Below, piece by piece: positions 1-64,000 of a stretch of DNA of 64,000 nt. The notes below the pieces were generated by a model, which was not told the DNA's origin, ran no database searches, and saw only the letters and a list, made by a program, of their open reading frames with translations. Positions within the stretch are counted from its first letter, which is position 1. Every line of letters starts with the position of its first letter. Made by a program: the position numbers and the translations under genes. Origin of the DNA: Calditrichia bacterium (GTDB lineage Bacteria; Calditrichota; Calditrichia; JAJRVZ01); the NCBI GenBank assembly GCA_963777955.1, contig CAVZSQ010000021.1, positions 1 to 64,000 of the forward strand, written 5' to 3'.

Positions 1-1249
1 GCCTTCCAAATCAGGTAGATTCGGAATCGTACTACTTTTTTGCTTTTTGGAACAGTTTCAGTAGGCTTAGAATATCTTTGGGAGCATTGTTATATGGTGT
101 AGCAGTCACAAGAATTACTTTTTTGCCGCGGCAGAGTTGCTGCCAATTTCTCATAGGTCACCGTTGTTTCTGTTCTGAAGCGGTGCGCTTCATCGATAAT
201 GATGTTGGTATATTTTTCAGTTCCTTTGTTGATCAGTTCGTCTAGTTTGCCAAGTGATTCAAAATCAGCAGGCACACGAAAATCAGAAAAGACATTTGGC
301 CAGGAACCTGGATTTGTCTTTTCTAGCAGAACCGGCGGCGCAATAACCAGAGTTCTGCCTTCAAGCTGTCCTGCCAGCATGGCTGAAATGTAAGTCTTTC
401 CCAATCCAACTACATCAGAAATGAAGACACCTCCATATTCCAATAATATTTTTTTTGCATTTAAAACTGCCTGTTCCTGATATTCGAGTTTTTTAAACTC
501 CGGTGGAAGATATTTTACAAACACCTCTTCGGTTTGGCTGAGTTCATCTTTGAAATATTCATAGAGAAATTTAAGGTAGAGTTGATATGGCGTTATATTT
601 TGGCTGAGCCAGGTTTTCTCTTGTATCGTCTGAACATATTTTTCGCTTACATCTACAGCGTCTTTCCATAATTCTTCAAACTTCTTGCGTGCAAACTCAT
701 AATCGCTGCGGTTTTTCAACTCCACATTAAACTCCAGATTATCAACAAGTCCGGCATGGGTGAAATTGCTGGAACCGGTGATTACTCGCCCGATATCTCG
801 GTCACCTTCACGAAAAGTCATAATATAAAGCTTGGCATGGATGTTTTGTGAGGGATAAGCTCTTATTTCTAATTTTTTATTTCTAATCCATTCAATAAAC
901 TTATTGACGCCTTCTTCAACTTTTCGAGTGTCTTCTGAATCAGCCAACTCTTGCTCTATCTGCTTTTCAACTTCTTCTTTTGTTTCGGCATGTGAAAATT
1001 CAATGACTTGCTGTTTGTGATTACCGTCTTTAGTAAGCAAATCGTATGTCTCTCTATTGGTGCTAATGCCAATCAAAATCCGGATTTTTACGTTTTTTCC
1101 AACGATTTATAGAGGGCATGGAATCCGCTGGTATAGAAATATCCTACCAGGCAGTCAAAAAAAGACGTATCTTTAATCAGGACTTCAAATCTGTCTTTCA
1201 GGCTTTGATTTTTTTCATTCGTTATAAATGATAAATCTGTGTTCATCAT
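1..1249 (-). CDS. PLD-nuclease domain / SNF2-family helicase fusion (partial, frameshifted; RM/defence-associated)
   Basis: HAKLY...GSSNFT PLD motif, DVVGLGKT Walker A and IIDEAH. Other frames give the N-terminus MNTDLSFITNEKNQSLKDRF..VGYFYTSGF and the continuation LCRGKKVILVTATPYNN. Confidence 0.85.
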
Positions 1250-1557
1250 GTTTCCCTCTCAGTCGTTCTTTGACAATTTGATAATTAATGGCGTCGTAAT
1301 GTCGGATATCTTAAAACCTATGAACTTGACTAACTGTCTTTTAAACTACAATAATAATAGTATAAGGTATAAGGATAATAAAATATAATTATGTAAACAT
1401 TAAAGATAAATAAGAATCGCAGCGACTTCCATGTTTTTAAGAAGTTTATCCGCTGCTGCCCAGAGTTTTTTTCAATGTTTTGATTGTTTTAACCTGATTT
1501 TTTACCATACTTTAATAAACTCCGTAAATTATATTCAGGGTCAATCTAATATTATCT

Positions 1558-2376
1558 CTAATAAATGTCTTCCATAACAGTAGGAATATATACCTGGAGA
1601 TTTTGTGCGAAACCTTCAATTCCAGGGAATAACGTCGCCCTATTTATGTTCATATCTTTTAGATATTTCATTAATCCTGATTTCAATTTATTTGATATTA
1701 TTAGTTTGGTTATATTTGAAACATCGTCACTTCCACATAGTGAAAAAAGATTATGCTCAAATGGCTTTTCGACATTCCCTGGACACATAAAAATTCCTTG
1801 TTGGAGAGTTAATCTTTCATTTAATCGAAAAGGATTTACAGTACATGCAAAATTTTTTGGATTATCTGTGTAGAATATCTTCTCAAATATTAATAAATCT
1901 TTTTCATGAGCTTCCGCAGAATATATTGATATTCTTCAGTTCCTTTACCAAATAATAATGCACACTGTTTTAAGCACCATTTAGGATTTATACACCAAAT
2001 TGCTGAATATTCCTCCTGATTCATATGTTCGATTGCAAAATATAACGCAATATAAATAGAATAAGTAAAATCAAGTAATCGTGTTGGGGCTCCAAAATGC
2101 TGCATTATTGATAACCATTCAAGGTAATCATATTCATTTCTTATATGGGACCGATATTGAAAATATCGACGACTCCAGAAATTCCCGAATAATCCATTTT
2201 TCATATTTTTTAATATTAGATAATGTTCCCTCAAGCCTTAGACACATTCTTTCTAAAGATGACTGGAGGTGCCATCTTAAATCTCGTTCCCTTCTATATC
2301 AGTAATCCTCACGAAATTTATCAATGTCACCCCAATTTTCGATTTCATGCCCTTTAAAGGTATCATTGTATATCAT
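1558..2376 (-). CDS. FRG domain-containing protein (frameshifted)
   Basis: WLSIMQHFGAPTRLLDFTYSIYIALYFA FRG signature, RLTLQQGIF motif and C-terminal LKDMNINRATLFPGIEG, spread across ORFs 1890-2234 and 1558-1788. GGAG RBS before the ATG at 2376. Confidence 0.85.
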
Positions 2377-2565
2377 TATGAGAACTCCAAATTTATTTTT
2401 CTTAAAATTATAAACTAAAATTACTGATACATTTAGTATTGGTATTATCGTAACACAATATACAAGTCTTTTGTACTTTCAATATTTATTCTAAAAGACT
2501 GTCAGATTTCTATTTAAAATTGTCTGTTTAATCATCGGTAATTCACTACCATCGTTTATAGTTTC

Positions 2566-3325
2566 TTAATTTATAACAAAACTATCAGTCAACATTTGGT
2601 TAAAACTATTAAACCATTTTCCTCTCCAATCAATTTCGATTATCAATGAGGAAGGTTGAACATTCTTCCCAACCGCATTAACTTTAATTTGATAACGATT
2701 TGGAGTAAGAGAAGTTCTTCCAGCATTAGGTCGTAAAAGAACTTCGAACCAAAATAAGTATTTATCTTTCTCTAATGGAGGCATAAATTTTTTCGGTGTG
2801 GTCAGGTTCAAGGATAAAACCGAGGTCACAGTGTCTATATACACCTGCTGGAATTGTGATTTCATATCGAAGACCCTTCCAATGACTCCATACAAATCTC
2901 AATGGAGGGAAATTATTATCTATAATAAATTGCCCATCTTCGAACCGCTTGACTTCCTCAAGGGTAACTTCGACGTCTTCGGCAGATTTCCACCCTATAT
3001 TTTCTATTCTCAGTCGAAAATAGTGGGCTTTCGCAATAAGTTTACCTGTTTTATGATCATGGAACTCAGTTGTGTGGCAGTCTCGTTTATCATTTGGTAT
3101 AAAATGTATAATGAGCCGTGGTTTGTTAATGAAATCGATCACTAAATCCCTAACTAATACAAAGATACTCGTAATAATAGCAGCCCCGGCAGTAATTAAC
3201 GAGACACCCACTGGTGGGCTTAATCTATTCCAGTTATATATGACTAATAGAACCACAGTACAATATGCAGTTAGAACTACAATTATAATGATTCCTATTT
3301 TAAGATAGTGTAAGATTTTTCTCAT
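2566..3325 (-). CDS. Hypothetical protein with two N-terminal TM helices and a beta-rich soluble domain (frameshift near 2790)
   Basis: ORFs 2762-3325 and 2566-2895 overlap and join. Hydrophobic N-terminus. Confidence 0.65.
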
Positions 3326-3454
3326 AATCTTCTAACACATTAGTATCAACTTAATCGATAATACTTCTACCTCTGGTCAGAATATCCTTTTATAATAAAT
3401 AAATATTTTGTGAGTTTTCATTTTTATTATTTTAAAATTACTCTTAGTAATTTT

Positions 3455-3559
3455 TCAGGTTTTTAACTTATGTTCTATTAAATTCCATTGGTCACGAAAC
3501 TCACTAATATCCCAGCCATTACAAGATTTAATTGGAGGTAAGAATTCTGTACTCGCCAT
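3455..3559 (-). CDS. Small hypothetical protein MASTEFLPPIKSCNGWDISEFRDQWNLIEHKLKT (possibly longer via frameshift)
   Basis: AAGGAG RBS immediately before the ATG. Below the ORF-track size cutoff. Confidence 0.35.
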   Translation of the reverse strand: MASTEFLPPIKSCNGWDISEFRDQWNLIEHKLKT

Positions 3560-3613
3560 ATTCTCCTTGTGTATTTGTCCTATTTTTGCTCATCTTAATT
3601 TTTTATACCTCAA

Positions 3614-4865
3614 TCAATCAAAAGAATATCCAATTCGAAAATCATGTCGCCTTAAATAGTTTTTAAAAAATAAATAGATAAATATTTCTTCATCTGGAGC
3701 ATTATTTTTCATCAAATATAAATGATACTTAGATAATAGATCGAACATAAGAAGTTCCCGAAATTATTATCAAAATAGAATAAACGATCTAATTCATAAG
3801 TATGTTGATCATGAAGAACCATAAAATATAGTACTAAGTTGGTTTGAAAATAATTACCATTAACTTCACCTTCACTACAAAGATGATTCAAAATCATATG
3901 GTGATAATCCAAGCATATATCTTTTAATGGGTTTAGAATATATTTTATTTCATTTTTATTAAACAAATATCCCTCTTGAAATGATTTTACTTCTATAAGT
4001 TTTTGCAATAACTTATTTAATGCTAAGAGATTATTATGAACTAATTTGTATTTGAATATATCTTTCTTCATACTGATTTTTTTAAGTCGAAAATAATTAT
4101 TAATTACAGGATTCATATTTACCTTTATTTCTTGATTAGAGTGATCTAATATCTCTGTAGTATTAATATCGTAGTAATACAAGGATTTTTCCCGTCATTT
4201 TTCCAATCCCGACCATCTGCCATCTAGTTGCCGATTGCACGCTCACCGTGTTCGTTAAATTTGTTTACTATTTTTCAATATCAGATTTCATTGCATCTAG
4301 TTCATAATCCATAGAATGGTCTGTGGGTTCATATAATGTTAAAAATGAAAGAGCAAGAAGTCGAATGAATCGCTTCTTCATTATAATCGATAGACTTTTG
4401 GTCTAAAAGTTTCATTATAATACTTTTATCTTTTGGTAAATAATCTGACAATGTTTTGGTAATAAGAAAAGTGAGTGCTTGACTTTTATCTTGATAATAT
4501 TTCTTCCAAAATAATTTTATATCTATATTGAAATCTTTATATTTAACGTTATAAAATGCAGATTTAAATCCTCTACTAAGGTTATCAATTAATACGAAAT
4601 ACTTTTTTAAATAAAGCAGTCTACCATGTTTTAGAATAAAAAGTCCATCAAATGTACGTAACAAGTGATATAAATATTTATTAGTAATAATTAAGTTTTG
4701 ATCTAAATATTTCTTCCGTTTTTGTACGTTTATAGTTTTATCATTAATCATCATATCAAAAAATTCCTGAATGCGATACCGATTTTCATCGAGTTTTAGC
4801 ATCAATGTATCATCAATATCTGTTTTTAAATTCTGATGTTTATCATAAAACTCTATATCAATCAT
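3614..4865 (-). CDS. Hypothetical protein (~400 aa when ORFs 4329-4865 and 3712-4182 are joined across frameshifts)
   Basis: Consecutive same-strand ORFs with protein-like sequence in between. GAGG RBS. No recognisable motif. Confidence 0.5.
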
Positions 4866-5129
4866 ATTTACCTCACTCAGTATTTCATATATGAAGAAAT
4901 TTGCGTTGATGTATTTATTATCAAATAAATCCTATGGTCGTAATGTATGATGAAAGGTTGTATCGGTACCTAATAATAAAATAATATATAAAATTATTTA
5001 ATCCAATGAATAAAACAATTCAACAAATGCAGTGTCAGCAGGTTTGGATGGCAAAGTAAAATATTGATTAACGTAAATACAATTATGTATATTTTATATA
5101 TAGTTTCTAATCTGAACTATGCATTTTAA

Positions 5130-5219
5130 TGACCAGACTTATCCAAAAAATGACCGGAAAATTACTTTTGTTGACCAAAGAATGACCAAATTAATACCGT
5201 TTTTGTCCAAATAATGACT
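5130..5219 (+). repeat. Helically phased array of TGACC-like pentamers
   Basis: TGACC 5130, TATCC 5140, TGACC 5151, TTACT 5162, TGACC 5172, TGACC 5183, ATACC 5194, TGTCC 5204, TGACT 5215. Spacing 10-11 bp. Confidence 0.7.
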
Positions 5220-5293
5220 TTTTTTATATACATCTACTCATTTTAACTCCTTATATTTATACGACTTAAAAGCCTTTTAACCACGCCAATTAA

Positions 5294-7799
5294 ATGATAA
5301 AAGATATTTATTTGAACCAATAAATAAATTGGAGACCTGTAATGACACGTGTTTAAGATTATCAAAACTATTAGATGTTATTCTTAGTCGTGAAATTGAA
5401 GAACTAATAGGCAGGGATAAAATTAATAACATATTAGATACAATATAATATTTCAGAAATACCTCAAAATTACATGCGGATATAAAATCGAGGTCTGTCA
5501 AATGATGAAAATATTAGAAAACCACTGGCGCAGGCTGATAGAGATCAGATTCGAAACTTATTCAATGATCAAATCCGAAAACAGTTAACCGATACTGAAA
5601 TAGATAATATTGGGAAAATAATACTATTAAATGATGACGATAATAATCTAAGACAGGCTTAGCTGATATTGAATATCGATCACATCGAAAAACTACTTGA
5701 AAATGATATAATTCATGATCTACTGGACAGTAATCTCGGAACTCGAAAATTATTTTATAACAATCATACAAAATTAAATACTGAATGGAACATGAATATG
5801 ATTTTAATTTCGAAAAATGATAATTAATAGTTATATAGATATAATTCGAGAACTATTAAATAATGATAAAATTCACAGAATCATTGACGAGTGATGAAAT
5901 ATCTAAGATTGAAGAATTATTAGATCAAAGTTATTTGGATAAAGGTCTACAACTAATCGATGATGATAATTATCAAGAACTCGATAAAGTAATCGAACAG
6001 CGAAACAAGATTCTTGATATGGTGAATCGTAAAGAAAAATTTTGGTACAATAAACTGTTGTATTTAGAACTTGCCAATAACGATTGTCTAAGTATGGCAA
6101 GGGATCTAAAAAGTAAATTCCCTTTTAAAGAAAGATATATTATTAGTGAAAACAAAATAATAACCTTGTTGTTGCGGGATGCTATATCATTTCCGTGCGA
6201 TGCTTACGTCAATTCAATTCATCAGAAGAAACTATTTAAAATTGGTGAACGTAGCGTTTCCATGGATTTTATAAATCATCTTGGAGAAAATTTTATATAT
6301 GACCAAATAAAGAATTCTAAAAAACTGGTTTTAGGTGACATCATCAAATTACAGCATCCGGAGAAGCTCAAAGCCCCATTTAGTTATCACATTATCAGCT
6401 ATGATTCTGATAATAAAATTGATTTGGATTCTCTGCTTAAAGGAATTAAGAATGTTCTCGATGATTTTCTTAATCAGGGATTAAAAAGAATTACTTTCAT
6501 TTCTAATGGACTTATTGATACCCTTGATGATCGAATTACCGCAGTGGAAGAAGAAATAATTCTTAAAATTGCTGAAACTGTAGTTAAATACCTAAGAGAA
6601 TTGGATAAAAGAAAATCTATTGAAGTATATTTTAATTTTACTACTGCAGATTCATTGTACGCATTCCACCGTGAATTTTATTGGTTTAGCAGTTTAAACC
6701 CAGACTATTTAAATCGCTTAAAACACGCGGAAAAATCGCAGAGTAAATTGATCCTAGTTATGAAAACTAAAAACCCAGCATATCATTGAAATTCTCAAAA
6801 AAATTAGTTTAGCAGCGGTCGATGATAGCCCAATTTTACTACTTGGTGATACAGGTGTCGGAAAATCATTATCTTGCAAAAAGAATCCATAAATATAGTA
6901 TGCGACCACCAGAGGCTCGATTTAGATCATTAAATTGCGCTCTGCTTAACTCCAATGATCAATATACAAGCCTTTTCGGCTGGGTCAGAGGGTGCATTCA
7001 CAGGGGCAATTGCAGATAGGGATGGACTGATCGAAACAGCAAAGGGTGGCACTCTTTTTCTGGATGAAATAGGATATATGGATATAAAAGCCCAACAAGC
7101 GTTACTCACATTTTTAGATACACGCCGAGTATAGATCGTCTTGGGACCGATCAAGATCACCAGAGTGCTGATGTACGACTAATATTCGGTACTAATCAGG
7201 ACTTGGAGGAGCAAGTACGATCAGGGGTAATGCAACCTGATTTTTATCAACGGATCGCGCAGCGGTATTTTCACAATTCCGCCCTTGAAGGATCGGAAAG
7301 AGGATATTGAAATATTTGCTCGGTGGAAGATAGAGAAATTGAACACGTAAAACTAATTTGAATATCGAAATAACAAAACAGGCTTTGGATCAGTTGAAAG
7401 AATATAACTGGCCGGGAAATATCAGGCAGTTAGAATAGTTACATTGAAAAGTCTTATATCATGACTGTATTCCCAATAGGCGGTTGACAATTTACCGGCA
7501 AAGGATAATAGAATCGCCACCAGGTGATGAACTTTATCATAACCAGGATAAATTCCAATTACTTGAAGAGGTTGCTGCAAGAATTACCTCCGGAAATGGA
7601 ATCCAGATGAATGGAAAATTCTTAGGTGATTTTATCAAACCGATCTTGGCAAAAATGTTATTTAGATAATAATAAGCAAAGGAACCCTACGGGAGTGCTG
7701 AGTAAATATTTGGGTATTACAGGAGGCACTGGTAAAGATTCCCATCTTGAAAAGAAGTATCAAACAGTATCCTAGAGCTTAAGAAAATTGCTTAATTAA
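5294..7799 (+). CDS. Macro-domain / sigma-54-dependent enhancer-binding protein (AAA+) fusion with C-terminal HTH-like segment; multiple frameshifts, start uncertain
   Basis: Macro-like [19 protein letters not shown]...LKAPFSYHI...LKRITFIS (~6157-6680). Walker A GDTGVGKS 6845-6868, GAFTGA 6991-7008, [49 protein letters not shown] near the C-terminus. Confidence 0.8.
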
Positions 7800-7927
7800 A
7801 CGTAAATTCTCGACGGACATCGAACCTTCAATCATAGATTTACACAAGTTCTCTATTTTTCCTTCACATTATATATATCCATAATTAACAGTTAGTTATA
7901 TAACTCGATTGCCCTCCTTAAATCGAT

Positions 7928-7943
7928 TGGCACGAGTGTTAGT
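7928..7943 (+). promoter_or_regulatory. Putative sigma-54 (-24/-12) promoter
   Basis: TGGCACG-AGTG-TTAGT: perfect -24 element and correct spacing, but -12 reads TTAG rather than TTGC. Lies between the bEBP gene and the next ATG (8019). Confidence 0.5.
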
Positions 7944-8018
7944 ATAATAGTCAGAAGCTCTGAATATACATATTCAAACTTAATTTACTAAAGTTAAACT
8001 TTTTTAAAGGATATCAGA

Positions 8019-8501
8019 ATGACGAATCAAAATTTGCAAGCGTTCGCAGACCAACAAGGCTTAAACGTAAGGACGCTCAAGCGGAAATTCGGCGATTGTA
8101 TTCATCGAGTTGGAAAACAGAGCTTTATTGACGTCGATAAGTTCAATAAAGTCTTTTGCAGAACGTAGCCGAAAAGGACGTCGCAGACTCCAAGAACTAT
8201 CCTGGAGTCGACCAGCATCGGTAGAATTAACGCAGTGCTACCGAGAGCCAATAAAAAACTTCTTAATCTTGGGGTTAAAAATCGAATCCTTGGAAACGGA
8301 GATGAAGAAAACCCCAGATGGAAGGATTAAGAAGATAGACGAGAATCGGCTATTACGTGTCAAACAGGATTACAAAGAACAAAGTAGTCTACTTAGGAAA
8401 ACTTATTAGTCGGTTAGACGTATCTTATCGATATGGAGCATAAAAAACTGCTTGCTCAGGAGCAATTGGGCAATGCAGAAGCTGCTCCCAGTCGATATAT
8501 A
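8019..8501 (+). CDS. Hypothetical HTH-like/coiled-coil protein, paralog A (frameshifted)
   Basis: AAAGGA RBS. Begins MTNQNLQAFADQQGLNVRTLKRKFGDCIHRVGKQSFIDVDKF and joins ORF 8110-8409. Confidence 0.6.
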
Positions 8502-8513
8502 ATATTTAACCAG

Positions 8514-8544
8514 AGGGCCGGTCAGGAGGGCCAGCCCTTTATTT
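8514..8544 (+). terminator. Intrinsic terminator-like hairpin after paralog A
   Basis: AGGGCCGGTC-AGGAG-GGCCAGCCCT followed by TTATTT. Confidence 0.6.
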
Positions 8545-8606
8545 AACGGAGAATTGTAATGAAAGTCTTAATTAAACGAAATACAATTTAATAAAAGGAA
8601 GGAAAT

Positions 8607-9083
8607 ATGGAAAAATTATGTACTAAATGTTTTATTGAACAAAATGGTATTGACTTAGGATCATTCAAGTTTCTCTTTGGTGATTCTGTTTATCGAAAGG
8701 TAACGAGATTATCATTGATTTCGATACTTTTGATAAGGCGATGGCACAACTCAATCGCGAAAGAGAAAAATATAAGAATGCGTTTCTGAAGTCCACCGAC
8801 ATCAAACGAATCCAAGAACTAATCCAAATAGTTCAGAAAGAACTCTTTGATCTGGAGTCAGAAATCCAGGATATTGGAATCGGAGTCAGGAAAAACCAAG
8901 GACCAAGAAAATAAAAATACCATAGAAAACCATTTATTTTATTACAGGAAGCACTATAAAGATCGGAAAATCTTTCTGGAAAAAATGATGGCCCGTATGG
9001 GTTTTTTAATCAAAACGGCACAAGAAAAATGGCTTGCGCTTAAACAGATGAGTCGGGCAGGAGCTCCCCCAAGGGAGAAATAA
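8607..9083 (+). CDS. Hypothetical HTH-like/coiled-coil protein, paralog B (frameshifted)
   Basis: AGGA RBS. ORFs 8607-8789 and 8847-9083 join via GNEIIIDFDTFDKAMAQLNREREKYKNAFLKSTDIKRI. Aligns with paralog A. Confidence 0.65.
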
Positions 9084-9092
9084 CGTTAGAAT

Positions 9093-9122
9093 AGGGCTGG
9101 TTGGAGGCCAGCCCTCTTTTTT
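9093..9122 (+). terminator. Intrinsic terminator-like hairpin after paralog B
   Basis: AGGGCTGGTT-GGA-GGCCAGCCCT followed by CTTTTTT. Confidence 0.65.
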
Positions 9123-9149
9123 GGTATAAGATTAAAGTGAACTGGATTT

Positions 9150-9395
9150 ATGAAAAGGTTAATCACACAGAAAGAAGCAGCAGAATATCTTGGGATATCA
9201 ACCAAGACATTATGGGTATGGACAGAAAAAGGGATCATCCCCCGTGTGGAGATCCCTGGCACAAAATCTAAATATGATCTTAACGACATTGAAAATCTTA
9301 TAAAGGAGAACAAAAACTATGCACTACAGGCTGTCGCAGAGACAGCAAAAAAAATTTTAAATAGTACACAACCAAAATTAGCAACGGGCACCTGA
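9150..9395 (+). CDS. Excisionase-like HTH_17 DNA-binding protein
   Basis: LITQKEAAEYLGISTKTLWVWTEKGIIP motif. Immediately upstream of the integrase. Confidence 0.85.
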   Translation: MKRLITQKEAAEYLGISTKTLWVWTEKGIIPRVEIPGTKSKYDLNDIENLIKENKNYALQAVAETAKKILNSTQPKLATGT

Positions 9396-9413
9396 TGAGG
9401 TGCCTTTTTATTT
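9387..9413 (+). terminator. Hairpin overlapping the xis stop codon, upstream of int
   Basis: GGCACCT-GATG-AGGTGCC followed by TTTTTATTT. Confidence 0.55.
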
Positions 9414-9427
9414 AAAGGGATTATACT

Positions 9428-10440
9428 ATGGCTTCACTCCGAAAAGAAGGTAATGTCTACTACCTGTATTTCAGGAAAGCCGGTAAACTGGTTAAACGTT
9501 CACTGCATACGGAATCAAGGCGGGATGCGGAAAAAATCAAAACCCAGATTGAATATGAATTAAACAATGGGAAATTTTTCCATTCTAATTATTCACCACA
9601 GGCTAAGATGAAACTTTCCTCCCTTCTGGATGAGGTCATAGATTATGCGAAGATAAATAAATCTCCCCGTACTGTCGAGCGGGAGAAACTGGTGCATAAT
9701 AATTTTAGAGCATTCTGCGGTGAGATATACATCTCGGATATCGACAGCAGGTTGATTGAACGCTACAAAAAATACCTGAGCCTGGATAGGAAATTTGCCA
9801 ACAGCGGTGTCAATATTGAGTTGCGGCACCTGTCCACTGCATTCTCCTTGGCCGTAAAGTATGAGTATCTGGGGAAGAATCCTTTTAAAGAGGTCAAGAA
9901 GTTACCCGTGCCTAAGACCAAGCCCCGCTTCTTTACCAGGGATCAGGCGGAACTTCTGCTCAGGGAATCTTATGACACTCCTTTATTCCATTACGTCATG
10001 GTCTCCCTGTTCAGTGGGGCCAGGATCAGCGAGGTTGCGCAGTTAAAATGGTCAAATGTCGACCTTCGAAATAATATGATTAAAATCGAAGGAAAAGGAT
10101 CGAAGGAGCGCAGTGTGCCGATTCCACAAAATCTGGCTGATTATCTTAATTCACTTAAAAAGAAAAATCAGTATGTGGCTCCTGGGACCAGGGATATTCA
10201 TAAGACAACAGCGCGATTCAGACACCTGGCTGACAAACTCGGCCTGACGGAATTCAAGTTTCATGATCTTCGCCATACATACGCCAGCTGGTTGGTCCAG
10301 AACAATGTAAACATCAAGGTGATACAGGAATTGTTGGGCCACCAGGATATTAAAACAACTCTGATCTATACGCACTCTCTAAAGATGATCGTTTTAATGC
10401 AGTAAAACGGCTGGAAGAATTTTACACAGGTGCGAAATAA
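9428..10440 (+). CDS. Tyrosine recombinase/phage integrase (frameshift near 10380; natural stop probably 10440)
   Basis: Catalytic motifs GARISE, KGSKER, HDLRHTYAS and LLGHQDIKTTLIY. N-terminal arm-binding-like segment. Confidence 0.93.
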
Positions 10441-10464
10441 CGTTACCTATTTGTTACTACCCAC

Positions 10465-10499
10465 AAAAAAAGGACTTACGAGATTTCCCGTAAGTCCTT
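10465..10499 (-). terminator. Intrinsic terminator downstream of tRNA-Phe
   Basis: AAGGACTTACG-N8-CGTAAGTCCTT stem with an A-run that gives a U-tract on the minus strand. Confidence 0.75.
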
Positions 10500-10511
10500 G
10501 TTTATCAACGG

Positions 10512-10584
<73 letters not shown>

Positions 10585-10639
10585 ATATTTCGATTAAATA
10601 TAAAGTTCTGAGAGGTATTCTGCAAATTGAAATTAAAGA

Positions 10640-10920
10640 ATAAAGGGACAGAGACCAGAGGACAAAGAAAAGGCACTGAAGTCGGAGCGATAGCGTAGAC
10701 CTGCCGTAAGGCAGGCACTCCGGCACTTAGGCACTAAGTTAAAGACTCCCGCTAACATACGATCACGTATGTCATTTTTTCAGTGTATATATACCGATGA
10801 ACTTTAAACTGCCCCTCCTCGTCCGCGAAATGCCGGACAGGGAGGGGGGCGGGGTGGGTTATACAGAGATCTCAGGTACTCAATGGGCAGGTCGCCGAAG
10901 GCCTGTCTACTCAGGTACCT
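10640..10920. repeat. Cluster of intergenic short tandem repeats (GGCACTTA/ACTCAGGT) and REP-like palindromes
   Basis: GGCACTCCGGCACTTAGGCACTAAG, CCCCTCC...GGAGGGG, CCTGCCGTAAGGCAGG. Confidence 0.6.
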
Positions 10921-10963
10921 ATGACAATTATTAAGGGGACCAATTACAATTGCGCTTTTACTT

Positions 10964-12162
10964 TTATTTCAAAACTGTAAACCTCCTCACCTGCACAAAA
11001 TCAGATCTTGTAACTGGTAAAAATATATTCCGCTGGCCAGATTGGAAGCATCAAAATGTATGGTATGAATCCCGCTTCCTGTTCCCCTTCCACCAGCGTG
11101 GCCACCTTTTGCCCTTGCAGGTTATAAATTGCCAATGTAACAAAGTCAGTTTTGGTTATTGAGATATTGGAATTTGGTGCTTGAATTGAAAGGATTCGGA
11201 TAATTCTGCTCCAATACCGGCGTGTCCGGCTGTAGACCCTGCCGGTAACCTGCGGCTATACGCCAGAAGCCTGCCCATCCCACCCGGCCAGCCGCGCCCA
11301 TAACCACCAGGCGGCATAGGCCTTTAAATTTCCGTTCAACGGCTGGGTATGGTCGGGACTGCAATCGTACCAGTCCACCCCCTCGCTGTGCGCAGCCTGC
11401 CACTCCAGCGGCCCAGTTGCCGCCGCCGTCATAATCACAGGCGTCGTTGACATGCTTGTCGCCGAAATAGTTGCCGTCCGGATCATAACATTCTATATCG
11501 TAAAAGTCATACAATATCTTATTGTTGTCTATACAGTACTGCCGGATCTGCTGATTGTTGATATGCAAAGTACCGTCCAGACCGGAACCGTCGGAATGAC
11601 CGGTCATGTAAACGAATTTCACCCCGGAATAATCCAACTCCAGTTGATTCATCCGGTCCAGATAATATCCGGATACTGCTTCCGCGGGATAGCCGGACAA
11701 CTGCCCGCACCAGGACCAGATGATCACGTTCATCTCGGGATGATTGCTGCCGCGACCCAGCAGATCGGGTACCCCTAAATAAGCCCGCGTCTCGGCAACC
11801 CAGGCGGTATCGTAACCGGCATCATGGTCCAGATCGCCGCTACCATACTGATCCCCTTCAAATAAATGCAGCGCACCGTCGGTTCCTTCATGATTCCAGG
11901 CAAATAAATTATCGGTATAACCGCCCTTGCTGTTCATGAAACCGACCAGACCGTTCATGCCGGCAATAAGCTGATTGCCATGGGAGGTATGACCGTAACC
12001 GATATGCAATTGCGCTTTGGCTGTTTCCACTGCACTTATTGGAATATTGTAAATGTTGGTACAGGTGTGGTCGACGATGATCGCCTGAGAGAAAAGTGAA
12101 TTGCAGTAAAATACCAAATAATCCAAATTCCAAATCCCAAATACATGAACATTCTTTTTCAT
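10964..12162 (-). CDS. Secreted protein with C-terminal Por/FlgD-type sorting domain (frameshifted)
   Basis: IGYGHTSHGNQL...WSWCGQ...DIECYDPDG conserved-looking core. C-terminal LEQNYPNPFN..AIYNLQGQKVATLV..ASGIYFYQL. Confidence 0.7.
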
Positions 12163-12272
12163 GATACACCCCTCCTAAGTCGGTATTTATTATATAAATC
12201 GGCTGGATTCAGACTACAGGTAAGATATTTATTATTTATTTTTAAAACATTGATCTGAAGCACATGAAAATA

Positions 12273-12353
12273 AAAGGCTGAAGGAAAAAGGATAAAGGAT
12301 AAAGAAAATCTTTATCTTTGGCCCTTTGCCTTTGACCTTTGGCCTTTAAACCT
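12273..12353. repeat. Inverted pair of 7-mer tandem arrays (AAGGATA / CTTTGGC)
   Basis: AAGGAAA AAGGATA AAGGATA ... CTTTGGC CCTTTGC CTTTGAC CTTTGGC. Confidence 0.55.
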
Positions 12354-12357
12354 GAAA

Positions 12358-14098
12358 TTAATTGATAGGTTTTAACGTGAACGCAACGTCCTGGCCTACA
12401 TATTGACCCCGGCCGTCCTCAATCTTCAGTACGGGGATTTTAAATTCCACTGATCCGTTCTTCACAGTCACCTTCTGCTCATGGAAGAACCGGCCACCCC
12501 AGGTGTGATATAACTTCAAATTATAATCACCATCAACCAGTGACGAAACATTTACTTTCGCACCTGATACATCGGAGTCAGGATTCACCACCCAGCCAAA
12601 AATAAGTTGATCGCTCTTCATGGCAAAGGCGTCCCCTTCCGATGCTTTAACTTCAACGACAGCAACATTTGTCAGTTTGGAAAATGGTATGGTAGCTGCA
12701 AAACGATTTATGCTGGTCAATTGATGGGTGACCAGGTTGTCATTCAGATAATCGGAATAGGCCCACCAGAACGGCGTCATGGCCATACCGGTAGCCAGTC
12801 CCGCCCACAGGGCATTATGATAAAGGGCCAGATACCCCGGCATGCCGGGTTCATAAAAGGTATGATCCCAGCCGGTCTCACCCATGATTACCGGTTTCTG
12901 ATACCCTTTCCACAGTTTGCGGATCTCGGTGACATAATTCATATAACTCAATTTCAAAGGATGTACATCGCCGGGATCGATCTTCCCGTCCTGCAGTATG
13001 GGAAATCCCTGCCCTTCATAGATCTCCCGCGCGGCCAGATCGAAAATCTTATACCCTTCATACCAGAATTCCTGACTCCCGCCGCTGCGGGTGCCGGTGG
13101 TTAGATGACCATACGGATCGTTGGCTTTAAAATAATCATGAACCTTTCGCGCCCACCTGGCAGCGTCCATGGTATCACCATGCGCCCAGCCGTCGGTGCC
13201 GTTGACTTCATCGACGATAAACCAGATCCCCAGCGCCCGGCTATAAGCCCAGCGGGCAATGATATAGCGGTACAATTTTTCCTGGTACGTCCAGGATTCC
13301 TTACTTTTAAAGAAATCTTTGGCCGCACAGACAAACTGGTAGGGATTGGTATACCAGCGCTTGTTGAATCCCGGCCAGACCGTCTCCGACAGATAGGAAT
13401 GGAACCAGATATTCAGACTTAAAATAAGATCCTTCTCTTCACACCATTTTACCAGATTATCAACCCGCTCGCAGACGCCCTGATCATAACGCCCGACACC
13501 GCTGCCGATAGTTTCCAGGGGCATCATCACCGCACTGATAAAGTTGACTCCAACCTCTTTCAATTGATCCAGATCCTCACGCGGATTTTCCCCCCGGTCA
13601 CCCCAGCCCGGAGGAATCAAAGCACTGTTGTACCACATGCCCACTCCGTAAAAAGGGGTGCCGTCGGTATGTTCCAGGTAACGGTGATTGGCCGTCAGCA
13701 ATTCGCAGCGGACCATGATATTTGGAAGGAATTACCTGGAAGGTATCGGCCTGACTGCTTGTACTGCCGGTCTTATCCTTTACTTTTAGAAAATAAGTCC
13801 ACGAACCGGTTTCATCGGGCGAAAACCGAAGCATCCATAATGAATGTGCATAGTAATAGAAAGCAGGGATATTCCATATTTTTCCTGAGGGCGCTGTATA
13901 AGTGACCATAATATCGATCTCTTCCGGATCGAAGGGATTGTTATAAACCGTATTCAAATCAAATACCGCTTCGAATTTTTCGTATTGCCCGACGGTATCT
14001 TTCATCACACGGATGTGTTGTACTGCAGGATTGCTGTATGTAATTGTGGTGCTTGTGAATAAAAAGATTATCAAAAATAACGAAAATGTTTTTTTCAT
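12358..14098 (-). CDS. DUF5060-like N-terminal domain + clan GH-A (GH5-like) glycoside hydrolase (frameshift near 13700)
   Basis: Signal peptide MKKTFSLFLIIF, YNNPFDPEEI..RFSPDETGSW, HTDGTPFYGVG, and putative catalytic IVDEVN and VIMGETG. Confidence 0.75.
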
Positions 14099-14331
14099 AT
14101 ATGGATCCCCAGAAAGTATTCTTACTCTGCGTTCTTTGCGTCGAAGACCTTTGCGCCCTCTGCGTTTTGCTTTTTTAAACACAAAGGACGGGGTAAGATA
14201 CTTTAAGACGCCAGGAACTTCTTTTCCCTTTACCCTTTTACCTTTGGCCTTAGAATCCACACACCCCGTCCGGCTTCGGCGTCCACCCCTCTCCAGAGGG
14301 GAAATTCAATTCGTTCTTCTGGCTTAGGAAC

Positions 14332-14843
14332 TCAGGGACTCAGGTACTTCTTTACCGATTGCGGCATCATTCTCTCATTCGATAATAATATCAGCGAATA
14401 AACTATCTTGCTGGCCTGTCCGCGTTTATAAAGATAAATTTTTAAATAATAAGGATTATAATTATAACCGGAAAAATAAATATCAAAATTATAATAACAA
14501 ATACATTTGGCTGTACCAAATGTTGTATCATTTAATGTAATTTCCAGGTTTTGATTTTCCAGATACTGGGCTACTTCAAAGTACGCAGCACAGTTATAAT
14601 TCATGCCGATCGAAATCTTCAGGATATCATCATTTATAGAATAATACACGGTATCATTTTTAAATTCGGAGACAATTTGGCTGATATTTTGTATACTTTT
14701 CCCGTTACACCCACCATAAATCGTATGTAAATATTGTAATTCACTGAAATTCTGATCTGCGTTGTTGGTTCCCTGTCCACATGAAAATAAAATAATAAAA
14801 AAAGAGCAGAAATAATAATGAAGAGAATCTTTGAAGATTTCAT
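14332..14843 (-). CDS. Hypothetical exported/lipoprotein (frameshifted)
   Basis: GGAGG RBS and hydrophobic N-terminus. NYNCAA...KCICYY Cys motifs. Confidence 0.5.
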
Positions 14844-15003
14844 GATTCCTCCTACCTCAAATCCAATCCCAATGTTTACATCAGGGATTGAAATTATTTA
14901 AATCACCTAACGTCTTAATGGAAAATCTATTATTAATATCCGCTATATTTTTTCTGAACGCAACAGTTTATCTGTTATAATCCCCACCCTGTTTGCCGCA
15001 TCA

Positions 15004-15099
15004 GGGTCGTCTCGACTCCGCTCGACGACCGGTTTGCGGTCCCCGCGCGGAGTCTAGGGGACACTCTGTGCCTCAGGGCCGGAGTGCCTAAGTGCCTTT
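15004..15099. repeat. REP-like palindrome plus GTGCCTAA tandem array
   Basis: GGTCGTCTCGACTCCGCTCGACGACC and GTGCCTCAGGGCCGGAGTGCCTAAGTGCC. Confidence 0.55.
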
Positions 15100-16202
15100 T
15101 TACTTCTCCGTCAACACCGCCACCAGTTTCTGATCCCGGGCCCCCTGCTTATCCACCACCGGAAAATCCCCTTTATAACACCAGTGACTGTAAGCGATTT
15201 TGTTCTCATTAAAAATAGTGCAGACGTCGCTGTACCAGCGCAGCCGCAGGTCTTCGGGAATGGTGGGATACACGCCATACTCCCCGCAATATAACGGCAG
15301 ATTATTTTCTCTGGCCACCTTGATGGCCGGAGACATAACCTTTGTCAGCACATCATGATCAAAATAACCGTTGGCATAACTTCTCATCACCGCTACCGTC
15401 GCGGCCGACAGGTTACGATAATTCAATGTATCGACGATCCATCCGGGATAATTGACCGCTCCGGAATATTCGGCAATGGGCGACCAGGACGCCAGGTGGT
15501 GAGTCAACGCCATCGGTGTATAAAAATGAAAACTCAGAATGATATTACGGTCATTCCCGGGAATTTTTAAATCGGGGAAAGTATCGGGAATCTGCCAGCG
15601 GTTCGAACCGAGTACTACTTTTCGGTCCGGCTCCCGCAAACGGATATCGGCCAGTACTTTATTAAACAGGTTGTTCCAATCCTGCGGATTGTCGGCTACC
15701 GCTTCGTTCAGAATTTCATAGGCCAGTTTATTATTGGGATATTGACGCATTTCTGCAGACAATTGGCGCCACAGTCCGACCAGTTTTTCCTGTTCGGCCG
15801 GATCAGTCCAGAGGGGATTGCTGGCGGCAATAAAATGATGCGAGCGGATAATATGCAAATCCACAATCACCCGCAGATTGGCCTGCAAAGCCCACTTGAT
15901 CGCATTATGCAGTAATGTCCAGCCTTCGTTTTCTTTTTGGCCGAGTGAATCCCATAACTGAACTTCGTCAACCGGAATGCGCACATGATCGAAACCCATG
16001 GCGGCGATGGTATCAAAGTCTGCTTTGGTAATATAGTTCAGCCGCTCGGTGCCCCGCGCATCACTTTGCGACAGCCAGTGGCTTACATTAACGCCGGTAC
16101 GGATGGTGAATTCATCCGAACCGGATTTTGAAACCGTATTACAACTGCCCGGCAATAGAATATAGATCAGTATCCCTGTTATCAATAATGTTGTTTTAAC
16201 AT
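15100..16202 (-). CDS. Glycoside hydrolase family 5 (endoglucanase-like), probable lipoprotein
   Basis: GVNVSHWLSQ, GFDHVRIP, VDLH, YEILNE, FHFY, YCGEYG. Confidence 0.92.
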
Positions 16203-16229
16203 GTTTTCCTCACCATTTTGAGTTTCTTT

Positions 16230-16540
16230 CGGCGCTGAAGCCCACGACCCTTGAATCCTTACCCTTACTATATAAGGGTAGGGGACATAGCATGGGTCGT
16301 CTCAATCGGCGCTGGGAAGCGCCTCCTACAATCCTTTGCCTCTGTCCTGAGCGGTAGATCCTACAGTCTGTCACAGCGCCAGACGCTCCGACTTTAACCA
16401 TTACCCTTCCTGAAACAACCCCCTTACCCTCTTTATTAAGGGGGAACTAAGTGCCTTAGTGCCTTGTGCTATATTCCTCTGTGCCCTTTGTATCTCTGTC
16501 CCTCTGTCGTCCTTTGTGCCTTAGTGCCTCAGTGCCTTAT
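16230..16540. repeat. GTAG-type REP remnants, CCCCCTT/AAGGGGG hairpin and GTGCCTTA arrays
   Basis: GTAGGGG..., GGCGCTGGGAAGCGCCTCCTAC, AACCCCCTTACCCTCTTTATTAAGGGGGAA, GTGCCTTAGTGCCTCAGTGCC. Confidence 0.55.
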
Positions 16541-17022
16541 TTCTTATTCCCCAACACCTCCAATATATTATACTTCTTCGCCGTGGGAACTTCCTGGCAG
16601 TAGATCGAAATTCCTTTTTGGATCAGGGTTCGTAGATCTTCGACATCCCGGGGAGCTAAAAAAACATACGGCAGATATTTCCGGCGGTCTTCGGCATAGT
16701 GCATACCGCCTAAATTAGCTTCGTCGGGTGCAAATCCATTCTCGGTTAACTCCAGTAAAACCTGCGGTGACTTCACCAGGATAATGGTTTTGTCCAGATT
16801 CGCCTGTTCGCGGGATAAAAAATCCCTGGTATCTCCGGTACCCAGGATAATAGCCTGAAGATTACCCGGTACACAGGTTAAATATAACTGTTTTTCCCAT
16901 TCATTAGCGGCTACAGCGTTATCACATAACAGGATACGCTTACTCTTCAAATGTTTAGCCCAGCTCAAAACAACCTGCCCGTGTATCAGCCGGTCGTCAA
17001 TACGTATTAATTGCACCTTCAT
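16537..17022 (-). CDS. PTS mannose/sorbose-family EIIB component
   Basis: RIDDRLIHGQV motif. Confidence 0.93.
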   Translation of the reverse strand: MKVQLIRIDDRLIHGQVVLSWAKHLKSKRILLCDNAVAANEWEKQLYLTCVPGNLQAIILGTGDTRDFLSREQANLDKTIILVKSPQVLLELTENGFAPDEANLGGMHYAEDRRKYLPYVFLAPRDVEDLRTLIQKGISIYCQEVPTAKKYNILEVLGNKK

Positions 17023-17028
17023 TGCGTT

Positions 17029-17418
17029 TCAAACCTCTAAACGCGTGATACCCTTGCTGCCGTCAAGTATTGCTTTATCGAGCAGATCATCGAAAGCGAG
17101 CTCGTTCCGGTAATTAAAGTAGGAAATCAACATCGGCAGATTTACACCGGCAATGGCGGTCAACTGCGGATACTGCTGACGCAACATTCCGGCCAGATTC
17201 CAGCAACTCCCGCCTTTCAGATCGATAAAGACCACCACTTTTTCAGCCTGTTGTTCTTTGATCTGCTTGAGTATTTTTTGCAGCAGTACCGCTAAAGCAT
17301 CCTGCTGGTTGGAAAAAGTAAATACTCCCTGCTGTGGACCTAACACCTTTTCAACCGTTCGTAGTATAGCTGCAGCAAAATCTTCGTGGGCAATTATAAA
17401 AGTCGAAATCGTCTTCAT
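17029..17418 (-). CDS. PTS mannose-family EIIA component
   Basis: IIAH, DLKGGS, IAGVNLPML. Confidence 0.9.
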   Translation of the reverse strand: MKTISTFIIAHEDFAAAILRTVEKVLGPQQGVFTFSNQQDALAVLLQKILKQIKEQQAEKVVVFIDLKGGSCWNLAGMLRQQYPQLTAIAGVNLPMLISYFNYRNELAFDDLLDKAILDGSKGITRLEV

Positions 17419-18407
17419 TCAAAATCTTTTGACCAGGTATCCCCGGGTGACTGGTTTTTGCCGGTCATCTTATTCTTCATATAATTTTTCAGGCGCTGGT
17501 CAAATTCCTTGGCGGTATGATAACCATGCGATTTCAATAACTGGTTCATGGCAATGGTTTCCGAAATAACCGTCATGTTTTTACCCGGATTGATCGGCAG
17601 TACGATCTTGGCGATGGGCACATCCAGGATCGTGACCGTACTTTCCTGCAGACCGGTTCTTTCGAACGTTATTTTCGAATCCCAATCGACCAGGTGTACT
17701 TCCACCTCCAGCCGTTTGCGCAGGCGGACGCTGCGGATACCGAATATTTTTTTAATGTCAATGATGCCCAGACCGCGTAATTCAATGTGATGTTCAGCCA
17801 GTTCGGTGCCCTTGCCGGTCAGAACATCATCGGCCGTGCGGGTGATCATCACCAGGTCATCGGCGACCAGACGATGGCCGCGCTCCACCAGGTCCAGGGC
17901 AACTTCACTCTTGCCGATGCCGCTGCGGCCGGTGAACAGCAAACCGACACCGTATACATCCACCAGCGAACCATGCACTGAAATGGTCGGGGCAAATTTA
18001 AGATCCAGATAATCGCCCATCAGGTGGTTCAGATTGGTCGTGCTCAAAGGGGTGCTGAAGATGGAAATATATCTGCGTACCGCCGCCTGCACCAGGTAAG
18101 GGGGCAAAGAATTGCCATTGGTGACAATGATGCAGGGAATTTCAAATTCAATAAAGCGGTCAATGGAATGGTTCAGTTGATCTTCGCTGAGAGTATTGAG
18201 ATATCTTATTTCCGTATTGCCTAAAATTTGTATGCGGTCATAGGTAAACAGGTCGACAAAACCGGCCAGAGCCAGACCGGGTCTGTGCGTATCGCTCATA
18301 GTGATACGCCGGCTGAAACCATTCTCGGAGTTGACCAGGGATAATTTCAACCGTTCTTTATTATCCTTATAGAAATTCCGAACCGTGATAAAATCAATAG
18401 AAGCCAT
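17415..18407 (-). CDS. hprK: HPr kinase/phosphorylase
   Basis: RPGLALAGF, GRSGIGKSE, LVADD, IELRGLGII. Confidence 0.96.
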   Translation of the reverse strand: MASIDFITVRNFYKDNKERLKLSLVNSENGFSRRITMSDTHRPGLALAGFVDLFTYDRIQILGNTEIRYLNTLSEDQLNHSIDRFIEFEIPCIIVTNGNSLPPYLVQAAVRRYISIFSTPLSTTNLNHLMGDYLDLKFAPTISVHGSLVDVYGVGLLFTGRSGIGKSEVALDLVERGHRLVADDLVMITRTADDVLTGKGTELAEHHIELRGLGIIDIKKIFGIRSVRLRKRLEVEVHLVDWDSKITFERTGLQESTVTILDVPIAKIVLPINPGKNMTVISETIAMNQLLKSHGYHTAKEFDQRLKNYMKNKMTGKNQSPGDTWSKDFE

Positions 18408-18476
18408 TTTTCTTCTACTATTAATCTCCCTCAAATTTCTTAAGCGATAATATACCTATTTGCCCGGTGAAAATCT

Positions 18477-18508
18477 AAAAAATAATGGGCATCACCCGGG
18501 ATGCCCAT
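18477..18508 (-). terminator. Intrinsic terminator after hpf
   Basis: ATGGGCATC-N6-GATGCCCAT with a U-tract on the minus strand. Confidence 0.65.
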
Positions 18509-18533
18509 CATGAATCAGAGTTGACCCACCCGC

Positions 18534-18857
18534 TCACTCCATGAATTCATTTTCCCTGACCGCGCGTGCTTTGAAATCACGCTGTTTCTCTTTATGCCGT
18601 TTGATCTGGCGGGCCAGATTGTCCAGCGCCAGATCGATCGACTTGAATATATCCTCGCTTTTTTCGCTGACTATGATAACCTTATTATACATCTTGACCT
18701 TCAGGTCCACGATCTGGACCTGTTTTTCATAAGAGAGAACCACCTCGGTATCCAGGACACCTTCGTACATCCGGTTCTTACGATCAATTTTTTCACTGAT
18801 ATATTTCTTTACACGTTCCGGTACTTTGTAACCTCTGGCGGTGATCGAAAGATTCAT
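18534..18857 (-). CDS. hpf: Ribosome hibernation promoting factor (RaiA/HPF)
   Basis: ITAR...SEDIFKSIDLALDNLARQIKRHKEK. Typical hpf-hprK synteny. Confidence 0.9.
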   Translation of the reverse strand: MNLSITARGYKVPERVKKYISEKIDRKNRMYEGVLDTEVVLSYEKQVQIVDLKVKMYNKVIIVSEKSEDIFKSIDLALDNLARQIKRHKEKQRDFKARAVRENEFME

Positions 18858-19780
18858 GAATCCCTCCTTCTTTGCTTTTGAGATTTTTCTGAACCGCCCG
18901 GATGAGCCCGGGCATAAATTTTTTTCAAATGATCAATGGATGTATGAGTATATATTTGAGTGGTGGATAAATTGGCATGTCCCAGCAGATCTTTCACGGC
19001 CCGGATATCCGCTCCCTGATTCATCAGATGCGTGGCAAAAGAGTGCCGCAATACGTGCGGGCTCTTCTTCTTAATATCGGATATTTTTTGCAAATATTTA
19101 CCGATGACGCGATAAATCGCCATGGCATACATGGGTTGCCCGGATTCCAGGATAAAGACATTTTCCACGCCCGGCCGTACCTGCTGCGCACGCAGCGGCA
19201 GGTAATGATCCAGGCAGTTAATGGCATAACTGCCGATGGGTACCACCCGTTCCTTTTCGCCCTTGCCCAGCACCCGGATCAAACCCTGTTCGCTCAGCAG
19301 ATCCTTCAGTTCCAGGGCCATTAATTCAGCGCGGCGAATCCCGGAGGCATAAAATAATTCCACAATTGTGCGGTCGCGGATTCCCTCGAAAGTATTTTCG
19401 GCCGGCATCTTCAGGATTTCGGTCATATTCTCGACCGAGATAAATTCGGGCAGATGTTTTTCGAAACGGGGTGTTTTAACTGCCAGGGTTGGATTTTTGC
19501 TGTTCAGTTGCTGCCGGCCCAGGAAAGTATAAAACGATTTAACCGCTGCCAGTTTGCGGGCAATGCTGATCTTGCGCAGGTTGCGTGAGGCCAGCCAGCC
19601 CAGATACTCGCGGATGATCCGGCGGTCCACGGCCGACCAGTCTGCTGTTTCCTGCTTCAACTGCCGCTGCAGGAATGATTCGAATTGCACTAAATCATTC
19701 TGGTAAGAATCAACCGTATGTTCGGAATACCGTCGTTCCAGTTTGATATATTTGATATACTCGCGGATAAAACGATGCAT
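18854..19780 (-). CDS. xerC: Tyrosine recombinase XerC
   Basis: ERRYSEHTVDSYQNDL, GIRRAEL, SPHVLRHSFATH, LLGHANLSTTQIYTH, YARAHP. Follows topA. Confidence 0.9.
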   Translation of the reverse strand: MHRFIREYIKYIKLERRYSEHTVDSYQNDLVQFESFLQRQLKQETADWSAVDRRIIREYLGWLASRNLRKISIARKLAAVKSFYTFLGRQQLNSKNPTLAVKTPRFEKHLPEFISVENMTEILKMPAENTFEGIRDRTIVELFYASGIRRAELMALELKDLLSEQGLIRVLGKGEKERVVPIGSYAINCLDHYLPLRAQQVRPGVENVFILESGQPMYAMAIYRVIGKYLQKISDIKKKSPHVLRHSFATHLMNQGADIRAVKDLLGHANLSTTQIYTHTSIDHLKKIYARAHPGGSEKSQKQRRRDS

Positions 19781-22047
19781 TAAGCCTCGTTCTTGATTAC
19801 CACACTACTAGTTTTACATTCCGGACACAGCAAAAAGTTCCCCTTGGCTTTGCTGTATTTTTCCAGCAGATACGGATGGCCGCAACTGCTGCAGGAACTG
19901 TTTACCGGTTTATCCCAGCTGACAAAATCACAGTTGGGATAGCGTGAGCAGCCATAGAATAATTTCCCTTTCTTACTGCGGCGCTGGATAACATCGCCGC
20001 CGCAGCCGGGTTTGGGACACTTGATCCCCAGGGGGATGGCCTTGGTGTTTTTACAGGCCGGATAATTGGAACAGGCTAAAAACCGGCCATAACGGCCGAC
20101 TTTATAGATCATCGGATTGCCGCATTTTTCGCAGACTTCATTGCTTTCCTTGGGCTCATCTTCGCCGTTCAGCGGTTTGGTATTTTTGCAATCCGGATAA
20201 CCGCTGCAGGCCATAAATCTGCCATTACGCCCCCAGCGGATGATCATCGGTTTTCCGCACAGTTCGCAGACGGTATTGGTTTCTTCCTGTAATTCCGATT
20301 TGATCTGCTCGCGCTGGGTCTGCGCCTTCTGCATGGAGACGGTAAAGGGTTGATAAAAATTATGCATCACTTCTTCATACTTCAATTTATGGGCGGCAAT
20401 TTTATCCAACTCGTCTTCCATCTCCGCAGTGAAAGTCACATTAAAAATATCCGGAAAATTGTTAACCAGAATTTTATTGACCGTTTCACCCAGTTCGGTA
20501 GCCCACAGTTTATTTTCTTTTTTCTCCACATATTTCCGGGCCAGGATGGTGTAAATGATCTGGGCATAGGTACTGGGACGGCCAATGCCCAGCCGGTCCA
20601 GTTCCTTGACCAGTGAACTTTCCATAAAGCGGGCCGGCGGTTTGGTAAAATTTTGTTTGGAATCCAGATCCTGTAACTGCAAAGGTTCATGTTTATGTAA
20701 TCCGGCCGGTATGGTGACCGACTCGCTATCTTCGCCATTTTCTTTCTCCAGGGTGCTGGCATCGAAGACTTTCAGATAACCGTCGAACACCTGGGTCTCG
20801 CCCTCGGCGCGGAACAAATATTCGTTCCCGCCGATATCCACCACGGTTTTGTCAAAGAGCGCTTCCTGCATCTGGCAGGCCACAAAACGTTTCCAGATCA
20901 GATCATATAATTTATACTGTTCTGGCGACAGGTGCTTTTTCAGTTTCTCAGGATTATAATCAGAATCGAGATAGGTCGGACGTATGGCCTCGTGGGCATC
21001 CTGGGCGGATTTTTTGCTGCGGTAATGGCGGGCATGTTCCGGCAGATATTCCTTGCCGTAATCATGCTGGATCATTTGCCGGGCTGCCTGGATCGCCTCA
21101 TTGCTGATCCGTGTTGAATCGGTGCGCATGTAGGTTATCAGGCCGACGCTGTCTTTACCGGGAATTTCCACCCCCTCGTACAGTTGCTGGGCGATGCGCA
21201 TAATCCGGCTGGTGGAATAGCGCAGCAAACGGGCAGCTGCTTGCTGCAGCGTACTGGTGATAAATGGCGGAGCCGGAGTTTTTTTCAGTCTTTTGGTGGT
21301 CAGTTCCAGAATCGAGAGATTTGATTTTTTAATTCGTTCAACATGCCCGGATGCTTCTGCTTCATTTTTGATCTCTGCTTTAATTGCCGGCTGATCAGCA
21401 CCGGTCTGGATTTTGACCAATTTCGCCCAGAAGGGGGTCTCGGGTTTTCCGCGGACCAGAATCTTAATCGTCCAGTATTCTTCGGGCTTAAACTGGCGGA
21501 TACTCTCTTCCCGCTCGCAGATCAGCCGCAGAGCCACGGACTGAACCCGGCCGGCACTGAGTCCGCGATAGATCGTCTTCCACAGGATCGGGCTGACCTG
21601 GTAACCAACGATCCGGTCCAGTACCCTTCTGGCCTGCTGGGAGTAAACCATGGCCATATCTATTTCCCGGGGAGTTTCAAAAGCCTCGCTAATTGCCTGC
21701 TTGGTAATTTCATTGAATTCCACCCGCTTGACATCTTTTTTATCCCGCTCCAGAATCGAAAATATATGATAGGCAATAGCTTCGCCTTCGCGATCGGGGT
21801 CGGTGGCCAGGTATACTTTATCAACCTTGGCTGCTATACTTTTTAAATGCTTGATGATTTTTTCTTTGCCGCGTATCTTGATATATTGTGGTTTGAAACC
21901 TTGCTCGATGTTGACACCGAATTTGCTCTTAGGCAAATCGATGATATGCCCCACCGATGCTTCAACTTTGAAATTCTTACCCAGATATTTGTTAATGGTT
22001 TTAGCTTTACTCGGCGATTCAACAATAACCAGCGACTTCGTTTCCAT
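19780..22047 (-). CDS. topA: DNA topoisomerase I
   Basis: IVESPSKAKTI, ATDPDREGE, SAGRVQS, ITYMRTDS, C-terminal zinc ribbons. Confidence 0.98.
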   Translation of the reverse strand: METKSLVIVESPSKAKTINKYLGKNFKVEASVGHIIDLPKSKFGVNIEQGFKPQYIKIRGKEKIIKHLKSIAAKVDKVYLATDPDREGEAIAYHIFSILERDKKDVKRVEFNEITKQAISEAFETPREIDMAMVYSQQARRVLDRIVGYQVSPILWKTIYRGLSAGRVQSVALRLICEREESIRQFKPEEYWTIKILVRGKPETPFWAKLVKIQTGADQPAIKAEIKNEAEASGHVERIKKSNLSILELTTKRLKKTPAPPFITSTLQQAAARLLRYSTSRIMRIAQQLYEGVEIPGKDSVGLITYMRTDSTRISNEAIQAARQMIQHDYGKEYLPEHARHYRSKKSAQDAHEAIRPTYLDSDYNPEKLKKHLSPEQYKLYDLIWKRFVACQMQEALFDKTVVDIGGNEYLFRAEGETQVFDGYLKVFDASTLEKENGEDSESVTIPAGLHKHEPLQLQDLDSKQNFTKPPARFMESSLVKELDRLGIGRPSTYAQIIYTILARKYVEKKENKLWATELGETVNKILVNNFPDIFNVTFTAEMEDELDKIAAHKLKYEEVMHNFYQPFTVSMQKAQTQREQIKSELQEETNTVCELCGKPMIIRWGRNGRFMACSGYPDCKNTKPLNGEDEPKESNEVCEKCGNPMIYKVGRYGRFLACSNYPACKNTKAIPLGIKCPKPGCGGDVIQRRSKKGKLFYGCSRYPNCDFVSWDKPVNSSCSSCGHPYLLEKYSKAKGNFLLCPECKTSSVVIKNEA

Positions 22048-22170
22048 AAATATCCTTGCTTAAACTGCTTCCATCTGTAGATTACTACTAACTTTCCTGA
22101 AAATATATTTCTTTCTTTAGAAAATATAAATTCAACTGATAAACCGCAATATAACAGTACAAGAAGTATG

Positions 22171-22210
22171 CCGATCTTAAGATCGGTCTTACGACCGGTC
22201 TTAAGACCGG
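22171..22210. repeat. Three overlapping 16-bp palindromes with 12-bp period upstream of topA
   Basis: CCGATCTTAAGATCGG (22171-22186), TCGGTCTTACGACCGG (22183-22198), CCGGTCTTAAGACCGG (22195-22210). Confidence 0.8.
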
Positions 22211-22358
22211 ATTTTCGAATGCAATGAGAAAAAGGCAGGATTTTTTTTTCGAGATTTCAGCTATTATCTGTTCAATCAGAATCAAAGTGGGTCCGGAAAT
22301 TATTTAGCCGTAAAAAATACTTCTAACCCGGTTATTTTAAAATCATCCACGGATATGT

Positions 22359-22826
22359 TTACTGAATGGGCAGATCCGGGGCCTGGGACATGGAATAACC
22401 ATTAAAGGACGACCGGTTTTCCATGCCAAAAATAATCGTAGCCACGATGGATTTCAGATCATCGACATTGATGGCATCCTTGCCAAAGGCCAGGGCCCGT
22501 TCAACAAACATCTCCACATCGTTATCCTTCATAATACCCAGATCCAGCAGGTGTAAAAGGTAACCGTAGGCCTCGGGGGAAATGATCAGTTGATCTGCAT
22601 CCGCAAAATGATCCATATCATCGCTGAATGAATGCTCCTGATCCCCTTTGCCTGTGATGGGACGTCGTAAATGATTGAAGATCCAGGCAAAAGCCAGATT
22701 AATTTCTGTCTCGGTGTATCCCTTCATTGTCAGAGCATTAGTCAGACTTACCTTATTCTTATAGGCACGCTCGCGGTTCAATTCGCTCAACAGATACACC
22801 AGAATCTCTATGATTCGTTCCTGCAT
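22359..22826 (-). CDS. smg: Smg/DUF494 family protein
   Basis: MQERIIEILVYL...GYTETEINLAFAW...ISPEAYGYLL. Upstream of topA. Confidence 0.85.
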   Translation of the reverse strand: MQERIIEILVYLLSELNRERAYKNKVSLTNALTMKGYTETEINLAFAWIFNHLRRPITGKGDQEHSFSDDMDHFADADQLIISPEAYGYLLHLLDLGIMKDNDVEMFVERALAFGKDAINVDDLKSIVATIIFGMENRSSFNGYSMSQAPDLPIQ

Positions 22827-22931
22827 ACTACTCCTGTGCTTCAATCAAAGTAAGCAAATGGGTTATTAAAATCAAGATGTAACACTTCGGCGGTCAACCA
22901 ATACTAAATTAGATTATTTCTCAGACAAAGG

Positions 22932-22947
22932 TGTGACAAAAATCATA
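22932..22947. promoter_or_regulatory. CRP/FNR-family-like site
   Basis: TGTGA-CAAAAA-TCATA, one mismatch to TGTGA-N6-TCACA. Confidence 0.35.
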
Positions 22948-22984
22948 TAACTGTGGAATTATATTCTGTTAATCAAGTCAGTTT

Positions 22985-23152
22985 ACTTGAGTTCCTGAGT
23001 TCCTTAGTTCCTTAGTACCTTAGTCTCGAGTATTTGATAATAAACATGATTCTATCAATCCAAAAAAAATATTAAATTTACCTATTTTACTCAGGTACTC
23101 AGGTACTCAGGTACTCAGGTACTCAGGAACTCAGGAACTCAGGAACTCAGGT
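22985..23152. repeat. Inverted pair of 8-mer tandem arrays
   Basis: 5 x TCCTKAGT-like units at 22985-23024 and 8 x ACTCAGGW at 23089-23152. Confidence 0.85.
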
Positions 23153-23452
23153 ACTTTGTTCATCCTCACACAACTTCCTCAGATAATCATAAGTATAAAT
23201 CCCGGTATCATGACGGTCGCTCCACTGCAGCGATACGGCATAACGTCCTATCCAGTGCCAGCCCAGCAATTCGAGATCCGGCGGATCGGCGGCGAGTACT
23301 TTAAGCGGATTTTTATTTTCCTTTTCCTGGCGGCAGATCGCACAGGGGCACTGTGCCCGCAGTTTTTTAATGAAACAGGCATACTGTTTACCGTCGTCCC
23401 AGTAAAGAGATATCACCTCTTTGCTCAGTTGTTCAATTTTCAACAGACGCAT
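23147..23452 (-). CDS. DUF971 / GBBH-like N-terminal domain protein
   Basis: LRAQCPCAIC, IGRYAV, WSDRHDTGIYTYDYLR. Confidence 0.88.
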   Translation of the reverse strand: MRLLKIEQLSKEVISLYWDDGKQYACFIKKLRAQCPCAICRQEKENKNPLKVLAADPPDLELLGWHWIGRYAVSLQWSDRHDTGIYTYDYLRKLCEDEQST

Positions 23453-23486
23453 GGGGAGGATCCGTTATGGCTTATTGAATTTTTGC

Positions 23487-24752
23487 TCAGGAGCCTGTCC
23501 GATAAAGGCTTTTCTCAGCCCAGATGGTGCAAAGATTTACAATTGTTTCCACAGCGCGCTGCATATCCTGAACTGAGATCCACTCCTTTTTGCTGTGAAA
23601 ATTATGACCGCCGGCAAAAATATTGGGCGTGGGCAGACCGGCAAAAGATAACCGCGCTCCATCCGTTCCGCCGCGGATGAAAGATTTCTTTGGCTGGATC
23701 CCGGTGCGGCGAACGGCTTCCAGAGCATATTCCACCACCAGCGGATATTTATCCAGGATCTGCCGCATATTGCGGTAGGATTCTTTTATTGTTAAAGTCA
23801 AACTGGCCTGGGGATATTTAGTCTTGAATTTATTGCAAAGCATGTCCAGAAAATTTTCTTTTTCTTTGAGCCCTTCCTCTTCGAAATCCCTGACCAGAAA
23901 GGTAATCACTGTTTGTTCCACCGAACCTTTGACCGAGTGCGGGTGCAGATAGCCTTCACGTCCATCCGTAGTTTCCGGCGACATGCAGTCTTTGGGCAAT
24001 TTGGCAATAAACTCCGAGGCAATTTTTATACCGTTCACCATCCGGTCCCTGGCATAACCGGGATGGACATTGACCCCTTTGATCGTAACGATAGCCGTAT
24101 CGGCACAAAAAGTTTCCATTTCGATCTCGCCGGCAGTTTCACCATCAACGGTATAAGCATATTGCGCACCGAATTTTTTAATATCCAGGTGTTTGGTACC
24201 CTCGCCGACCTCCTCATCCACGGTAAAACCGATCCTGATTTTACCGTGCTGAATGACGGGATTCTCGATCATGTATTGCATGGCACCGATTATTTCCGCT
24301 ATGCCGGCTTTGTCATCAGCGCCCAGTAGAGTCGTACCATCCGTGGTTATAAGGTCATGGCCCAGACAGTCTCTCAGCGCAGGATTGTTACTGAATTCAA
24401 TTACCTGATTTTTATCTTTTCTTAAAACGATATCTCCGCCTTTGTATTTTTTATGAATGACCGGGTTCACATTGGCACCGCTCACTTCAGGGGAAGTATC
24501 CACGTGGCCCATAAAACCGATGGTTGGTACAGGGTGGTTTACGTTGGATAATAAAGTGGCAAAAACGTACCCGTGTTCAGTCATTTCAATTTCATGCAGG
24601 CCCAGTTCCCACAGGTCCTGTACCAGGCGTTTGCATAATTCCAGTTGTTTTAATGTACTGGGATATGTATCGGAATTTTCACTTGATTGCGTATCATATT
24701 TTATATAATCAAGAAAACGATCCAGAAATAGCCTAGATTTAATCGGATTCAT
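23487..24752 (-). CDS. pepT: Peptidase T (tripeptide aminopeptidase, M20B)
   Basis: GHVDTS, TDGTTLLGADDKAG, DEEVG, IRGGTDG, GGHNFHS. Confidence 0.96.
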   Translation of the reverse strand: MNPIKSRLFLDRFLDYIKYDTQSSENSDTYPSTLKQLELCKRLVQDLWELGLHEIEMTEHGYVFATLLSNVNHPVPTIGFMGHVDTSPEVSGANVNPVIHKKYKGGDIVLRKDKNQVIEFSNNPALRDCLGHDLITTDGTTLLGADDKAGIAEIIGAMQYMIENPVIQHGKIRIGFTVDEEVGEGTKHLDIKKFGAQYAYTVDGETAGEIEMETFCADTAIVTIKGVNVHPGYARDRMVNGIKIASEFIAKLPKDCMSPETTDGREGYLHPHSVKGSVEQTVITFLVRDFEEEGLKEKENFLDMLCNKFKTKYPQASLTLTIKESYRNMRQILDKYPLVVEYALEAVRRTGIQPKKSFIRGGTDGARLSFAGLPTPNIFAGGHNFHSKKEWISVQDMQRAVETIVNLCTIWAEKSLYRTGS

Positions 24753-25026
24753 ATTGTTACTCCACCTGTCTTTCTAACCATCAGCACTGCAGTATATCTG
24801 CGGATTTTATCATCTAAAACAAAAACAAGCAAGAATAAAACGCAAGATCGCTTCAAAAGCATAAAATACCCGGTAATAATTCCGAATTTTGACCGAATAT
24901 ACAAAATAAGTGGCTGTTGCAACTAAAATATTTTAGAGATTATTAGCGATTAAATGTATATTTGCTGACCGGAAACATTTTAAGCCTGTGTGTAGTTCTT
25001 ATGGTAATAAAAGTAAGGTCCCGTAC

Positions 25027-27049
25027 ATGATTAAAACATTTATTCTTCTGTCCCTGTTTGCGCTGATTTATCCACTACCAGCGCCGGGTAAAAGTAATGG
25101 TAAAGCAGCGGCGATTACCATCCTGGAACCTGAGGTCCAGCATCGCAAGGTCGCACAGCTGATCACCAGGATTCTGACCCACAGACATTATCTGCAGCGT
25201 ACTGTTGACGATTCACTCTCGGCCACCACCTTCGACAATTATCTGGAAACACTCGATCCAAACCGTCTGTACTTCCTGGAATCGGATATTGAATCTTTTC
25301 AAAAACAGCGTCTGCAGTTCGATGATTATTTTCTGGATGGTTATATGCAGCCGGCCTATGAGATGTTTAATGTCTTCCAGGAACGCTTTGTGCAAAGACT
25401 GAATTATATTTATACCCGGGTGGAACAACCATTCGATTTCAGCAATGATGAATATATGGAACTTGACCGGGACCGCAGTCCCTGGGCCAAATCAACCGAA
25501 GTCTCTGGATGAACTCTGGCGCAAACGGCTGGAAAATGAAGCACTCAATCTGAAACTGGCCGGGAAGGATGATGCGGGAATCATTGAAATATTGAAAAAA
25601 CGCTACCAGAACCAGGAAAAAAATATTCGCCAGTTGCAGAGTGAAGATGTATTTCAATTCATTGAAAATGTGTTTTGTGAATCATTTGATCCGCACACCA
25701 ATTATTTTTCACCGAAAAATTTTGATAATTTTAAAATCCAGTTGAATCAGGAGTTTGAAGGGATCGGAGCACGATTATCCACCGATGACGATTATACAGT
25801 TGTTTCCGAGATCATCGTCGGCGGTCCGGCCGATAAAAGCGCTCAACTGCATGTCAACGACCGTATCACCGGGGTCGGGCAGGGACAGGACGGTAATATG
25901 GTCGAAGTTATCGGCTGGCGTCTGGACGATGTGGTACAATTAATCCGCGGCCCGAAACAGACCCTTGTCCGCCTGGAATTACTAAGGGCCGGATCTGCTG
26001 CCGACGCTTCTGCCGATACAATTTCACTGATACGTGAAAAAATAAAACTGGAAGATCAATCGCCCCGCGGCGAATTGATGGAAGTCGAGCATGAAGGAAA
26101 AAAATATAATATTGCCCTGATTGACATTCCGACTTTTTATTCTAACTACGATGCTTTCCGCAGCAAAGATCCGAATTTTAACAGCACTACCCGGGATGTT
26201 CGCAGAATTCTGCAGGATTTCAATCCCGCTAAACTGGATGGTGTCATCCTGGATCTGCGCGGAAACGGCGGAGGTTATCTCAATGAAGCCGTGGATTTAA
26301 CCGGATTATTCATAGAAAAGGGGCCGGTGGTACAGGTGCGTAATAGTACCGGCCGGCTCAATGTTGAATGGGATAATGATGAACAGGAGTTGTACAAAGG
26401 TCCCCTGGTTGTTATTGTTGACCGCTTGAGCGCTTCGGCCTCGGAGATATTTGCCGCGGCTATTCAGGATTATCGCCGTGGTATCGTGATCGGCAGTCAG
26501 ACTTTTGGCAAAGGCACTGTTCAAAATCCGGTCGACCTGAATCAGTTCCTGCCCGATCTGCCCAAAAGGGCCGGCCAGATAAAACTGACCGTATCGAAAT
26601 TTTACCGGATCAATGGCGGCAGTACCCAGAATCTCGGGGTGATTCCCGATATCACCTTTCCTTCCCGGTTCACCCTGATGGACATCGGCGAGAGTGCCAG
26701 CGGCCGCGCCCTGATGTGGGATAAAATTGAACCGCTGAAGTATGATACCTTGAGTACGCTCTCTAAAATCTTTCCGCTGATTAAAACCCGCTCGGGAGTG
26801 CGCCTGTCCAAAAACCGGGAGTATGGCGATTTGCTCAAATCCATGGATGAACTCAAGGTACGCTCCGAACAAAAGGAAATTTCGCTGCAGGAAGAAAAAC
26901 GCCGCCAGGAACGGGCCAAAGAACCGGATCCGGATGATCCAGCCGTACCCGGGCAGGCTGCCAAAGACAGTACCGGGCAAAAGTTGAAGAAAGACCTGGT
27001 GGTACTGGAAAGCTCACATATACTTGGGAGATTACATCCAGTTAGCTAA
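25027..27049 (+). CDS. prc: Carboxy-terminal processing protease (S41A, Tsp/Prc); frameshift near 25500
   Basis: LDPNRLYFL, FDPHTNYF, PDZ, DLRGNGGG, SASASEI, TFGKGTVQ. Confidence 0.92.
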
Positions 27050-27117
27050 AAAGATACATTAATGTCCGGATGAAATTAAATTCAGACGGATCTTTGAACG
27101 GCGGCAATTGATCTTTA

Positions 27118-28128
27118 TTAATTGCTTGCCGGGGTTGGATTCTGCTTCCGGAATTGTTCTAAATCGGATTCGACCTGATTCAGGAAATTCTCATCATATA
27201 ATTTACCGATCAGCATCCGCCGGGCCGCTTTACCAGCCTGATAATACTTCTCTATCTCTGCTTTATCTTTAACCTGGGTAAACTGAATACCATTCTTTTT
27301 GATAATATCCAGCGATTGAAGATTATTTTCCCGGCTTAATTTCGTTAATTTACCAAAATATTCAGCGGACAAGTTTCTTAAAATCTGCTTTTGTTGATTG
27401 TCCAGTTTATCGAACTGACTCTTAACCAGTAAAACAGCGCCATTGGAATTGGCCAGAGGCAGATCCAGCATATATTTCACTTTGGTATTCCACTGCAGCG
27501 CTATGCAGGCTAAGGGAGAAATATATACTCCATTGATCAGATTGGTTTGCAGCGAGGTCATTACATCGGTAATCGAAAGCGGGATAGGATTGATATTGAT
27601 CGATTTAAAAGTAGCTTCAGCGATGGGATCCCCTTCCCACATCCACATTTTTACTCCGCTCATATCCTGCACACCATATATCGGCTTATTTGTAAAGATG
27701 TATACAAAACCCACTTCGACCCAGCCCAGCAGAATGAAACCCTTTTCTTCAAATTTGGCAGCGAAGTAATCAAACAGTTTGGATGAAATATGATCGACTT
27801 CGGCCTGGGAACGAAACAGGAAGGGTGAATCCAGGATACGCACCTCGGGCAATACTTCACCCAGGGCCACGCCAGTAACACCCGCACTGTGATATTGTCC
27901 GATCCTGATCTTGCGCAATACTACAGGCTCATCACCTGCCTGTCCGCCGGGGTACAGTTTAAACTTTACCTGACCGCCGGTCTGGGTATTTACCGCCTGC
28001 GAGAATTCTGTCATTACATTCATCCAGGTTGAACCTTCCGGCGCCACGGTGGCAAATTTAATTATGGTTTGAGCAAACACCATTCCGGTCAGTAATGTCC
28101 AGATCAGTATCGATATAAAAAACCGCAT
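27118..28128 (-). CDS. dctP: TRAP transporter substrate-binding protein (DctP/TatP)
   Basis: IKFATVAPEGSTW, GDEPVVLRKIRIGQ. Confidence 0.88.
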   Translation of the reverse strand: MRFFISILIWTLLTGMVFAQTIIKFATVAPEGSTWMNVMTEFSQAVNTQTGGQVKFKLYPGGQAGDEPVVLRKIRIGQYHSAGVTGVALGEVLPEVRILDSPFLFRSQAEVDHISSKLFDYFAAKFEEKGFILLGWVEVGFVYIFTNKPIYGVQDMSGVKMWMWEGDPIAEATFKSININPIPLSITDVMTSLQTNLINGVYISPLACIALQWNTKVKYMLDLPLANSNGAVLLVKSQFDKLDNQQKQILRNLSAEYFGKLTKLSRENNLQSLDIIKKNGIQFTQVKDKAEIEKYYQAGKAARRMLIGKLYDENFLNQVESDLEQFRKQNPTPASN

Positions 28129-28274
28129 TTATCCTCCGTTTTTCTTGTTATAGATATGCCCGGCAATTACTACCCACCCCTTGTATCCCCTTCATCGGGA
28201 ATGACATCCAGGGTCAGTCCGCGCGGAAAAGGGACCTGGTTTGAACTAATACAAGCGGGAATCTGGCTGCTTTC

Positions 28275-29171
28275 TCAGAATATATCCTCTTTCTTACTCA
28301 GCAATCCCTGTGCTTTTTCTTTGGCAATGACATTCAATAAGCGGTATTCCGGTAAAACATCAACCGGCGTGGTCATTACTTTATCTATCAATCGATCAAA
28401 AAGTTCCTCATCCAGGGTTTTAATGGCATAATATTTTGCATAATAAATATATGATAATAAAAAAGTACCCTTGGTAATCTGCAGATTTTTCTCAAAGAAC
28501 TCCTTGGCTTTTTCCGGATCACCGCCAAACATTTTTGGCTTTACTCCCCAGATACTGCCAAAGAACAATAGAGTGGCACCATGAAAATATGTCTGATCCA
28601 GATCCAAAACCCGCTGCATGATGATCTGAATTTTCGGCAAATCAGCGAAGGCCTGCGGATCATTCAAACTCAGATTAATCCAGCCGGCCCAGGAGAAACC
28701 AGTCCAGAATAATAACGGTATATCCTTCTTTTTGAAATTTTGCACGGCCAGTTGCAGTTCTTCCACCGGGCCATTCAAGGCGGCAGCAAACTGCTGATTC
28801 TGTTTCAGGATGGTCATCCCCAGATCACGGGCCCGTAAATAAAATACCCTGGCTCGTTCTGGACTTGAGTCTTCGGCAAAACCCAGCGCGTATCCGGTCA
28901 AAGCCTGGGTCGTCAGCAGCACCAGTTTGGGATTTTGCGGGTCCCCTTTGACCATTCCTTCCAGCAGAATGATATTAGAGGCCAGGGCTTGTTCCGCCAG
29001 CCGCAGGTCTGTTTCCTCATATAATGCCAGAGCTCCATAATCCAGCAGCCGGCTGCTCTGGCGGATTACCAGTTTATTTAAACTGCAGGAGGATAAAAGC
29101 ACAGTCATTAGAAACAGTGACAGATAAATACGCATCGGATTCATGCTCCTATTTTCAATCAAGCCGCTCAA
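28275..29171 (-). CDS. TRAP transporter TatT component (TPR lipoprotein)
   Basis: LSSC lipobox, ETDLRLAEQAL, FGGDPEKAKEFFEK, NVIAKEKA. Adjacent to dctP. Confidence 0.85.
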   Translation of the reverse strand: MSGLIENRSMNPMRIYLSLFLMTVLLSSCSLNKLVIRQSSRLLDYGALALYEETDLRLAEQALASNIILLEGMVKGDPQNPKLVLLTTQALTGYALGFAEDSSPERARVFYLRARDLGMTILKQNQQFAAALNGPVEELQLAVQNFKKKDIPLLFWTGFSWAGWINLSLNDPQAFADLPKIQIIMQRVLDLDQTYFHGATLLFFGSIWGVKPKMFGGDPEKAKEFFEKNLQITKGTFLLSYIYYAKYYAIKTLDEELFDRLIDKVMTTPVDVLPEYRLLNVIAKEKAQGLLSKKEDIF

Positions 29172-30637
29172 TCCTGATTCCCGGTATCTTTATCCAGTGT
29201 GATATAAATCGAACCGACAACAATCGTGAACTTACCCTGCAAGGGCAGATAAGAATCCTGAGGCATAAACCACCCCCAGGCATCGCCGTTCATGCCGGCT
29301 ACTCCTTCAAAATCGGCCCGGGCAAAGATTTTCACGGTCTCAACTTCCTGTTCACCTAAGGTTATTTTCTCTTTTTCATTCAGGTAGGTGATATAACCGA
29401 ACTTGTATTCTTCATCGATGACCACCGTGATAATACCGTTGCTATTATTGGAAACAACGCCGCGGGCAAAGTATAGAATAGAGGTACTGTCCTGGGCCCG
29501 GCGCGGCAGGTGTTTTTCCACAAAATGATAGCGGCCATCCTCAAAAATGATAAAGGCATAAAATTTTCCATGATCGTAATCAAACCAATAACTACGCACC
29601 AGATAATCATCACCTCCGGGTGTATACAGACGTGAATGGATGGCATTCATCGTCTGGACATCGATGTACGATTCATAGATATGATGCAAAGATAATAGAA
29701 AATCAAGACCGGGATTTGAATTCACAGAAAAAGTGACCGGATAAGCCAGTTTATCCAGTACAGTTTCTACCGGCCGCATGCGCACCTTTACCCAGCCCAG
29801 GTTCATAAAACTGTAGGTTACTTTATAATCCACGGATTCACCGGGCTGGATGGTGAATTTATAAGTAGGTAGCGGGGCCGGAGCCGGAATATTTTTAATA
29901 TTATAGACCAGGGCCAGAGTATCCTTATAAGCCATTAATTCCGGCGAATTAGGATATTCGCGCAGGATCTGCAGTAATATTTCACCGGCTGTTTTATCAT
30001 CCCCCATGGCCCGGAAAATATTAGCACGCTCGATCATCACCGTACTTTCCGGATTATTGGCCAGTTGTTTGGCCAGCAGACCTGCGGCTTGTTTATATTT
30101 TTTTTGCAGCCGGTAAATATTGGCCAGCCCTACCCGGACTTCAATTTTATTTTCATAATCGTCCAGCAGGTCTTCAAATACTTCCTGGGCCTGATCCAGC
30201 CGCCCCGATTTTTGCAGCACCCGGCCATATTCCAGGCGCAGGAAATAATTGTCTTCGTCCCGCTCCAGGCCATCTTCGAGTTGCACGCGGGCACCGGCCA
30301 GGTTATCTGTTTCTTCCATCATTTTGGCCAGGATATGATAGGGATAGACAAAATCCGGTTTGAGTTCAAGGCTCTTACGCAGATAAGTTTGCGCCTTGCC
30401 GAAGTCATGATCCAGGTAATACAGATACCCGGCATTATAAAAATCAATATGGCTGCTGGAGCCTGATCCCGTCTTTTGCAGCAACAGTTTCAGCGCTTTA
30501 TTGCTGTCCCGGTCCAGCCAGGCTTCTTTTTCCTCGCTGAGACGAACCGGTTCACTGAGTACCTGGCCCTGGACCGAAACCGCCAGAATGATCAGAAATA
30601 AGTATAATTTATTCAAGGTGATGATCCTGCCTGTCAT
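29168..30637 (-). CDS. TPR repeat + DUF3108-like exported protein
   Basis: N-terminal TPRs. C-terminal [16 protein letters not shown]...[11 protein letters not shown]. Confidence 0.7.
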
Positions 30638-31392
30638 TTATCGGTTTTCGACTGCATGGCTTTAATAAATGGTGCAAACAGATCGATGGGTACCGGAAAA
30701 ATAGTAGTGGAATTATTTTCTGACGCAACTTCGCGTAAAGTTTGCAGGAAACGTAATTGCAAAGCTGTCGGATGCTGATCTATAATTGCAGCGGCATCAG
30801 ACAGTTTTTGGGCAGCCTGAAATTCACCTTCAGAATTAATTACCTTGGCTCTGCGTTCACGCTCTGCTTCAGCCTGTTTGGCCATGGCCCGTTTCATTTC
30901 GACCGGCAGATCGATATGTTTAACTTCAACCAGTGATACTTTGATGCCCCAGGGATCGGATTGCTTGTCAATAATTAGTTGCAGTTCACGGTTGATTTTA
31001 TCCCGTTCGGCCAGCAGTTCGTCCAGTTCGATCTGTCCGACAATACTGCGCAGTGTGGTCTGGGCTAACTGCGAGGTGGCAAACAGGTAGTTTTCAACAT
31101 CCACCACGGCCTTTTCAGGATTGATGATCCGGAAATAAATTACGGCATTGACCTGCACCGAAACGTTATCCTTGGTGATGACGTCCTGCGGCGGCACATC
31201 CATGACCACGGTGCGCAGGCTGGTCTTGACCATCTTATCGATTCCCGGGATCAGCAGGATCAAACCGGGACCTTTAGCGCCGATCAATCTGCCCAGACGG
31301 AAAATTACGCCCCGCTCGTATTCGCGCAGAATGCGGATGGCGCTGAAAAGAATGATCAGAACAAAAACCAGAATACTTGTAAGGTAAGGCAT
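30634..31392 (-). CDS. SPFH/stomatin-like (slipin) protein
   Basis: [38 protein letters not shown]. Confidence 0.95.
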
Positions 31393-31407
31393 ATTACCCC
31401 CTTAATA

Positions 31408-32688
31408 TCATTTGATTGGTTTAACTTTAATTTTCAAACGTTCTTTATCTATTTGTTCGACTTTCACAGCTTGTCCCTTGGTGATGGGTTCTTCGGCACT
31501 GGCATTCCAGATCTCCCCATGCACTTCAACCGACCCATCCGGATTAAGGTCGGTAAGTGCTACTCCCTCTTCACCGACCAGACCCTCCTTGCCCGTCGTA
31601 GGTCTGCGGCGATGTGCTTTATAGACCAGGCCGATAGCCAGCACAAAAAACAGGGTGATAGTCATGGTAGCTCCGGCAATGACCTTCCAACTGATCTGCA
31701 AAAAAGATATATCTGTTTCAATTAACATAAGTGATCCCATTACGAAAGATATTATACCACCGATGGTTAAAATTCCATAACTGGCAATTTTTATTTCCAA
31801 TAAGAATAAAATAACAGCAAATATTATCAGCAGCACACCGGCATAATTTACCGGCAAAGTCTGCATTGAATATAAAGCCATAACCAGGCAAATACCTCCA
31901 ATAACACCTGGTAACACGGCACCCGGATTATATAATTCAAAGGCGATACCCGACATGGCAATCATCATCAGAATATAGGCCACATTCGGATTACTGAGAA
32001 TATCGAGTACCCTCTGCCGCCAGCTCATCTGGAAGTCTTCGATCCGGGCATGACTGGTATGCAGTACTTTTTTCCCGCTCAACACTTCGACTTCGCGGCC
32101 ATCAACGACTTTCAACAAACTATCGATATCAGGTACAACGTAATCAATCACTTTTTGTTGCAGGGCTTCGGTTTCTGTTATATTAACGCTTTCACGTACA
32201 GCCTTCTCTGCCCAATCAGCATTACGTCCGCGCTTTTCGGCGACTGATTTAATGCTGGCGACCGCATCATTCACGATTTTTTCAGTCATCACCCTGGAAG
32301 AGTCTGAACCTCCGCCAAGATTAACCGGATGGGCCGAACCGATATTGGTACCGGGTGCCATGGCGGCAATATGCGCAGCCATGGTAATGAATACACCTGC
32401 CGAAGCGGCACGGGATCCGGAAGGGGAGACATAAACTGCAACCGGTACCTCCGCACCGAGGATCCGTTTAACAATATCATGCATCGAATCCATCAGGCCA
32501 CCCGGTGTATCCATTTCTATTATCAATAATTCGGCGCCATCATTTTCCGCCTGCCCGATGGATTCTAGTATAAACTCCCGGGCTACCGGGTTGATCACAC
32601 CGTCGATCTTAATCTGATGAACAACTTTATCCTGTGCCCAGCATAAAGCTGATCCCAACAGCAATAAACCGATAATTTTTCTAGTCAT
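31408..32688 (-). CDS. nfeD: NfeD membrane-bound serine protease
   Basis: DTPGG, AASAG, GSAHPV, TM region, C-terminal OB fold (VHGEIW). Confidence 0.93.
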   Translation of the reverse strand: MTRKIIGLLLLGSALCWAQDKVVHQIKIDGVINPVAREFILESIGQAENDGAELLIIEMDTPGGLMDSMHDIVKRILGAEVPVAVYVSPSGSRAASAGVFITMAAHIAAMAPGTNIGSAHPVNLGGGSDSSRVMTEKIVNDAVASIKSVAEKRGRNADWAEKAVRESVNITETEALQQKVIDYVVPDIDSLLKVVDGREVEVLSGKKVLHTSHARIEDFQMSWRQRVLDILSNPNVAYILMMIAMSGIAFELYNPGAVLPGVIGGICLVMALYSMQTLPVNYAGVLLIIFAVILFLLEIKIASYGILTIGGIISFVMGSLMLIETDISFLQISWKVIAGATMTITLFFVLAIGLVYKAHRRRPTTGKEGLVGEEGVALTDLNPDGSVEVHGEIWNASAEEPITKGQAVKVEQIDKERLKIKVKPIK

Positions 32689-32758
32689 ATGTTAATTTTT
32701 CAACTTTATTTTAGTCCAAAAAATTATATTACTGCAGTGTTAAAGTCAAGTTAATTAT

Positions 32759-32877
32759 AGATCCCGGGTCAAGCCCGGGATGACCTAACAGAGATTGATT
32801 CGTCCAGACCTTGAAGGACTTGCAAAGACTAATCACTTTCACTAAGTGCCTCAGTGCCAGAGTGCCTAAGTGCCTTT
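32759..32877. repeat. REP-like hairpin plus GTGCCTCA array
   Basis: GATCCCGGGTCAAGCCCGGGATGAC and AGTGCCTCAGTGCCAGAGTGCCTAAGTGCC. Confidence 0.6.
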
Positions 32878-32887
32878 TCTTTAGCCT

Positions 32888-33676
32888 TTACATTATCGCA
32901 TTCACCCTCCCCCCGTCAATCTGAATAGTATTGCCGGTCAGGTAACCGGCCTGATCCGAGCATAAAAAAGTTACCAGCGCTGCTAATTCAGAGGGTTCAC
33001 CGATACGCCGCAGCGGTGTACTCTGCTCCCATTGGGCATATATATCCGCCTGCCGTTCTCCCTGTTCCATTCTTTTCTTTACTATCCGCTCCAGACCATC
33101 GGTACGGTGATAGCCGGGCGCAATATTATGCACCGTGATACCGTGCGGACCGACCTCTTTGGATAAAGATTTGGCTAAACCGATTACCGCAGGACGCAGG
33201 GCATTGGAGTAAACCAGGTTCATGATCGGCTCTTTTACCGACATGGAAGTAATATTGATGATCCGGCCCCGGTTTTGTTTTTTCATCGATGGCAGCACAG
33301 CTTTGATAGCCCAGACCACACTCATAAATGTTATTCTGAAATACTTTTCCCACTCCTGATCCACCGTCTCCTCAAAATTCTTCACCGGCGGTCCGCCGGC
33401 ATTGGTCACCAGGATATCGACTTTTTGCCATTTAGCCAGGACGTCCGCTATGAACGAATCAATCTGATCCTTGAACTCTACATCCACCCGGCCGGGCAGA
33501 ACTTCCACACCGGTCGACTTTTTAATTTCATCAGCCGCCTGCCGAATTTGCTGTACATCGCGGGAACAGATAGCAACTTTACACCCCTCCCTGGCCAGGG
33601 CCAGTGCACAGGCCTTGCCAAATCCTTTACTGGCTGCCAGCACAACGGCTACTCTCTGCTGAAGTCCTAATTCCAT
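32888..33676 (-). CDS. SDR family oxidoreductase
   Basis: AASKGFG, TNAGGP, atypical SNALR active-site motif. Confidence 0.9.
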   Translation of the reverse strand: MELGLQQRVAVVLAASKGFGKACALALAREGCKVAICSRDVQQIRQAADEIKKSTGVEVLPGRVDVEFKDQIDSFIADVLAKWQKVDILVTNAGGPPVKNFEETVDQEWEKYFRITFMSVVWAIKAVLPSMKKQNRGRIINITSMSVKEPIMNLVYSNALRPAVIGLAKSLSKEVGPHGITVHNIAPGYHRTDGLERIVKKRMEQGERQADIYAQWEQSTPLRRIGEPSELAALVTFLCSDQAGYLTGNTIQIDGGRVNAIM

Positions 33677-33787
33677 ATGCTTTCTCCTTTGATCATATTT
33701 AATACTTTAAAAAATTGATGTCACGCTTGATCAGCGCTGCGGGAGTACTTCGCTCTAAACTGCCTTTTTACAATTTCTGCGCTTATA

Positions 33788-33816
33788 TTGACATATCCTC
33801 ACTATTTTAATAGATT
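33788..33816 (+). promoter_or_regulatory. Sigma-70 promoter of the K+ channel operon
   Basis: TTGACA-17-TAGATT. Confidence 0.6.
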
Positions 33817-33843
33817 TAAACAATACAATTCAAAAATATCTCC

Positions 33844-34992
33844 ATGATAAAATTTTTATCTTTATTGTTGCGGAATACTTTGTTCAGGGTAGCTGTGGGT
33901 ATCGCTGTATTCGCATTTGGCGGTGCCGTACTGGTAATACTATTCGAGAACAAATTTAACACCCAGTTTCAGGCCCTGGGCGATGCCATCTGGTACGTTT
34001 TTGTGACTATGACCACTGTTGGTTATGGCGACAAGGTACCGGTTACCACCGGCGGCAAGGTGATCGGGGTGATGATCATGTTTTTTGGTATGACCATACT
34101 ATCGGTTTTCACCGCTACAATTTCATCCATTTTTGTAGCACGTAAATTAAAAGAGGTGCGAGGATTGGAAGAGATAAAATTAAGAGACCATTTAATCATC
34201 TGCGGCTGGAATCATACCGGTGAACAGATCCTGACTTTCTTCCAGAAGGAAAAGGAAAAAACGGTTCCCATTGTCCTGATCAATCAGTTGAGCGAAGACA
34301 TGATCAATGATATACTCAATCATTTTGCCAATCTGAAGATCAAATTCGTACGCGGGGATTATACCAAGGAAATAATACTCAACCGGGCCAATGCCGGGCA
34401 AGCCCGCGTGGTATTGATTATACCCGACCACAGTTCCGGCTTATCGGCACAGAGTGATGAACGGACCATCCTGGCCACCCTTTCCATTAAAGCCATCAAC
34501 CAGAAGGTCAAAGTTTATGCCCACCTGACCAACCGGGAGAACCTGCCGCATCTTAAAAAAGCCAAGGTGGATGATGTTCTGATCAGCGATGCCTACAGCG
34601 GTTATCTGCTGGCAGCACAGGTGCTGGCGCCGGGTGTCCCGCAAACGATTGAAATGCTTTTCTCGGAAAACGCACCATTCCTGTTTAGACGCCTGGAAAT
34701 TCCTGAGCACATGATCGGGAACTCTTACGGTCAAATGAAACAGGAAACAGAGAAAAATACCGAGACAATCTGTATCGGCCTGGGCCGCGAACAGGAACGG
34801 GTACAGATCTCCGCTATCCTGAGCGACGATTATTCATCCCTGGATCAATTCATTAAAAGGAAATTCGAAGCAGCCGGCCGCGGCCAGGGTGATGAAAAAA
34901 AGACTAATATTCGCATTAATCCATCCGTTAATACAATATTAACAGATAAAGATTTCCTGATTGTCATCACCCCGGGAGAAAAAAGCAAGTGA
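33844..34992 (+). CDS. 2-TM potassium channel with RCK (TrkA-N) domain, MthK-like
   Basis: TMTTVGYGD selectivity filter, HLIICGWN, FVRGD. Confidence 0.93.
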   Translation: MIKFLSLLLRNTLFRVAVGIAVFAFGGAVLVILFENKFNTQFQALGDAIWYVFVTMTTVGYGDKVPVTTGGKVIGVMIMFFGMTILSVFTATISSIFVARKLKEVRGLEEIKLRDHLIICGWNHTGEQILTFFQKEKEKTVPIVLINQLSEDMINDILNHFANLKIKFVRGDYTKEIILNRANAGQARVVLIIPDHSSGLSAQSDERTILATLSIKAINQKVKVYAHLTNRENLPHLKKAKVDDVLISDAYSGYLLAAQVLAPGVPQTIEMLFSENAPFLFRRLEIPEHMIGNSYGQMKQETEKNTETICIGLGREQERVQISAILSDDYSSLDQFIKRKFEAAGRGQGDEKKTNIRINPSVNTILTDKDFLIVITPGEKSK

Positions 34993-35520
34993 GCTCCGAT
35001 CATAATCTGTCTGACCAGTTATCTTTTTTTCAAAAAGTATCGCTGTTCCAGGATCTTTCCGAGGAACAGATCAAAAAAATAATTCCGATCATGCACGCTG
35101 CTGAGATTGTATCGGGAGGCCTGATCACGCAGGAAGGGGCCAATGAAGATACGGTATTTATACTTATTGAAAGGTGAAGTGGAGATATCCAAGCGTTTAT
35201 TGATGCCCCTGGTTGAAGGCATGAGCGATAAACAGGAAAAGTCGCTGATCAGGCTCTCGGAAAAAGACCATGCTTTTTTTGGGGAGATGGCTTTATTCGA
35301 AGAAAAACCGGAAAGATCGGCATCAATTACGGCTTTAAAAAATTGCAAAGTGGCCATACTTGATAAAAATCAGTTTTTAGGTATTCTGGAGCAGAATCCT
35401 GAAATCGGTTTTATTGTCATCAGGAATATTGCTACCGAATTGACCCGACGGCTGGTGAAAGCGAATAGGGATATCCTGAAATTGACCACGGCATTTAGTC
35501 TTGCGTTAGAAGGTGAATGA
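34989..35520 (+). CDS. Stand-alone cyclic nucleotide-binding domain protein (frameshift near 35165)
   Basis: SLFQDLSEEQI..ITQEG..VFILLKGEVEI..FFGEMALFEEKPERSASITA. Confidence 0.85.
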
Positions 35521-37333
35521 ATTGCTGAAACGAGGTAATTTTAAATTTGCCACGGAGGTAGAATATTTTGATTATGTAATGAAAAAATATTTCCGCAAAG
35601 TACCTCCGGTGCCCACGAATATCTATCTGAATTCCCCGCAATCACGCCTTGCGGAACACCGGATGCACATCGCCTCCCTGTGTCATTTTCCTGCAGTGCT
35701 GAATATTCTGATCCGTGATCCGGAATATTCGGTTCAGAGCGCCGCCCGCAATAATGATTTCTGGCCGTTGATCGGAGAATTGCAGGATGTGCTCGGTTTT
35801 GAAAAACGGGAAAGAAAAGAATTCGCCCGGCAGGAAGTTTTCCGGATCATGCTGGTCTTATTGCTGTTTGAAGATGATCTGGATGTATTACGCGAAGTTC
35901 TGCGTAATGCCTCACTCTCCACCCAGATGCTCAATACTTACATCCAGTTATTACAGAGCCGCAGCCGGGGGAAAAAAGACCAGGTAATTTTAAGTGAATC
36001 ACAAAAGATCCTGGCTGAAAAAAAACAACGGATTGTCAAGGCGGCAGAAATCCGCAAAGCTGCAAAAAATTTTGATGAGGCACAGGCCCAGCGCACCCTG
36101 CTGCTGAAACTGGCCGACGAGGATAAAGTCATCCGTAAAGCCGTCAATAATGTCTTACTGGATGTCAAACCTGCGCCACTGCTGCAGTTTATGCGCCTGG
36201 CAGTTCAGGACCAGCTACCCGACACCGCATTAAAGCATTATATTATTCTGACCGAATTATTAAATCTGATTCCCCGCTGCGATGACCTGCGCCAGAAACC
36301 GGTGCGGAGCCTGATCGTCGAAGATCCGCAGGCAGAACTCGAATCCGTTTCCGGTGCCGACTACCTGACCCGTATTCTGAACACCCGCCGGCTGGAATTA
36401 CTGGATGGCTGCCAGGAAGATCTGACCAACTTTCAGAACGTGTTGTTGCTGGCCACCTGTCACGGTGACAGCAATGAAAAGATCCGCAGTGTGGCTGCAG
36501 GAATTTTGAGTCTGGACGATATCTTTGCCCTGGTGAATGACCTGTCCACGCCGCAGCAGCACTTTAAATCCATCCTGGATATCCTCTCCGAACACCCTGA
36601 TGAAGATATCCGCAAGCGGGTCACGGCCACCTATCATAATGAGAGTGAACGCTTATGGAACCGCCTGAAAGAACTGGAACAGAGCATCAATGCCTATTTC
36701 GACATCATCTTTCAGACCCTGGGATTTGACCAGATCAATGAGTACAATATCTCCCTGAAATCGATCGAAGAATCGGAAAAAACAATTAACCATCTGACCC
36801 CCCAGCTGGCAACGGAACTGGACAAGCAACTCCAGACCACACTGTTCACTTTTTCCGAAATTAAAAAACACATCGAGATGCAGATTTACCATATAAATTC
36901 CGCCATCTCCAAGGATATTCTGGAAGAACTTTACCACATCGAAGACATGATCGAACAGATTTTTGAACTGAAGAACTTTGGCAAAGAAGGTCTACGTCCA
37001 GGCGGATTATCAGGTATCGATCCGGAATTGCTTAACCGGGCTCATACCATCTGGCAAAGCGCTCTGGGCCAGTACCTGGGCCGCATCAAGCATCTCAATG
37101 AAATGATCAAGATCAAGTTTTCCATCCTGGCCAAGGAATTTGAGAAGCATGAAAATCTGCAGAATGATTTCAGCGAAGTGGTGGAAGCATTTGAAAAAAT
37201 GCAGAAGGAAACCGTGAACTGCCAGCTGAAAGTCGCCTGCACCCGCTGCGTCCGCCGGGGTTGTGCCGCCGAAAGATTCCTGATCGAAACCGATTTCTTT
37301 ATTAAAGAACTACTTGATAATTTTGTCTCCTGA
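35513..37333 (+). CDS. HEAT/helical-repeat hypothetical protein with C-terminal Cys cluster
   Basis: Repeated L..D.D..IR..V motifs. C-terminal CQLKVACTRCVRRGC. Confidence 0.7.
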   Translation: MNELLKRGNFKFATEVEYFDYVMKKYFRKVPPVPTNIYLNSPQSRLAEHRMHIASLCHFPAVLNILIRDPEYSVQSAARNNDFWPLIGELQDVLGFEKRERKEFARQEVFRIMLVLLLFEDDLDVLREVLRNASLSTQMLNTYIQLLQSRSRGKKDQVILSESQKILAEKKQRIVKAAEIRKAAKNFDEAQAQRTLLLKLADEDKVIRKAVNNVLLDVKPAPLLQFMRLAVQDQLPDTALKHYIILTELLNLIPRCDDLRQKPVRSLIVEDPQAELESVSGADYLTRILNTRRLELLDGCQEDLTNFQNVLLLATCHGDSNEKIRSVAAGILSLDDIFALVNDLSTPQQHFKSILDILSEHPDEDIRKRVTATYHNESERLWNRLKELEQSINAYFDIIFQTLGFDQINEYNISLKSIEESEKTINHLTPQLATELDKQLQTTLFTFSEIKKHIEMQIYHINSAISKDILEELYHIEDMIEQIFELKNFGKEGLRPGGLSGIDPELLNRAHTIWQSALGQYLGRIKHLNEMIKIKFSILAKEFEKHENLQNDFSEVVEAFEKMQKETVNCQLKVACTRCVRRGCAAERFLIETDFFIKELLDNFVS

Positions 37334-37339
37334 TGAATT

Positions 37340-37556
37340 ATTACACGGAGACCTTCGGCGGAGCAAACACGGAGTTCCACGGAGGAAGAATATATATAGA
37401 TGGAAACTGGTGATGATCTATAGGCAGATAAATTTGTCAATATTAAAAATATCACAACATAATCCCCAGCATTAATGAACGAATTGTAATTATTAATCCA
37501 GAGATATCTTTCTCCGTGGAACTCCGTGTCTCCTCCGCCGAAGGTCTCCGTGTAAT
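37340..37556. mobile_element. MITE-like element with ~45-bp terminal inverted repeats
   Basis: ATTACACGGAGACCTTCGGCGGAGCAAACACGGAGTTCCACGGAG and its reverse complement (2 mismatches) around an AT-rich ~127-bp core. Confidence 0.6.
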
Positions 37557-37655
37557 TATTTACCCTCACCTCCCGCGATTCGAAAAGTTTTCAATCCACC
37601 ACTGATTTTTTGTATATTAAACTTATTCTTTTGAAGATCGGTTTTCCTGGTCTGA

Positions 37656-37692
37656 AGAGACAAAGAGACAGAGAGACAGAGAGACAAAGAGA
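37656..37692 (+). repeat. AGAGACAR tandem 8-mer array abutting the valS start
   Basis: AGAGACAA AGAGACAG AGAGACAG AGAGACAA AGAGA-ATG. Confidence 0.8.
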
Positions 37693-40338
37693 ATGGAAAT
37701 TGCAAAGGTATATAATCCCAAATCGGTCGAAGACAAATGGTATCAATTCTGGCTGGATAAGAACTACTTCGCGGCTAAACCCCATCCGGGCAAGAAACCC
37801 TATGTGATTGTTATTCCACCCCCTAATGTCACTGCCGTGCTGCATGCCGGTCATGCCTTTAATAATGCCCTGCAGGACATTTATATCCGCTGGCGCCGCA
37901 AACAGGGTTATGAAACGCTATGGCAACCGGGCACCGATCATGCCGGTATTGCCACCCAGAACGCCGTGGAAAAAAACCTGGCGCAGCAGAAGATCTCCCG
38001 TCACGATCTGGGCCGGGAAAAATTCGTGGAAAAGGTCTGGGAATGGCGAAATAAATACGGTTCGACCATAATTCATCAATTAAAAAAACTGGGCTGTTCC
38101 TGCGACTGGGCCAGGGAACGCTTTACCATGGATGAAGGGTTGTCCAGGGCGGTCGTCGAAGTTTTCGTGCGTCTTTACGAAAAGGACTTAATTTATAAAG
38201 GTAAATACATTATCAACTGGTGCCCGCGCTGCTCCACTGCCCTTTCCGATGAAGAAGCCGAACATGAAGAAACCCACGGCCACCTGTGGTATTTCAAATA
38301 TCCTTTTAAAAATGGTAAAGGTCACCTCACCGTGGCCACCACCCGGCCCGAAACCATGCTCGGCGATACCGCGGTGGCCGTCCACCCCAAAGATAAACGC
38401 TATAAGAAATACATCGGTAAAAGCGTGATACTTCCGTTAATGAACCGGGAAATACCGGTGGTTGCTGATGATTTTGTAGACCCGGAATTTGGTACCGGTT
38501 GCGTTAAAGTGACACCGGCACATGATCCGAATGACTTCGCTATCGGACAACGTCATAATCTTCAGCAGATCAATATTCTCAATACCGATGGTACACTTAA
38601 CGACAATGCCGGAAAATTTTCGGGACTGGATAGATTTGTCGCCCGCAATCAGATTGTCCAGGAAATGACCAATCTGGATCTGCTGGAAAAAATTGTCAAC
38701 TACCACCATAACGTGGCTCACTGTCACCGCTGCCATACCATGATCGAACCGTATCTTTCCGAACAGTGGTTCGTTAAAATGACTCCCTTGGCCAAACCGG
38801 CCCTGGATGTGGTCAGGGAAGGCAAAGTACGCCTGCATCCGCATGACCGCTGGTATAAAACCTATGAACACTGGATGGAGAATGTACGCGACTGGTGCAT
38901 ATCCCGGCAATTGTGGTGGGGCCACCGCATCCCGGTATACTATTGTGAAGATTGCCAGGAAATGATGGTGCGGCGGGAGACTCCGGCGACCTGTGCCAAA
39001 TGCCACGGCAGCAGGATCCGCCAGGATGAAAATGTTCTGGATACCTGGTTTTCCTCCTGGCTATGGCCGTTTTCCACCCTGGGCTGGCCGGAAAAGAATG
39101 AAGATCTGCAATATTTTTATCCTACCGATCTGCTGGTTACCGCCCCGGATATCATTTTTTTCTGGGTCGCCCGAATGATCATAGCCGGTCTGGAATTTGT
39201 CGGCGAAATTCCTTTCCACGATGTATTGTTCAATGGCGTTGTCCGCGATGAATTCGGCCGGAAAATGAGCAAATCCCTGGGCAACGGCATCGATCCGCTG
39301 GAAATGATCGATCAATTCAGCGCCGATGCAGTACGGTTCACCCTGATCATGCTCAGTTCGGAAGGACAGGATATCAACCTGGCGGTCAATAATTTTGAAA
39401 TGGGACGCAATTTTTCCAATAAAATCTGGAACGCTTATCGCTTCCTGTCGATGAATCCGGAACCGGTCGATACCCGTTTTGAGCAATACCGTAATCATTT
39501 CGAGTTGGCCGATCGCTGGATTCTCAGCAGGTTTCAGCAAATGGTCAGCGGAGTAACCAGCGCGCTGGAAAATTTCAAGGTCAATGAATCCCTGGACACC
39601 CTGTATCATTTCTTCTGGCATGAATACTGCGACTGGTATCTGGAACTGATCAAACCGCGGCTATATCAGAAAGAGGATCCGCTTAAACGTCAGACTGCCC
39701 TGAGCATCGCCCGTCACATCATGAAGCATACCATGAGCCTGTTGCATCCGTACATGCCGTTTATCAGCGAAGAGATCTGGCAGTCGTTCAAGGAAGACAG
39801 CGATGAAAGCGTGGTAATCAGTCCCTGGCCTGAGGCGCGTCCCGATTTGCATGATGAAGTTTCCGAAAAAGATATACTATTTTTACAGAATGTGATTGGT
39901 TCGATCCGCAATATCAGGGCCGAAATGAATGTACCGCCGGGCAAAACTGCACATCTTATTGTTCGCGCTGATCAAAAAGTTCAGAATTTTTTTAAACAAA
40001 ATTCCGGCTCATTGCTGAACCTGGCGAAAATAGATACGATACAGGAGTACACAGCGCAATCCGTTCACGGGGCGGCAGCAACGGCTGTGATCGAAGGCAC
40101 CGAAATATTCCTGCCCCTGGCTGATCTGATCGACCTGGCTAAGGAGCGCCAGCGCCTGAGCAAAGAATTGCAGCGACTGGAAGGTCTGCATAAAAGTCTT
40201 ACGGCTAAACTGGGTAATGAAAAATTTCTGAATCAGGCTCCGCCTGAAATCGTCAAAAGCGAACAGGAAAAATTAGCAAACATTGAAATGAATCTGAAAA
40301 AAGTAAGAGACAATTATAATAATTTAAGCGAGAAATAA
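37693..40338 (+). CDS. valS: Valine--tRNA ligase
   Basis: PPPNVT..LHAGH, GTDHAGIATQ, DWCISRQLWWGH, KMSKS, C-terminal coiled coil. Confidence 0.98.
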   Translation: MEIAKVYNPKSVEDKWYQFWLDKNYFAAKPHPGKKPYVIVIPPPNVTAVLHAGHAFNNALQDIYIRWRRKQGYETLWQPGTDHAGIATQNAVEKNLAQQKISRHDLGREKFVEKVWEWRNKYGSTIIHQLKKLGCSCDWARERFTMDEGLSRAVVEVFVRLYEKDLIYKGKYIINWCPRCSTALSDEEAEHEETHGHLWYFKYPFKNGKGHLTVATTRPETMLGDTAVAVHPKDKRYKKYIGKSVILPLMNREIPVVADDFVDPEFGTGCVKVTPAHDPNDFAIGQRHNLQQINILNTDGTLNDNAGKFSGLDRFVARNQIVQEMTNLDLLEKIVNYHHNVAHCHRCHTMIEPYLSEQWFVKMTPLAKPALDVVREGKVRLHPHDRWYKTYEHWMENVRDWCISRQLWWGHRIPVYYCEDCQEMMVRRETPATCAKCHGSRIRQDENVLDTWFSSWLWPFSTLGWPEKNEDLQYFYPTDLLVTAPDIIFFWVARMIIAGLEFVGEIPFHDVLFNGVVRDEFGRKMSKSLGNGIDPLEMIDQFSADAVRFTLIMLSSEGQDINLAVNNFEMGRNFSNKIWNAYRFLSMNPEPVDTRFEQYRNHFELADRWILSRFQQMVSGVTSALENFKVNESLDTLYHFFWHEYCDWYLELIKPRLYQKEDPLKRQTALSIARHIMKHTMSLLHPYMPFISEEIWQSFKEDSDESVVISPWPEARPDLHDEVSEKDILFLQNVIGSIRNIRAEMNVPPGKTAHLIVRADQKVQNFFKQNSGSLLNLAKIDTIQEYTAQSVHGAAATAVIEGTEIFLPLADLIDLAKERQRLSKELQRLEGLHKSLTAKLGNEKFLNQAPPEIVKSEQEKLANIEMNLKKVRDNYNNLSEK

Positions 40339-40341
40339 GCT

Positions 40342-41695
40342 ATGTTAAAAATTGCATCCTTTATGTTTTTCATTTTCTGTGGTCTGAGCACCTTGTTGGC
40401 CCAGCCGGTTTCCATTACCGTAACCAATAACAATCTGGCTCTGGTCAAGGAAACCAGGATCTTATCATTGCAGCAAGGCAAAAATTTACAACAAATCACC
40501 GACATGCCCGGTTTGCTGGATCCTACCTCGGTTCATATTTTTTCCAAAGCAGGCGAGTTTACCGTACTGGAACAGAATTTCGAATACGACTTGCTCAATG
40601 CCGATAAAATCCTGGACAAAGCCATTGACCGGATCATTACGGTAATCACACCTTCCGGTACTTCCGTACGGGGAAAATTGTTGTCGGCCGACGGTAGTAA
40701 TCTGGTCATTGAAACCGAGAATAAGGAACTGCGCATTATTCCACGCAGTCCCGAGCAGCAGACCTATCTGGAAGATTTTGACCAGCAGGCCTATGGCCTG
40801 ATCACCCGGCCTACGCTGGTCTGGCTGATTGACAGTCAGCAAGCCGGTAAACCTGAAGTTGACCTATCCTACCTGACCAGCGGCCTGGACTGGCATGCCG
40901 AATACATTGCCAACCTGAATGAACAGGATAATGCCATCGATCTGAATGCCTGGGTTTCACTGACCAATTCCTCCGGCAAGACATACAATGATGCCCGTCT
41001 AAAACTCATGGCCGGTGATATTCATCTTGCGGCAGAAGGAGTCCGGGGAGGACAGACTGCGGGATATGGAAGTAGCTTATATGGCCAAGGCACAATTTGA
41101 AGAGAAACAATTTTTTGAATATCATTTATATACCCTGGACAAAAAAACCACCATCAAAAACAATCAGACCAAGCAGATCCAACTTATACCCACAGCCCAT
41201 GCAGCGGTTACCAAAATCTTCAGTTATAATTATCAGAAAGATGCCAGCAAAGTTGCAGTGTTGATTACCACCAGGAATGCTAAAGAGCAGGGACTGGGTA
41301 TCCCGTTGCCCAAGGGCAAGTTGCGGGTCTATAAAAAGGACGGTCCCGATCTGGAGTTTATCGGCGAGGACCAGATCGATCATACACCGAAGGATGAGAA
41401 GATAGAGATTGAGATCGGTCAAGCTTTTGATATCAAGGCTGAGCGAACCGTACTGGAACAGCGGGGTATTTCTGAAAGATCCGAACGTCAGAAAATTCAG
41501 ATCGAACTGCGCAACCATAAAGATCAGGATATTGAGATCCAGGTGACCGAGCCGATATACTGGTATCGCTCCTATGAAATTCAGTCGTCCAATTATCCGC
41601 TTAAATCCAAGGACGCCCGTAAAATTGAGTTTAACGTGCCGGTAAAAGCGAATGGTACCAGCACCCTGGTTTTTGAAATTCTTTACCAATGGTGA
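40342..41695 (+). CDS. DUF4139/DUF4140 family exported protein (frameshift near 41050)
   Basis: NNLALVKETR, EQNFEYDLL, SYLTSGLDWHAEY, YHLYTL, GIPLPKGKLRVY. Confidence 0.85.
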
Positions 41696-41768
41696 ACCGA
41701 ATAGTAACAATTCCCAGTATTAAGAGGCAATCTCAATTCAGATGTATAGCGAAAGGAAACTTATCTAA

Positions 41769-41860
41769 TTCCCCCTTAGCAAAGGGGGTTAGGGGGTTGT
41801 TATTTTGGATATTAGGCCCGACAACCCCCTTACACCCGCCTAGACTTCGATAAGGGGGAA
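41769..41860. repeat. Paired REP-like CCCCCTT/AAGGGGG palindromes
   Basis: TTCCCCCTTAGCAAAGGGGGTTAGGGGGTTGT ... ACAACCCCCTTAC...ATAAGGGGGAA. Confidence 0.65.
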
Positions 41861-41887
41861 CAGATTTCTTGACCACGTGTTTAAAGC

Positions 41888-43255
41888 ATGAAAAAAAAAG
41901 TGAAAACTCAGACCGAGATTGAAACCGCGAACGAGTCCGATCTGTTCGAAACAGGATCAAAAGAGAACACTGCTGCTTATGTACCCCTGGCTGAACGGTG
42001 CCGGCCAAAAAATCTTGAAGATATAGTCGGTCATCAGAAGTATTTAAATCCTGCTTCCCCTTTATATAAACAGATTAAATCAGGTAAACTTCCCTCGCTG
42101 ATTTTATGGGGTCCCCCGGGAGTGGGTAAAACCACCCTGGCCAGGGTTCTGGCTGTCGAAACCGGTTTAAAGTTCTCGGCCCTTTCGGCGGTTACTTCTG
42201 GTAAAAAAGAGATGCAGGATATTATCTCCCGGGCCAGCCGTGATATTAAAAATGGCTCTAAAAGGCATCTGTTATTTATCGATGAGATTCACCGCTACAA
42301 TAAAGCCCAGCAGGATGGACTGTTGCACGCAGTGGAAGATGGTACCATTATTTTGATCGGCGCCACCACCGAAAATCCTTCGTTCGAAGTAATCGCGCCG
42401 CTGCTATCTCGATGTCAGGTATTCAAACTCGAAGGGCTCAATGACAATGATTTAAAAATTATTATCCGGCGTGCTATGGAACGGGATCCTATTTTAAGCA
42501 AGTCAGGATTTACCATCAGCGCTATAAACGACTTAATCAATTATGGCAGCGGGGATGCCCGGAAAACTCTCAACCTGCTGGAAAACTGTGTCCATATCCT
42601 GGCTGAAAGTAAAACCGCCAGCGATATTACCGGCGATCTGGTCAAAGAGGTAGCCCGGCAGAATGTATTGTTATATGATAAACAGGGTGATTATCATTAC
42701 GATACTATCTCCGCGTTTATCAAGAGTGTGCGCGGCAGTGATCCGGATGCCGCTGTTTATTATCTGGCCCGCATGCTGGAAGCCGGCGAAGATCCGATCT
42801 TCGTGGCCCGCCGTTTGATCGTACTGGCCTCTGAAGATATCGGCAATGCCGAACCGTATGCGCTAACCTTAGCTAATGCCGGATTTCAGGCCGTGCATGC
42901 TATCGGTATGCCGGAAGCACGGATCGTACTGGCCCAGGTTACGACCTACCTGGCTTCCTGTGCCAAGAGCAATGCCGCCTATCTGGCCATCGATGCAGCC
43001 TGGGAGGATGTCCGGCAGAATCCCACGCTGACCATACCGTTACATCTGAGAAACGCTCCGACCAAACTGATGAAGGAAATGAAATACGGCCAGGATTATA
43101 AGTATCCCCATGATCACCCCGATCATTTTATTGACGAAATCTATCTGCCTGAATCCATAAAAAATAAGATATATTATAATCCCACCGAACAGGGACGCGA
43201 AAAAACACTGAAAGAGCGGCTGGATAAACTCTGGACCAAACGACATAAGAAATAG
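41888..43255 (+). CDS. rarA: Replication-associated recombination protein A (MgsA/RarA)
   Basis: PLAERCRP, WGPPGVGKTT, FIDEIHR, SAFIKSVRGSDPDAA. Confidence 0.96.
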   Translation: MKKKVKTQTEIETANESDLFETGSKENTAAYVPLAERCRPKNLEDIVGHQKYLNPASPLYKQIKSGKLPSLILWGPPGVGKTTLARVLAVETGLKFSALSAVTSGKKEMQDIISRASRDIKNGSKRHLLFIDEIHRYNKAQQDGLLHAVEDGTIILIGATTENPSFEVIAPLLSRCQVFKLEGLNDNDLKIIIRRAMERDPILSKSGFTISAINDLINYGSGDARKTLNLLENCVHILAESKTASDITGDLVKEVARQNVLLYDKQGDYHYDTISAFIKSVRGSDPDAAVYYLARMLEAGEDPIFVARRLIVLASEDIGNAEPYALTLANAGFQAVHAIGMPEARIVLAQVTTYLASCAKSNAAYLAIDAAWEDVRQNPTLTIPLHLRNAPTKLMKEMKYGQDYKYPHDHPDHFIDEIYLPESIKNKIYYNPTEQGREKTLKERLDKLWTKRHKK

Positions 43256-43328
43256 ATTAATAGAAATTGCATCTTCTATAATAATTTTTCGTAATTTGGA
43301 CAGTGCCTGCGGAAATAAGGAAAAATCT

Positions 43329-43847
43329 ATGCCATTATATCCGACTCATATCGTAAAAAATTACTTTCTGGAAAAACTTCTGGATACACGCTTGCATTTC
43401 ACCAGGGGCAAAAGTCAGATTACCAATTTTGTCAAGGGTATAAGGTCGGCAAAAAAAGTGCTGATCATCCTGCCCCGCGACCGGGCCGAGGAGGTCCACG
43501 CCAGGAAATATCTGACCGCCTTGATCCAGGTCTTCGATAAGGTTCAGGTTTCAACCCTGGATGTTTTCAGCCTGCGCAGAATTGATGTAAACTGGCTGGG
43601 CGTACCGAACGACTCCTATCTTAACCGCATCCGTGGTGAAAAATTTGATATGACTATCGATTTGAATTCTCATCATGACGTGCTCTGTACCTATTTGACC
43701 GGATTGATCCAGGCGCCGATGCGTTTGCACCTGGTTGAAGGCAGGTTCGATAAAATTTATAATCTGCATATCCGCAGTAAACTTGAAGCACCTATCGAAA
43801 AACGCTATCAAAACCTGGTCAACTACCTGGCTCACCTGCGCCATTGA
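43329..43847 (+). CDS. Conserved hypothetical protein (GT9-N-like fold possible)
   Basis: KKVLIILP...EKFDMTIDLN motif. Confidence 0.6.
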   Translation: MPLYPTHIVKNYFLEKLLDTRLHFTRGKSQITNFVKGIRSAKKVLIILPRDRAEEVHARKYLTALIQVFDKVQVSTLDVFSLRRIDVNWLGVPNDSYLNRIRGEKFDMTIDLNSHHDVLCTYLTGLIQAPMRLHLVEGRFDKIYNLHIRSKLEAPIEKRYQNLVNYLAHLRH

Positions 43848-43868
43848 GTTCCCTTAACCAGGCCGTTC

Positions 43869-45218
43869 ATGTGGATCATCCTTAAATACTTTTTACGTCA
43901 GTTTCTAAATTACTGGAAACATCTGCCTCTTAGAATCAAGATCGAAATTGTCATATTATTGACTGTGTTTTATATCTATGGTACGAATCAACTTGTTTTC
44001 AAATTCAGATCTTTTATTGAGCAACCCGATATCACCTCTCTGCACCTGCATATGCTTGTGCAACTGGTATTGCTGCTGCCGCTGTTAACCGGCATCCCTT
44101 TTATTTACTTCAGTCTGATACCCCGGCAGAAAAGCATTCAATTACTGCGTTTATTACCGCTCAGTTCCGGCCAGAGTGCCATGTTGTTGCTGGTTCATCT
44201 CTGGAAATATGAATTAATCTATTTAATTATTATTTTGCCGGTAGCGACAGCGGTCGGAATCACTCTCGGCTTGTGGCCATTCTTCTATCTGCTTATACTA
44301 TTATGCCTGCTACCGTCGGTCCTGTTTTTATTTTTGCATCTATTGGCGACCATTTTTTCAGCCAGATATAAGATCTTATTTATGTACCTGGGACTGGTTA
44401 TTCTCTACTATCTGTTTCTTCTGGGTATCCACCTCACCCCTTATTATCTACTTTATCAAATTGCCATTTATATTTTTCTGACTCTGATCGTCTACCGGTT
44501 TTGGTTTATTCACCGGGAAAAATGGGATATTATTCCCGACCGGTTTAGTCGCAGACCTGTTGATAAAAAACAGATGGTACCGTTCGGAACAATAAATTAT
44601 TTTACACTGGCTTCTTATGTTCCGCTGGCCATCCGGCCTGTTTTTATTAAAGAGATTCTGCTGCAGATCCGTAACAACAGGTATCTGCGCCTGAAGGTGC
44701 TGACTATAATCTTTTTCCTGCTGGGGTCCTTACTGATTCAGCAGTATGCCGCTGAGAATTTCCGGAATTTGCTGGCTTTGCTGGTTGTTGTTTTGATCTG
44801 GTGGCATTACAGTTCACAATTCAATGAAAAATATGTATTGCCTGAATCTAAATATTTCCTGAAGACCATGCCGCTGCGCTATTATCAATTCGTCCTGCCG
44901 AAATTCCTGGCTGAATTGATTTACATAATAATACTTACTTGTTTGTTATTACTCATTTTTCTTCTGCACGGGGAAGAACTACCTGCAGCATCAATAGCGG
45001 TTCTGTCCATGTTTATGGTATCTATTTTTATTTTGTTTATTACCATCATTTTTAAAACCATGTTTTATGACAATCCGCGTTTAGCCGGTTATGCTTATCA
45101 TCTCCTGATTCTGTTCAGCCTGGTGGTTTCTGTTAATTTTTATTTTGTTGGTCCGCTAATAACAATATTCCTGCTGCTATATTTTTCATACAAAAGTTAT
45201 CAAGCATTCAGTCAATGA
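43869..45218 (+). CDS. Multi-pass ABC exporter permease-like protein
   Basis: Many TM segments, LRLLPL and LKTMPL motifs. Followed by an ABC ATPase. Confidence 0.75.
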   Translation: MWIILKYFLRQFLNYWKHLPLRIKIEIVILLTVFYIYGTNQLVFKFRSFIEQPDITSLHLHMLVQLVLLLPLLTGIPFIYFSLIPRQKSIQLLRLLPLSSGQSAMLLLVHLWKYELIYLIIILPVATAVGITLGLWPFFYLLILLCLLPSVLFLFLHLLATIFSARYKILFMYLGLVILYYLFLLGIHLTPYYLLYQIAIYIFLTLIVYRFWFIHREKWDIIPDRFSRRPVDKKQMVPFGTINYFTLASYVPLAIRPVFIKEILLQIRNNRYLRLKVLTIIFFLLGSLLIQQYAAENFRNLLALLVVVLIWWHYSSQFNEKYVLPESKYFLKTMPLRYYQFVLPKFLAELIYIIILTCLLLLIFLLHGEELPAASIAVLSMFMVSIFILFITIIFKTMFYDNPRLAGYAYHLLILFSLVVSVNFYFVGPLITIFLLLYFSYKSYQAFSQ

Positions 45219-45225
45219 GGCCAAG

Positions 45226-45961
45226 ATGATCGAGCTGAAAAGAAGTATCGGTACAATTCCCCCGGGTACTGGCGGTGGACAACATCTCCTGTGTTTTTAA
45301 AAACGGCTTGATCCACGGTTTGATCGGTCCCAACGGTGCCGGCAAGAGTACCTTATTGAAAGCAATGGTTGGCTTGATCTCCACTTATTCCGGACAGGTA
45401 TTATACGACAGCAGGCTGTTATCTGAAAATCGCCAGGCCATAAAAAAACAGTTCGGTTATGCTCCCGAGGACATTGAATTGATACCCTATTTAAGCGGAT
45501 TGGAATATTTGCAGCTGGTTGCCGATATCAGAAAGTTGGACAGGGACGCGGCCGGCCTGGCCAATCTGCTGCAATTACTGGGTCTGCAAGAGGTGCAGCA
45601 GCAGATGGTCGACGGGTATTCGCACGGTATGCGTCAAAAGTTATCCCTGGCTGCGGCATTGGTGGGATTTCCGGCCGTGTTGATTCTTGATGAAGCCTTA
45701 AACGGTCTGGACACCCTGGCCCTGATCAATGTGAAGAAGTTATTAAGGGAACTGGCCGATCAGGGGCATACGATTATTCTTTCTTCGCATATTCTGGAAC
45801 TGGTGGAGCAGTGGTGTGATGAGATTTATATTATGCTCAACGGCCGCCTGGTTGAGCAATTACATCAGCAGCAATTAACTGAAATCAGAAATAAGTATGA
45901 ACATGGCTTAAGCGACTATTTTCAGAATCTGGCCAACCGGACTTCAAGCGGAGTTAAGTAA
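45226..45961 (+). CDS. ABC transporter ATP-binding protein (frameshift near start)
   Basis: GPNGAGKST, YSHGMRQK, ILDEALNGLD, SSH. Confidence 0.92.
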
Positions 45962-45966
45962 CTTAT

Positions 45967-46033
45967 AACCCACCCCTTTCATCCCCTCCCTTTCAGCCCG
46001 TGGGCTGAAAGGGAGGGGAAAGAGGGGAGGGTC
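45967..46033. repeat. REP-like long palindrome, copy 1
   Basis: ACCCACCCC..TCCCCTCCCTTTCAGCCC-GT-GGGCTGAAAGGGAGGGGA..GGGGAGGGT. Confidence 0.8.
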
Positions 46034-46047
46034 AATTGAAAAATCGA

Positions 46048-46090
46048 TTGACAATATTAAATTCTTAATGTATCTTCATTGTAGAAACAT
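46048..46090 (+). promoter_or_regulatory. mazEF sigma-70 promoter and operator
   Basis: TTGACA-17-TATCTT. Imperfect palindrome ATGTATCT-TCATTGT-AGAAACAT overlapping the -10 element. Confidence 0.7.
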
Positions 46091-46103
46091 CACAGAGGTA
46101 AAC

Positions 46104-46346
46104 ATGGAAGCAAAAGTTCAAAAATGGGGTAATAGTCTGGCCATCCGCATTCCAAAACCGTTTGCCGACGAGGCCGGACTCAGCGATGACTGCAAAGTCA
46201 CCCTATCGCTCAAAAAACATAAAATCATCATTAGTCCCATTTCCAGGAAAAAACTGCATCTTGAACAGTTTTTAGTGCAGATAACGGAACAGAATTTGCA
46301 CAGTGAAATATCTACAGGAGCTGAAACCGGTAAGGAAATATGGTAA
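46104..46346 (+). CDS. mazE: AbrB/MazE antitoxin
   Basis: KVQKWGNSLAIRIPK...GKEIW. Confidence 0.93.
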   Translation: MEAKVQKWGNSLAIRIPKPFADEAGLSDDCKVTLSLKKHKIIISPISRKKLHLEQFLVQITEQNLHSEISTGAETGKEIW

Positions 46347-46681
46347 AACAGGATGCATATATTCCTGAGCGCGGGGATTTGATCTGGCTCACCTTTGATC
46401 CTCAATCAGGACATGAACAAGCCGGACGTCGCCCGGCAGTGGTGCTGTCGCCCGCTGCCTATAATAGAAAAGTCGGTCTGGCTTTGCTTTGTCCGGTCAC
46501 TCAGCAGGTAAAGGGATATCCGTTCGAAGTCGGTTTACCCCCTGATTTACAGGTAAGTGGTGTGATATTAGCCGATCAGGTAAAGAGTCTGGACTGGCGG
46601 GTAAGGAAGGCCGAATTAATCTGTTCCCTGTCCGCTGAAACCATAAACGAAGTATTGGATAAAGTACGTCTATTATTATGA
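46340..46681 (+). CDS. mazF: MazF endoribonuclease toxin
   Basis: RGDLIWLTFDPQSGHEQAGRRPAVVLSP..YN, KGYPFEV, DQVKSLDWRVR. Confidence 0.96.
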   Translation: MVKQDAYIPERGDLIWLTFDPQSGHEQAGRRPAVVLSPAAYNRKVGLALLCPVTQQVKGYPFEVGLPPDLQVSGVILADQVKSLDWRVRKAELICSLSAETINEVLDKVRLLL

Positions 46682-46711
46682 TCTCCTAAAGGAGATACAA
46701 AAAAAAAGCCC

Positions 46712-47032
46712 TCATTCCGAGGGCATTTTATCTTTCTTAATGTCGTCATCTTCGGTCAAATACCGGAATTTCAATTTGTCGGCAAATAATTCATCCTGCG
46801 CTATCACGGTCGGATTAATTTCCCGCTCGTGTACGACCCCTTCAAAAAATTCACGGTCATATACATCCAGATCCTGATCAAAACTCGACTCGTCCAGGAT
46901 CTCCTTTTCTTTACGCTTGGCGATCCTCTCGCCGTTGATCTGCCTGGCGCGGCGGGCTATGACCAGACACGCTTCATAAATATTTTCCGCTGTCTTTTCG
47001 ATTTCATCAAGATCCAGGGTCTGTATAGCCAT
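46712..47032 (-). CDS. rpoZ: RNA polymerase omega subunit
   Basis: ENIYEACLVIARRARQIN...NPTVIA. Confidence 0.85.
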   Translation of the reverse strand: MAIQTLDLDEIEKTAENIYEACLVIARRARQINGERIAKRKEKEILDESSFDQDLDVYDREFFEGVVHEREINPTVIAQDELFADKLKFRYLTEDDDIKKDKMPSE

Positions 47033-47064
47033 GCATTTCCTCCAAATATTGATAAAAGTCAATA

Positions 47065-47093
47065 AATATACTCTTATTATTTCCATATGTCAA
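47065..47093 (-). promoter_or_regulatory. Sigma-70 promoter of rpoZ
   Basis: TTGACA-17-TATATT on the minus strand. Confidence 0.65.
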
Positions 47094-47113
47094 ATAAAAA
47101 CAGGACATTTTGC

Positions 47114-47182
47114 TGACCCACCCCAATGTCCCCTCCCTATCAGCCTATGGGCTGATAGGGAGGGGATGAAAGGGGAGGGTCA
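47114..47182. repeat. REP-like long palindrome, copy 2
   Basis: TGACCCACCCC..TCCCCTCCCTATCAGCCT-AT-GGGCTGATAGGGAGGGGA..GGGGAGGGTCA. Confidence 0.8.
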
Positions 47183-47267
47183 TAATTTTATTAAATTTTA
47201 GAAATATATTGCTTGAAACCTGTATCTTGTCATAAAATCTGGTCAATTATTTCCTGGTAGAACTCAG

Positions 47268-47897
47268 ATGAAAATATTATTTGTCAATTTTCTGGTTTTA
47301 GCACTGTTTATCCCTGTTTTTCTGCCTGCACAACTGGTAATCAACCTACCTGATACTATTGTAATATCTGTGAATAAACAAATAATACCTTTGACCAGGA
47401 GCCGGCTCGATAGTCTGCACCAGGAAGCCAGGAGCGGTAAAGTTCATTATAAAATCGCCGGTATCGAAGCCTCCCGGCAGCGGGCACAAATCCGCCTGGC
47501 TGTTCCCCAGGTTTTTTCCCTGCCGCAGGTCTTCGATCAAATCATCTTCTACTATTCACTGATTCCTGCTGAAGACGACCGGCTCAGAGATCAGGTTTAT
47601 GTCTACCCGTACTTTGCTGATATTGCTGAACAGCCATATATCACCTGCAGCTATCAGCCAATTGGAAAATTTTTTTTCACCGTCAAACGCTGGCCCGTGA
47701 TACCGGTCCCCCCTGCACCTGATCCACTGCAGAAAAATATCTATAACCAGATTATTAATGCGCTGCTGGACGATTATCAGATCATGGAGAATGTCAGTCC
47801 GGAAATTATCCAAAGAATTGCCCACAAGAATAAATTACAGGTCGAACAGGTGCAAAAATATTATGAGGACACCATATTATGGCAGGAGGCTCAATGA
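47268..47897 (+). CDS. Exported hypothetical protein
   Basis: Signal peptide. Stop overlaps the next start codon. Confidence 0.7.
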   Translation: MKILFVNFLVLALFIPVFLPAQLVINLPDTIVISVNKQIIPLTRSRLDSLHQEARSGKVHYKIAGIEASRQRAQIRLAVPQVFSLPQVFDQIIFYYSLIPAEDDRLRDQVYVYPYFADIAEQPYITCSYQPIGKFFFTVKRWPVIPVPPAPDPLQKNIYNQIINALLDDYQIMENVSPEIIQRIAHKNKLQVEQVQKYYEDTILWQEAQ

Positions 47898-50131
47898 TAC
47901 CGGGAAAATCCATAATCTGCATTTTAATCCTGATTCTGCTTGTCTGCGCCGGCTGTAAATCGGCGCCGGATAATATGCTGCCCGTCATCACATTGACCGA
48001 TGCGGTTAACCATCAATTCACCTACACCAATAAAATATCCGCTTTCTATCTGGCTAATAGCCATACAACGCCGAAAGCTTATTTCGATGGCTGGACCGTT
48101 AATGAGCACCATTATCTGCAGGATTACCGGTTATTACTCGATACGCTTCCGCTTTTCAGGGATTCAATAAAAGTATTTAACTACTACCCGGACCACTGTC
48201 AACGGGTATATAGTTCCGGTTTAACCGAAACTTTTACCATGCTGGACTCGATCAATGCCCTGATCTGGGAACTGGAGTGGAATGGACCCATAGAAAAAAT
48301 TGTTTTTAATCCGCTCCTGCCCCCGCCGGCAAATGAACGTTCCCTGGTTCTTGCCAATACCAATCCACAGTTACTATTCTCGCCGGCCGATCTGTTTGGG
48401 GCTGATACTGATCCCGGTTTGTTATGGCTGGAATTCAACTGGAAAATGCTGGATCAACATCGTCTGCTCATCCTGGCTGTGCTGGCAGAAAATCAATCTG
48501 CCGCGCAAAAGCTGAGTACCGACCTGTCCAAAAATTATAAAAGCCTGCGACAGCAGCGTTGCGATCGCATGCTGAAATTCGTACAGACCAATGCTCTGAC
48601 CACCAATATCCAGGAAATCAATGATGCTGTAATCTGGGCACAACTGTCTGCCGATGCCCTGGTCACACGACAACGCGGTGAAGGCATCTGGGCCGGACTC
48701 CCCTGGTTTAACAACTACTGGGGCAGGGATACATTTATTTCCTTCAGGGGCACATTACTGCAGGCCGGCCAATTTCAGCAGGCGAAAAAAATCCTGGAAA
48801 ATTTTGTCGGTCATCAGCAGACGGATGAAAACAATCCATTATTGGGACGTATCCCCAACCGCATTACCAACAAAGAGATCATCTATAATACCGCCGACGG
48901 AACCTGGTGGTTCGTACGTGCGGCTTATGAATATTTGTTGTTCAGCGGCGACCAGGATTTTGCTGTTTTTATTTTACCGGTAATAAAACGAGCCATCGCC
49001 GGTGCTCTAAAATATAAAGTTGATCCGTACTTCTTCGTCACCCATGCCGATGCCGAAACCTGGATGGACGCCCAGTATGAAAAAGGCGCCTGGTCGCCGC
49101 GCGGAAACCGGGCCGTGGAGATCCAGGCGCTGTGGTATACCGCCCTGCAATGCGCTGCCCGGATTGCGCTGCTCAACCAGCAAACCAATCTGGCTGAATA
49201 CTGGTTATCCATCGCCAGCTACCCTCAAAAATAATTTCATTGAGTGGTATTACAGCCCGGTAAAAGGTCAACTTTATGACCATCTGAATAGCGATGACAG
49301 CAAGGACAGGCAGATCCGGCCCAATCAGATTTTTGGCTGTTACCGCACCTGATTTACCGGGTATCGAACCTCTGCTGCCGCCCGAGTATCAGATCCGCAT
49401 CAGCAATGCTGTGCTGCAAAAATTAACCTATCGTTACGGGGTGGCCTCGCTGTGGCAGGAAGAGGATGATTTTCACCCCTGGCATCATTATGAATCTTTG
49501 TATCCGCAGGATGCAGCTTATCATAACGGCGTGGTCTGGACCTGGCTGGCCGGACCGGTCATCAATAGTCTGACCAGGTTCCATCAGCAGGACCTGGCTT
49601 ATCCGCTTATTCTTTAATGAGACCAATCAGATTCTGCAGTGGGATGCCATCGGTAATTTCAGTGAATTACTGGATGCTATACCGCGTCCGGGTGAGCAGG
49701 AACCGCGAATTTCCGGAACCGTATCGCAGGCCTGGAGCCTGGCCGGCTATATCGACAATTTTTACCGGGATTTCGTCGGCTACCGGCCGGATGCCCTGCA
49801 TTCGACAATCTATTTTGAACCGCATATTCCCTATGAATTGAATGCCATCCGGGTATATCTTCCTTATAAAAATCAGTTCCTGCAGTTTATCTATCAGGAA
49901 CTTGAAGATCGCTTCACTCTGCGGATTGAATGTTCCGGTCTGCGGGAAAGAATCAGCATATCGCTGAATTTCCCCGGATATGATCCATTAAAATTTTCTC
50001 TGACACAGGAGACACCCGCATTCACCAGGGAATTCGCTAAAGATGAACGGTTTGTATATCAACCTGAAAATGATCTGGAATGGTACTTTGCCCAGCCGGA
50101 ATTACGGGAAGGATTGAAATCTCTACGCTAG
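47894..50131 (+). CDS. Amylo-alpha-1,6-glucosidase / glycogen debranching-like lipoprotein (several frameshifts)
   Basis: AGC lipobox, IWAGLPWFNNYWGRDTFIS, YNTADGTWWF, TWMDA, IRPNQ, AYHNGVVWTWL, SQAWS. Confidence 0.85.
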
Positions 50132-52675
50132 TCCAGCCACTTGATCAGCCGGGTTTCGTATTGATTGAACAGATCCGGGTGGCTGGGCATTACCCGGCAG
50201 TTGAAATTATATGCTCCATCCGGTGCTGCAGACACATGAGCCCGGTATTCTAATTTGCCATCGGCAACTTCTGCAACCAGACCCATGGGAATCACTTTCA
50301 GATCCTTTTGCAGATGATAGGTATCATGCCGTTGCAGAATAACCTCCACCCGCAGGTCTTCCGGCAGCAAACCTCCGGAGGTCACATGCAGGATCAGATC
50401 CCGGGTCTCCCCGGCCGATAAAATTCTACGGTCGACATCCATCGAGGGTCCGTTTTTAACATTCAACCGGACATTTTTCCATAAACGCTGGATGCGGTTT
50501 TTCCACTTGCTGAACTGATGCAGTTCTTTATATTCCTCTTCCGAATATTTCTCCGCCCGTTTGATGGAAGGCAGATAAAACTGCTGCAGATAGTTCCAGA
50601 CCATGCGGTGAGCACTGAACCGGGTTATGGTTGAATGCAGGGAATGTTTGACCTTGAGCAGCCATTCCTGCGGAACTCCCCTTGGCGTCGCGGGTATAAT
50701 AAAGTGGGATAACCTCTTTTTCCAGAATTTCGTACAGGGAATTACTGTCATCAATATCCTGCTGCTCATGATCTTCATAAGGATGCGTCTGACCGATGGC
50801 CCAGCCATTCTCGTTATTGAAGCCCTCGGCCCACCAGCCGTCCAGGATACTGATATTTACGCCGCCGTTGATCGGCACTTTTTGTCCGGAAGTACCGCTG
50901 GCTTCCATCGGGCGGCGGGGCGTATTAAGCCAGATATCGACACCGGAGATCAGGGCCCGGGCATTATTCATATTGTAGTCTTCAATGAAGACCACTTTGC
51001 CGCGGAATCCCTCTTCCCTGGATATTTCATTGATACGGCGGATCAGATCTTTACCGGCATCATTAGCCGGGTGGGCTTTGCCGGCAAAAATAATCTGTAC
51101 CGGTCCATCCGGATTATTCAATATCTTCTTAACCCGTTCCAGATCTTTAAAAAACAACAGGGCTCTTTTATAGGGAGCGAAACGACGGGCGAAACCGATG
51201 GTCAGTATTTCCGGACTGAGGACATCTTTTGCTGCAGGATATCCTCCATAGTCCTCGCCGTAACGTTCAATGCGCTGGCTGTAATTTTTCCTCAGCAGGG
51301 TGATCATTTCCTGCTTCAGCCGTTTCTTAACCTGCCAGATTGCCTCATTGGGTACTTCAAAAATTTTATCCCAGAAATTTTGATCACGGATCTTGGTCCT
51401 CCAGACCGGCTCCAGATGCTGATCAAATAAGTGGACCATTTCGCGGTGCAGCCAGGTAAAAGTATGCACGCCATTGGTTACATAACCAATGGGCACCTCG
51501 GAGATCGGTATCCCCGGCCAGACTTTTTGCCACATTTCCTGTGAAACTTCACCGTGTAACTTGCTGACACCGTTGGCCTGGTTGGAAAGGTTCAGGGCCA
51601 GGATAGTCAGAGAAAAATTTTCATGTTTATGGATATTGGTATTACGACCCAGATCGAAAAATTTCTCATGGGAAATTTCCAGTTCCGGCCACATATTGGT
51701 AAAATATTTATCGATCATATCAAATTCGAATTCTTCATTGCCGGCCGGTACGGGAGTATGAGTGGTAAATATCGTGGTGGCCCGCACATATTCCTGGGCT
51801 GTTTTAAAATCCATACCTTCATTCATCAATTCATACAACCGTTCCAGGCACATGAAAGCAGAATGCCCTTCGTTGATATGGAAGATGGATGGATTAAGAC
51901 CCATTTTCCGTATCGCCCGTAAACCGCCGATACCGAGAATTATTTCCTGGCGGATACGGGTGTCGCGGCTGCCGCCATACAGAATATGAATGATGTTTTT
52001 ATCTTCATCGCTGTTCTGGTCTACCGTAGTATCCAGATAATAAACCGAAGCCCGGCCGACTTTCACTTCCCAGATCTTCACATACACAACATGATCGAGC
52101 AACGGCACAGCTACCAGCACCGGGTTGCTGTATTCGTCCTTGACCAGTTGCATTGGTAACTTTTCGGGATCAAGTATATTGAATGTTTCGGATTGATTGC
52201 CGTGTTCATCGATTTGCTGCTGGAAATAGGCATGCTTGTACATCAGGCCGATACCGAAGATCGGTATGCCCAGATCGCTGCAGGATTTGATATGATCGCC
52301 GGCCAGAATGCCCAGGCCTCCGGCATAATTGGGCAGACATTCATGGATGCCATATTCCGCCGAGAAATAAGCAATAGAGTGATCGGCGAGACGGGGAAAA
52401 TTTTTTGCAAAAGCCGTCTCCTTGGCGGTCATATAGGTGTGATAACGATCCCAGATACTTTCCAGTTTCTCGATAAAAGCGGGATTAGCGGCAACCTTCT
52501 GTAATTTTACAGAATCAACCCTGGAGAGAAATTCAACAGGATTATGTCCGCTGCGCCGCCAGGCACGCTCATCGATCTCTTTGTACAGATCGCGTACATC
52601 GGGATTCCAGCTGAACCAGAGATTGTAAGCCAGGTCGATCAATTTAGGCGGTAGTTTTGGCAACTTGCTTTCCAT
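50128..52675 (-). CDS. glgP: Alpha-glucan (glycogen) phosphorylase (frameshift near 50670)
   Basis: AYFSAEYG, GGLGILAGD, HINEGH, FTTHTP, ARRFAPYKR, EASGTSGQK. Confidence 0.95.
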
Positions 52676-52833
52676 ACTTTTTCAATTTTCCTGCGTTAGA
52701 CTATTGATGCTCCGCTTAAAAAATATTTGATAATATAATAACTGGTTTAATTCATAAAAAACACTTTTGTCACTTTTCTCTTCCGGTCGATCAGCATTTC
52801 AAGTTTTAAATATCTTCATCGCTGCTCGCCCGA

Positions 52834-53568
52834 TCAACCTATACTCCGTCCTCCATCAACCGCTAAAACCGTACCGGTAATATAATCAGATCCTTCAATT
52901 AAAAAGCGCACTGCCAGGGCTACATCCTCCGGACGCCCGGCGCGTTTCAGTAAAGTCCTGCGCAGACTCTGTTCTTTTTCGGACTCGGAGTAATGGTCCG
53001 GAAACATGACCGGTCCGGGATTCACACAATTTACCTGTACCTGCGGAGCCAGGGCTTTGGCCAGGCCCCTGGTCATGGCGATGATCCCGCTTTTAGTCAA
53101 TCCATAAGGAATAAACGACGGCCAGGGATTATTACCGCAGGCATCACCGATATTGACAATCTTGCCCCAGCCTTGTTTGTGCATATGCCGGCCGGCCTGC
53201 TGGGCACAGAAAAAAGCGGCTTTCAGGTTCAGATTAAACAGACGATCCCATTGTTCTTCAGTTACCGTTCCCAGCGGCGTCTTATAGAATAACGCGGCAT
53301 TATTGATCAGCACATCCAGTCTTCCCGATTTAACCATAATTTCATTTACTAATTTATCTATATTGGGAATGTGGCTCAAATCACTTTGCAGCAGGTAAAT
53401 TTTGCCGCCGCTTTTCTCGATCTTTCTTTTTAACGATCTGGCCGGCGCGGCGCTTTGATTATAATGGCAGAAAATAACCGCCCCGGCCTTAGCCAACTCA
53501 AGACAAATTGACCGGCCCACCCGTACAGCACCACCGGTGACCAGGACTACTTTATTTTTCAGATTCAT
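52834..53568 (-). CDS. SDR oxidoreductase (pteridine reductase/FolM-like)
   Basis: TGGAVRVG, LINNA, YGLTK, LAP. Confidence 0.85.
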   Translation of the reverse strand: MNLKNKVVLVTGGAVRVGRSICLELAKAGAVIFCHYNQSAAPARSLKRKIEKSGGKIYLLQSDLSHIPNIDKLVNEIMVKSGRLDVLINNAALFYKTPLGTVTEEQWDRLFNLNLKAAFFCAQQAGRHMHKQGWGKIVNIGDACGNNPWPSFIPYGLTKSGIIAMTRGLAKALAPQVQVNCVNPGPVMFPDHYSESEKEQSLRRTLLKRAGRPEDVALAVRFLIEGSDYITGTVLAVDGGRSIG

Positions 53569-53647
53569 AACGTTCTCTTCAAAATTATATTTATTTAATT
53601 TTTCTACATGAAGACATGTTAATCGCAGGCACTGTACAACGTGCAAT

Positions 53648-53674
53648 TGTCATTCCGAGCGTAGCGAGGAATCT
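53648..53674. repeat. REP-like element
   Basis: TGTCATTCCGAGCGTAGCGAGGAATCT. Confidence 0.55.
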
Positions 53675-53702
53675 AAGACCTTCCATATGAAGAGTGATAC
53701 CT

Positions 53703-54340
53703 TTAATATGATCCTCCCAAGGAAGTTAAAAACGGATTATATTTCCGTTCATGCCCGATCGTGGTCGCGGGACCATGTCCGGAATATACTTTGGTATCAT
53801 CATTCAGACTTAATAATTTATCGGTTATGGATCCTATTAATTGTTCATAATCACCGCCGTACAAATCGGTTCGACCGATTGAATCCCGGAATAATGTATC
53901 ACCTACAAAGACATGCTTGCCGAATAACAGGGAAATTCCACCCGGGGAATGACCGGGGGTGTATAACACCGTTCCGTTAAGTCGACCCACCTGCAGGGTA
54001 TCGCCATCCTGCAGATAAGAAGTTACCACGGGAATTTCTTTAACTGCTATTCCGAATAATTCTCCCTGCTGGCGCAATGAATCTAATAGAGGTGATTCCT
54101 GTTTATGAATATAAAACGGAATTTTGAAATGTTTTTGTATATCTCCGGCTTCGGCGCTATGATCAATATGACAATGCGTATTTACAATATATAACAACTG
54201 CACTGTTCTCTGCTGATTTTTTCGATCAGTTGTCCGCTTTCGGCACCAGGATCGATTATAATCGCCTCACGGGTATCTCCATCCGCCAGCAGGTAACAAT
54301 TCATGGCAAAAGGACCGACTGTGATTGTAGTGATGCGCAG
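53703..54340 (-). CDS. Metallo-beta-lactamase-fold hydrolase (glyoxalase II/GloC-like; frameshift near 54205, start approximate)
   Basis: VGPFAMNCYLL..IIDPG, THCHIDH, TPGHSPG, GDTLF, SGHG. Confidence 0.88.
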
Positions 54341-54552
54341 CGGATATTCTGTATTCTTATTGCTGACAGGTATTATCAGAAACAGTGTCCCTTCTCTGTT
54401 AAAATAGGATTATAGTTTCTTCAGGACTCTAATAGAATAGGAGTGCTTATAAGAGGTTAACGCATAAAATCGTTTAAAAAATTCAACTCATGTAATCCGT
54501 TGACTAATTACCAGTTACTAATTACAAATTACCGATCGGATTATTATTTAAC

Positions 54553-55332
54553 TTATATATTAATAACCCCCTCTGAATACAAAACTGCCCGGCCGGCGAT
54601 AATAACTCTTTTGCCCAGATCTTCACAGAAAATTTCACCTCCACGGTTAGAAACCTGCCTGGCCTGCATCGTTTTTTTGTTCAGTCTTTTAGACCAGTAC
54701 GGGATCAGTGTACAATGAGCCGAGCCGGTAACCGGGTCTTCAGGTATACCCATAGCCGGGGCAAAAAACCGGGATACAAAATCAACTTCTTTTCCGGGTG
54801 CGGTTACAATAACTGCCAGACGATCCAATTCCTTAATAAGCGCCAGGTAGGGTTTCAGCTCGCGTACTTCATCTTCAGACTTGTATACCACCAGATAATA
54901 GTTCGAGGCTAAGACCTCCTGCGGCTGATAATCAAGCGCCTTGATTAATTCCGCCGGTGTTTTACTGGGCAGGGGAGGATGCGCAGGGAAATTCATGGCG
55001 TATAAATCATTGTTCTTTTTCACGATTAATTCCCCGGAGCGGGTGCCGAAGGTGACTTCCGTCACGCCGGGATCAACTTGATTCATCAGTACAAAAGCAC
55101 TGGCCAGAGTGGCATGCCCGCAGATTTCCACTTCCATCTGGGGGGTAAACCATCTCAACTGGTAATAGCCGCCGCGATTGACAATAAAAGCAGTTTCAGA
55201 AAGATTATTCTCGGCAGCAATGGATTGCAACTGGCCGTCATCAAGCCAGTAATCCAGGGGACAAACTGCCGCCGGGTTACCTGAAAAAATCCTGCTGGAA
55301 AAAGCATCGACTATAAAAATGGGAATTTTCAT
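54553..55332 (-). CDS. PhzF family isomerase
   Basis: VDAF..GNPAAV, LSETAF, EICGHATLA, EDPVTGSAH. Confidence 0.95.
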   Translation of the reverse strand: MKIPIFIVDAFSSRIFSGNPAAVCPLDYWLDDGQLQSIAAENNLSETAFIVNRGGYYQLRWFTPQMEVEICGHATLASAFVLMNQVDPGVTEVTFGTRSGELIVKKNNDLYAMNFPAHPPLPSKTPAELIKALDYQPQEVLASNYYLVVYKSEDEVRELKPYLALIKELDRLAVIVTAPGKEVDFVSRFFAPAMGIPEDPVTGSAHCTLIPYWSKRLNKKTMQARQVSNRGGEIFCEDLGKRVIIAGRAVLYSEGVINI

Positions 55333-55595
55333 ATCCGTTTACCTGCCTTTTTATTCAGAATCTCCGCGATAATCCAGATTCCCCCTCATTTTTAATCTAT
55401 TAAAATCGTAAAAAAGTACTTAAATTTCAATTTATATATTCAAATTTATAAAAATTTATTAATAAATATAAACTATATTTGCTGACAATTCGAATTGCCA
55501 TGAAATATTTAATATATTTGCTTAACTCAATGCTGGAATTGGACCGGCTGTTCTGCTGTTCCATTCTGCAGCTGATTACTAAATAAATCGGATTA

Positions 55596-57512
55596 ATGCA
55601 GTTGATTTCGGATAAAACATTGGACCGCAAAGCGGATATGACTCCGCTGACAGATTCTGAAAGTAATTTAAAATTATATTTACGTATACTCGCTTATCTG
55701 CGGCCTTATAGCCGGCAGATTATTCTGATCTTTTTATGTAACTTTTTCTTCGTCATTTTTGAAACACTATCCATCTGGATGGTGGCCCCTTTTGTCAGCA
55801 CCCTGTTCAAAGCAGACCAGCCGGCAGTTGAACAGACCGTCGCTCAGCCTGTACAAGCAGACAAAGAAACCAGGCTTTTCAATTTAAATCAATGGTTGAA
55901 AGAGCGTACCGAAAAGTATTTCCGCCGCAGCGACCGGATCGAAACTTTAAAATTGCTTTGTATTTTTATTTTCCTGGCTTTCTTGCTCAAGAACAGTTTC
56001 GCCTTCAGCGAAGCCTGGCTGGTCAGTTTTATCGAGCAGGGGGTAATCAAAGATCTGCGTGATCAGATCTATCGCCACGTATTATTTCAACCGCTGAGTT
56101 TTTTCAGCCAGTATCAGATCGGCAATTTAATTTCACGCGTCACCAATGATGTGAATGCCCTCAATGTGGCGGTCAATAAAAGTTTCACCAAAATAATCCG
56201 CGATCCCATCGTGGTAATTATTTTCCTGGTCATCCTGTTCAATATCAGCTGGCCCCTGACTCTGCTGGCCATGATCGTATTTCCGGTAACCGGTATCCTG
56301 ATTACCAAAGTGGGACAGAGTCTGAAACGCAAGAGCAAACGGGTCCAGGAACGCATTGCCGATATCACCACCGTACTGGAAGAAACCATCTCCGGGATCA
56401 AGATTGTTAAAGCTTTTTCCATGGAGAAATATGAATATGATAAATTTTTCGCCAAAACCTCCAGTCATTTCAAGGCCGTGTTGCGCCAGGTTCGCCTGAA
56501 CCGTTTATCAACGCCCCTGTCCGAAACACTGGGTATCGGCATCATGGTCTTTGTCTTATGGTTCGGAGGACAACTGGTCTTATCAGGAAAATTGATTTCC
56601 TCCGAAGATTTTATTCGTTTCATCGCCGTGCTCTTTTCGGTCATGGCGCCCATTAAAAGCCTGGGTGAACTCAACAATAATATTCAGATCGCGCTGGCCT
56701 CCAGTAAACGCGTCTTTAAGATAATCGATACCCCCAATACTATAACCGATAAACCCGATCCTGTAATCAAAACCACTTTTGACCGGGAGATCCGCTACGA
56801 AAATGTTAACTTCCATTATAGCGAAAAAGACAACCTGGTCCTGGCCAATATCGATCTGCAAATCCGGAAAAATCAGAAAGTCGCTTTCGTAGGCAGCAGC
56901 GGTGCCGGAAAAACAACGCTGGTAAATTTACTGCCCCGTTTCTATGACGTGCAGCAGGGTGCGATAAAAATCGACGGCATCGATATCCGTGATATTGGTC
57001 TGGCTAGTTTGCGAAAACTGATGGGGATAGTTACCCAGGATGTCATCCTGTTCAATGATACCGTGGCCAACAATATTGCCTACGGGATGAGCAATTATTC
57101 CCGTGAAGAAATTAATAAAGCTGCCACACTCGCCAACGCCGATGAATTCATCAAAGATCTGCCGGAAGGGTATGAAACCCTGATCGGAGAACGGGGTATG
57201 CGTCTCTCCGGAGGACAGCGGCAGCGTGTTTCCATTGCCCGGGCAATCCTGAAAAATCCTCCCATCCTGATTTTCGATGAAGCGACCTCCTCGCTGGATT
57301 CCGAATCCGAGCGTCTGATCCAGGAAGCGATAGATAACCTGATGCATGAGCGAACGGTCTTTTTAATTGCGCACCGGCTTTCCACAATTATAAAATCCGA
57401 TCAGATTATTGTCCTGGAAGACGGCCGGATTACCGACCAGGGCACCCATCAGGAATTATTACAACGCTCCGAACGGTATAAGCATTTGTATGAACTGCAA
57501 TTCGCCGTATGA
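55596..57512 (+). CDS. msbA: MsbA-like ABC exporter (permease + ATPase; start may be 55638)
   Basis: TMD followed by GSSGAGKT, LSGGQRQR, DEATSSLD, IAHRLST. Confidence 0.8.
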   Translation: MQLISDKTLDRKADMTPLTDSESNLKLYLRILAYLRPYSRQIILIFLCNFFFVIFETLSIWMVAPFVSTLFKADQPAVEQTVAQPVQADKETRLFNLNQWLKERTEKYFRRSDRIETLKLLCIFIFLAFLLKNSFAFSEAWLVSFIEQGVIKDLRDQIYRHVLFQPLSFFSQYQIGNLISRVTNDVNALNVAVNKSFTKIIRDPIVVIIFLVILFNISWPLTLLAMIVFPVTGILITKVGQSLKRKSKRVQERIADITTVLEETISGIKIVKAFSMEKYEYDKFFAKTSSHFKAVLRQVRLNRLSTPLSETLGIGIMVFVLWFGGQLVLSGKLISSEDFIRFIAVLFSVMAPIKSLGELNNNIQIALASSKRVFKIIDTPNTITDKPDPVIKTTFDREIRYENVNFHYSEKDNLVLANIDLQIRKNQKVAFVGSSGAGKTTLVNLLPRFYDVQQGAIKIDGIDIRDIGLASLRKLMGIVTQDVILFNDTVANNIAYGMSNYSREEINKAATLANADEFIKDLPEGYETLIGERGMRLSGGQRQRVSIARAILKNPPILIFDEATSSLDSESERLIQEAIDNLMHERTVFLIAHRLSTIIKSDQIIVLEDGRITDQGTHQELLQRSERYKHLYELQFAV

Positions 57513-58606
57513 ATTTCTTTTTTATCAACAGCATAGCACCTGCGGTCTGGGGCGGTGGTGAAAAATGGATGCTGACTACGGCTGGCGGTCTGCAACACAG
57601 GGGCCATCGTTGTTATTGCTGCGGTCAACCGGATTCACTTTTTCTGCAAAATTGCGCACAGGCAGGCTTAACTGTGCTGCCGCTGAAGATCCGCAGTGAT
57701 TTCAGCGTAAATAATATTCTCAGGCTGACCCGTTTCTTTAAACAACATCAAATCGGTATTATCATCGCCAATTTCAATAAAGATGTGCGCCTGGCCGGCA
57801 GCGCTAAAAAACTGGCCGGGATTCCGCTGCTGATCGCCCGCAACGGTCTGCCTATCCTGCCCAATAGCTGGATTTACCGCCGCACTTATAAAATGTTCGT
57901 CGATACCATCCTGACCAATACACAGGATATCAAGGACCGGTACCTGTCCTATGGCTGGTTAACTGATTCTTTTATCAGGGTTATTCACAACGGAATCGAT
58001 ATCGATCAGCAGATTGCCTTTGACCGCGCGGCAGTTCTGCGCAAGTACAATCTGCCTGAACAGCGGCCGATCATCGGCTTTTTTGGCCGGCTGGTCACCC
58101 AAAAACAACCTGATAAATTTCTGGAAATTGCCGTAGGGATTCTGCAGAGAATTCCACAGGCCAGGTTTATCCTGGCCGGGGATGGACCTCTGCGGCAGGA
58201 AATCCTGGCCCGGGCCGGCAAATTGCAGATAGCCCGGCAAATCCACCTGCTCGGTGCCCGGCGGGAGGTCATGGAATTATATTCCATCTGCGATCTGGTA
58301 CTGCTGACCTCCCGGAAGGAAGGCCTGCCCAATGTGGTTATGGAAGCCATGCTGGCGGCTAAACCGGTAGTTGCTTTTGCGGCAGGGGGTGTGAGAGAAT
58401 TAATCCCTACGCCGGCACAGGGTTGCGTGGTAGCTATTGATGATATTGAAACTGCCGCAGCCAAAGCAATCGAACTGCTTAATTCCAGTTCCCTGCGGCA
58501 GCAAACAGGAGAAACCGCCCGCCGGCACATCATCGATAACTTTTCTGTGGAAAAAATGATCAGCAGTGTCGAACAACTGTGCAGCGAATTATTTAAACGT
58601 TTATAA
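57509..58606 (+). CDS. Glycosyltransferase family 4
   Basis: WGGGEK, IHNGID, EGLPNVVMEA. Confidence 0.92.
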   Translation: MNFFFINSIAPAVWGGGEKWMLTTAGGLQHRGHRCYCCGQPDSLFLQNCAQAGLTVLPLKIRSDFSVNNILRLTRFFKQHQIGIIIANFNKDVRLAGSAKKLAGIPLLIARNGLPILPNSWIYRRTYKMFVDTILTNTQDIKDRYLSYGWLTDSFIRVIHNGIDIDQQIAFDRAAVLRKYNLPEQRPIIGFFGRLVTQKQPDKFLEIAVGILQRIPQARFILAGDGPLRQEILARAGKLQIARQIHLLGARREVMELYSICDLVLLTSRKEGLPNVVMEAMLAAKPVVAFAAGGVRELIPTPAQGCVVAIDDIETAAAKAIELLNSSSLRQQTGETARRHIIDNFSVEKMISSVEQLCSELFKRL

Positions 58607-60538
58607 ATTTACTTGAGTACCACTATTTTCTTTACCTTGAACAGGCTCGGCACCGCGCAAGACACAAAAATAAGTACCCGCAGCCAGATTAATCTCCTTC
58701 CAGACGTACCGATGTAAACCGCCGGTTTGTTTTTCGTTCAGCAGGGTCGTTACTTTTTCTCCCAGTATGTTCCAGATCTCTATACTGCACTGCTGCACCC
58801 GATCGAGCTGGTACAGGATCGAAGCCTGATCCTGTATTGGATTAGGATAAATCGCCGCCAGCGCCGCTTGCCTGGCCTGGTAGTAGGCCGGCGTGTTGTT
58901 GGTTTGCAATACTTTTTTATCAGGATCCAGTATCACTGCCTGAACCTGACCGGCAAAGGGGAGCTGATATTCGGTATATGAATTATGACAGGTTACAGTA
59001 ATCAGGCTATCGCTCGAAAAACCTTGCAGGAGTATATCCAGGTTCAGGTCATAAACAAGGCCCGCTTGCATTTGCTGCAGGGTCAAGGCCACCATCTGCC
59101 GGTCCTGCTGCCAGGTAAGATAAAGATCAGGTATACCGCTATAATTCAACCATTGATCGAAAAAGGATTGCAGGGCAGTCTGGCTGGTCATCTCGCATAT
59201 TTGTATAAAGTCGGCAGTGGTCACATTATCATATTTATATTGCTGGAAATAATTCCGGCAAATAGTTCTGAACAAATCGTCACCTACTTTGAGCCGCAGC
59301 ATATGTAATATCCATGCTCCTTTAAAATATACTGACCGGCCGAATAAATACTGTGGCGGCGGATTATAAACCGGGTAAGCCAGAGATCCATCCTGAAAAA
59401 TAAGACCTTTATATTCATTCATGCGGTTTAGCAAAACACTTTCACCGGCGATGTATTCAGAATAGAGGACATCAAAATAACTGGCAAATCCTTCATTTAA
59501 CCAGATATCCGCAAAAGAAACCGGTGTCACAGCGTCTCCCCACCATTGGTGCGCCAGTTCATGGGCGACGACCGAAAGATTATCCATGGTTGCATCGCGC
59601 ATCGTTGTCACTGTCTGGTTTTCCATACCACTTGCTTCAGCAAAAGGAACTTCGACCATGGCGTATTTATCTTCACTGAAAGGATATAAACCGATATAAT
59701 CACTGTAAAAAGATAACATGGAGATTGTCTCGGTTAGCACTGCCAGACCGCGGGCGGTATCAGCCGGGTAGACATAATAATTAACCGGCATCACTGTAGT
59801 CCCGAAAGACCAGGATTGCTCTACATTCTGATAAGGTGCTGCCGCCACTGAGATGAGATAGGTGGCTATAGGATAGTTTTCTGCCCAGACAGTCCTTTGC
59901 CAGCCCGGAGCCTCAGCAGAAATTTCTATATTCCGTCCATTGCTGACTATTACGTAGGATGAAGGCATACAGACCGACATTAGCAGTGTCGCTTTATCGT
60001 TTGGATCATCATTGCAGGGAAACCAGAAGTGGGCATCAAATGGTTCGCTGTGTGAATAGATTACAGTATCCCCCGCAGAATTCTGACGCCGGTACAAACC
60101 GTAACGCGGTGTGCCCTGATAAAATATCTCGAAAGTCCCGGAATCTCCTGAAGCCAGGGTATTTAAAGGAGTAACTATTAACTCGGTACTGGTTATAGCA
60201 AAATTTACCGGCAGGCCGTTCTGGAATACCGAATCCACCGGCAGACCTTCCAGGTCAAAGATCAGGCGATCCAATGCTCCTGCGGGGAGAACCAGACGAA
60301 TAGTAACACTCCCCTGCAACAGGAAAGGATCTGGTTGAATGGTCAGATTTAGTGCATAACTGCGGACATCATACGGTTTTACGGAAACAGCATGACTGTG
60401 ATCCGGACTTAAGACAGGTACTTTTTCAGTATAACCGGAAAAGCCGGGCAACTGGGCCAGTGTTACCGGGACCAGAATCTGCAGCAACGGACCGGAAAAT
60501 ACAACAACTCTGAGAATCCGCCGTTTATATCTGTTCAT
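58601..60538 (-). CDS. M1 family aminopeptidase with C-terminal sorting-type domain
   Basis: GMEN, HELAHQWWG..WLNEGFA, YFKGA. C-terminal IYPNP..NILGEKV..GTYF. Confidence 0.9.
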   Translation of the reverse strand: MNRYKRRILRVVVFSGPLLQILVPVTLAQLPGFSGYTEKVPVLSPDHSHAVSVKPYDVRSYALNLTIQPDPFLLQGSVTIRLVLPAGALDRLIFDLEGLPVDSVFQNGLPVNFAITSTELIVTPLNTLASGDSGTFEIFYQGTPRYGLYRRQNSAGDTVIYSHSEPFDAHFWFPCNDDPNDKATLLMSVCMPSSYVIVSNGRNIEISAEAPGWQRTVWAENYPIATYLISVAAAPYQNVEQSWSFGTTVMPVNYYVYPADTARGLAVLTETISMLSFYSDYIGLYPFSEDKYAMVEVPFAEASGMENQTVTTMRDATMDNLSVVAHELAHQWWGDAVTPVSFADIWLNEGFASYFDVLYSEYIAGESVLLNRMNEYKGLIFQDGSLAYPVYNPPPQYLFGRSVYFKGAWILHMLRLKVGDDLFRTICRNYFQQYKYDNVTTADFIQICEMTSQTALQSFFDQWLNYSGIPDLYLTWQQDRQMVALTLQQMQAGLVYDLNLDILLQGFSSDSLITVTCHNSYTEYQLPFAGQVQAVILDPDKKVLQTNNTPAYYQARQAALAAIYPNPIQDQASILYQLDRVQQCSIEIWNILGEKVTTLLNEKQTGGLHRYVWKEINLAAGTYFCVLRGAEPVQGKENSGTQVNL

Positions 60539-60641
60539 AAATAAGAAGTGCTATTTCAATTTGTATTTAATATTATTTATTTTTACTTTAAAAATATGAA
60601 ATATTGTTCGATTATCAAATATATAAATCAAGGAGGACACC

Positions 60642-60956
60642 ATGGCCGGACGTAGTGGCACTTTTTTTAAAGGACTTTTACTTGGTGGAGCAATTGGTGC
60701 TGTAGTAGGTATGTTATTTGCCCCCAAAACCGGGCGTGAACTTCGCCAGGAAATCAGCGATGAAACGGACAATCTGGTCGATAAATTAAGAGCCGACCTG
60801 GAAAATGCCAAGGAGACATTCGAAGAAGGGAAGCAGAAGATTATGGAAAAATTGAATAAGGAAGCGATGGAGGAACCGCCTGCCGTCCAGGACGATGTCG
60901 ATGCTGCACAAGAACCGCCTGTTGAAACGCCTCGCAAAAGAACGACCCGTAAATAG
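60642..60956 (+). CDS. YtxH domain protein
   Basis: GLLLGGAIGAVVGMLFAPKTGRELR. Confidence 0.92.
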   Translation: MAGRSGTFFKGLLLGGAIGAVVGMLFAPKTGRELRQEISDETDNLVDKLRADLENAKETFEEGKQKIMEKLNKEAMEEPPAVQDDVDAAQEPPVETPRKRTTRK

Positions 60957-60992
60957 GTCTGTTAATTTCTATAATTCAGATTAGGAGTAATT

Positions 60993-61337
60993 ATGGTCTG
61001 GGAAATTGCGCTTGTTATTTTCCTGCTGGTACTGAGTATGCTCACTCTCTTGTCGATTCCTGTGGTATTGCAGTTGCGTTCCACTTTATCAAAAATTTCT
61101 AGCCTGGTCGAAGGTATAAATAAGAATCTGCCCAATATTCTCAATGATGTGAATAAGGTTACCAACCAGATTGCCAAAGCTGGTTGGCAGATTCAGAATG
61201 CTGTGGATGATATTGTCGATATCGAGCGCAGAATTTCCCATGGGATTAAACGGCCTGCTGCCGAAATGGCCTCCTCGCTCGGCGCCCTGATAAAACTGAT
61301 CCAAACAGTTTTATCCCTGTTCAGCAGAAAAAAATAA
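60993..61337 (+). CDS. DUF948/YoxC-like membrane-anchored coiled-coil protein
   Basis: N-terminal TM, LQLRSTL, LPNIL. Next to ytxH. Confidence 0.7.
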   Translation: MVWEIALVIFLLVLSMLTLLSIPVVLQLRSTLSKISSLVEGINKNLPNILNDVNKVTNQIAKAGWQIQNAVDDIVDIERRISHGIKRPAAEMASSLGALIKLIQTVLSLFSRKK

Positions 61338-61430
61338 GCTTCGTTTATCCTTTCCCCTATTGGCCGGCTGTGCTTTTTACCCTGATTAAGCAGGTCTACG
61401 ACCTATCCGGTTTTAGTCCCGAGAAAAATC

Positions 61431-61459
61431 TTGCTTCGTATTTACGAAGTTATTATACT
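61431..61459 (+). promoter_or_regulatory. Sigma-70 promoter of ilvE with palindromic operator
   Basis: TTGCTT-17-TATACT containing CTTCGTA-TT-TACGAAG. Confidence 0.6.
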
Positions 61460-61505
61460 GAATTATTGAAATAATCAGCATATTAAAGATTAATGAGAGG
61501 TTGAA

Positions 61506-62429
61506 ATGGCAGATAAATTTGGCGCTTTTGTCTGGCACAATGGAAAATTTATTCGCTGGGAAGACGCAAATGTACACGTAATGTCGCATGTCATACATTA
61601 CGGTTCATCTGTTTTTGAGGGCATCCGTGTTTATCAAACCCATCTGGGATCGGCTGTATTTCGGTTACATGACCATATGCGACGCCTTTTGGAATCAGCC
61701 CGGATCTACCGTATGGATGTGAACTATAGTCTGGAAGAATTGTGCCAGGCGGCGATTGAGACTGTTAAAAAGAATAAATTTGCTGCCTGTTATTTAAGAC
61801 CGGTAATTTTCCGCGGCTTTGGCTCCTTCGGCGTCAATGCTTTTGACAATCCGCTGGAGACCTATATTGCCTCCTGGGAATGGGGCGCCTATCTCGGCCC
61901 CGGCGCACTGCAGAATGGGGTTGATGTATGTTTCTCTTCCTGGAACAGGTCTGCACCTAATACTCTTCCGGCCCTGGCCAAATGCGCTGCTAATTATATG
62001 AATTCACAATTAATCAAGATGGAAGCTCTGGTCAACGGATACACCGAAGGTATTGCTCTCGATCATAATGGCTATGTCTCCGAAGGCAGCGGTGAAAATA
62101 TTTTTGCGGTTCGTGATGGTATCATCTATACCCCGCCGATCAGTGCGGCGATTCTGACCGGGGTAACCCGTAATTCGGTGATCCATTTATGCCAGGAGTT
62201 GGGGTACGATCTGCGGGAGATGATGCTGCCCCGTGAAATGTTATACATCGCCGATGAAGTGTTCTTCACCGGTACCGCGGCGGAGATTACTCCCATTCGT
62301 TCAATTGATAAAATAAAGATAGGATCCGGCGAGCGGGGCAAGATTACCAAACATTTGCAGGAAGAATTTTTCAATATTTTTAAAGGTCAGAGAGCCGTAC
62401 CAGAAAACTGGCTGGCTGTGGTAAAATAG
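61506..62429 (+). CDS. ilvE: Branched-chain amino acid aminotransferase
   Basis: HYGSSVFEGIR, AKCAANY, EGSGENIF, GVTR, TGTAAEITP. Confidence 0.96.
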   Translation: MADKFGAFVWHNGKFIRWEDANVHVMSHVIHYGSSVFEGIRVYQTHLGSAVFRLHDHMRRLLESARIYRMDVNYSLEELCQAAIETVKKNKFAACYLRPVIFRGFGSFGVNAFDNPLETYIASWEWGAYLGPGALQNGVDVCFSSWNRSAPNTLPALAKCAANYMNSQLIKMEALVNGYTEGIALDHNGYVSEGSGENIFAVRDGIIYTPPISAAILTGVTRNSVIHLCQELGYDLREMMLPREMLYIADEVFFTGTAAEITPIRSIDKIKIGSGERGKITKHLQEEFFNIFKGQRAVPENWLAVVK

Positions 62430-62448
62430 TCGAGGTAGTCGCTTTAAT

Positions 62449-63591
62449 TTAAAAATCGCCGCTTATTCCTAACCCGGGTTGATCATTTAAAATAATTTTC
62501 CCTTGCTCGACTTTCAATCCGCTGAAAGGGTCTTCACGCAACAGCAGGTTGCCATCCAGATCAGCCCAGTCAACCAGCGGAGTCAGATGGGCAGCGGCGG
62601 CGATGGCGACCGAACTCTCGATCATGCAGCCCAGCATGATCTTGAGATTCATGGCTCTGGCCAGCTGGATCATGCGCATGGCTTCCTGGATACCCCCGGC
62701 CTTCATCAATTTAATATTAATTCCGTCATAAGCAGTTGCCAGTTTAGGTATATCAGCAGCAGTTTTGACCGCCTCATCGGCAATAATCGGCAGATCCACC
62801 CGCTCACGCAGCCATTTTGTTTCTTCCAGCATAGCGGCCGGCAGCGGTTGTTCTACGAATTCCACGCCCATGGTTTGCAACCACTTGATCTTCTGCAGAG
62901 CCAGTTCTTTTGTTTTCCAGCCTTCATTGGCATCGACCCGGATGATCTTATCGGTTGCCCGGCGTACCGTATCCATGATTTCTTCATCATTCTCTTTTCC
63001 CACCTTTATTTTTAAAACCGGATAGGATTCGGCTTCGCTGATTTTTTGCCTGATCATGTCCAGAGTATCGATACCGATGGAATAGGACGTCACCGCGGTT
63101 TTGTCTTTATTCAACCCAAAAAATTTATATAGCGGTACATTTAATCTTTTGCCGATCCAGTCCATGATGGCAATATCCAGGGCGCAGCGGGCACAGTTCT
63201 GATCAGTGATGTTTTTAAATATTTCCTCCTGCAGTTCGCTGAATTGCCATAGATCATAGCGGTCAAACAGACCTGCGACGCTGTTAATCCGTTCCGTGGT
63301 CTTAAGGTGATCTTCGCCATAACGGACATTCGGGGCGGCTTCGCCATAACCGCTTATACCGTCTTTGCTGATACGGACAAAGACATTATCTTTATAGTCG
63401 CTGGAATTTCTGGAAATCGTCCAGGTGTGTTGTAAAAACAGACGCTTGGTTTTCACTTCAAGCATAGCCCCTCCAGCCGAATCATACAATTCGGTGTTGT
63501 GATTAGCCCGGCCTTTGCCGGGATAATTAACCAGGAATCCCATGCCCAGCACGGATTTGCCGGTCAGGTTTAAAAAATCTTTACGCTTCAT
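62449..63591 (-). CDS. L-Ala-D/L-Glu dipeptide epimerase (enolase superfamily) with Tat-like leader
   Basis: KIKVG, VDANEG, EQP, ADE, NIKLMK, GCMIES, DLDG. N-terminus MKRKDFL. Confidence 0.9.
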   Translation of the reverse strand: MKRKDFLNLTGKSVLGMGFLVNYPGKGRANHNTELYDSAGGAMLEVKTKRLFLQHTWTISRNSSDYKDNVFVRISKDGISGYGEAAPNVRYGEDHLKTTERINSVAGLFDRYDLWQFSELQEEIFKNITDQNCARCALDIAIMDWIGKRLNVPLYKFFGLNKDKTAVTSYSIGIDTLDMIRQKISEAESYPVLKIKVGKENDEEIMDTVRRATDKIIRVDANEGWKTKELALQKIKWLQTMGVEFVEQPLPAAMLEETKWLRERVDLPIIADEAVKTAADIPKLATAYDGINIKLMKAGGIQEAMRMIQLARAMNLKIMLGCMIESSVAIAAAAHLTPLVDWADLDGNLLLREDPFSGLKVEQGKIILNDQPGLGISGDF

Positions 63592-63600
63592 GATCCTGCC

Positions 63601-64000
63601 TCAGTTTTTGATGATCCGCTTAATTACCTTCAATCTCTTTTTTTCAAAGTCATCATAGAGTTTATCTTTTTCATTGAAACTATTGATGCGCACATAACTG
63701 GGCGAAGCGGAATGGATAAAATCATATCCCCCCAGCGAGACCGCCACGTGGGTTATGTTATTATCCCTGCCGAAGAAGAGCAGGTCACCCGGAAAAACAT
63801 TACTGAAGCTGGAATCGGGGACGACTATTTCGCCCAGCCCGACCTGCATATTGGCATCACGCGGTAAGCGGTAACCTTCACAGGCATAAACCGTTCCGGT
63901 AAATCCCGAACAGTCAAAACCCTTGATCGAATTTCCACCCCATAAGTAAGGTATTCCCAGCATTTTCAGGGCCCGGGCTGAAATTTTTTCCCTGCCGGGC
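63601..64000 (-). CDS. NlpC/P60 peptidase (YkfC-like), partial
   Basis: GIPYLWGG..GFDCSG, LPRDANMQ, PGDLLFF, THV. Confidence 0.9.
   Translation of the reverse strand, partial: PGREKISARALKMLGIPYLWGGNSIKGFDCSGFTGTVYACEGYRLPRDANMQVGLGEIVVPDSSFSNVFPGDLLFFGRDNNITHVAVSLGGYDFIHSASPSYVRINSFNEKDKLYDDFEKKRLKVIKRIIKN

Follow-up and report, generated by a model that had tools for sequence, protein, structure and literature searches.

It is the input domain that defines a sigma-54 activator, and the example of RtcR shows that such a protein can be driven by CARF, a domain for nucleotide signals. RtcR (NCBIfam NF038308) has the order CARF-AAA+-HTH and activates rtcBA, an operon for RNA repair; without its CARF domain it is constitutively active. 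Regulators of the RtcR type control operons adjacent to them. A further regulator, RteB, is of the NtrC/sigma-54 type. Macro domains bind ADP-ribose or ADP-ribosylated substrates; in ordinary Macro domains, loops 1 and 2 contact the diphosphate and the distal ribose of ADP-ribose, and macroH2A1.2 and macroH2A2 are not known to bind ADP-ribose-type ligands. In type II Thoeris, His-ADPR, ADPR or IAD is recognised by the Macro domain of the effector ThsA. RteB is described as a regulator of an integrative element that starts a cascade leading to an excision operon.

The gene studied here lies on the forward strand of the window, by which we mean the whole 64,000-nucleotide stretch of a Calditrichia bacterium contig that was analysed. 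Together with its relatives it places a Macro domain in the CARF position of an RtcR-type sigma-54 activator. The first-pass annotation, made from the letters of the DNA, did not recognise this combination of Macro and sigma-54 AAA+ domains as a described system, and the literature searched likewise yielded no description of the architecture.

A divergent Macro domain in the 308-residue ORF

An ORF of 308 aa at positions 5863-6789 (+) represents the N-terminal half of the ancestral gene. It was found present and intact where the first-pass annotation had placed it, and relatives align to it at residues 25-31 to 307. It consists of a helical region (residues 1-85), followed by the Macro domain and by linker helices. 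The TGA that closes it was created by the first frame change. The feature had originally been drawn over 5294-7799. Of this span, 5294-5862 lies outside the gene: relatives align from about 5899-5950 onward, and the frames in this upstream segment are separate, broken and unmatched by any family.

Modelling of the ORF with AF2 and a 40-sequence alignment gave a pLDDT of 82 overall and >90 for residues 85-300; a fold from the single sequence was useless (pLDDT 42). The best Foldseek matches were macroH2A1.1, PARP9/14 and Oceanobacillus macrodomains, with E-values of 1e-10 to 1e-8 and target TM scores of 0.75-0.83. VIA returned Z scores of 20.6 to 16.8 over 155-188 aligned residues; the matches at Z ~20 had an rmsd of 2.1-3.0 over 170-182 residues and display the three-layer alpha/beta/alpha Macro fold. 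Both searches also placed macroH2A1.2 and macroH2A2 among the nearest solved folds. SPX-domain entries at the top of the Foldseek list were discarded, being crystallisation fusions with macroH2A1.1 and not genuine SPX matches. In the ESM Atlas, Macro clusters appeared at 0.88-0.89, which we regard as a lead only.

At the sequence level, a search of 177,635 PDB sequences with a profile of the N-terminal part only (A2) retrieved macroH2A1.1 chains (E 4.2e-6). The same profile recovered stand-alone proteins of ~170 aa from genomes, and all five of those tested belong to PF01661 (E 1e-36 to 1e-42). Alignment of A2 to these PF01661 proteins with hhalign gave a probability of 97.3% and an E-value of 2e-11 over 165 columns. 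The direct PF01661 search that the first-pass annotation had proposed as a check had a mixed outcome: Pfam gives no match for the window ORF, but the relatives, the profile and the fold model give Macro. With a gathering score of 22 bits for Pfam Macro, the relative P0001 scored 14.8 bits; sub-threshold matches (E<=1) were seen in 19 of 40 members (best E 3.7e-4), and none of the 40 reached the threshold. The best direct Pfam/NCBIfam matches of the 308-aa ORF, Hexokinase_2 (E 0.23) and g3p_cytidyltrns (E 0.031), offered nothing useful and were rejected.

Residues 85-280 (6115-6702, +) are thus a divergent Macro domain, homologous to true Macro domains, as indicated by the AF2 model, Foldseek, VIA, the profile search and hhalign. 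The Macro-like fold originally noted in this ORF is borne out by the structural comparisons, the PDB-sequence profile, hhalign and the recovery of PF01661 proteins. The domain resembles the PF01661 domains of macroH2A1.1, PARP9, PARP14 and Oceanobacillus in fold (Z ~20), in profile-level homology and in an Asp at the adenine position, but differs in its low identity to them (~13-21%) and in falling below the Pfam threshold in all members of its family.

The pocket sets it apart further. The first-pass annotation had remarked that the usual GGG and GIYG loops are missing, and profile alignment to true Macro proteins confirmed this: the GGG columns of loop 1 read S-x-S in the family, and in loop 2 the G-[IV]-[FY]-G gives way to a variable stretch that follows a conserved glycine, Gly216. 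Because the diphosphate and ribose loops are replaced, ADP-ribose binding may be lost or changed. Where PF01661 domains carry these loops, the family has invariant His and Ser residues of its own, H165 and S174 (40/40 members), together with H176 (38/40). The adenine-contact Asp, D113, is kept in 37/40 members and shares its alignment column with the Asp of DAIVNAAN, and the polar residues S131 and Q148 are also conserved, although members are only 21-34% identical to the window ORF. The window ORF itself retains 20 of the 22 strongly conserved family positions and departs from the family at residues 214-215 and 253. The conserved Asp and the polar set would fit a candidate ligand pocket. The Macro ligand is predicted to be derived from ADP-ribose.

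The activator half, its relatives and its decay

The sequence that follows the ORF encodes the AAA+ module, lid and tail of a sigma-54 activator (6764-7775, +). The motifs listed in the first-pass annotation are all present at the positions given there: Walker A (GDTGVGKS, 6845-6868), GAFTGA (6991-7008), Walker B (LFLDEIG, 7054-7074) and WPGNIRQL (7409-7432). The sigma-54 interaction domain (6764-7347, +) is detected by Pfam Sigma54_activat in four pieces spread over three frames, at 6764-6889 (19.2 bits), 6813-7016 (17.0 bits), 6934-7131 (59.3 bits) and 7068-7307 (29.4 bits), of which the latter two exceed the PF00158 cutoff of 20.2 bits. The AAA+ lid and linker (7343-7666, +) were assigned from Pfam AAA_lid_14 (7343-7435, 35.1 bits), the WPGNIRQL motif and alignment to intact relatives, and contain two in-frame stops. 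The C-terminal tail (7626-7775, +) lies in a separate frame, where 7704-7760 aligns with residues 593-611 of a relative. Its counterpart in the relatives is the LGI..G..S.L..Y tail, which, going by how far the NtrC, MobR and NtrX models extend over intact relatives, aligns to the DNA-binding ends of these models.

A word-based search for longer proteins came back empty, and an exhaustive representative search gave a family of 45 cluster representatives at E<=1e-3. Most of the 40 aligned members are ~620-640 aa long, and 34 of them carry Macro and PF00158 in one chain; in the intact relative P0001, Sigma54_activat scores 162 bits. The search for intact homologues suggested in the first-pass annotation therefore shows Macro and AAA+ fused, with no two-gene split of the kind that annotation had considered, and the Macro match exists. 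The family is rare (2/86 and 4/401 genomes). A locus search with a smaller alignment (A3) found one genome locus and three metagenome loci, and the same search of viral contigs found no family locus. Public records label the members merely as generic sigma-54 or NtrC regulators.

Within sigma-54 activators, the AAA+ module is RtcR-like, as first proposed: RtcR and CARF-AAA-HTH models are the best matches for the window pieces and for all three intact relatives examined. RtcR is the best NCBIfam model for these three relatives (195-213 bits), aligning at model positions ~172-438 only, and the best PADLOC model is RtcR_PspF2--CARF_AAA_HTH (207-224 bits), with its CARF part unaligned. The family and RtcR share an N-terminal alpha/beta nucleotide-type sensor, an AAA+ domain and a short DNA-binding tail. 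They differ in that the CARF region (model position 1 to ~170) is unmatched, its place being taken by the Macro domain and an 85-residue helical lead. The scores against the two models (195-224 bits) are also far under the 650-bit cutoff of the RtcR equivalog (NF038308), which has an N-terminal CARF; the 195-213 bits obtained with it do not make the relatives RtcR. No RtcB or RtcA family proteins were found among the neighbours scanned.

A single open frame through the AAA+ module is present in the relatives at loci L018, L020, L021 and L038, and absent in the window. The single-base frameshifts reported by the first-pass annotation do exist, but are not the whole of the damage. Seven frame changes (six +1, one -1) lie in the activator half, near 6780-6790, 6868-6875, 6985-6995, 7120-7135, 7270-7280, 7343-7350 and 7640-7665, and there are also two in-frame stops, TAG at 7436-7438 and TGA at 7445-7447. 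Alternative genetic codes were rejected, because table 11 gives uninterrupted frames for the genome's other activators and both TAG and TGA occur in the broken half. The window gene is a decayed copy. Since its activator half is destroyed, its protein cannot work as a sigma-54 activator, contrary to the role first proposed for it, and the switch is dead in this genome unless the lesions are assembly errors. The window still makes at most a stand-alone Macro protein.

That the frame changes are assembly errors, and that the organism holds an intact gene of 630 aa, seems to us quite improbable. The gene does lie 6-8 kb from a contig end (the window begins at contig base 1), the assembly looks metagenome-derived (27 contigs, 91.8% complete), and a consensus error at a thinly covered contig end could explain why six of the seven changes are +1. 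Two of the lesions, however, are in-frame stop codons that involve no indel, and the junctions fall mostly outside homopolymers; runs of 4 or more number 27 in the undamaged N-terminal half versus 19 in the damaged half. All 17 other sigma-54 activators of the host genome are intact, and they and the neighbouring integrase are free of stops, whereas further genes of the island look truncated too. The gene also decays elsewhere, with copies in genomes G303 (several stops) and G101 (one TGA). These two copies also bear on the idea that the Macro-only ORF was retained by selection after loss of the activator, for example as a ligand binder or sponge: in both, the Macro part itself is damaged, so the Macro domain is not generally spared. 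All nine window lesions are indeed confined to the final 52% of the gene (chance 0.0028 if evenly spread), the conserved family positions are largely kept in the surviving half, and short N-terminal-only relatives of 228-317 aa occur in the database. Nine events are few, however, mutations can cluster, and the short relatives may be contig-end fragments, and we consider such retention doubtful.

Integrative islands and a putative downstream promoter

The window gene lies in a low-GC island (27-40% GC, versus 43-49% beyond) whose edge, marked by the GC change, is a tRNA-Phe gene (10510-10584, -), the likely integration site. Downstream of the gene and on the same strand are overlapping short ORFs, probably decayed and with no family match (8019-9083, +), an excisionase-like HTH_17 gene (9150-9395, +; Pfam E 5.3e-9) and an intact tyrosine integrase with Phage_integrase and SAM-like domains (9428-10405, +; Pfam E 6e-32), which is 29% identical to the integrase of locus L020. 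Neither this integrative context, nor the promoter-like site described below, nor the downstream excisionase and integrase genes had been part of the first-pass annotation.

The family lies in tRNA-integrated islands with defence cargo. Among the seven loci with downstream sequence, a same-strand tyrosine integrase follows at 2.5-3.2 kb in five, and four have a downstream HTH_17 gene; in L018, no integrase was found within 8 kb downstream. In related loci, 2-5 uncharacterised small genes fill the slot that corresponds to 8019-9083; for these we found no PHROG or Pfam function, no similarity between loci (blastp, phmmer) and no common TM pattern. The gene always has neighbours of defence type: Avs2, type I, IIG and ISP restriction systems, GmrSD, a PycC-like cyclase, NucC-like and LmuA-like proteins, IetA and PDC candidates. 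The genes upstream differ in every locus. A scan of neighbour ORFs in 8 loci detected no family of the TIR, SIR2 or ADP-ribosyltransferase kinds.

Downstream of the window gene, 75 nt upstream of the ORF at 8019, lies a putative sigma-54-type -24/-12 site, TGGCACG-N4-TTAGT (7928-7943, +), which has a perfect -24 element and a degenerate -12 element and agrees with 10 of 12 consensus positions. Equivalent putative sites follow the gene in L017, L018, L038 and L039, making five of the seven loci; the sequences in L020 and L021 match at only 8 and 9 of 12 positions. An earlier scan demanding GC at -12 had found the L017 site only, and the GC rule was then dropped; the -12 element departs from GC in four of the five promoter-like sites. 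The scan used the textbook consensus, with a match at >=10 of 12 positions and GG required. It gave 19 matches in 376,702 positions, five of which are on the coding strand within the 1,871 nt that directly follow the stop codons. In that region 0.094 would be expected (Poisson p 6e-8), a value to be read with the fact that threshold and region were fixed after the motif had been seen. In L017 and L038, terminator-like hairpins separate the site from the stop codon, and rpoN is present in the host genome (G000:C19).

Predicted mechanism and significance

We hypothesize that the window gene is the decayed remnant of a single-chain activator with a Macro sensor, whose intact relatives would bind an ADP-ribose-like ligand and probably fire a downstream sigma-54-type promoter, a reading that we hold slightly more probable than not as a whole. 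By analogy to the CARF domain of RtcR, the Macro domain would be a ligand-controlled gate on the AAA+ ring. The activated ring is likely to fire the putative promoter just 3' of its own gene, which would drive the variable small genes and, with them, the island's excisionase and integrase as the predicted target operon.

The ligand and the target are the points at which other explanations compete. The divergent domain might be a degenerate scaffold that lacks ADP-ribose-type binding and relies on a different ligand, or on a protein partner, to gate the AAA+ ring. Both phosphate/ribose loops are missing, no member reaches the Pfam Macro threshold, and the nearest folds include macroH2A1.2 and macroH2A2, but the conservation of D113, H165, S174, H176, S131 and Q148 at such low overall identity fits a ligand pocket. 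Macro domains with altered pockets do, moreover, read modified ADPR signals according to published work, and we judge the scaffold explanation somewhat unlikely. Control of upstream defence cargo, or of host genes elsewhere, in place of the downstream genes appears less probable still. The gene always adjoins defence-type genes and the habit of RtcR-type regulators would suit a neighbouring target, but the upstream genes vary between all loci, and sigma-54 consensus sites are enriched only after the stop codon.

The predicted Macro-gated switch has a counterpart in type II Thoeris, where ThsA (TM-Macro) also uses a non-hydrolytic Macro domain as a small-molecule signal receiver in defence. The output differs, being a transcription motor here and a membrane effector in ThsA; no TM-domain family was found in the window ORF or the intact relatives, in which Macro is fused to AAA+ instead. 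Type II Thoeris combines TM and Macro domains beside a TIR-domain ThsB, and the absence of TIR from the neighbour ORFs scanned in 8 loci places the family outside that type. RteB is similar in being carried by an integrative element and in heading a cascade that leads to an excision operon, but it is a response regulator paired with the kinase RteA, whereas the family here has a Macro input and no conserved kinase nearby.

A broader and decidedly speculative picture, to which we give little credence, is that of mobile defence islands with a Macro-sensor switch of their own. A NAD-derived or ADP-ribose-type alarm, raised by host immunity or phage enzymes, would turn on the promoter for the fast-changing small genes and the excisionase and integrase, so that the island arms itself or leaves a doomed cell; the window would keep the sensor half alone, possibly as a free ligand binder.

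For the window, the annotation that follows from these results is that of a pseudogene in a decaying island adjoining tRNA-Phe. The family to which it belongs puts a Macro domain where RtcR has CARF, and a Macro-gated transcription factor in islands would link ADP-ribose-derived signals to gene expression and perhaps to island mobility.

Identification of a Macro domain fused to a sigma-54 activator

The first-pass annotation had assigned a Macro-like fold, linked to an AAA+ domain, to the intact ORF at 5863-6789 (+ strand, 308 aa). Pfam and NCBIfam scans of this ORF alone did not yield a Macro assignment, and folding it as a single sequence did not recover a Macro domain. An exhaustive search returned 45 homologue representatives at E ≤ 1e-3, including 39 at E ≤ 1e-10. 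An alignment of 40 sequences, most of them about 620-640 aa long, was used for an AlphaFold2 model, which had a pLDDT of 82 overall and above 90 across residues 85-300. Foldseek matched the model to macroH2A1.1, PARP9, PARP14 and Oceanobacillus macrodomains (E 1e-10 to 1e-8, target TM 0.75-0.83), and VIA-align gave Z scores from 20.6 to 16.8 over 155-188 residues, always within model residues 85-280.

Profile comparisons agreed with the Macro-like fold. A profile of nine N-terminal-only sequences matched macroH2A1.1 chains (E 4.2e-6), and in a scan of 401 genomes retrieved stand-alone proteins of about 170 aa, all five of those tested containing PF01661 (E 1e-36 to 1e-42). When these five were aligned, hhalign matched the nine-sequence profile to them over 165 columns (probability 97.3%, E 2e-11). 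Weak Pfam Macro matches were seen in 19 of the 40 members, the best at 3.7e-4 and every one under threshold.

In the hhalign alignment, D113 corresponds to the Asp of the DAIVNAAN motif, S-x-S stands in place of the GGGV loop, and the G-[IV]-[FY]-G-[FY]-P loop is replaced by a variable stretch after Gly216, in line with the absence of GGG and GIYG loops noticed in the first pass. Of the 40 sequences, 37 conserve D113 and 38 conserve H176, while H165 and S174 are invariant. The fold and adenine position are thus retained, the usual diphosphate cradle is lost, and a family-specific set of polar residues is conserved.

The proposed link to AAA+ was seen as a single chain with PF00158 in 34 of the 40 aligned members; the other six are short sequences and may be fragments. 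RtcR was the best NCBIfam model for three intact members, at 195-213 bits (cutoff 650) and with only positions of about 172-438 aligned. The best PADLOC model was RtcR_PspF2--CARF_AAA_HTH (207-224 bits), matched without its CARF part. At the C-terminus, the tails of intact members could be aligned with the NtrC, MobR and NtrX models at their DNA-binding ends. Source names are generic (e.g. 'sigma-54-dependent transcriptional regulator', 'NtrC family response regulator'). A Macro fold in a fused activator is thus almost certain, and we regard the Macro activator as a sigma-54 activator carrying a new input domain. A full-text literature search, within openly accessible main texts, found no description of this fusion, and the matching passages of PMC7159879, concerning RtcR, Macro and CARF, contained none.

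Members carry the organism labels candidate division KSB1, Ignavibacteriota and Calditrichaeota. Within the window's phylum, two of 86 genomes have a family member, the window's own included; with the ORF as query, no copy was found in G001, a genome of the same genus. A scan of 401 genomes from the class to which another genome, G101, belongs gave four strong matches. Among these six genome copies, those of the window and genome G303 are multiply broken, and that of G101 has one TGA inside the Macro part. The G303 copy (locus L039, contig C19) is an independently decayed second copy, with several stops and frame changes that also affect its Macro part.

Lesions in the window copy

Downstream of the Macro ORF, the remainder of the activator (6764-7775, + strand) is scattered across three reading frames. 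Walker A (GDTGVGKS, 6845), GAFTGA (6991), Walker B (LFLDEIG, 7054) and WPGNIRQL (7409) were all located on the + strand, the first two at the positions initially reported. Pfam detected Sigma54_activat in four pieces (19.2, 17.0, 59.3 and 29.4 bits) and AAA_lid_14 (35.1 bits), and RtcR was the top NCBIfam model for all three AAA+ pieces tested. Alignment with intact relatives extends from about 5899-5950 through 7760. Of the extent first proposed, 5294..7799, bases 5294-5862 lie outside this gene and belong to separate broken frames that matched no family. The upstream neighbor (5281-5824, + strand) consists of three stop-free segments in two frames, two of them separated by a single in-frame TAG at 5660-5662; it has no Pfam match and looks like a further broken gene.

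Compared with intact relatives, the window gene has seven frame changes (+1, +1, +1, -1, +1, +1, +1) plus two stops in frame (TAG, 7436; TGA, 7445), so that the single-base frameshifts originally described account for only part of the damage. All nine lesions fall within the final 52% of the gene (chance under an even spread, 0.0028). Assembly error could produce such lesions, and six of the seven frame changes being +1, together with the proximity of the gene to the contig end, leave room for it. True decay is favored, because none of the 17 strong PF00158 matches elsewhere in the genome contains stops, the integrase 2 kb away is intact, homopolymer runs of at least 4 number 27 in the undamaged N-terminal half versus 19 in the damaged half, most frame-change junctions lie outside homopolymers, and two of the lesions are stop-creating substitutions. 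The window copy is thus very probably a pseudogene, and we treat the Macro activator there as a relic.

Promoter-like sites and island setting

Reading intergenic DNA by eye, we found GGCACG a short distance past the stop codon of the activator, both in the window and in L018, L021 and L038, three of the loci elsewhere that carry relatives of the gene. The sigma-54 consensus is TGGCACG-N4-TTGCW, and the host encodes sigma-54. Scanning seven loci and the entire 64-kb window on both strands for this consensus (GG obligatory, at least 10 of 12 defined positions) gave 19 matches in 376,702 positions. Five of these, in the window, L017, L018, L038 and L039, fall on the coding strand in the 1,871 nt that separate activator stop codons from the following ORFs, against 0.094 expected (Poisson p 6e-8, with threshold and region picked after the motif had been seen). 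The -12 GC is missing from four of the five. L020 and L021 have only weaker sites (8/12 and 9/12 by our own count). Terminator-like hairpins lie between stop codon and site in L017 and L038.

By eye, an identical 12-nt string, GGGCACTTTCCG, occurs 3' of the activator stop in L017 (11914), L020 (11872) and L039 (reverse strand, about 2494), and may act as an operator or enhancer site or belong to a terminator. Locus-specific palindromes or repeats between the stop and the -24/-12 site, also seen by eye in L021 (11895-11945), L038 (11985-12005 and 12043-12061) and L018 (11905-11925), are candidate activator binding sites.

The first 10.5 kb of the window have a GC content of 27-40%, versus 43-49% beyond. 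At the end of this stretch lie an HTH_17 gene (9150-9395), a tyrosine integrase (9428-10405) and tRNA-Phe (10510-10584, - strand). Among the seven loci with downstream sequence (window, L017, L018, L020, L021, L038, L039), five have a tyrosine integrase on the same strand 2.5-3.2 kb downstream and four have an HTH_17 gene. The L021 sequence stops directly after its HTH_17 gene, and no integrase was found within the 8 kb searched in L018. In L039, the integrase lies 3 kb downstream of the decayed activator. The 2-5 genes between activator and integrase matched no known family and showed no similarity across loci. The L017 (14491-15324) and L020 (14097-15125) integrases are 93% identical; between the Macro activators of these loci, identity reaches only about 52% over the compared part, and the intervening genes differ, which suggests module exchange between related islands.

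Upstream cargo differs in each locus and is mostly defence-type: a type IIG enzyme and PycC-like cyclase (L017), NucC-like, LmuA-like and PDC-S46 proteins (L020), a type ISP enzyme and IetA (L021), and PDC-M41B and a PD-T4-6-like kinase (L018). Upstream of the L040 Macro activator, which is cut short by the contig end, GmrSD, a type I restriction-modification system and an Avs2-type STAND NTPase of 1,423 aa follow one another (1198-12759). L038 and L040 have Mu Gam-like and DUF932 genes divergent from the activator, with RadC additionally in L038. In the window, a truncated gene at the contig start (90-1076, - strand; PLDc_2, ResIII; PADLOC PbeA/ZacB/DrmC-like) joins a PLD-nuclease domain to the start of a helicase, and an FRG-domain fragment of only 114 aa (1890-2234, - strand) is a PADLOC PDC-S15 candidate.

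Proposed ligand and mechanism

In RtcR, the N-terminal CARF domain keeps the AAA+ ring switched off as long as no signal is present. By analogy, the Macro domain may gate ATPase activity and ring assembly. Its ligand is tentatively of the ADP-ribose type, a rather doubtful assignment suggested by the fold, the conserved Asp at the adenine position and the precedent of type II Thoeris, whose effectors have Macro domains that sense His-ADPR, IAD or ADPR. Ligand binding would free the AAA+ ring to open the sigma-54 promoter directly downstream, and we put the downstream operon being the activator's target at even chances. The variable small genes would then be expressed, probably with the excisionase and integrase. 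A precedent is CTnDOT RteB, a regulator borne by an integrative element that sets off an excision cascade.
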